Virus record (IMG/VR): IMGVR_UViG_3300021560_000057
Coordinates: 1 to 30,037 of that record
Length of the DNA stretch: 30,037 bases
DNA from: a virus
Taxonomy: Duplodnaviria; Caudoviricetes
Reading direction: 5' to 3' (one strand)
In this document: positions 1 to 30,037 of the stretch, piece after piece
Position numbering within the stretch: position 1 is the first letter of the stretch
How the letters are laid out: each line of letters starts with the position of its first letter
The notes under the pieces: generated by a model
Seen by the model: only the letters and a program-made list of their open reading frames with translations
Database searches by the model: none
Told to the model about the DNA's origin: nothing
Made by a program: the position numbers and the translations under genes

Positions 1-2
1 AG

Positions 3-107
3 ACCCTGTTATTCGCTCCCGATGGTAGCGCCGATATCCTCGCACAGATCAAACTCGTCATGGAGGCGCGCCCGTTCCCCGAACCCCAACCCAAACCCGA
101 ACCATGA
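3..107 (+). CDS. Partial CDS (5' truncated), hypothetical protein
   Basis: Open frame from window start (TLLFAPDGSADILAQIKLVMEARPFPEPQPKPEP*); TGA 105-107 overlaps the next ATG (ATGA). Confidence 0.6.
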   Translation, partial: TLLFAPDGSADILAQIKLVMEARPFPEPQPKPEP

Positions 108-463
108 GAAAAGGCCAGAAAAAACCTAAACGTTTCGATCGACAAAGCGTAGTTCAAGCCCAGCTGGATGGCAGGATAATCACCCAAGCTGCAAAGGACG
201 CAGCGCGCCAGCAAGCTTTAGCTGCCAAGCAAGCTTTACTCAAAGAAATCACTCATGAGCTCGCGCCCGAATTGCGCTTATTGCGTGCTCGTAAACGCAG
301 AGATGAGCAATGGCGAGCAAAAGCCGAAGCCCAGGAAAAAGCCAAGGAAGACGCGCTTAGTCCAGCCAATATCGCTGCCGGGATGCGGGTAGCGGCGAGT
401 ATAGGCGCGTATTTCAGGGAAAAATGGGGTACGGGTCCAAAACGGCCTTCGAAAAAACAATGA
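104..463 (+). CDS. Hypothetical basic helical protein (119 aa)
   Basis: ATG coupled to upstream stop; Lys/Arg/Ala-rich helical composition. Confidence 0.7.
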   Translation: MRKGQKKPKRFDRQSVVQAQLDGRIITQAAKDAARQQALAAKQALLKEITHELAPELRLLRARKRRDEQWRAKAEAQEKAKEDALSPANIAAGMRVAASIGAYFREKWGTGPKRPSKKQ

Positions 464-577
464 TGGACTAAAGGTTTGGTGCTCAACATCTTAATTTTTG
501 CAATGCATCGGCATCCCATCATTGGGACAAATCCGCGTAATGTGAAGCTAAGATCAAGAGCGAAAAGACCTTAGATT

Positions 578-606
578 ATTATAACATAAAATAAAAACGT
601 TATGAA
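578..606 (-). promoter_or_regulatory. Candidate leftward extended -10 promoter
   Basis: Minus strand TG-T-TATAAT at 586-578 with TTCATA 17 bp upstream (606-601) in an AT-rich gap. Confidence 0.4.
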
Positions 607-985
607 CGAACGGCAGGAAAAAGCGCTGATGGAAGCGTGGCGAGCGCAATATGATCACGGGCTGGATATGGAATGTGCCCGCCTAAAGGCCGAAGGGGTA
701 CGTTTTAAGGCTGAGTTCATGGAAAATATGGAATTTGCCGCTTGGTATCTGATCGATGACGCGGTACACGAGAGCCCTGAACTCAAGCTCGCGCTGATGG
801 CGGACCTGGGGATAGACGACGAAGCAAAGCTTGTGGCGCTTATGGCACGAGTCTTGCTCAAACACCCTGAATATTTAATGGAAATGCTTGATGGCTGGCT
901 AGCGCAGGGAGGGCATCCGACTTTTAATGAAGCCCAGAAACGGCGGGTGATTTATTTCTTGCGGGAAGGTCGCTGGCCGACATAG
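602..985 (+). CDS. Hypothetical protein (127 aa)
   Basis: ATG after AT-rich gap; globular helical composition; no family recognised. Confidence 0.75.
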   Translation: MNERQEKALMEAWRAQYDHGLDMECARLKAEGVRFKAEFMENMEFAAWYLIDDAVHESPELKLALMADLGIDDEAKLVALMARVLLKHPEYLMEMLDGWLAQGGHPTFNEAQKRRVIYFLREGRWPT

Positions 986-998
986 TAAGCTAGCTACC

Positions 999-1280
999 AT
1001 GAGCGAAGAGCTCTTAGCCGTGACGCCCTTTAAACCGCCAGTCTACCAGAACCCTGGGGGTAAACCGCCGACCTCTATCCCGCCGCCTGGGCAAACGAGC
1101 GTAACCCAGGCACAAAACGTTGTTACAGGACGTTATGAAGTGTTTCGGGACGGTTATCGGATCGCGGTGGCTAAGACCAGCTTTCATGCTAGTGAGCTGG
1201 CGGCGCACGCCACCAATTCCTGGCCTAATCCCTATCAGGCCCCGATCGTGACCAGTTTCGAACCCCCGGCAGGTAGCTAG
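999..1280 (+). CDS. Hypothetical Pro-rich protein (93 aa)
   Basis: ATG 13 nt after previous stop; fits + strand packing. Confidence 0.65.
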   Translation: MSEELLAVTPFKPPVYQNPGGKPPTSIPPPGQTSVTQAQNVVTGRYEVFRDGYRIAVAKTSFHASELAAHATNSWPNPYQAPIVTSFEPPAGS

Positions 1281-1330
1281 GAAAAACGCTTGCAGTTCCG
1301 CTGTTGGTGGGCCCATAATATGAGCCACTT

Positions 1331-1537
1331 ATGAGCGACGGTGACGGCGGCCAATGGGTTCCTCCGATTAAATCGCGCCAGCCCGGCAGCGTAAAATCGG
1401 CAGACACAACTAAAGCAACCACGAGTGGCATCAAGGAGAGCGATTCCAGCCCGGAGGTCAGTATCCGCAAAAGTATCGGGTATAACCTCGGGAGCCAGCT
1501 CCAGCAAAAGGATACCGGGATTCATATCCAACCGTAG
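1331..1537 (+). CDS. Hypothetical protein (68 aa)
   Basis: Fills the gap between + strand genes; hydrophilic. Confidence 0.55.
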   Translation: MSDGDGGQWVPPIKSRQPGSVKSADTTKATTSGIKESDSSPEVSIRKSIGYNLGSQLQQKDTGIHIQP

Positions 1538-1564
1538 TCCTCAAGCGCTCTTCTAGCACCCCCC

Positions 1565-4500
1565 GTGCCTGCGCCCGGCCCGAGTCTGCCCGCGGCGCGT
1601 TATGTGCCGCCCCCGATCCCGTTGCCGCCGACCGCGTTCCCGGTCGACCCCGACGACGTTCCCGATTCCTTAGAAGAAATCTTAAAGAGCGGCGATACCC
1701 GCGAACCGATTGCCCAGGCGCTCGCGTACCTCTTTTACGTCGATTCGACCTTAATCTCGATCCCGGATGCGCCGGTTGACGGCGTAGCCTACGGTCGGCA
1801 GGATGCCGCCTGGGTCCCGATTGAAGGTGCCATTGGGCCACCCGGACCGCCCGGGCCGACCGGGCCAACCGGCGTACAGGGGCCGATGGGGTTACCCGGC
1901 CAGAACGGGCCGCCAGGGCCAGCCGGGCCACCAGGGCCCTTAGGTAACCCCGGACCGCAAGGCCCCAGCGGGCCGCCCGGGGTCCAGGGACCGCCTGGGG
2001 CAGCCTTAAACTTCAAAGGCAATGTCGCGACCCCGGCCAATCTACCGGCGAGCGGGAACGCGATCCAGGACTTCTACAGTGTCACCTCCACGGGGCACGG
2101 GTATTCCTGGAACGGCTCGGCCTGGATCGATGCCGGGCCCTGGATCGGGCCCGCCGGACCGACCGGGCCCACGGGTAACACCGGTGCAATCGGGCCCGCC
2201 GGGCCGCAGGGGGCCCAAGGTAACGCCGGCGCAGTGGGTCCTACCGGGCCGCCGGGAGCCACTGGCAACGCCGCTACGATAGCCGCGGGGCCCGTAACCA
2301 CGTTGGCTCCGGGTTCGCCGGCCACGATCACCAACGTCGGTTCGAGCTCAGCTGCCGTCTTCGATTTTGGTATCCCGCAAGGCGCGACCGGCTCACTTGG
2401 GCCGCAAGGGCCAGTTGGACCCGCCGGGCCCACCGGGCCACAAGGCCCGATCGGGGTAACAGGCAGCCAGGGGCCACAAGGCGCTACCGGGCCAGCCGGG
2501 CCGCAAGGCGCACCTGGAGGCGCCAGCGCCAACACGACCTTGAGCGCAGCCTTTACGATGCCGGCAGTCAACGGGACCGCAACCGCCAGCGTGGTGAACG
2601 CCAGCGTGTTCGGGGTCGGCAACATCGTCTTTATTCCGCCGATCGGTTACCTGTCCGTGAACGCGGTTAACGCCGGCACCAACCAACTGACGCTGGCGAA
2701 CAATCTGGCCGTCGCGGCTAACCTCGCTCCGGGTTCGAGCGCGCCCAGCGGTAACGCTGTAAGCGGGGTCGGGCCGCAAGGGCCCGCGGGTGCGACCGGG
2801 GCGACTGGCGCCACGGGGCCACAGGGGCCGGGCGGTAATACCGGGCCGCAAGGTGCCACTGGTGCCACGGGTGCGACTGGGGCAACCGGAGCCCAAGGGC
2901 CGGCTGGGGCGACGGGTGCTACCGGGCCGCAAGGCCAGGGCTACAACTGGCGCGGCACATGGTTTGCCAGTACGACCTATAACGCTTATGACTCGGTTGG
3001 CCGGAACGGCTCAAGTTATGTATCGGTCACCAGCGCGAATCTGGGCAATGATCCGGCGACCGATACGACGCACTGGAACCTCTTGGCACAGATGGGCGCT
3101 ACCGGAGCTCAGGGCGCGACTGGCGCTACCGGGCCGACCGGGCCGGCAGGCCAAGGTTATTCCTGGAAAGGCACCTGGAGCGCGGCAGTCGCGTACGTGC
3201 CTTATGATACGGTTTCTAGTGCGGGCTCGAGCTACGTCTGCATTGCGGCGCACACGAATCAGGTGCCGCCTAACGCCACCTATTGGAACTTGGTGGCGCA
3301 GCTGGGCGCGACAGGTGCCACGGGTGCGGCTGGAGCCACGGGCGCCCAAGGACCGCAAGGGGCGGCTGGGCCGACTGGAGCCACGGGCGCCCAAGGGCCC
3401 CAGGGGATTCAAGGGGCGACTGGTGCGACCGGGCAAGGCTACACATGGCGGGGTGCCTGGAGCGCCGCCACGGCGTACAACCCTTACGACACGGTCTCGA
3501 GCGCCGGGAGCTCCTATGTTTGTATCCAGGCGCATACCAACATCGCGCCGCCTAACCCGACCTACTGGAATTTGGTGGCGCAGCTCGGGGCCACGGGTGC
3601 CACTGGCCCGACCGGGGCGACTGGCAGCCAAGGGCCCCAAGGTGCCACGGGCAACCCCGGGGCCACCGGTGCACCGGGGACGGCGGCTAGTATCGCGGTT
3701 GGGACCACGAGCACGCTCGTGCCCGGAAGCGCTGCGACGGTGGCTAACTCAGGGTCGAGCTCGGTAGCGGTCTTTGATTTCGGGATCCCGGCAGGTGTAG
3801 CGGGTGCGCCTGGAGCAACGGGAGCGACCGGGCCGACTGGTAACCCTGGGGCGCAAGGTGCCGCGGGCAAGGACGCGGCCACCTTAACCATCGCGAATTT
3901 TACCGTGCCGGCGGTCGGGAGCACGGTCACCGTGTCAGTGGCTGATACGAGCTGGATCGTAGTCGGCCAAATGCTGTACGTCGACACCGCTGGAGGCGGG
4001 GCAGGATTGGCCGGTGCATTCCAGGTTCAATCGAAGACTAGCACCACGGTGACTCTGCTTAACCCGGCGCAGATGCAGCAGATCCCGCTGGCTTCGACCG
4101 GGCAGGCTGGGTTGATGGCACAGCTTTCAGGTCGGTCTAGCGACTACGTCGGGGGCGACAACGCCTGTCACGCTGTCCCTGGCGCAATCCCTGCGGGTAC
4201 AGTGTGGGACTTTGCTGGAGCAACGCTGCCGCCTGGATGGCTCTGGTGCGATGGCAGCGCCGTTGACCGCACTGTTTACGCAGGGCTATTCGCGGCCATC
4301 GGCACCACTTACGGGACGGGAAATGGCACCACCACCTTTAACGTTCCCGATAGTCGCGGACGCGCTTTGATTGGGGCTGGGCAAGGCAGCGGGTTAACCA
4401 ACCGTGTTTTAGCGGCCACCGGCGGTGAAGAAACGCATTTGCTCGTGAGCGCCGAAGTGCCTGCTCACTCTCACAACGTACTATGTTACAACCTGGGCGT

Positions 4501-4642
4501 GGCTTCAGGTGGCTTCGGGCAATATGTCTCTATTAACGCGGGAGGCTACACAGGACAGATTACTACTGATACGCAAGGCGGTGGCGGTGCTCACAATAAC
4601 GTGCCGCCGTTTCTGGTCGTGAACAGAATGATCAAGACATGA
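1565..4642 (+). CDS. Collagen-like tail/head fibre protein with foldon, repeated beta modules and C-terminal tail-collar domain (1025 aa)
   Basis: Long Gly-X-Y tracts; foldon-like [19 protein letters not shown]; three W-x-G-x-W...GSSY...W modules; collar motif [48 protein letters not shown]; HSH; end [16 protein letters not shown]. Confidence 0.92.
2939..3607 (+). repeat. Three ~50-aa carbohydrate-binding-like modules separated by collagen linkers
   Basis: GY.W.G.W...Y..YD.V...GSSYV....N..P....W.L.AQ.G at about 2939, 3155 and 3437; a fourth copy at about 20882 in the third fibre. Confidence 0.8.
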
Positions 4643-6261
4643 GCTTCCAGCAACCCCAGGTCGGTTACGTAGTGGCCAGCGGTGCCCTGGTTAATCCCGG
4701 CGGTGCGCAAGGTCCTGGAGGCGCGGCAGGCGACACCGCGATGGTGGGCTGCATCCAGATGTATCCTAGCACGACGCCGCCGGCAGGCTGGATGGTGGCT
4801 GATGGGAGCGCGATTTCACGTACCACTTACGCAGCGCTCTTTAATTTGATCGGGACGATCTTTGGCAGTGGCGATGGCTCGACCACATTCGCGCTACCGG
4901 ACCTGCGCAGCCGAGTGCCTTTGGGCGCAGGCCAGGGCAGCGGTTTAACCAATCGCACGCTAGCGGCAGTGGGCGGCGAAGAAGCGCACGCTTTAACGCT
5001 CGCCGAAGAAGCCCCGCATACCCATGGGATGGATCACTACCATAACTGGGGCGCGCAAGGCAGCCACGCGCACAGTGACTCGGGCCACACCCATCCGTAT
5101 ACCGGAGTCTTTGTCAGCGGCACGCAATGGGCCGCGAGCCCTGCCGCCTGGGGCCAATCGGCGAACACCACGGGCACCGGGTACGCCCAGATCGGTGCCG
5201 CAGCTACCCCGGCAGGCAACACCATGACCGCAGCCCAAACCAACGCGGCCTATGCTAATACAGCGGCAGCTGGCTCTGGCACGGCGCACAACACGATGCC
5301 GCCCTTTCTGGTAGTCGCCTTCATTATTAAAGTTTCGGTGACCGTGCCTGTGGGCGGACCAACCACACCGTTGGCCGATACGACCCAGTCGGGACTCTTG
5401 CGTCAGGTTTCAGGCTTAGTTACCGATTACATCGGGGGTGATAACCAGCCGCATGCGCTCCCGGCGTTCCCGACCAGCGGCTTTATTAGTAAGAGCGCGG
5501 CCTACACGTTAACGCCTGCCGACAACAACAAATATGTGATTTGTTCAGGCGGCAGCTGGACTTTGAGTTTGCCGGCTCCGGCACAGAGCTATGTGTGGAA
5601 CGTGCGCAATGACCAGGGGATCACCGGGACCACCGGCACCATCACGATCCAACCGGCCAGTGGCACGATCGACGGCAAAGCGTCGCTGGGGCTTTTACCA
5701 GGGCAGCAGTGCACCTTGTATTGTGACGGTACTAATTTTCGCAGCTTCGGGCTGCAGCGCATCGTTGTTCTGGGCACCCAGGATATTACCTCGGCGGTGG
5801 CCAACGCCACCATCCTTTTGCCGGTCGGTTATCGATTATTCGAATTAGAATGGACCGGAGTCCAGACAGTCGCGACTGGGCCGATGTGGCTACGAGGCTA
5901 TTTCAGCGCGGACGGCGGGGCCACTTGGCTGACCAGCACCGCGTATTATTACGGCTATTACTATCTTAGTGCGGTTTCCACTGTATCAGGGGGCTCAGCC
6001 AATGCTGTCAGTTCGGCTTACATAGGCTGGGGAGTAGACCAAGGCGGTGCGCGTGGACATATCCGGGCCACACTTTGCCCAGGCGGCTTAGGGCGCGATG
6101 CCAGTTGGCACTCCGACGGCGGCGGTTTTGCAACATCATGGCCGGGAAAGCTGGGTGCCTGGGGCTTTTATAACGGCCCGACCCAGATGAACGCGCTCCA
6201 GTATTTTCTTGATTCGGGCAACATCGCCCAAAGCTATCTGACCGTGAAAGGGATTGTTTAA
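4639..6261 (+). CDS. Tail fibre / receptor-binding protein with N-terminal tail-collar domain (540 aa)
   Basis: ATGA-coupled; [43 protein letters not shown]; four HxH motifs; then two further beta-rich domains. Confidence 0.9.
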
Positions 6262-6265
6262 ATCT

Positions 6266-6520
6266 ATGACCGCTAGCCAAATCCAAGCTCTCAAAGTCGG
6301 TGACCAGTGTTCCTGGCACGATCAACGCGACGAAACTAACCTCACAATCGTAACGGTGGTCCAGAACGGCCCTAATACGGTGGGGACCGAAGTTAATCCA
6401 CTGGACCGCAGCGCCATGCTGCCTGAGACCGAATCCTACCTGGGGCTGCAATTTCCGGGTGACCCGCACATCCGGATCTTTCCGGTGGACAGAGATTTCC
6501 CGGCGCTAAACCCGCTATGA
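6266..6520 (+). CDS. Hypothetical protein (~84 aa)
   Basis: ATG at 6266 preferred to TTG 6254; stop overlaps next ATG. Confidence 0.6.
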   Translation: MTASQIQALKVGDQCSWHDQRDETNLTIVTVVQNGPNTVGTEVNPLDRSAMLPETESYLGLQFPGDPHIRIFPVDRDFPALNPL

Positions 6521-6726
6521 ACATCCGGGTACAGAATTTTAGCGTAGTCCATTTCAAGGCGCCGGATCCGGTCACCAAAGAGCCCCGGGAAGTGATCCTG
6601 CTCTACGCTTTGGGGGCTGACGGCGTCATTTACGAATTTAACGGCGAATGGCAGGCGCTTCCCATTGATCCCGAGCGGGTTAAAACCCACTGGCTGCCGC
6701 CGCAGCGACAATCCACGAACTCTTAA
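6517..6726 (+). CDS. Hypothetical protein (69 aa)
   Basis: ATGA-coupled; small beta-rich sequence (LYALGADGVIYEFNGEWQALP). Confidence 0.65.
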   Translation: MNIRVQNFSVVHFKAPDPVTKEPREVILLYALGADGVIYEFNGEWQALPIDPERVKTHWLPPQRQSTNS

Positions 6727-6740
6727 ACCACTAAAGTCTT

Positions 6741-7235
6741 ATGAACGGTATCAGCCCATTAGTCTGGCAACCCGATGACACGGTCCATCAAGCTTTGAGC
6801 CGGATCGCGAACTCCGGGGATTACAAGGAACCCGTGGCACAATATCTGGCTGCGATAATTGACAAGTTTCTCTTGGGCGGCGCTGCCTCTGGCCCGCCCG
6901 GGCCGCCGGGGCCACAAGGGCCGATCGGCGTACCGGGGCCAGTCGGACCAGCGGGTGAGCAGGGTGCCACTGGGCCAACCGGGCCAGCGGGCGCACCCGG
7001 GCCAGCCGGACCGGCAGGGCCGGTCGGGGAGGCACCAGCTGATGGCACCCCTTACGTGCGCCAGGATCTGGGCTGGGTGCAGGATAAGACCGCACCGGCC
7101 AGCTCGCTGGTGTTAAGCGATGGCACGAACCAGATCACGATCGGGATCGGGCCCGATGGCGATCTGTGGGCCACGCAACAGAGCGGCCCTAATGCCGGCA
7201 AGGGCACGGATTTAACCTTTGGCAAATGGCAATGA
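6741..7235 (+). CDS. Short collagen fibre with foldon-like trimerisation motif (164 aa)
   Basis: Gly-X-Y tract followed by [17 protein letters not shown]; N-terminus similar to that of 1565..4642. Confidence 0.85.
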
Positions 7236-7876
7236 TGTTTCAATTGTCCAGTGCAATTGTGCCCCCGGGCGGCTTTATCTATGATCAGCCGCTAGCCGAC
7301 GGTTCCCGGATGCGGATCACCGGGGCCAGCTACGATCACGTGCTCGAGCTGATCCTGAAGTTTCGGCTGGCGCATCTCGCGTTGTTAGTGCCCGGTGTTC
7401 AAGCGACCCAGGAAGCGGTAGCGAGCGATTATAACGAGGCCGTCTGCAGCCAGTACCCCTGGTTGTGCAAACCCTTAAACGCGCCCGTGCCGGACCCGAG
7501 TGCCGGCCAGGGCGCACCCGGCTTTATCCCGCTCTTTAGCCGGATGCTGGAAAACTTAAACGAGCTCAAAAACGCCGGGGCTATCCCTTACGTCGACCAG
7601 ATGCAAGCCCAGAGCCGGGCGAACATCTGTATGAACTGTCCCCAGAACATCCAGTGGGAAACTAACTGCGGGAACTGCAACCAGAACTTGGTCGCGCTCT
7701 CCTACCAGATCCGGCAAGGGCGCCGGCTGGGGGCCGACTCGGCGCTGCGCGGGTGCCGGGCCTTCGGCACCGCCTTAGCGGTCAGTGTCTGGCTGGCTGA
7801 CCCGGGCGGGGACGCCCGTTACCAACCGCCTTCAATCTGTTGGCGGGTTAGGAGCCCGGAACTATCCCAACCATGA
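7232..7876 (+). CDS. Cys-rich putative metal-binding protein (~214 aa)
   Basis: ATG 7232 overlaps upstream TGA; eight Cys including CMNC and CGNC. Confidence 0.75.
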
Positions 7877-8205
7877 ACTTCGAACACCCAGACCGGTTCC
7901 GGATCACGCTGGAACTGTGGCGTTTTAAAACTGAGTCGCAATTTGTCCGGATCTGTTTCCAGGAAGATGAGCACGCTGAACAACACATCGATTTGCACGG
8001 GCACCAGGGGCCGGTCACGAGCCTCATGATTAACAAGGCCCTATTCAAGCTGGTCCGGTTTTTAGTGGACAACTCGGTGTACGGCGACGCCACGAGCAAA
8101 GAACGCCGGTACGGCAGGCGCGATCTGGTCCGGGCCCAGCGCGAAGCCGACCAGTTAGAGATTAAGTTCGGACCTTTGGAAAGGATTAGCGACTATGGCA
8201 CTTAA
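7873..8205 (+). CDS. Hypothetical protein (110 aa)
   Basis: ATGA-coupled; overlaps the portal start by 11 nt. Confidence 0.65.
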   Translation: MNFEHPDRFRITLELWRFKTESQFVRICFQEDEHAEQHIDLHGHQGPVTSLMINKALFKLVRFLVDNSVYGDATSKERRYGRRDLVRAQREADQLEIKFGPLERISDYGT

Positions 8206-10819
8206 CGGTGAGGGCTACGGCCAGAGTGGCCGCGGCGCCCGGGCGATTGAACGCTTAAAATCGCGGAACCGGCGTTGGAACTCCGGGTTTAACATGACCG
8301 GGGACAGCCCTGGTTCTTCCACGCTCTCGCAACTTAACCCGGCTAATATCCCGGATAAAAGCGATGAACCCCGGCGCAGACCGATCGAGAACGCCCAGCA
8401 AGCGATCAGTATCTTTCGCCGGTTCCAGATCAATAACCGCAAACGGATGGGGCGCAACAAGACCGTCGCGGACGCTTACAACGGCCAAACACCGTATCCG
8501 CAAGGCGAACTGGATGCTGCCGAACAAGGCTGGCGCAGTAATTTCTCGACTCTGTTTATGGCGAGTCTGGTTGACCGGGTGACCCCGCGCTTTGTCGACG
8601 CGATCCATTCGATGAAGTTTTTGACCGCGTCGAAACTGCCGGTCGAATACGGCAACTCGGACGATAAAACCACGTTGTTCCGGGACCGGATTACGAAAAC
8701 GATCCGGGAATGGAGCGGCTGGGCCGATTTCGTGGTCCGGGTTGCGACCGAGAACGTGCTCTACGGTTATACGGCGGGGGTGTTCATGGACGAGCTCAAC
8801 TGGCGTCCGCGCACATTTGAAGAAGAGAAACTTTTCTTTGATGATAATAGCCCCCAGCATGCGCTGCAGCTGCCCATTTTCGCGGTGAAAGTCGATTATT
8901 ACATTCACGAGCTAACCGAGATTTTGCGGGATGAAGAGGTAGCCAGCGATGCCGGCTTTGAGATCGACAATATCCGGCGGGCGATCAACGGGGCCATGCC
9001 GCCCAAGGAAGACATGTACTCTAACCCACGCCAGCTCTCTGACATGGTCCGGGAAGGTAACATGTACCTCTCTTACCATCGCCAGAGCCGGATGATCCAG
9101 ACCGCGCATCTGTTCGTGATGAACTACGAAGCCGAAGGCGTAGACCACTGGTGGGTTAACATCAAAGCGCTCAATTGGAATGACGGGGTCATTGATGACA
9201 GTCAGGTTAATGTCCAGGTAGGCGATGACGAGAATAACCCGGCCTTGCTCTTCTACGGCGAGAACGTGGCCCGCAAAATGACCGATTGCATCACACTGTT
9301 CAGTTTCCAGGCCGGCAACACCAAAATTTTCGGGTCCAAAGGGTTAGGGCGTTTGTTAGTCAACTTAGATATCGCCATCAACAGAGCCAGGATGTGCTTC
9401 ATTGATTCGATCTATCAACAGGGCCTGATCCTGGCGCAAGCCGATGAAAAGGATATCCCTTATCTCGCCCCGAAAGTCGCCTATCCGTTCATGTGGGTAC
9501 CAAAGGCAGCGGATATTAGCAAAACGGCGTTTGAAGCTAATGCAGAAGCGTTCCTATCTTTGGATAACAAACTAACCGCTATCAGCGAAATCATAGCCGG
9601 CGCGTTTATTCCGGGCCAGATTACTATCCAGGGGTCCCCGGAACAGACCGCGACCGAAGTTAACATTGACGCCCAGCGCGAGAACGAGATCAAACAAGGC
9701 ATACTGAATAGGTGGTGGACCCAGATGACCGAGTGCGTCGGCGCGATCCAGCGCCGGATCTGCAGTGTGGACAATATCCGGGCCGCGATCGAGTACGTCG
9801 CGGCGCGTGACGGGGCCCAGTCTGCCGGGCGGCGGCTGGTGACCCAGCGCAATTTTGAGATGTTAACCGCGATTGACCCGCATAACAGTGACAGTTACGA
9901 AGCCGCGCCGAATTTGGGCGCCGCGGACTTTGACGCGGTCCATTGCATAGTCGGGATGATGGACTCGGGGCTCAGCCCTGACGAGATCCTCTTTTGCAGC
10001 CAGTCCAGTGCCAGCGATTTCAGTCAGGATGTCGGCGTGTTACGCGACCAAGCCCTGATGCAATACGCCATGGTGGCCCGGGGCGACCCAGATATCGACC
10101 AGTACAAGTTAAAGGAGATGTGCACCATCGCGCAGCTGGGCCCAGAGCGGGCCAAAGAACTCCTTATCCCCGAACAACAGAACACGAGCTCGCTCGAACA
10201 AAGCCGGCAACAACTGATCGAGTTTAGCGCCATGCTGGAAGGCGAACCGATCGTGGTCAGCCCGCGGGACGCGCATCTGGTCCATTTCCGGGCTCTGCAA
10301 GCCCGGGTGTTCCCGATGTTAAACCAGATGGCGGCCATGCAACCGGCAAGCGCCGTCCCAAGCCAGATGATGAACTCGGTCACGATGGCGGTTCAGCACG
10401 GTGAAGCGCACCTGGACATGCTCTTGCAGAGTAAAGCGGTTAAACAAAAGGATATCGCCCCGGAGATCGAAGCTTTAAAACAAGCGCAGAAAATTCTGGC
10501 CGGGATCGTCCAGCAAACCCAGGCCGAACAAGCCCAGGCCCAGGCCCAGCAACAAGCGGCGCAGGAAGCCCAGGTCAGTAACATCATTACCCAGGTCACC
10601 CAGAACATGCGCGCTGCCGGGGTGCACCCGGCTAAAGATCGCCCTGGGGCGATCCTGGAAGCGGCGCTGGGGGGCGCTTACCCGATGGCACCGCCGCAAC
10701 CGGGCACGAGCGCCGCTGGCCCTTTACCCAACCAGCCGCCCTTGGCCACCATGGCCGCCGGCGGTAACCCGCCTCAGTTCCCGAGCCCGTTTGGCGCACC
10801 GCCGCCAGGAGCCGCATGA
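8195..10819 (+). CDS. Probable portal protein, podovirus type (874 aa)
   Basis: Size; position before Bbp19-like, scaffold and capsid genes; YNGQTPY, LYGY, GSKGLG and QTATEV motifs; Gln/Pro-rich C-terminus reminiscent of P22-like portals. Confidence 0.8.
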   Translation: MALNGEGYGQSGRGARAIERLKSRNRRWNSGFNMTGDSPGSSTLSQLNPANIPDKSDEPRRRPIENAQQAISIFRRFQINNRKRMGRNKTVADAYNGQTPYPQGELDAAEQGWRSNFSTLFMASLVDRVTPRFVDAIHSMKFLTASKLPVEYGNSDDKTTLFRDRITKTIREWSGWADFVVRVATENVLYGYTAGVFMDELNWRPRTFEEEKLFFDDNSPQHALQLPIFAVKVDYYIHELTEILRDEEVASDAGFEIDNIRRAINGAMPPKEDMYSNPRQLSDMVREGNMYLSYHRQSRMIQTAHLFVMNYEAEGVDHWWVNIKALNWNDGVIDDSQVNVQVGDDENNPALLFYGENVARKMTDCITLFSFQAGNTKIFGSKGLGRLLVNLDIAINRARMCFIDSIYQQGLILAQADEKDIPYLAPKVAYPFMWVPKAADISKTAFEANAEAFLSLDNKLTAISEIIAGAFIPGQITIQGSPEQTATEVNIDAQRENEIKQGILNRWWTQMTECVGAIQRRICSVDNIRAAIEYVAARDGAQSAGRRLVTQRNFEMLTAIDPHNSDSYEAAPNLGAADFDAVHCIVGMMDSGLSPDEILFCSQSSASDFSQDVGVLRDQALMQYAMVARGDPDIDQYKLKEMCTIAQLGPERAKELLIPEQQNTSSLEQSRQQLIEFSAMLEGEPIVVSPRDAHLVHFRALQARVFPMLNQMAAMQPASAVPSQMMNSVTMAVQHGEAHLDMLLQSKAVKQKDIAPEIEALKQAQKILAGIVQQTQAEQAQAQAQQQAAQEAQVSNIITQVTQNMRAAGVHPAKDRPGAILEAALGGAYPMAPPQPGTSAAGPLPNQPPLATMAAGGNPPQFPSPFGAPPPGAA

Positions 10820-11199
10820 AAGCGCCGGCCATCATCGCGCTGCTTGTCTTTTTTAGTCCGGCGGAAAGCTGGGCCGCACCGCCGCCCGGGCACGGGCACG
10901 GGCGAGGGCATCCTAGTCCTACGCCCAGCCCGACGCCGATCCCGACCCCGGCGCCCCAGGTCACCCTGGCCTGGACCCAGGACCCGGCTACCGGCAACCC
11001 GGATACGGACGCTGCCGGCTATTATCTCAAGCTCGGGTTTAGCCCGGGCGCAGAAACCGCCACGATCGATGTAGGTAATGTCGGGGTCTGGACCCTGGCC
11101 GTAACCAGCGGGGCCACCTATTACTTCGTCGTGACCGCCTACAACGCCGCTCGGCTGGAAAGCCCGCCTTCAAACGAGATCAGTTATACCGCGCCTTAG
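10816..11199 (+). CDS. Secreted fibronectin type III domain protein (127 aa)
   Basis: Signal peptide MKAPAIIALLVFFSPAESWA; Pro-Thr linker; Fn3 signature VTLAW..AGY..IDVGN..YYFVVTAYN..ES.PSNE. Confidence 0.85.
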   Translation: MKAPAIIALLVFFSPAESWAAPPPGHGHGRGHPSPTPSPTPIPTPAPQVTLAWTQDPATGNPDTDAAGYYLKLGFSPGAETATIDVGNVGVWTLAVTSGATYYFVVTAYNAARLESPPSNEISYTAP

Positions 11200-11257
11200 G
11201 CGCATGGAGTACGTAATATTAAGAACACATGATAATCCTGTATGGGAGATAATCGAT

Positions 11258-11512
11258 ATGACCACTGAACCGATGAGCCCGGCTGAACGCGCGTATATGC
11301 GCGAAGTGTTCGGGACCAGTGCCGGCATAAAATTCTTGAGCCAGTTAATGGCGATGAAACCGCGGCTGGTAGCCCAGGGCACTCTGGAAGAAACCGCCAT
11401 GGCGGCTAAGGCCTTAAGCGGCTACGAGCAGGCGATTGGCAATATGAGCACGCTCTTGTACGAGAGCCCCAAAGCGCCTGAACTTAAAAGTGTAGATGTC
11501 AGAACCGATTAA
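11258..11512 (+). CDS. Bbp19-like small protein following portal (~84 aa)
   Basis: GGGAG upstream of ATG 11258 (track start 11204); motif YMREVFGTSAGIKFLSQL; typical position between portal and scaffold. Confidence 0.55.
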   Translation: MTTEPMSPAERAYMREVFGTSAGIKFLSQLMAMKPRLVAQGTLEETAMAAKALSGYEQAIGNMSTLLYESPKAPELKSVDVRTD

Positions 11513-11515
11513 ATC

Positions 11516-12946
11516 ATGGCTAACGAACATATCGAAGAGCAATCGACCAGTATCGATCACAAGCTCGAAGCGACCGATGCTAACAATCTGGCCGAGTTAC
11601 ACAAAGCCTTTGACGCCAGTTTTCCGCGTGAGGGCGAACCGACCTCTGAACCCAAGGGCCCGGCTAAAAAGCCCGAGCCCGGCTCAGGGCGCAGAGAGCC
11701 TGAACCCTCTAAGAGCGGCCATCACGCCCCGGTCCAGGTCGAAAAAGAACCCGAATCACCCCAGGGCCCCGACAAAGAAGAGCTGAACCTGCTTGGGGTG
11801 CCTGAGCTCAAGGCCCGGCCCCGCAAAGCCAGAGCCGGCGCACCGGTTGTGGAGCCCGAGCCTGAACCTGAAATCCCCGAGCCGGAGGGTGAACCCAAGA
11901 AAGAAGAGGGGCCCAAGGAAGATGAGGCCGACCCGGAGGTGGACGCTGTCCGGGTAAAAGAAAACGCGCACCCGGCGGTTAAAGACGGTATCCAACGGCT
12001 TAAAACCATCGCGCACAACCGGCGCAAAGAAAACCGGGACCTGATCCGGCGCAACCAAGCGTTGGCGACCGAGGTAACCGAACTCAAACGCAGCGGGGTC
12101 AGCCCGGAGATCCAGGCTGAACTGACCAAGTTGCGCGCAACCAGCCAGCGCTTTGATCTTTTGAATGACGCCGGCTTCAGAGCCAAGTACGAGGATCCGA
12201 TTGCGCAAAAAGGCGACCAGCTTTGCCAGTATGTCGTCGAGCTCTCCGGCGGGAGCGAAGCGATGAAAGACTGGGCGCGCCAAACCAAGGAATTCGGTTA
12301 CGGCAATATCCGGCCCGCGTACTGGGATAACGAGGTCCTAGACAAGATCCCCAGTGAAACCGAACGCAACCGGGTCGCGCGCATGGCCGCGGAACTGACC
12401 CAGTTAAGCGATGAACGTAACCGGGTGGTAAACGAGTTTGTGTCCAACCCGGATAAGGTGACCGAATACCAGCAAGCTAAAAGCCTGGAATGGTGGACTA
12501 ATTACACCAGGGAAGCCAAGGAAGAAAGCGATCTTCTGATCAGCCAGATCGGGGACTGGGCGAAAATCAAGGATCTGGCGAATGCCAAAAGCGACGAACA
12601 AAAAGCCGACTGGGAAGAACACAATAAACGCTGCGAAGGTTATCAGACGCTCTTTGAAAAGACCATGGGCGACATCATTAACGGCGGCGCCCGCAAACAT
12701 GTCCGGATCGCGGCTATGGCCATTTACGGCATGGATCAATCCCGGGAAAACAAAGAGTTGCGCGAAGATTGCCGGGATCTGGAGACCGAGAACCGGCAGC
12801 TCAAAGGCCAGATTGCCAAGCTGAGCCGGAGCCGGTCGATCCCGGGTACGCGCGGAGGCGGAATTGAAGTTAAAGCTGAGAAAGGTCTTTCGACTAAATC
12901 CGCCGAAGCAGCGTTGAAAGAATTCTGGAGCAGCCAAGGCTCATGA
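11516..12946 (+). CDS. Probable capsid scaffolding protein (476 aa)
   Basis: Acidic disordered Glu/Pro-rich N-terminus, long coiled coils, short C-terminal helix; lies between portal and capsid genes. Confidence 0.7.
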   Translation: MANEHIEEQSTSIDHKLEATDANNLAELHKAFDASFPREGEPTSEPKGPAKKPEPGSGRREPEPSKSGHHAPVQVEKEPESPQGPDKEELNLLGVPELKARPRKARAGAPVVEPEPEPEIPEPEGEPKKEEGPKEDEADPEVDAVRVKENAHPAVKDGIQRLKTIAHNRRKENRDLIRRNQALATEVTELKRSGVSPEIQAELTKLRATSQRFDLLNDAGFRAKYEDPIAQKGDQLCQYVVELSGGSEAMKDWARQTKEFGYGNIRPAYWDNEVLDKIPSETERNRVARMAAELTQLSDERNRVVNEFVSNPDKVTEYQQAKSLEWWTNYTREAKEESDLLISQIGDWAKIKDLANAKSDEQKADWEEHNKRCEGYQTLFEKTMGDIINGGARKHVRIAAMAIYGMDQSRENKELREDCRDLETENRQLKGQIAKLSRSRSIPGTRGGGIEVKAEKGLSTKSAEAALKEFWSSQGS

Positions 12947-13203
12947 AAATTCGTTATTCACCGGAGCTAGAAGCGTACCTAAAACGCGAAAAACAGGGGG
13001 ACAAAAATCGCGCGGATTTGTCCGCTGCGATTGACGTAAAAGTGGTGCACAAATTGCTGGCGGTCGGCGTCAGCGCCCGAGCGATCGCAACGCATTTAGG
13101 AATCGAGCTATCAGTCGTGCGCCGTATAGTGCGCGACTGGAAGCGCACGGTATTGCCGGGCATTTTAGCCGGAACGCGCCAAAGCTGGGGAATGTTCCTC
13201 TGA
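12943..13203 (+). CDS. Helix-turn-helix DNA-binding protein (86 aa)
   Basis: LLAVGVSARAIATHLGIELSVVRRIV matches the HTH pattern; ATGA-coupled. Confidence 0.75.
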   Translation: MKIRYSPELEAYLKREKQGDKNRADLSAAIDVKVVHKLLAVGVSARAIATHLGIELSVVRRIVRDWKRTVLPGILAGTRQSWGMFL

Positions 13204-13217
13204 GGAACAGAAAATTT

Positions 13218-14447
13218 ATGAGCTTCGACGAGGAGAACTTCCAACAATATATTATCGCTGCCGGGGTCGAGCTGGCCGCGCCGACCTATGGGACTAGTGT
13301 GCTGGCCCTGAAAAGCTGGATGCGGGGCGAGACAGAGTGTCCACCTGAGGCACTGGCCCGCTGGATCGCGGCACCCCGGCAACCGCCCGGTAAAGGCGAG
13401 CTGGAAGCCCATATCGCCGCGATGAGCCCGCTTGGGCCGCCGGCCCCGGCCCCGATGCAGGTCAGCGCCTTAAGCGCGCGCGTACTGGCTGATCCGGCGA
13501 TTCAGGCCCGGCTTAAAGCCGACCGGGCAAGCCCGGCAGCCGAACCCGAGAGCCCCGGACCGGAGCGCAGTTTAGGCGAATTGTTCGGCCTGAGCCCGCA
13601 ACCGGTCCAGGAACCACGGGAACCGGAGAACGAAGTAGTGGTCCATCCCGAGCCTGCCACCAACGGTGAAGGGCCGGCCTTTGTGATTGACGAGGCGGCT
13701 GGCCGGTACTCGATTTACCCGGCCAGGATCAAGACCAGCGTTTCGGTCCTGATGCCGACTATCCGCGATATTCCGCCGGCGATCTATTTTGGGCACATTG
13801 TGTTTTTCCGCAAGTACGAGCTCGGCCTGGAAATGCAGACCGACACGTTGCTGGTGAGAGCCAGGAACCTCGTCGCGCGCAGGTTCCTGGCTTCTAAAGC
13901 CCAATGGAGCTGGTGGCTGGACAGCGACATCTTGCCGCCGGTCGGGAACGCCGATTGGTTCAAAAAGAAAACCCGGACCGAAACGTTGGGCGCGACCCAA
14001 AGCGGTTACGACGCCCTGGAACGGCTCTTAAGCCATAATTATCCGATTGTCGGGGCGGTCTACGCGGCCCGGACCGCGCACGCCCAGATGATCATCCAAC
14101 CCGATATCGATCCGCGCTCACGCGACGACCCTATAACCGCGGACAAAATCCGTAAAGGACTACTCCATGGACTCATCAATGTGGAATGGCTCGGACTGGG
14201 GTGCACACTCATCCATCGCCGAGTATTTGAGGCAATTGCAAAACAGAGCGCCCCGGACCCAGACCGACGAGCGGGGGAACTGGACTTTTTTCATACCGAA
14301 GGAAGCAAAGGGGAAGACGTGGGTTTCTGTGAACGGGCAACCCTTGCCGGGTTTAAACCGAAACTTGATTGCGACCTCGTCGTCGGCCACCTCGGACGGC
14401 ACTGTTTCCTCCCAGAACACACCAGAGGTATCCAAGCCCGGAAATGA
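13218..14447 (+). CDS. GT2-like (GT-A fold) glycosyltransferase with N-terminal extension (409 aa)
   Basis: ARN..A..FL, WLDSDI (DxD), GLGCTLIHRRVFE, GEDVGFC, VGH motifs; GAGGA RBS. Confidence 0.85.
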   Translation: MSFDEENFQQYIIAAGVELAAPTYGTSVLALKSWMRGETECPPEALARWIAAPRQPPGKGELEAHIAAMSPLGPPAPAPMQVSALSARVLADPAIQARLKADRASPAAEPESPGPERSLGELFGLSPQPVQEPREPENEVVVHPEPATNGEGPAFVIDEAAGRYSIYPARIKTSVSVLMPTIRDIPPAIYFGHIVFFRKYELGLEMQTDTLLVRARNLVARRFLASKAQWSWWLDSDILPPVGNADWFKKKTRTETLGATQSGYDALERLLSHNYPIVGAVYAARTAHAQMIIQPDIDPRSRDDPITADKIRKGLLHGLINVEWLGLGCTLIHRRVFEAIAKQSAPDPDRRAGELDFFHTEGSKGEDVGFCERATLAGFKPKLDCDLVVGHLGRHCFLPEHTRGIQARK

Positions 14448-14454
14448 TGAATGA
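14167..14454 (+). CDS. Candidate overprinted gene in +1 frame of the glycosyltransferase (95 aa)
   Basis: TAAAGGA 7 nt before ATG; stop overlaps ATG 14451; host-frame codon usage turns atypical over this interval. Confidence 0.5.
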   Translation: MDSSMWNGSDWGAHSSIAEYLRQLQNRAPRTQTDERGNWTFFIPKEAKGKTWVSVNGQPLPGLNRNLIATSSSATSDGTVSSQNTPEVSKPGNDE

Positions 14455-14831
14455 GGTTCTTTGTCCTGCAATGGCTGATCAAAGGCCAGCTCCTCATGAT
14501 AGTGATTGTGGCTTATCAGCTTTATCTGGCGATCTCGACCGAGATGCTGGACGAAACCTTAAAACAGGTCGAACGCGTCTCCAGCTGGCCGGTGCAAGCC
14601 TTGAACGTCGGCCTTTTCGTCCTGGTCTTAGCTATCTGTTGGCTCTATCTGCAGAGCACCCGCAAAGATCTCCAGAAATTGCAAAAGACCAACGAAGATG
14701 AGCGACGAGAATATATCGAGGCTCTTAGGACACTGGTCAGCGACACTGCCAAAGTCGTTGAGAGGAACAACGCCATCTTTGAACGAGTCGAGCGCCGGCT
14801 CAGCCGAAACGGTCAGCCCAAAGACGGTTAA
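14451..14831 (+). CDS. Putative holin-like membrane protein (126 aa; alternative start 14544)
   Basis: Hydrophobic segments, then charged helix (GLFVLVLAICWLYLQ..NEDERREYIEAL) resembling BhlA-type holins; basic C-terminus. Confidence 0.55.
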   Translation: MRFFVLQWLIKGQLLMIVIVAYQLYLAISTEMLDETLKQVERVSSWPVQALNVGLFVLVLAICWLYLQSTRKDLQKLQKTNEDERREYIEALRTLVSDTAKVVERNNAIFERVERRLSRNGQPKDG

Positions 14832-15459
14832 ACGACGCCGGATCGGCCCCGACACGGTCAACGACCTGATTTTCTGGGGGATGCAGTTGGCCTTGGTCGC
14901 GATCAGTCTGGCCATTGTCTGGAGCCGATTAAACGCCACTAATCGGGCGATTGAAAACCTGTTCCGGGCTCAAGGCGAAGAACTGGTCTTGGTCCGGCAA
15001 CAGACCGAGGCAGCCCAGAAAAGCGCTAATATCCAGATGATTCAGGCCGAGGAAGCCCGGCAGGCTGAACATACGCGCTCGATCCAGTTCGGGGCCGCTA
15101 TGAACACATTGCAGAGCGTGCTGAAACATTCCGCTGAAATCCAGGCGGCAGTCGACGATACCCTGGCTAAAGCGACCCAGACCAATGATCTGGTACTGGC
15201 GGCCAGCCAACAGACCAAGGTAGCAGCCCAACAAGCGGCCAGTGCCGCCGGCGGGGCTGCGGGCGCAGCGTATCGGGCCGCGGCTGTGTCCCAGCGCACC
15301 GGTGCAGTAGTCGCGACCAAAGTGGTGACAACTAATGCCCGAGACCAGCTCAACGCCCAGAAAGCCGCCCTGGCCCGCAAACAAGCGCAGCTAGCCCGCA
15401 CCATCAAGCAGGTCAAAAAGAACGGCCCAACCATCTTTCAACGTCTCTTTAACCAGTAA
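14698..15459 (+). CDS. Single-pass membrane protein with long coiled coil, i-spanin-like (up to 253 aa)
   Basis: Basic patch KRRR, TM LIFWGMQLALVAISLAIVW, Ala/Gln-rich helix; start uncertain (134-nt overlap if 14698). Confidence 0.6.
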   Translation: MSDENISRLLGHWSATLPKSLRGTTPSLNESSAGSAETVSPKTVKRRRIGPDTVNDLIFWGMQLALVAISLAIVWSRLNATNRAIENLFRAQGEELVLVRQQTEAAQKSANIQMIQAEEARQAEHTRSIQFGAAMNTLQSVLKHSAEIQAAVDDTLAKATQTNDLVLAASQQTKVAAQQAASAAGGAAGAAYRAAAVSQRTGAVVATKVVTTNARDQLNAQKAALARKQAQLARTIKQVKKNGPTIFQRLFNQ

Positions 15460-15463
15460 GCCA

Positions 15464-15754
15464 ATGAGCGAACCCGAAAACGCGCCGATTAAACCGGAAC
15501 CGAAAAAAGAAGGGATCGCGGCTCTGGCCGACGCGTTCAAAGGCGCCGATCCAACCACTAAACTGATTCTGGTCGCGGTAGTATTCCTGGGCGGCGGCAA
15601 TTTCCTCCAAGGGCTTAACTCTAACCATGAACAACGCCGGGAAATCGAGACCGCGTTAAAGGAAATTCACGAGTTGCGCGCGGCCCTGGATCCGTTAAGC
15701 GCCCGGCAAGGCGAAATTTTGAACCTGCTCAAGGAACTCCAAAAACCTAAATGA
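15464..15754 (+). CDS. Small membrane protein with coiled coil (96 aa), possible lysis protein
   Basis: Hydrophobic LILVAVVFLGGGNFL followed by a heptad helix. Confidence 0.65.
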   Translation: MSEPENAPIKPEPKKEGIAALADAFKGADPTTKLILVAVVFLGGGNFLQGLNSNHEQRREIETALKEIHELRAALDPLSARQGEILNLLKELQKPK

Positions 15755-15858
15755 CTCTGGACAGTCCGCCACTAAAGCGGCAAGAAATAATCAAAGTGCG
15801 GTGAAAAAAAATTCGCGGCACTTCTCGAGCTAACCACTAGAAAGAAAACCCACCCATC

Positions 15859-16506
15859 ATGCCAGTCTTAGACGCAGTGTTTGTCGGCAAAGTCTATCTG
15901 CCCGAGATCGGCGGCGGCCCGATTGTACCGCCCGCGCAACCGGGTCAACCACCCGGCGTGGTCAGTCCACCCATCTATTATCCGCCGGTTATTTCAGGGC
16001 CACCCGGGCCGTGGCCAACCCCGCCTATCTACCTGCCACCCGCCGGGGGCGCTCAGCCGCCATTAGGGATCTGGGGACCGCCAGGGCCGTGGCCGACTCC
16101 GCCGATTGCTCCCGGTGGGCCGACGCCGACCCCGCCAATTTATTATCCGCCTGCCGGTCAGCCTCCCGGCATCTGGGGACCGACTGATCCCAGGCCGACG
16201 CCGCCGATTGCGCCCGGTGGTTCGCCACCAGTTATCTCAGGACCACCCGGCCCGTGGCCGACGCCACCGATCTATCTGCCGCCCGATATCATTCCCGGCC
16301 TGAAACCAGAACATCCGATTTACATTCCGCCCCCGAGCGCACCTGGGGTGCCCACCCATCCAATCGTCCTGCCTCCGCCCGAGTCAGGGGAGAAGCCCGA
16401 AATCTTGGAAAACTGGGATGCCAAGACCTATTGGTCAGCGGCGACCGGCTGGGGCGTGGCCATCGTGCCTAGCGCGGGCCATTCTGGTGTACCGACCCCG
16501 TCTTAA
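15859..16506 (+). CDS. Proline-rich repeat protein (215 aa)
   Basis: Repeated PPIY[YL]P, PPGPWPTPPI and GIWGP units; short Trp-rich C-terminal segment. Confidence 0.8.
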   Translation: MPVLDAVFVGKVYLPEIGGGPIVPPAQPGQPPGVVSPPIYYPPVISGPPGPWPTPPIYLPPAGGAQPPLGIWGPPGPWPTPPIAPGGPTPTPPIYYPPAGQPPGIWGPTDPRPTPPIAPGGSPPVISGPPGPWPTPPIYLPPDIIPGLKPEHPIYIPPPSAPGVPTHPIVLPPPESGEKPEILENWDAKTYWSAATGWGVAIVPSAGHSGVPTPS

Positions 16507-16512
16507 AAGCCA

Positions 16513-16710
16513 TTGAACGAAGCGTTCAGTATCGAAGAACTAATCGAGTGCGCCCGGCGCGAGCTGGGCGTACGCCGGCGGGTCTACCGGCGCATGGTGT
16601 TAAACGAAAAGATGCCCGGGACCCAGGCCGATCGCGAGATCGCGTTAATGGAAGCTATTGTGCAGAACCTGGAACGCCAGAAAGAACCAGAACTGGAGTT
16701 TAACTTATGA
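16513..16710 (+). CDS. Small helical phage hypothetical protein (65 aa)
   Basis: TTG start; IECARRELGVRRRVY..MV...KM....ADREIALMEAI; stop overlaps next ATG. Confidence 0.7.
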   Translation: MNEAFSIEELIECARRELGVRRRVYRRMVLNEKMPGTQADREIALMEAIVQNLERQKEPELEFNL

Positions 16711-17405
16711 GCGCTACGGCAGTTGTGAGCTTCGGTACAAACTGGATCATGCAACTCGATGAAAAGCCCGGTGTGCTTTTCTGGAGCTGTCCGTTGGCTG
16801 TCGACGCAGACGGGCACCCGGAAGCCTATCACCCGGGCGGTAGCCCGCCGGGCCTGGATTACCTGGGCAACGCCGGCAGCCCTGGCAACTGGTGGGGCAT
16901 AGCCTGCGATGCCAAAGGCAAACCATACATCCAGGGTGGCGATCACCCCGCGCCGGGTTTTTACGTGTCGACTACGGCCCTGCAAGATAACACGATCCAG
17001 AGTCATAACCCGGCCCGGTACGTCGACAGTGGCCGCATCCCGTTTATCGTGTTGCCCTCCAGCCCAAAGTTCAGCGACAAACAGACCCTGGGCGATCTGG
17101 CGATGTGTTTCAATACCCAGACCGGGAACCTCTCCTGGGCCATCTACGCCGATATTGGCCCGGCTAATGCGATCGGGGAAGGTTCCATGGAACTGTGTAC
17201 CTCTCTGGGTTTGTCCAACAGCCCTAAAAGTGGCGGCACCTCCAAAGAGATTATCGCCATGATTTTCTGGCCGGGATCAAAGATCGGTTGGCCCAGGCCG
17301 ACACCGGAGTTGTCCAAGAAGGCCCATGAGCTGTTCACCGATTGGGGCGGAATCGATTCCTGCCAGGAAGCGATGCCGCAATTTGACTGGAGCAAATTCC
17401 GATGA
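16707..17405 (+). CDS. Glycoside hydrolase family 75 (fungal chitosanase-like) protein, putative endolysin (232 aa)
   Basis: VDADG, YVD...IPFIVLP, LGDLA, AIYADIGP, GEGS and SGG...I.F.GS motifs of GH75; near membrane-protein genes; no signal peptide. Confidence 0.8.
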   Translation: MSATAVVSFGTNWIMQLDEKPGVLFWSCPLAVDADGHPEAYHPGGSPPGLDYLGNAGSPGNWWGIACDAKGKPYIQGGDHPAPGFYVSTTALQDNTIQSHNPARYVDSGRIPFIVLPSSPKFSDKQTLGDLAMCFNTQTGNLSWAIYADIGPANAIGEGSMELCTSLGLSNSPKSGGTSKEIIAMIFWPGSKIGWPRPTPELSKKAHELFTDWGGIDSCQEAMPQFDWSKFR

Positions 17406-18226
17406 GCTTAGGCTTGGTCTTACAGTTTCAGCCCGCGGAGCTGGAAGCTGTCTACGAACTAGCTACGCTCTTAGCTGATTGTGAAGAGGCCCCGCGCCGG
17501 ACCCAGGAATTTATCCTGTTCGGGCGCAAAGACGTACCGCCCGAAGAGATGGCCCGGATCCGGGGCGCGCTCCTAGGCAAATTCCCTAAGGCCATCGCAA
17601 TCGAACCCTGGGATTTCGCGACCGGCTGGCCGCACGGGCCCAACACGATGTGGTGCAGCCTAATGCGCCAGCTCTATGATCTGGCCCGCAACGGCCAGAC
17701 TAAAGCCAGCGGGTTTCTGACCTTCGAGCCCGACTGTATCCCGTGTGCCCGGGATTGGCTGAGTCGCTTAGAAACAGCCTGGGAACTGGCGTTACGGGAC
17801 GGGGTCGAAGTGCTGGGCCATATGCACCCCAATAAAGAGGCCCCGACCCATATCAACGGCAACGCCATTTTCGTGACCGATTTCTGGAAACGGCACGAGG
17901 AGGTTACCGGCTGCCACGGCATGATGAGCTGGGATACCGAATTCGCCCGTACGATCCTGCCTGTAGGCCGGGACACGCCCCTGATCAGCCAGTGGTACCG
18001 GATGCCGGACTTTAATTTGTATCAGTGGAAACAGATCATTAAATCGGGGTGCGTATTCTTTCACGGGGTGAAAACGCCCATGGGCCGGGCCATTGCGCGC
18101 CGGCAACTGTTAGGCACCCGGGTACGAGCCCGTATTGCGGTGCCTAAACCCAAACCGGCTAAAACCGCCAAACCGAAAGCCAAAACCCATGCCCGGATCC
18201 GGCCAACCGCGCACCGGCGCGGATAG
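17402..18226 (+). CDS. Putative GT-A-like glycosyltransferase (274 aa)
   Basis: GWPHGPN, FLTFEPDCIP (acidic ExD motif), HINGNAIF, WD, FHGVK; basic tail. Confidence 0.55.
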   Translation: MSLGLVLQFQPAELEAVYELATLLADCEEAPRRTQEFILFGRKDVPPEEMARIRGALLGKFPKAIAIEPWDFATGWPHGPNTMWCSLMRQLYDLARNGQTKASGFLTFEPDCIPCARDWLSRLETAWELALRDGVEVLGHMHPNKEAPTHINGNAIFVTDFWKRHEEVTGCHGMMSWDTEFARTILPVGRDTPLISQWYRMPDFNLYQWKQIIKSGCVFFHGVKTPMGRAIARRQLLGTRVRARIAVPKPKPAKTAKPKAKTHARIRPTAHRRG

Positions 18227-18392
18227 AGACGCGTATTTTAACCAAAGGATTGCCGAACTGGCCACCAAGGTCGGCTTGCACGATACCAATCTGTTGACCA
18301 GCCAAACTCAGATCCAATTTCTCTTGGACCAGTTGACCATCACCCAGAACCGGCTGGCGCAATTGGAAGCGGCACAAAAAAGTTCGACTTAG
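18189..18392 (+). CDS. Small coiled-coil protein (~67 aa)
   Basis: ATG 18189 in frame with track ORF 18135; heptad pattern QIQFLLDQLTITQNRLAQLE. Confidence 0.55.
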   Translation: MPGSGQPRTGADRDAYFNQRIAELATKVGLHDTNLLTSQTQIQFLLDQLTITQNRLAQLEAAQKSST

Positions 18393-18470
18393 TGCTTGTT
18401 GGCAAATCGTCTACGACCCAAGGATTGCTCTGATTTTGTTGCCCATCTCAGATTTCCCGGTTCACCGCGA

Positions 18471-18498
18471 TTGACAAAATATTTCATTGTTGTTTAAT
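18471..18498 (+). promoter_or_regulatory. Sigma70-type promoter upstream of capsid gene
   Basis: TTGACA (18471-76), 16-bp AT-rich spacer, TTTAAT (18493-98). Confidence 0.65.
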
Positions 18499-18503
18499 TT
18501 GAT

Positions 18504-18663
18504 GCCGCAGTCTTCCCGTGAGGTTTCGTCTGCTATATTCTGATAGCCTCTCCGCCCGTCGCCGGGGCGTGTTGTTCGGGTGTACAACCAATTGGTCCGG
18601 GAAATTCATTTCCCGATACTAGCCAATCAATCCGAAGAACGCAGTAAAGAAGAGGAGAGCAAT
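18504..18663 (+). ncRNA. Candidate structured 5' leader RNA of the capsid gene
   Basis: Nested helices 18569-80/18631-42, 18591-96/18622-27, 18598-604/18609-15, plus hairpins 18532-47 and 18553-69; AGGAG RBS 18653-57. Confidence 0.5.
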
Positions 18664-19896
18664 ATGGGAGATTGTCTGGTTACACCTCGGCAAGCCCAAG
18701 ACTTTGGAAATAAAGATATAAGTAGGATCACTGGGAATGTGCTCCGCTTACTTGTTCGCCGCAGTCCGTATATCGATATTTTGGACGGCGGCGTGTTCCC
18801 GAACGGCGTTTCGGTCGATCAGCGCGCCATCATCATGGAGCGCCCGGTCATGAATATCAGTCTGGTCCAGCCCCAGTTTACCGATGACATTTTCATGTGC
18901 GGTAACACCGGTACCGCGGCCCAGGTGGGCTCGACGGAGTACACCACGCGGCTGCAAAGCTTGCGCGGGGTGGGCCCGAAATTGTGCGTCAAACAGATGC
19001 GGGAAGCGTTCCAGGAGGCTTATATCGCCACCCAGGATGCGCTCCAGAAACAAATCCTCTACGTCATGAATTGTGACGTGCGCTCTACCTTGATGTTAAG
19101 GTCCGGCACCAAATGTAATATTAGTTCCACGCAACCTTTTGAGAACATGGTCACCGGGGACGCCCAGCGGATTGATACCGTGTTCCGCGATTACTGGTAC
19201 CCGGACAGCCCGCTTAGCTTTAAGCTATTAAAGTACGCCGCTAACTGGATGCATGAAGATTTGCTCTGTGAACCCTTTGATAGTGATAAAGGGGTCGTGG
19301 CCAAATATATAGGTAGTCTCCAATCGATCGAACTAATGCGCGACGAGTTAGGTGTGCACCAGGACTTGCAATACCTAACAACTGGCCGGTATACCATTGG
19401 TGAAGAGGGTGTAAGCTCATACGCCTGGGAAGGACCCTATAGAGGATTAGCATTCGGCATAGATCAGCAGCCTTTGCGGTTTAACACCTGGGGTCCGAAC
19501 CTGTTGCCGCAGTTTATCGAGCCGGAGATCAGCGTCCCGGTGACGATCGGCGTCGGGGCCCGGTCTAACCCGGCTTACCGGAGCGCTCTTTACGAAGTGG
19601 GCTTCCTGATTTTTGCGAACAGTTTCATGCGGCAGGTGCCCGATTCCTATACTGGGGTTGGTGATATGCAGTTCCCTACAAAATATGCGCAAGGGGAGTT
19701 GGAATTTTTGGTCCTCAGGGATAACGACTGCAACACCTGGGCCGATTATGGCTACCATATATATGAAGTGACAAGAGCCTACCGGCCCCAGCGCCCGCAT
19801 GCGATCATGCCGATCTGCTACAAACGGTGCGCGACTAACTTTAACCTGCAACCGTGCACTGGTTATACGCCGTACAGCGTGACGGATAGTCTATAA
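18664..19896 (+). CDS. Probable major capsid protein (410 aa)
   Basis: ATG 18664 with AGGAG 6 nt upstream (track start 18580 is likely too long); own promoter; downstream hairpin; size and C-terminal beta pattern (Y..TRAYRP.RPHAI.PI.YKR) fit an HK97-fold capsid. Confidence 0.8.
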   Translation: MGDCLVTPRQAQDFGNKDISRITGNVLRLLVRRSPYIDILDGGVFPNGVSVDQRAIIMERPVMNISLVQPQFTDDIFMCGNTGTAAQVGSTEYTTRLQSLRGVGPKLCVKQMREAFQEAYIATQDALQKQILYVMNCDVRSTLMLRSGTKCNISSTQPFENMVTGDAQRIDTVFRDYWYPDSPLSFKLLKYAANWMHEDLLCEPFDSDKGVVAKYIGSLQSIELMRDELGVHQDLQYLTTGRYTIGEEGVSSYAWEGPYRGLAFGIDQQPLRFNTWGPNLLPQFIEPEISVPVTIGVGARSNPAYRSALYEVGFLIFANSFMRQVPDSYTGVGDMQFPTKYAQGELEFLVLRDNDCNTWADYGYHIYEVTRAYRPQRPHAIMPICYKRCATNFNLQPCTGYTPYSVTDSL

Positions 19897-19924
19897 GTTT
19901 GTTCGGGGGAATAGAAAAAGCGCC

Positions 19925-19958
19925 CTGCGCCGCTTCCCTGGTCACGGAAGCGGCGCAG
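19925..19958. terminator. Perfect 13-bp hairpin after capsid gene
   Basis: CTGCGCCGCTTCC-8 nt-GGAAGCGGCGCAG; no U-tract on + strand, A-run on the 5' side. Confidence 0.6.
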
Positions 19959-19981
19959 CGGCCTCGGAGTGCAGGCCAACT

Positions 19982-20395
19982 ATGCAACAGGCGGATAACC
20001 CGGCTAACCCCTATATTGACCCCTTTGCGGTCACTGAAACCATTCGCCAGGGCGATACCCTGCTTTACCTGCTTAACTTTGCCGATGGAGCCGGGCCCAT
20101 CGACATTACCGGCTACCAGTTCGTGTTCACAGTCAAACGCCAGCGAACCGATCCGGACAGCGCCGCGTTAAGCCAAAGTTTCCTGACCGCTATCCCGGGC
20201 ACCCAGAGCCAGGGCGGTCTCTTGGCCTTTGAAGCCATTACCACGGCGCAATCCAGCTTGATCCCGCCTGAACAACGTTACGTTTTTGATCTGCGTTATA
20301 TGACGACGGCGCATCAGGTTGGCACCCTGGCCGAAGGCGAGCTCAACGTGCGCCAGCCGATCAGCCAAAATTTGCTGCCGCCTTTAGCGACTTAA
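19982..20395 (+). CDS. Ig-like (BppU N-terminal-like) fibre adaptor / structural protein (137 aa)
   Basis: IRQGDT..DITGYQFVFTVK..YVFDL..V.TL.EG.L.V pattern; directly precedes a fibre gene. Confidence 0.65.
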   Translation: MQQADNPANPYIDPFAVTETIRQGDTLLYLLNFADGAGPIDITGYQFVFTVKRQRTDPDSAALSQSFLTAIPGTQSQGGLLAFEAITTAQSSLIPPEQRYVFDLRYMTTAHQVGTLAEGELNVRQPISQNLLPPLAT

Positions 20396-20404
20396 GAGAT
20401 TTTT

Positions 20405-23400
20405 ATGCCAAACGGACTACCACAATCTGGTGCGCCACCCAGCCCCACCGAACGCATTGTGCGGGTGATTAACGTGGGCCAGATCGCCCGGGGTTTACCG
20501 GTGGTCTTTAACGCGCTCCCCGGGATTGTGGGCACACCCGGGCCGCAAGGTCCCCCGGGTGATCCGGCTTATACGACCACCGCTAATACCTTTGTGGTAC
20601 CCGCGGTCAACTCAACCGTGACGGTTACGGTCGGCAACACCGACTGGATGGTGCCCGGTCAGAGCCTCTTTATCCATGGGGCCGGCTATTACACGGTCAG
20701 TTCACTCTTTGATGCGACCCACGTTATTGTGATTAATCCGGGTAGCCCCGGCAACGCGATCTCTGGTACGGTGATTGCCGCGAACAGCGGCATCTCGCCT
20801 GCCGGCAGCCAGGGCGCGACCGGACCCACGGGCTCGACCGGACCCCAGGGGCCGATCGGGCCAGCAGGGCCGCAAGGGACCGGCATTACCTGGATGGGTT
20901 CCTGGAGCGCGGCGACCGCTTACAGCGTTAATCAGGCGGTTACCTACGGTGGCAGCTCTTATGTGGCCGTGGCCGCTTCTACCGGAGTCGTGCCCGGCAC
21001 CGACGCGACCAAATGGCAGGTGTTCGCTGCTCAGGGGGCAACCGGGGCGACCGGTTCGACGGGCGCGACCGGGCCTGCCGGCCCGGCGGGCGCTGCGGGT
21101 ACACCCGGCCCGGCCTCGACCAGCAACACCACGGCTAATTTCAGTCAGCCGGCAGTTAACGGCACGGTCACGGTGACCATGGGTAACACCACCTGGATGC
21201 CACAGGGATCTATTGTCTACATTGTCGGAGGCGGTTATTACGAGGTGCAGCAGGTCTTAAACTCGACTCAAGCCATCCTGCTTAATACCGGCTATACCGG
21301 TAACGCCGCCCAGGGCACCGTGGTTAATACCGGTAGTCTGGTCAGTGCCGGCGGCGTCGCCGGCGCCAGCGGCGCCGCGGGTGCCACCGGGCCGGTCGGG
21401 CCCGCCGGACCCAATGGCACCGCCGGCGTTAACGCGTACTCGGTTTTACAAGCCGCTTTTGCGATGCCGCAGATCCAGGCGGCCACCAATATCCAGGTCG
21501 ATCAAAGCACCTGGATGAGCGCTAACCTGATCGTTTTTATCCCGAGCGCAGGTTATTTCCAGATCACCACGGTCATCAGCCCGACTGCCGTCACCATCCT
21601 GAACTTGGGTTATACCGGCAACGCCAGCCCCGGCACCACGATCGCCAGTGGCTCTTATGTGTACCCGGCAGGCGCACCCCAGGTGTTAAACCGGGAATAT
21701 TACGCCACCGATTTCGAGAACGGCTGGGGCGACTGGGCCATAAACGCTAACGGCGCTAACACGGGCAGCGACCAGACTCAGCCGGTGGCAAGCGTTGACG
21801 GGGCGAACGCGTTGGGTGTAGCCCGGATTTATGCCTTGACCGGCGGCACTTCGATCGTAGCCAGCCTGGGCGCATTTATGACGACGCCCGGGCAAGGTAA
21901 CCCGGGTGGGCCGATCCTCCTCACTGGCAACAACCGGTTCTATTTCCATACCCGGCTAGCGTTAACTAACCTTTCCAATGTCAGCGACCGGTTCATTATC
22001 ATGCTGGGCCTGGGCGATAACCCGGGGGCAGGGTACGTCTCGAGCCAGAACGCGATCTTTTTCTATTATACCGATAACACCCTGGGCGGCAGCTGGGGTT
22101 GTTATTCCCGGGTCAGCAACACCCAGTACGGCAGCATCAATTCGGGCGTGGCGTTGGCCGCGCAAAAAAGTTTTGATTTAGCCTGCACGATCGATAACGC
22201 GTTTGCCACTTTCTCGATCGGTCAAGGCGGGGCCGCTCCGGTCCAGGTGGGCCAGATCCCGATCTCGCAACTACCTTTAAACGTGGCCCTGACCCCGTTT
22301 ATGACGGTCTACAAGACCGCAGGCTCAGGCGGCTACGGCATTATCCGGGCAGACAGCTACGAACAGGAGATGCTCTTTAGCGGGGCCGCTTTCAAGTTCC
22401 GGCAACCCGCGATGATCGGGCCACCCGGCCAGAACGCTTACACGGGCACCACCGCGGCTTTTACGACCCCGGCAGTCGGGTCCAACGTGACCGTCACGGT
22501 GCAGAGCTCGCTCTGGATCGCACCGGGCCAGACCGTCTATATCCAGGGCGCGGGCGCCTATCAGGTCATGAGCGTGCCCAACGCTCAGCAGATCAGTGTC
22601 CAGAACCTGGGTTCGACCGGGAACGTGGCCCAGAACACGGTGATTAACGCCGGCAGTCTGGTCAGCGCTTCGGGCGTAGCCGGGCCCCAGGGCGTGATCG
22701 GGCCACAAGGTGCCACCGGGCCCCAGGGAGCCCCGGGCGCAGCGGCCTACACCACCACCACGAACACATTTAACCAACCGTCGATCGGTGCCCTGGCTAA
22801 TGTGCCGGTCGGCAACGCGCTCTGGATGACCCCGGGTCAGGTGATCTATATCGCCGGCGGCGGTTATTACACCGTTAGCAGTGTCCCCAACCAGCAGAAT
22901 GTTAGTGTTACTAACTTAGGTTATGCCGGCAACGTGGCACCCGGCACGGTCGTGAACGTTAACGAACCGATCAGCCCGGGCGGTATTCAAGGTTCTACCG
23001 GCGGCCCGATCCCGACCGGGACAGTCCTGGATTTTGCGGGCCCGAGCGCGCCGGTAGGGTTTTTGATGTGTGACGGCAGCGCGGTCAGCCGGGCTACCTA
23101 TGGCGCTTTGTACACGGCCCTGGGCGGCGCGAACTCGCCCTGGGGTCAGGGTGACGGTTCGATCACGTTTAATCTGCCGGATCTGCGCTCGCGCGTCAGT
23201 ATCGGTGCCGGCCAGGGTAGCGGGTTAACCAACCGGGCGCTGGCGGCAGTGGGCGGGGTCGAAACCGTGACCTTGCTCCTGTCCCAGATCCCGAGCCACA
23301 CACATCCTTACACCTGGACTGATAACGGCCACAACCACCAGTTTAACGATCCATCGCATCGGCACCAGTACACGTGGCCTTACGGATCTGGCACGCAATG

Positions 23401-23575
23401 GCAGGCGGGCTCAGGCTGGGGTTTTCAAGCGGACAATACCACTTACAGCGCTACCGGGGGTTACAACAGCCCCAGCGGATCCGGGATCAGTTTTTCGCTG
23501 GGTAACTCCGGTGGCGGCGGCGGCCACGAAAATATGCCGCCTTTTGTCGCGCTCAATAAAATCGTAAAAACTTAA
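20405..23575 (+). CDS. Fibre protein with collagen linkers, five ~83-aa beta modules, lectin-like insert and C-terminal tail-collar domain (1056 aa)
   Basis: Five F..P....V...W...G..I.G.G.Y.V...N.G..GN...G repeats; IPTGTVLDFAGPSAPVGFLMCDGSAVSR collar; HTH/HNH/HRH motifs; end HENMPPFVALNKIVKT. Confidence 0.92.
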   Translation: MPNGLPQSGAPPSPTERIVRVINVGQIARGLPVVFNALPGIVGTPGPQGPPGDPAYTTTANTFVVPAVNSTVTVTVGNTDWMVPGQSLFIHGAGYYTVSSLFDATHVIVINPGSPGNAISGTVIAANSGISPAGSQGATGPTGSTGPQGPIGPAGPQGTGITWMGSWSAATAYSVNQAVTYGGSSYVAVAASTGVVPGTDATKWQVFAAQGATGATGSTGATGPAGPAGAAGTPGPASTSNTTANFSQPAVNGTVTVTMGNTTWMPQGSIVYIVGGGYYEVQQVLNSTQAILLNTGYTGNAAQGTVVNTGSLVSAGGVAGASGAAGATGPVGPAGPNGTAGVNAYSVLQAAFAMPQIQAATNIQVDQSTWMSANLIVFIPSAGYFQITTVISPTAVTILNLGYTGNASPGTTIASGSYVYPAGAPQVLNREYYATDFENGWGDWAINANGANTGSDQTQPVASVDGANALGVARIYALTGGTSIVASLGAFMTTPGQGNPGGPILLTGNNRFYFHTRLALTNLSNVSDRFIIMLGLGDNPGAGYVSSQNAIFFYYTDNTLGGSWGCYSRVSNTQYGSINSGVALAAQKSFDLACTIDNAFATFSIGQGGAAPVQVGQIPISQLPLNVALTPFMTVYKTAGSGGYGIIRADSYEQEMLFSGAAFKFRQPAMIGPPGQNAYTGTTAAFTTPAVGSNVTVTVQSSLWIAPGQTVYIQGAGAYQVMSVPNAQQISVQNLGSTGNVAQNTVINAGSLVSASGVAGPQGVIGPQGATGPQGAPGAAAYTTTTNTFNQPSIGALANVPVGNALWMTPGQVIYIAGGGYYTVSSVPNQQNVSVTNLGYAGNVAPGTVVNVNEPISPGGIQGSTGGPIPTGTVLDFAGPSAPVGFLMCDGSAVSRATYGALYTALGGANSPWGQGDGSITFNLPDLRSRVSIGAGQGSGLTNRALAAVGGVETVTLLLSQIPSHTHPYTWTDNGHNHQFNDPSHRHQYTWPYGSGTQWQAGSGWGFQADNTTYSATGGYNSPSGSGISFSLGNSGGGGGHENMPPFVALNKIVKT

Positions 23576-23580
23576 GGTCT

Positions 23581-23817
23581 ATGGCTTCACTTTTAGTTTT
23601 TGTACAGAGCGAGAACAATCCTAACGCGCTGGCGGCGCAGCCCAGCGAACGTACCCGATACTGGATTCACGATAACGGCAACAACACGTTCACCGCCGGC
23701 GTATCGGTGTTGAGCGGTGCCGTCACCCGAAGCATCCCATTAGGCGAAGAATATTCGAGCTTGGAGGCAGCCAAGAGTGGTGCGCAGAATGACTGGAATT
23801 TAGGGACTAGACCCTAA
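23581..23817 (+). CDS. Hypothetical protein (78 aa), possible fibre chaperone
   Basis: TAAGG upstream; directly follows the fibre gene. Confidence 0.6.
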   Translation: MASLLVFVQSENNPNALAAQPSERTRYWIHDNGNNTFTAGVSVLSGAVTRSIPLGEEYSSLEAAKSGAQNDWNLGTRP

Positions 23818-23843
23818 GCGCTTGGAAGAAAGGAAAAATTATT

Positions 23844-24056
23844 ATGCCCGGAAAACCAAAGGGGACCGTCAAAGGCAAACGTACCACCCCGGCCCAGCAA
23901 AAATTGATGGGCGTCGCGCGCGCCATGCAAAAAGGCGAGGTGCCCCGCAGCTACAGCAAAGAAGCCAGTAAAATCGCCAGTACGATCGCGCCCGCCGATT
24001 TACACAACATCGCGAAAAAGCCTAAGGGCGGCTTTAGAAAGAAAGGTAAAAAATGA
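23844..24056 (+). CDS. Small basic protein, DUF3008-like (70 aa)
   Basis: AAGGA RBS; AQQKLMGVARAMQKGE..S..A..IA......DL...A resembles DUF3008. Confidence 0.6.
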   Translation: MPGKPKGTVKGKRTTPAQQKLMGVARAMQKGEVPRSYSKEASKIASTIAPADLHNIAKKPKGGFRKKGKK

Positions 24057-24247
24057 GCGCCACCGATCCGTATATTCCGCCGGTTAAAAAAAGGGGCGGC
24101 ACCAGCAGCACGATCAAAACCAGTACCACGACCGGTGCTTTTTCCAAGGTGACCGTAACCGGGCCGCCTAAAAAGATCGGGGCGATGTCACGCGACCGGA
24201 GCTGGGATCCGTTAAACCCTGCACAAAAGGAAAAACAGAACTGCTAA
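24053..24247 (+). CDS. Small basic hypothetical protein (64 aa)
   Basis: ATGA-coupled; AAGG upstream. Confidence 0.6.
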   Translation: MSATDPYIPPVKKRGGTSSTIKTSTTTGAFSKVTVTGPPKKIGAMSRDRSWDPLNPAQKEKQNC

Positions 24248-24252
24248 ACGTT

Positions 24253-24813
24253 ATGGCTAAGAAAATCAATTTAGGTACGCCGCCCCCGCCGGAGCTCAGT
24301 CAAGCCGCCGGGCCGCCTCCGCCGAGCCCGGGCCCGAGCCCGAGTGGCGGCGGTGGCAGCGATAGCGGCCTGGGTGCCGCCGAAGATCTGGGCGCAGCCC
24401 AGGGAGCTAATCTGGATTACCCGGAACTACACGTGAGCGGGCTGGATCCAGAAAGCGGGATTGGGGATCTGCCGGATGAAGGCGATGCCCATATGCATTA
24501 CAAGGTGATCGATCGGGGTAAACGCACCGAGAAACACGGACCGCATAAAGGCAAAGAACGACATCACGTCTCGATGGAGATCCATCATATGACGCCCTTA
24601 GGAGGCGCGTCGAAGACCGGCTCGGCGCAGGGCGATAGCGATAACGAAGCGCGTACTGCGGCCAAAAACTTCTTTGAAAGCGAAGACCAAGGCAGCCCCG
24701 AAGAAGAACCCGGGATTGAGACCGAGCCGCAACCTCAAGGGCGCTCCGGGCCGCCGGAACCGGCCAAGAAAAAGAAAAAGCCATCTGAAACCATGAGCCA
24801 GATTCCAGGTTAA
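24253..24813 (+). CDS. Largely disordered protein with small central beta domain (186 aa)
   Basis: Pro/Gly and acidic tails around YPELHV..LPDEG.A.MHYKV..VSMEIHHM. Confidence 0.7.
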   Translation: MAKKINLGTPPPPELSQAAGPPPPSPGPSPSGGGGSDSGLGAAEDLGAAQGANLDYPELHVSGLDPESGIGDLPDEGDAHMHYKVIDRGKRTEKHGPHKGKERHHVSMEIHHMTPLGGASKTGSAQGDSDNEARTAAKNFFESEDQGSPEEEPGIETEPQPQGRSGPPEPAKKKKKPSETMSQIPG

Positions 24814-24815
24814 AA

Positions 24816-25040
24816 TTATTCTCTTAAAGCACGGTAACGGTGCTGTTGATTCCAAACACGATGACAAGTTTTGCAGTACTGACTCCCATCTGGCTTGCGC
24901 ACGTTCCAACGGAGCGTGCTAAAATCACGCGTCAACATACCAGCCTCATCGTGCCCAAGCGGGCACGGTGGGGTCAAGCCGGAAAGGGGGTGGGTTATCC
25001 TGCAAGCCGCTGATATTTTTCCGGATGTCCAGGAGGTCAT
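24816..25040 (-). CDS. Candidate antisense Zn-finger mini-protein (CPLGH...CKTC)
   Basis: Resembles the C-x-x-G-H...C-x-x-C module appended to phage HNH nucleases; start ATG 25040 or an internal TTG. Confidence 0.4.
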   Translation of the reverse strand: MTSWTSGKISAACRITHPLSGLTPPCPLGHDEAGMLTRDFSTLRWNVRKPDGSQYCKTCHRVWNQQHRYRALRE

Positions 25041-26853
25041 CGGTCGCTGCGACTCGGCGTATGTGTTTCGCCTGATGTCTGACGCTATCGAGGCGCTTGC
25101 TAATAAGGCCCCTCAAGGATCCGGTCCGACGTGGCAACCATTGCTAATCTACGTTAATATTCCTACGACGCAGGGCTATTACGTCACACTTCCCTCACAA
25201 GTGGAAACCTGCTTGCGGGTCAACCTTAATAAAAATCCGGCGTTCCCGCGAGCCCAGCTTTACGAATTTAGCCAAAACGGGCCCGGGAGCGATGACCGGG
25301 AACTGGGCTGGAGCTGGCAGGAACGCGGCGATACGCCTTTGCAACAGCCTATTGCTTTCCCAGCCCAGTTGGGCGTAGTCGCGTCCATGGCCAACGATGC
25401 CGGGTTAGCCCTAAACGCTTTATGCGTGCTCCCGGATGGCACCGAACAATGGGTGACCTACGTGATGGGGCCTACGTTGCGTGCCAGCGGCCCCACGAAC
25501 GTGACCGATATCGCGATGATCTCTAAGCCGCTCACGACTGGCCCGGTGCAACTATTCACTTCTGGCAACATTTTATTAGCCAGTTATCAGCCCAATGATC
25601 TCTCGCCGGTCTTTCAACGGATCAAGCTAAGCGAGAAAGCCGTCGCGGTCCGGATCCTGGCCAAGCGCCGCTCGGCCAGGGTCAGTCAACCGACCGATAT
25701 CATCCCGCTCAACAGTAAACTGGCCATTGTGCTGATGGCCAAAGCCATCAAATACTACAAAGAAGATCATTTCCAGGAAGCGGCCACCTGCGAGCAGCGC
25801 GCGATAGGTTTCCTGGAAGAAGAACAGAATTCCCGGCTCTCTTACAGCCCGCTTTCTTCTAATCTGGATCAGGCCCAGGCGATCTCAGCCAATATTCGCA
25901 ACCGGGATACCTTGATTGTGGCTGATGTGTACGATGAAGCCACGGAAGTGTTTGGCCCGGTCGGCAGAGCACAGATCTTTGACGAGATCACCACCACGAT
26001 CGAGCTGTTGGCTAACAAAACCCACTGGGATCCGTTAGTCGGCTACATCGATATCTGTGTCCAGAACGTGGACAGCAACTACTACGTGACCTTGCCGCGC
26101 TTCATCGATCAGGTAATCGCGATGAATATTAACGGCATCCCGGGCGATTTCCGCTCTAAATGGTTCGAATTTCACTTAAATGGCTTGGGCACGAGCGATA
26201 CGAACAGACCGTGCACGGGCTGGGAGGAAGTGGGCGAGGTGTGCACCACGTTTCAGTGGCCGGACCCGGTTAACATGGTGGCCGTACCCGATTTCCCCAG
26301 TGATAACGAGGCCCATTTTCGGATTTACGGCTTAGATGCGACCTATCGTCCCTTAACGATGCCGGACGGCAGCGCTGGCATCATTTTACCGTGTGTGGCG
26401 GGCTCCTTTGCGTTGCCTAGCTACGGCCAAGCACCGATTTTAACCATTGACCGGATCGAAAAAGCCCAAACCCAGGGCTTTGTTAGTCTTTATGCGACCG
26501 ATGGCGCTAACCCGGGCCCCTTAATTGGTTATTATTGGCCCGAAGATACCGAACCGATCTATCGCCGGATCAAATTAGGCGCTAAAGCGGCTCTGGTCAG
26601 GATGCGATACCGGAAAAGGTGGACCAAAATCGCTTCTTTGACCGATCCGATTCCCTTACGAAGCCGGCTAGCGCTGATCTGCGCCTTTAATGCTGTTAAT
26701 TCGGCGAAAAGCGACCCGGATAAGTCTAACACAGCCTTAAATCAGGCTCTGGGTTACCTAAACGACGAATGGCGGGTAGCGCACCCGCGTGAAAACGCCC
26801 GGATCCAGATAAATTCGCTTACTTACGGCGGCGCATTCAGTCCGATGACGTGA
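24997..26853 (+). CDS. Head-tail adaptor / tail ring-like protein made of two tandem ~300-aa repeats
   Basis: Clear internal duplication; precedes nozzle-like gene; start uncertain (track TTG 24895; SD-supported ATC 24997). Confidence 0.65.
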   Translation: MLQAADIFPDVQEVIGRCDSAYVFRLMSDAIEALANKAPQGSGPTWQPLLIYVNIPTTQGYYVTLPSQVETCLRVNLNKNPAFPRAQLYEFSQNGPGSDDRELGWSWQERGDTPLQQPIAFPAQLGVVASMANDAGLALNALCVLPDGTEQWVTYVMGPTLRASGPTNVTDIAMISKPLTTGPVQLFTSGNILLASYQPNDLSPVFQRIKLSEKAVAVRILAKRRSARVSQPTDIIPLNSKLAIVLMAKAIKYYKEDHFQEAATCEQRAIGFLEEEQNSRLSYSPLSSNLDQAQAISANIRNRDTLIVADVYDEATEVFGPVGRAQIFDEITTTIELLANKTHWDPLVGYIDICVQNVDSNYYVTLPRFIDQVIAMNINGIPGDFRSKWFEFHLNGLGTSDTNRPCTGWEEVGEVCTTFQWPDPVNMVAVPDFPSDNEAHFRIYGLDATYRPLTMPDGSAGIILPCVAGSFALPSYGQAPILTIDRIEKAQTQGFVSLYATDGANPGPLIGYYWPEDTEPIYRRIKLGAKAALVRMRYRKRWTKIASLTDPIPLRSRLALICAFNAVNSAKSDPDKSNTALNQALGYLNDEWRVAHPRENARIQINSLTYGGAFSPMT

Positions 26854-29800
26854 AAGACAATAAACAAGGCGCAGCGGTAGCTTCTGAGGCCGATTGGTCG
26901 CTCGGAGTCGACTCCTACACCCATTTTTCGCGGATTGGTAAAGGATATTATTGCTGGGGCTTTAACGTAGTTAACCGGGGCGGGATGCTGCAGACCAGAC
27001 CGGGCAAATCATTGATTTTTACGTTACCAATGGCCGGGATCCCGCAAGGCATCAAGCTTTTCCGGCCCACGCAATCTTTCGGCATGGAATGCATCGTGTG
27101 GGCGATGGGCGGCAACATTTATATGAGCCGCTACCCGTTTACCACCTACCAACTGGTCACCGGGCTCACCTTTTACGATAAGGCGCCCATGGTCACCTTC
27201 TGTGCCGGGATCAAGGTCAGCTCGCTTAACCCGGACGGCTCATTAACCATCGTCAGCCAGCCGTACAACGTGCTCATCATCCAGGACGGCTACACCGCGG
27301 CGGGCGTGTTCGACGGCGCGGGCCCGCACGGGTACCATATCTACGGGGGCGCGCCCGGCTACGGTACCCCGATGGGTTTGCACATGGCCTGGAGCGGGAA
27401 CCGGCTCTGGGTCGCGCGCGAAAATCAGGTGTTCGCTTCCGATTACCTGGATCCTCTCACGTTCAGTGATTCGACCTATCTGGCCACCGCGGACAACTTC
27501 CAGTTGCCTTACGAATGCACCGGCATGATCGAAACGCCCGATGAACGCACCCTGTTAGCTTTCTGTGATCAAGCCGTAGTCAGTTTTCAATCCCAGATCG
27601 CGGATCGGACCATGTGGCAGAACGTGACCGATTTTCAGAAGATCATCGTACCTAACACGGGTGCGCTCGCGCCCCGCTCGATCTTTAACCAGTACGGGAC
27701 CACGTGGTTTGTAAGCGAGTTCGGCCTGACTAACATTAATATGGCATCGGCGACCAATGTCACTGACCGGTTGCCGCCGCTGGACATAGAAATGATCCGG
27801 TCCAAAGACAATCTGTCCAGTGATCAGACCAAGATCTGCGGAGGCACCTTTGAAAATTTCGCTTTTCTGGGCGTGCCCGCCGGCAGCCTGAAAAACCGCC
27901 ATACCTGGATTATTGACGCGGCACCGCAGAGCCGTCTCGGCCAACAGGGGGCCCAGAACGCTATTGCCAGCTGGGCCGGCGCCTGGACCGGTACCTACCC
28001 GATCGAGTTCACGACCGGCATTGTGCAGGATGCTAAACGTTGTTTTGAACTGGCTTATTCCTGTACCCAGAAAGACGGCTCCAGCGTGCATATCTGGGAG
28101 AATTTCATGGGGCAACGCTGGGATTATAACCAGACCCCGATCTCTTGCATGGTCGAGCTGCGTTGTTTTGATTTCGGGACCGACTATTACAGGTTCAGGT
28201 ACGCCGAGGTCGATCTAGCCGAGATCTGGGGCGAGGTCCATTTTGAGATCTGGTACGCCGGAATCAAAGGCCAGTATTATCCGATCGGTTCCAAAACGAT
28301 AGAAGCCAAGATCGGCATTTTCACGCCCGAGTTGGAGATCGTCTATAACAACGATCCGCTGACCGATACCATGCTGCGCTCTTACCGGCCCCAGACCCGC
28401 ACTATCCGGAGCGAGGAAATCTCCGGGTCGCCCAGTGAAGCGCCTGACGGCAACCTGTGCTCGGTCGAAAGCGTTTACGGCACCAATATCGATAAAGGCT
28501 TCCAGATTATGTTGCGCTGGACCGGCGTGTGTGGCGTGCGTCAGGTCCGGATCTATGCCGAGCCATATTTCGAGCCCGGCATAGGCACGTGCGAGCCCGA
28601 TGAGACCGGCCAGACCAATGTCCTGGAAGAGATCGGCTACCTGCCTAATCCGCCGATCTGCGCGCCGCCTATCCCGGTCGCGGTGATCAGTCCGCTGTAC
28701 CAGCTTTTAACCACGGGTAGCCCGCAGATTGCCGGCCAATACGAGCTCTACTGGCTGGCCAGCGGCACGCCGCAAGCCCCGGCGGTAGTAACTAAATTGG
28801 CCACCTGGGTTTTGGGCCAAGACGTGATTGACGGGCTGGCGATCGATTACTCGAGCTATGTCACCCAGCAACATGGCACCCAGACATTTCTGTGGATTTT
28901 TCGCTACCTGTCCGGCACGGCCACTAGCCCGGTGATCAAGACAACTTCGGTTACGCCGATCGGCAACATCGCGACCGGGGTCGCCAACACGTTCAGCCTG
29001 CTCGGGTTAAACACCTTTTATTTTACTGTTTCCGATTGTCAGCATACCCAGTACAAGGCCACCGACACTTCTACCCCACAACCGGTGGTCAGCGGCAAAT
29101 ACTTGGTCGACACCACCCATTACCGGACTGACACCTACGCCAATGTTAACGACCCGGCTAATTACCATGGTGTGATCAGTTACCCGAGCCTGGGCCTGGA
29201 ATTGTGGCAACTCTTAACCACGTACGATCCCGGCACGCACAATGTGACCAGCCAGACCCAGTCTTTGCGCGCTGTTTACTGGGAAGGATCCGGGTTCACC
29301 ATCGGCGTCGTCCTGGATATAACCGGCGCCCTGGACCTAACCCAGTTTCCTTTGGTGCTGACTATTTTGCGCAAAGGCGAAGCGCCGGTAGGTAAACAGA
29401 CTGACGCCTGGGCTTATGCCGGCGCTGGCAACATGCAGATCGGGATAACTGACGCGACCGATCTGACCCAGGTCAGTCACGTGGTGCCGCCGGCCAGTGA
29501 CCAGTTACCCGGGATCTGGCCGATCATAGGCAAGCCCGGCCTGATGTTTAATTCGGTGCAGGTGACCAACCCGACCTTGAACGAGGTCGAGCTGGCTTTG
29601 AGCCCGGCAGGCGCCCAGGCGACCATGGTCGGGTTTTACTGGCCCGGCTGGGATTACGGGATCGGGCCTACGGACGCCTTCTTTGCGGGCCCGAGCGGGA
29701 TTGAAATCTGGGATAACGCTAACAATGTATTGCAACGTTTTACTTACCAGACGGATTTCGGGCCGGACGGCAATAAAGCGGTCCAGCAATACCTCGATCT

Positions 29801-30037
29801 GACGGCGTTGTGCAAGCTGCACACCCAGATCAAACTGGTCCGGTTCAGTTACTTTGGCGGTGCGACTAAACAAGTCTATGTAGACCAGAGCGCGACCGCG
29901 GCACCCTTTGAACTCGGGGAAGCGACTATTATCGGGGCGCGTTACCCGACTGATGCGATTATTACCAGCGTCAACACCGGCGCCGGCACGAACAATCACC
30001 AGATCGGCCTGACTACGGCGGTGACCGGCAGCTACAA
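26850..30037 (+). CDS. Partial (3' truncated) tail nozzle / tubular protein B-like protein, >1060 aa
   Basis: GTG 26850 overlaps upstream TGA; I read the frame to the window end with no stop; N-terminal W..GVD...NVVNRGGMLQTRPG and propeller-like GNRLWVA..VFASD; not in the ORF track. Confidence 0.75.
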   Translation, partial: MKDNKQGAAVASEADWSLGVDSYTHFSRIGKGYYCWGFNVVNRGGMLQTRPGKSLIFTLPMAGIPQGIKLFRPTQSFGMECIVWAMGGNIYMSRYPFTTYQLVTGLTFYDKAPMVTFCAGIKVSSLNPDGSLTIVSQPYNVLIIQDGYTAAGVFDGAGPHGYHIYGGAPGYGTPMGLHMAWSGNRLWVARENQVFASDYLDPLTFSDSTYLATADNFQLPYECTGMIETPDERTLLAFCDQAVVSFQSQIADRTMWQNVTDFQKIIVPNTGALAPRSIFNQYGTTWFVSEFGLTNINMASATNVTDRLPPLDIEMIRSKDNLSSDQTKICGGTFENFAFLGVPAGSLKNRHTWIIDAAPQSRLGQQGAQNAIASWAGAWTGTYPIEFTTGIVQDAKRCFELAYSCTQKDGSSVHIWENFMGQRWDYNQTPISCMVELRCFDFGTDYYRFRYAEVDLAEIWGEVHFEIWYAGIKGQYYPIGSKTIEAKIGIFTPELEIVYNNDPLTDTMLRSYRPQTRTIRSEEISGSPSEAPDGNLCSVESVYGTNIDKGFQIMLRWTGVCGVRQVRIYAEPYFEPGIGTCEPDETGQTNVLEEIGYLPNPPICAPPIPVAVISPLYQLLTTGSPQIAGQYELYWLASGTPQAPAVVTKLATWVLGQDVIDGLAIDYSSYVTQQHGTQTFLWIFRYLSGTATSPVIKTTSVTPIGNIATGVANTFSLLGLNTFYFTVSDCQHTQYKATDTSTPQPVVSGKYLVDTTHYRTDTYANVNDPANYHGVISYPSLGLELWQLLTTYDPGTHNVTSQTQSLRAVYWEGSGFTIGVVLDITGALDLTQFPLVLTILRKGEAPVGKQTDAWAYAGAGNMQIGITDATDLTQVSHVVPPASDQLPGIWPIIGKPGLMFNSVQVTNPTLNEVELALSPAGAQATMVGFYWPGWDYGIGPTDAFFAGPSGIEIWDNANNVLQRFTYQTDFGPDGNKAVQQYLDLTALCKLHTQIKLVRFSYFGGATKQVYVDQSATAAPFELGEATIIGARYPTDAIITSVNTGAGTNNHQIGLTTAVTGSY

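Follow-up and report, generated by a model that had tools for sequence, protein, structure and literature searches.

Genes read out of frame within another phage gene are known from phiX174, in which gene E lies in gene D and encodes a membrane lysis protein, and from T7, in which genes 19.2 and 19.3 lie inside the terminase gene. The reading frame described here, nested in a putative glycosyltransferase (GT) gene, resembles these in lying out of frame within a phage gene whose own function would be retained; unlike the product of phiX174 E, its product has no hydrophobic segment, and no sequence relation to E or to T7 19.2/19.3 was found. A single-gene lysis protein of the phiX174 E or MS2 L type was rejected as a candidate because the nested protein has no transmembrane segment.

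The arrangement also resembles that of the lambda spanin genes Rz and Rz1, as given in the parts of Kongari et al. 2018 (PMC6139136) consulted, as the nested frame is in +1 on the same strand, occupies the 3′ part of its host gene and ends at about the end of that gene. It departs from Rz/Rz1 in that a predicted GT-A enzyme, not an i-spanin, is encoded by the host gene and that the nested protein lacks a signal peptide, a lipobox and an N-terminal Cys. The original prediction that the product is not an Rz1-type spanin is correct, given the missing lipobox Cys and the predicted GT-A fold of the host gene.

Young overprinted viral proteins, in the portions of Sabath et al. 2012 (PMC3494269) and Pavesi 2021 (PMC8227390) consulted, are restricted in range, accessory, biased towards disorder and under weak purifying selection. 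The present frame agrees with that description in having a narrower phylogenetic range than the ancestral frame, a codon usage unlike that of the genome, weak purifying selection and a Ser-rich, probably disorder-prone product. The sets in those sources are mostly from small eukaryotic viruses and have products shown experimentally, whereas this locus belongs to a tailed dsDNA phage known from metagenomic sequence alone. Overprinted genes, and such an arrangement, are already known in phages; the protein family was not found elsewhere, and the more unusual aspect is the overlap on what is, in the model, the ordered core of a GT. No paper describing a nested gene within a glycosyltransferase of a phage came up in the full-text literature searched, a collection with only a minority of subscription papers in it.

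The window, which is the whole stretch of DNA analysed, is the entire 30,037-base contig of a tailed phage. Its frame at 14167-14454 is probably a translated gene under selection, and likely a de novo overprinted accessory gene, as judged from a conserved ATG, an open frame with tight boundaries, frozen synonymous sites and its absence from the outgroup. The features of the locus are as follows.

13218..14447, + strand: GT host (ancestral) gene, 409 aa, stop 14445-14447; conserved N-terminal segment, Pro/Glu-rich linker and C-terminal domain of predicted GT-A fold (~13725-14447)
14134-14136, + strand: TAA, the last upstream +1 stop in the window
14137..14166, + strand: probable initiation region, A-rich and weakly folded in seven of seven loci
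14153-14159, + strand: SD-like TAAAGGA, in the window clade only
14167..14454, + strand: overprinted open reading frame (ORF) in the +1 frame of the GT gene, 95 aa
14209..14253, + strand: predicted amphipathic helix, nested residues 15-29; S15, Y20, L21, L24 and P29 invariant in all eight members
14287..14364, + strand: F-x-I-P-x3-K-G...S...L-P...R-N motif, nested residues 41-66, invariant in all eight members
14451..14831, + strand: next gene, 126 aa, two hydrophobic segments, ATG 3 nt past the GT stop

The predicted glycosyltransferase gene and the frame within it

The host gene is predicted to encode a GT-A-fold enzyme with a DxD-type motif. The domain carries the motifs WLDSD (DSD invariant), HRRVFE, GEDxxF and GH; it matches PHROG 12406 ('glycosyltransferase') weakly (E = 0.004), and its GenBank homologues are annotated as putative glycosyltransferases. 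The AlphaFold2 model of the domain (pLDDT 77, pTM 0.80) gave only GT-A glycosyltransferases among the Foldseek matches listed (best E 2.3e-7, TM ~0.5). These include STIV A197 (2c0n) and the collagen glycosyltransferases COLGALT1 (9evj), LH3 (6fxr) and mimivirus R699 (9dyt), which share the fold at 11-16% identity and TM ~0.5. None of these four is known to contain a nested gene. The first 45 residues of the GT (13218-13360) are conserved in both clades (GVExAAPxxGTxxxxLKxWMRG) and have a helix-turn-helix-like appearance by eye, with no Pfam match.

The nested ORF spans the last 93 GT codons, or 39% of the modelled domain, including the motifs HRRVFE, GEDxxF and GH, and 42 of the GT residues in the overlap sit in modelled helices or strands. 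As it ends 7 nt past the GT stop, it is strictly overlapped and not wholly embedded. The features first reported for it, namely a +1 frame open for 95 codons from ATG 14167, TAAAGGA 7 nt before that ATG and a TGA (14452-14454) overlapping the ATG at 14451, are all present. The reported shift in GT codon usage is real, with GC3 at 0.53 in the overlap and 0.75 upstream in the domain, and A3 at 0.29 and 0.12, respectively. Among 5522 overlapping 93-codon windows from other genes, A3 is as high in 0.5%, GC3 as low in 2.5% and the codon score as low in 5%. The shift starts ~50-80 nt 5′ of the nested ATG, and codon usage in the nested frame is no better than that of other open +1 frames.

Conditional on the GT protein and on the genome's codon usage, the probability of finding no +1 stop is 0.004-0.007, a value uncorrected for the number of places inspected. 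The 103-codon stop-free stretch is the fifth longest in +1 within the genes of the window, and since four longer stretches lie in other genes the nested ORF is only suggestive from the window alone. One of the other stop-free +1 stretches, of 334 codons at 2763-3767 within a collagen tail-fibre gene (ORF 2790-3767, 325 aa), is probably a by-product of Gly-X-Y repeats. An ATG-started +1 ORF of 117 aa with a poor codon score is found at 16909-17262, within the GH75-like gene 16707-17405. The antisense ORF 14160-14471 was ruled out as a gene by stops in two relatives (L083 and L087).

Conservation of the start codon and the open frame

Scans that used the GT alignment gave seven distinct close loci with 52-100% GT identity (the window, L083, L002, L085, L086, L087 and L089). 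In all, 107 of 115 loci were scored and merged to 78 distinct ones, the seven close loci and 71 distant homologues (<45% identity); before counting, L082 was recognised as the window itself, L088 and L097, which match L002, were counted once, and the partial L084 was dropped. The seven carriers, which belong to a group of uncultured soil phages, fall into two clades, the window with L083 (and the near-identical partial L084) on one side and the five other loci on the other.

The ATG and the open +1 frame occur together in seven of seven close loci and in one of the 71 distant homologues (L008). At the site of the ATG, which lies at one and the same GT codon in all seven, the GT reads His (CAT) or Tyr (TAT) and then Gly; the older GT frame is open and conserved in all loci. 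The original prediction had named stops in the frame or a lost SD or ATG in close homologues as evidence against the gene; no stop and no lost ATG occurs, but the SD is missing from five of the seven loci. The nearest outgroup (L090-L096 and L003; 39-44% identity) has the same gene neighbourhood, no ATG at this position and 0-5 stops. On these alignments the nested frame is restricted to a subclade of the GT family. Among close GT homologues known as proteins only, 18 of 20 keep the His/Tyr-Gly pair compatible with the nested ATG; the other two (P0003 and P0005) have Arg-Gly, so no ATG is possible. Contigs from four DNA runs compared with the window gave partial relatives, whose listed differences are largely L083-like, and no further full locus among the matches listed; the genome and GenBank phage collections gave distant GT homologues only.

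In each carrier locus 2.0-4.2 +1 stops are expected in the overlap and none is observed, whereas in the upstream GT domain of the same seven loci 38 are expected and 38 observed. The probability of an open frame for a single locus of the larger clade is ~0.06. The +1 frame is alone among the five alternative frames in being open throughout the seven loci, and its 93 codons in the GT overlap form the longest +1 stretch open in all genomes compared, against shared stretches of at most 43 codons in five other shared genes (two to four genomes each). The boundaries are tight at both ends. The last upstream +1 stop lies 4-26 codons before the ATG at positions that differ among the seven loci, and the +1 frame closes again 1-4 codons (4-13 nt) past the GT stop in every one of them, with six kinds of downstream context among the loci; a +1 stop is equally close in 13 of 55 gene starts used as a null and in two of six cases in the outgroup.

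Chance together with shared ancestry, with a recent exchange of the GT 3′ half masking decay, is a highly improbable account of this pattern. The pairwise distances in the larger clade do look mosaic, the frame is open in five of the 71 distant homologues (the ATG is present in 15), L008 has both, and the carrier DNA comes from two clades only. The distant loci with a frame open by chance have close relatives in which it is broken (L093 against L094; L005 and L008 against L006, L010, L012 and L015). When neutral synonymous evolution was simulated from an open ancestor with the ATG, upstream branch lengths left both start and frame intact in all seven loci in 0 of 3000 runs, and even branch lengths derived from the overlap, a circular assumption, did so in only 13-23 of 3000; a simpler model agrees. 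GT proteins differ by 33-41% in the overlap across the deep split, and a member from a third lineage, P0028, fits the family.

P0028 is a protein of 93 aa found by a profile search of 1.84 billion proteins (E 1.5e-21). It is 40-51% identical to each member, begins at the homologous Met and retains 18 of the 24 unforced invariant residues, where 9.1 are expected; this agreement is biased upward and counts for less, as the protein was found with the family profile and judged from the protein alone. The carrier sample is two clades and one protein, and pairs are not independent.

Synonymous constraint and probable selection on the nested frame

The reduced synonymous variation in GT homologues proposed as a check of the nested gene was found in the overlap. 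Mean synonymous difference among carriers falls from 0.45 upstream to 0.29-0.30, while in the outgroup it stays at 0.52-0.53. At GT positions with the same residue in all seven loci, 17 of 46 codons in the overlap and 3 of 47 upstream are invariant (Fisher p = 3.4e-4), and 10 of the 17 are non-preferred (e.g. GTA, CTC, GGG and TTT); the outgroup shows no such effect (9/55 against 7/66, p = 0.42). Compared with other genes, invariant codons number 22 of 51 against 113 of 563 (p = 5.7e-4). For deep pairs, the synonymous distance in the overlap is 0.45, which windows of gene 17402 match at 0.45-0.51.

Across the deep split the +1 protein is 43-52% identical, in both halves, where ~30% is expected (z 2.9-4.6 for five pairs, and -1.2 to 0.8 upstream); the controls included a window with z = 3.1 and an outgroup pair with z = 2.4. 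Nested L60 persists although the GT residue there varies among three (CTT/ACT/GTT). Within the larger clade, +1-silent changes occur at the upstream rate (0.100 against 0.100), whereas GT-silent changes that alter the +1 protein are halved (0.249 against 0.459). The ratio dNN/dNS in the overlap is 0.53 [0.30-0.88] for close pairs and 0.73 [0.50-1.08] for all pairs, not significantly below upstream (P = 0.13 and 0.14, respectively); a four-genome set gives 0.79, a value that windows of the capsid-like gene also span (0.64-1.13). The dN/dS-type support for the nested protein is modest. Selection would appear to act on the nested protein, and not on the nucleotides alone.

A constraint on the nucleotides themselves, through an RNA structure, an internal promoter or a protein-binding region with the open +1 frame as a by-product, is an unlikely alternative that would fit the modest frame-specific test. 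Synonymous variation among carriers drops 70-90 nt before the nested ATG (14076-14166), further than an initiation site usually needs, and an 8-bp purine/pyrimidine hairpin can be drawn at ~14273-14292 in the consensus of the seven loci. The covariation terms for that hairpin are near zero (-0.28 and -0.46) with mostly A-U/G-U exchanges, the region folds no better than shuffled sequences (z = +1.4), and the scans gave no Rfam, sigma-70-like, terminator or conserved repeat signal. The contrast between +1-silent and +1-altering changes in the larger clade argues against such a constraint, and a DNA or RNA element would leave the stops immediately after the GT end unexplained.

Programmed ribosomal frameshifting from the GT into +1, which would yield a GT with an alternative C-terminus, is about as improbable as the account by chance. 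The invariant TTT-TTY codons at ~14287-14292 would permit re-pairing of tRNA-Phe in +1. Upstream of this site, nested residues M1, S3, S15, Y20, L21 and L24 are equally conserved and the ATG is retained in all seven loci; in L002 and L089 the upstream stops leave four codons before the ATG, a stretch with no slippery run.

The predicted nested protein, its likely expression and its setting

Translation of the nested gene would start at ATG 14167 through the A-rich, weakly folded region before it, with the SD-like word helping the subclade of the window only. Conservation of the SD, the ATG and the frame had been proposed as a joint check; the ATG and frame are conserved in seven of seven loci and the SD is not (two of seven). 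AAAGGA, which encodes Lys-Gly in the GT, is found only in the window and L083 (and the partial L084) and is absent from the five loci of the other clade, in which an A-rich, weakly folded region occupies its place. The start regions fold at -1.4 to -5.2 kcal/mol in the seven loci; the mean of 38 gene starts is -4.9 kcal/mol and that of 269 other ATGs is -8.4. The nested start regions lie at the 83rd-99th percentile of other ATGs and in this resemble true starts. SD-like words precede 10 of the 38 presumed gene starts and 16 of the 269 other ATGs, so that SD use is partial in these phages. Since Met5 is missing from P0028 and from five protein-only larger-clade members, Met1 is the preferred start of the two. 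The codon at 14160-14162 is CTA in the window, CAA in L083, L084 and three other runs, and ACT in one run, which makes this codon, between the SD-like word and the ATG, a local variant.

The gene at 14451 has no family match above the cut-off and is unmatched after the GT in relatives; its earlier label, holin-like, is unsupported by the databases searched. The GT's own stop overlaps the start of the following ORF as ATGA in each of the six relatives. These downstream ORFs represent five distinct genes, all unlike that at 14451 (the one in L083 weakly resembles window gene 15464). A role in coupling translation into lysis genes, which the original prediction had considered possible, does not hold as a conserved purpose, as the downstream genes of relatives differ and are coupled to the GT stop; a lysis link would be particular to the genome of the window. 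Of the nested-gene prediction as a whole, the frame, the ATG and the synonymous reduction are borne out, and the SD and the lysis coupling are not.

It is very unlikely that the ORF is translated only as a ribosome relay to the next gene (the holin-like gene in the window), the peptide being irrelevant. The position of the nested stop at the start of the next gene in all seven loci, with an ATGA overlap with 14451 in the window, would suit a relay. A relay needs only an open frame, yet the 24 unforced nested residues are invariant across the deep split, and the next ORFs of the six relatives already overlap the GT stop. With the nested gene taken as a protein-coding gene, ribosomes may still be handed on, since its stop lies within the first codons of the following gene, and this would be secondary.

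The nested proteins of the eight members are 88-95 aa long and soluble, with 11-19% Ser. The window protein has no Cys, lipobox or hydrophobic segment (maximum 19-residue hydropathy 0.07); in all eight members there is no Cys in the first 78 residues, maximum hydropathy is 0.07-0.84 and a strong helical moment is present at residues 16-31. The AlphaFold2 model (pLDDT 53.8, pTM 0.20) shows, at low confidence, a helix at 17-27 (pLDDT ~60) and two short strands, and the earlier impression of real beta structure finds no confident model behind it (pLDDT 54). The ESM Atlas model of P0028 has a pLDDT of 0.36.

Word-index searches gave no homologue of the nested protein outside the GT-derived family, and searches against Pfam, NCBIfam, PADLOC and PDB sequences gave no match. 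PHROGs gave a weak match of unknown function only (phrog_6029, best E 6e-4, three of eight members), and in the ESM Atlas the window protein had no usable match and P0028 matched nothing but unnamed clusters, at no more than 0.91. Two further candidates (P0029 and P0030, E ~2-6e-4) were rejected as chance matches, being to short repeats of long, unrelated proteins. A collection of 15 billion proteins contains none of the seven nested proteins translated from DNA, and only one relative had been called, on a 615-bp contig; the nested gene has been missed by gene callers. By these searches the nested protein is a new protein family with no unrelated stand-alone homologue found.

The gene would have arisen in the ancestor of one phage clade, overprinted on the older GT gene where this encodes its structured C-terminal half. 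Internal initiation would then likely give a small soluble accessory protein, predicted to act by binding a partner; our guess is a partly disordered chain in which the amphipathic helix (15-29) and the FxIP-x3-KG motif fold on that partner. The best guess at this partner, still a doubtful one, is the GT, or else some other product of the head/glycosylation module around it, as the ORF's occurrence follows that of the GT and of no downstream gene. Also doubtful is the reading in which the new family, born on the catalytic core of the GT, now serves as its built-in partner, a regulator or targeting subunit genetically inseparable from it; if true, this would be a datable gene birth over ordered enzyme sequence and not over a flexible linker, with extant outgroups that lack the gene. 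The locus would be an instance of a gene being born in a tailed phage, one for which carriers (>50% GT identity) and non-carriers (~40-45%) have the same gene neighbourhood, so that the steps from non-coding frame to gene are traceable. It suggests that a second protein can be written over a conserved enzyme core as well as over a linker or a coiled-coil spanin.

The main family matches in the window are to tail-fibre genes with collagen and collar domains, and the GH75-like gene is below the cut-off. Genes 8195, 11516 and 18580 are taken to be portal-like, scaffold-like and capsid-like, respectively, from their size, order and conservation; the family libraries searched gave no names for their products. 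Between the GT and the conserved gene 17402 lies a highly variable slot (14448-17400 in the window), which holds membrane, coiled-coil and GH75-like genes in the window and FkbM-type methyltransferases and other genes in relatives (L002, L085, L089, L090, L091, L096 and L003). At 15859-16506 a Pro/Gly-rich repetitive protein of 215 aa without family match is encoded. Capsid glycosylation has been suggested for phage GTs in the part of PMC11256854 consulted. The phage also encodes three collagen-repeat proteins (1565-4642, 6741-7235 and 20405-23575), and collagen glycosyltransferases, with STIV A197, are among the top fold matches of the GT; these proteins might be GT substrates, with a TM of only ~0.5 being the generic level for GT-A folds.
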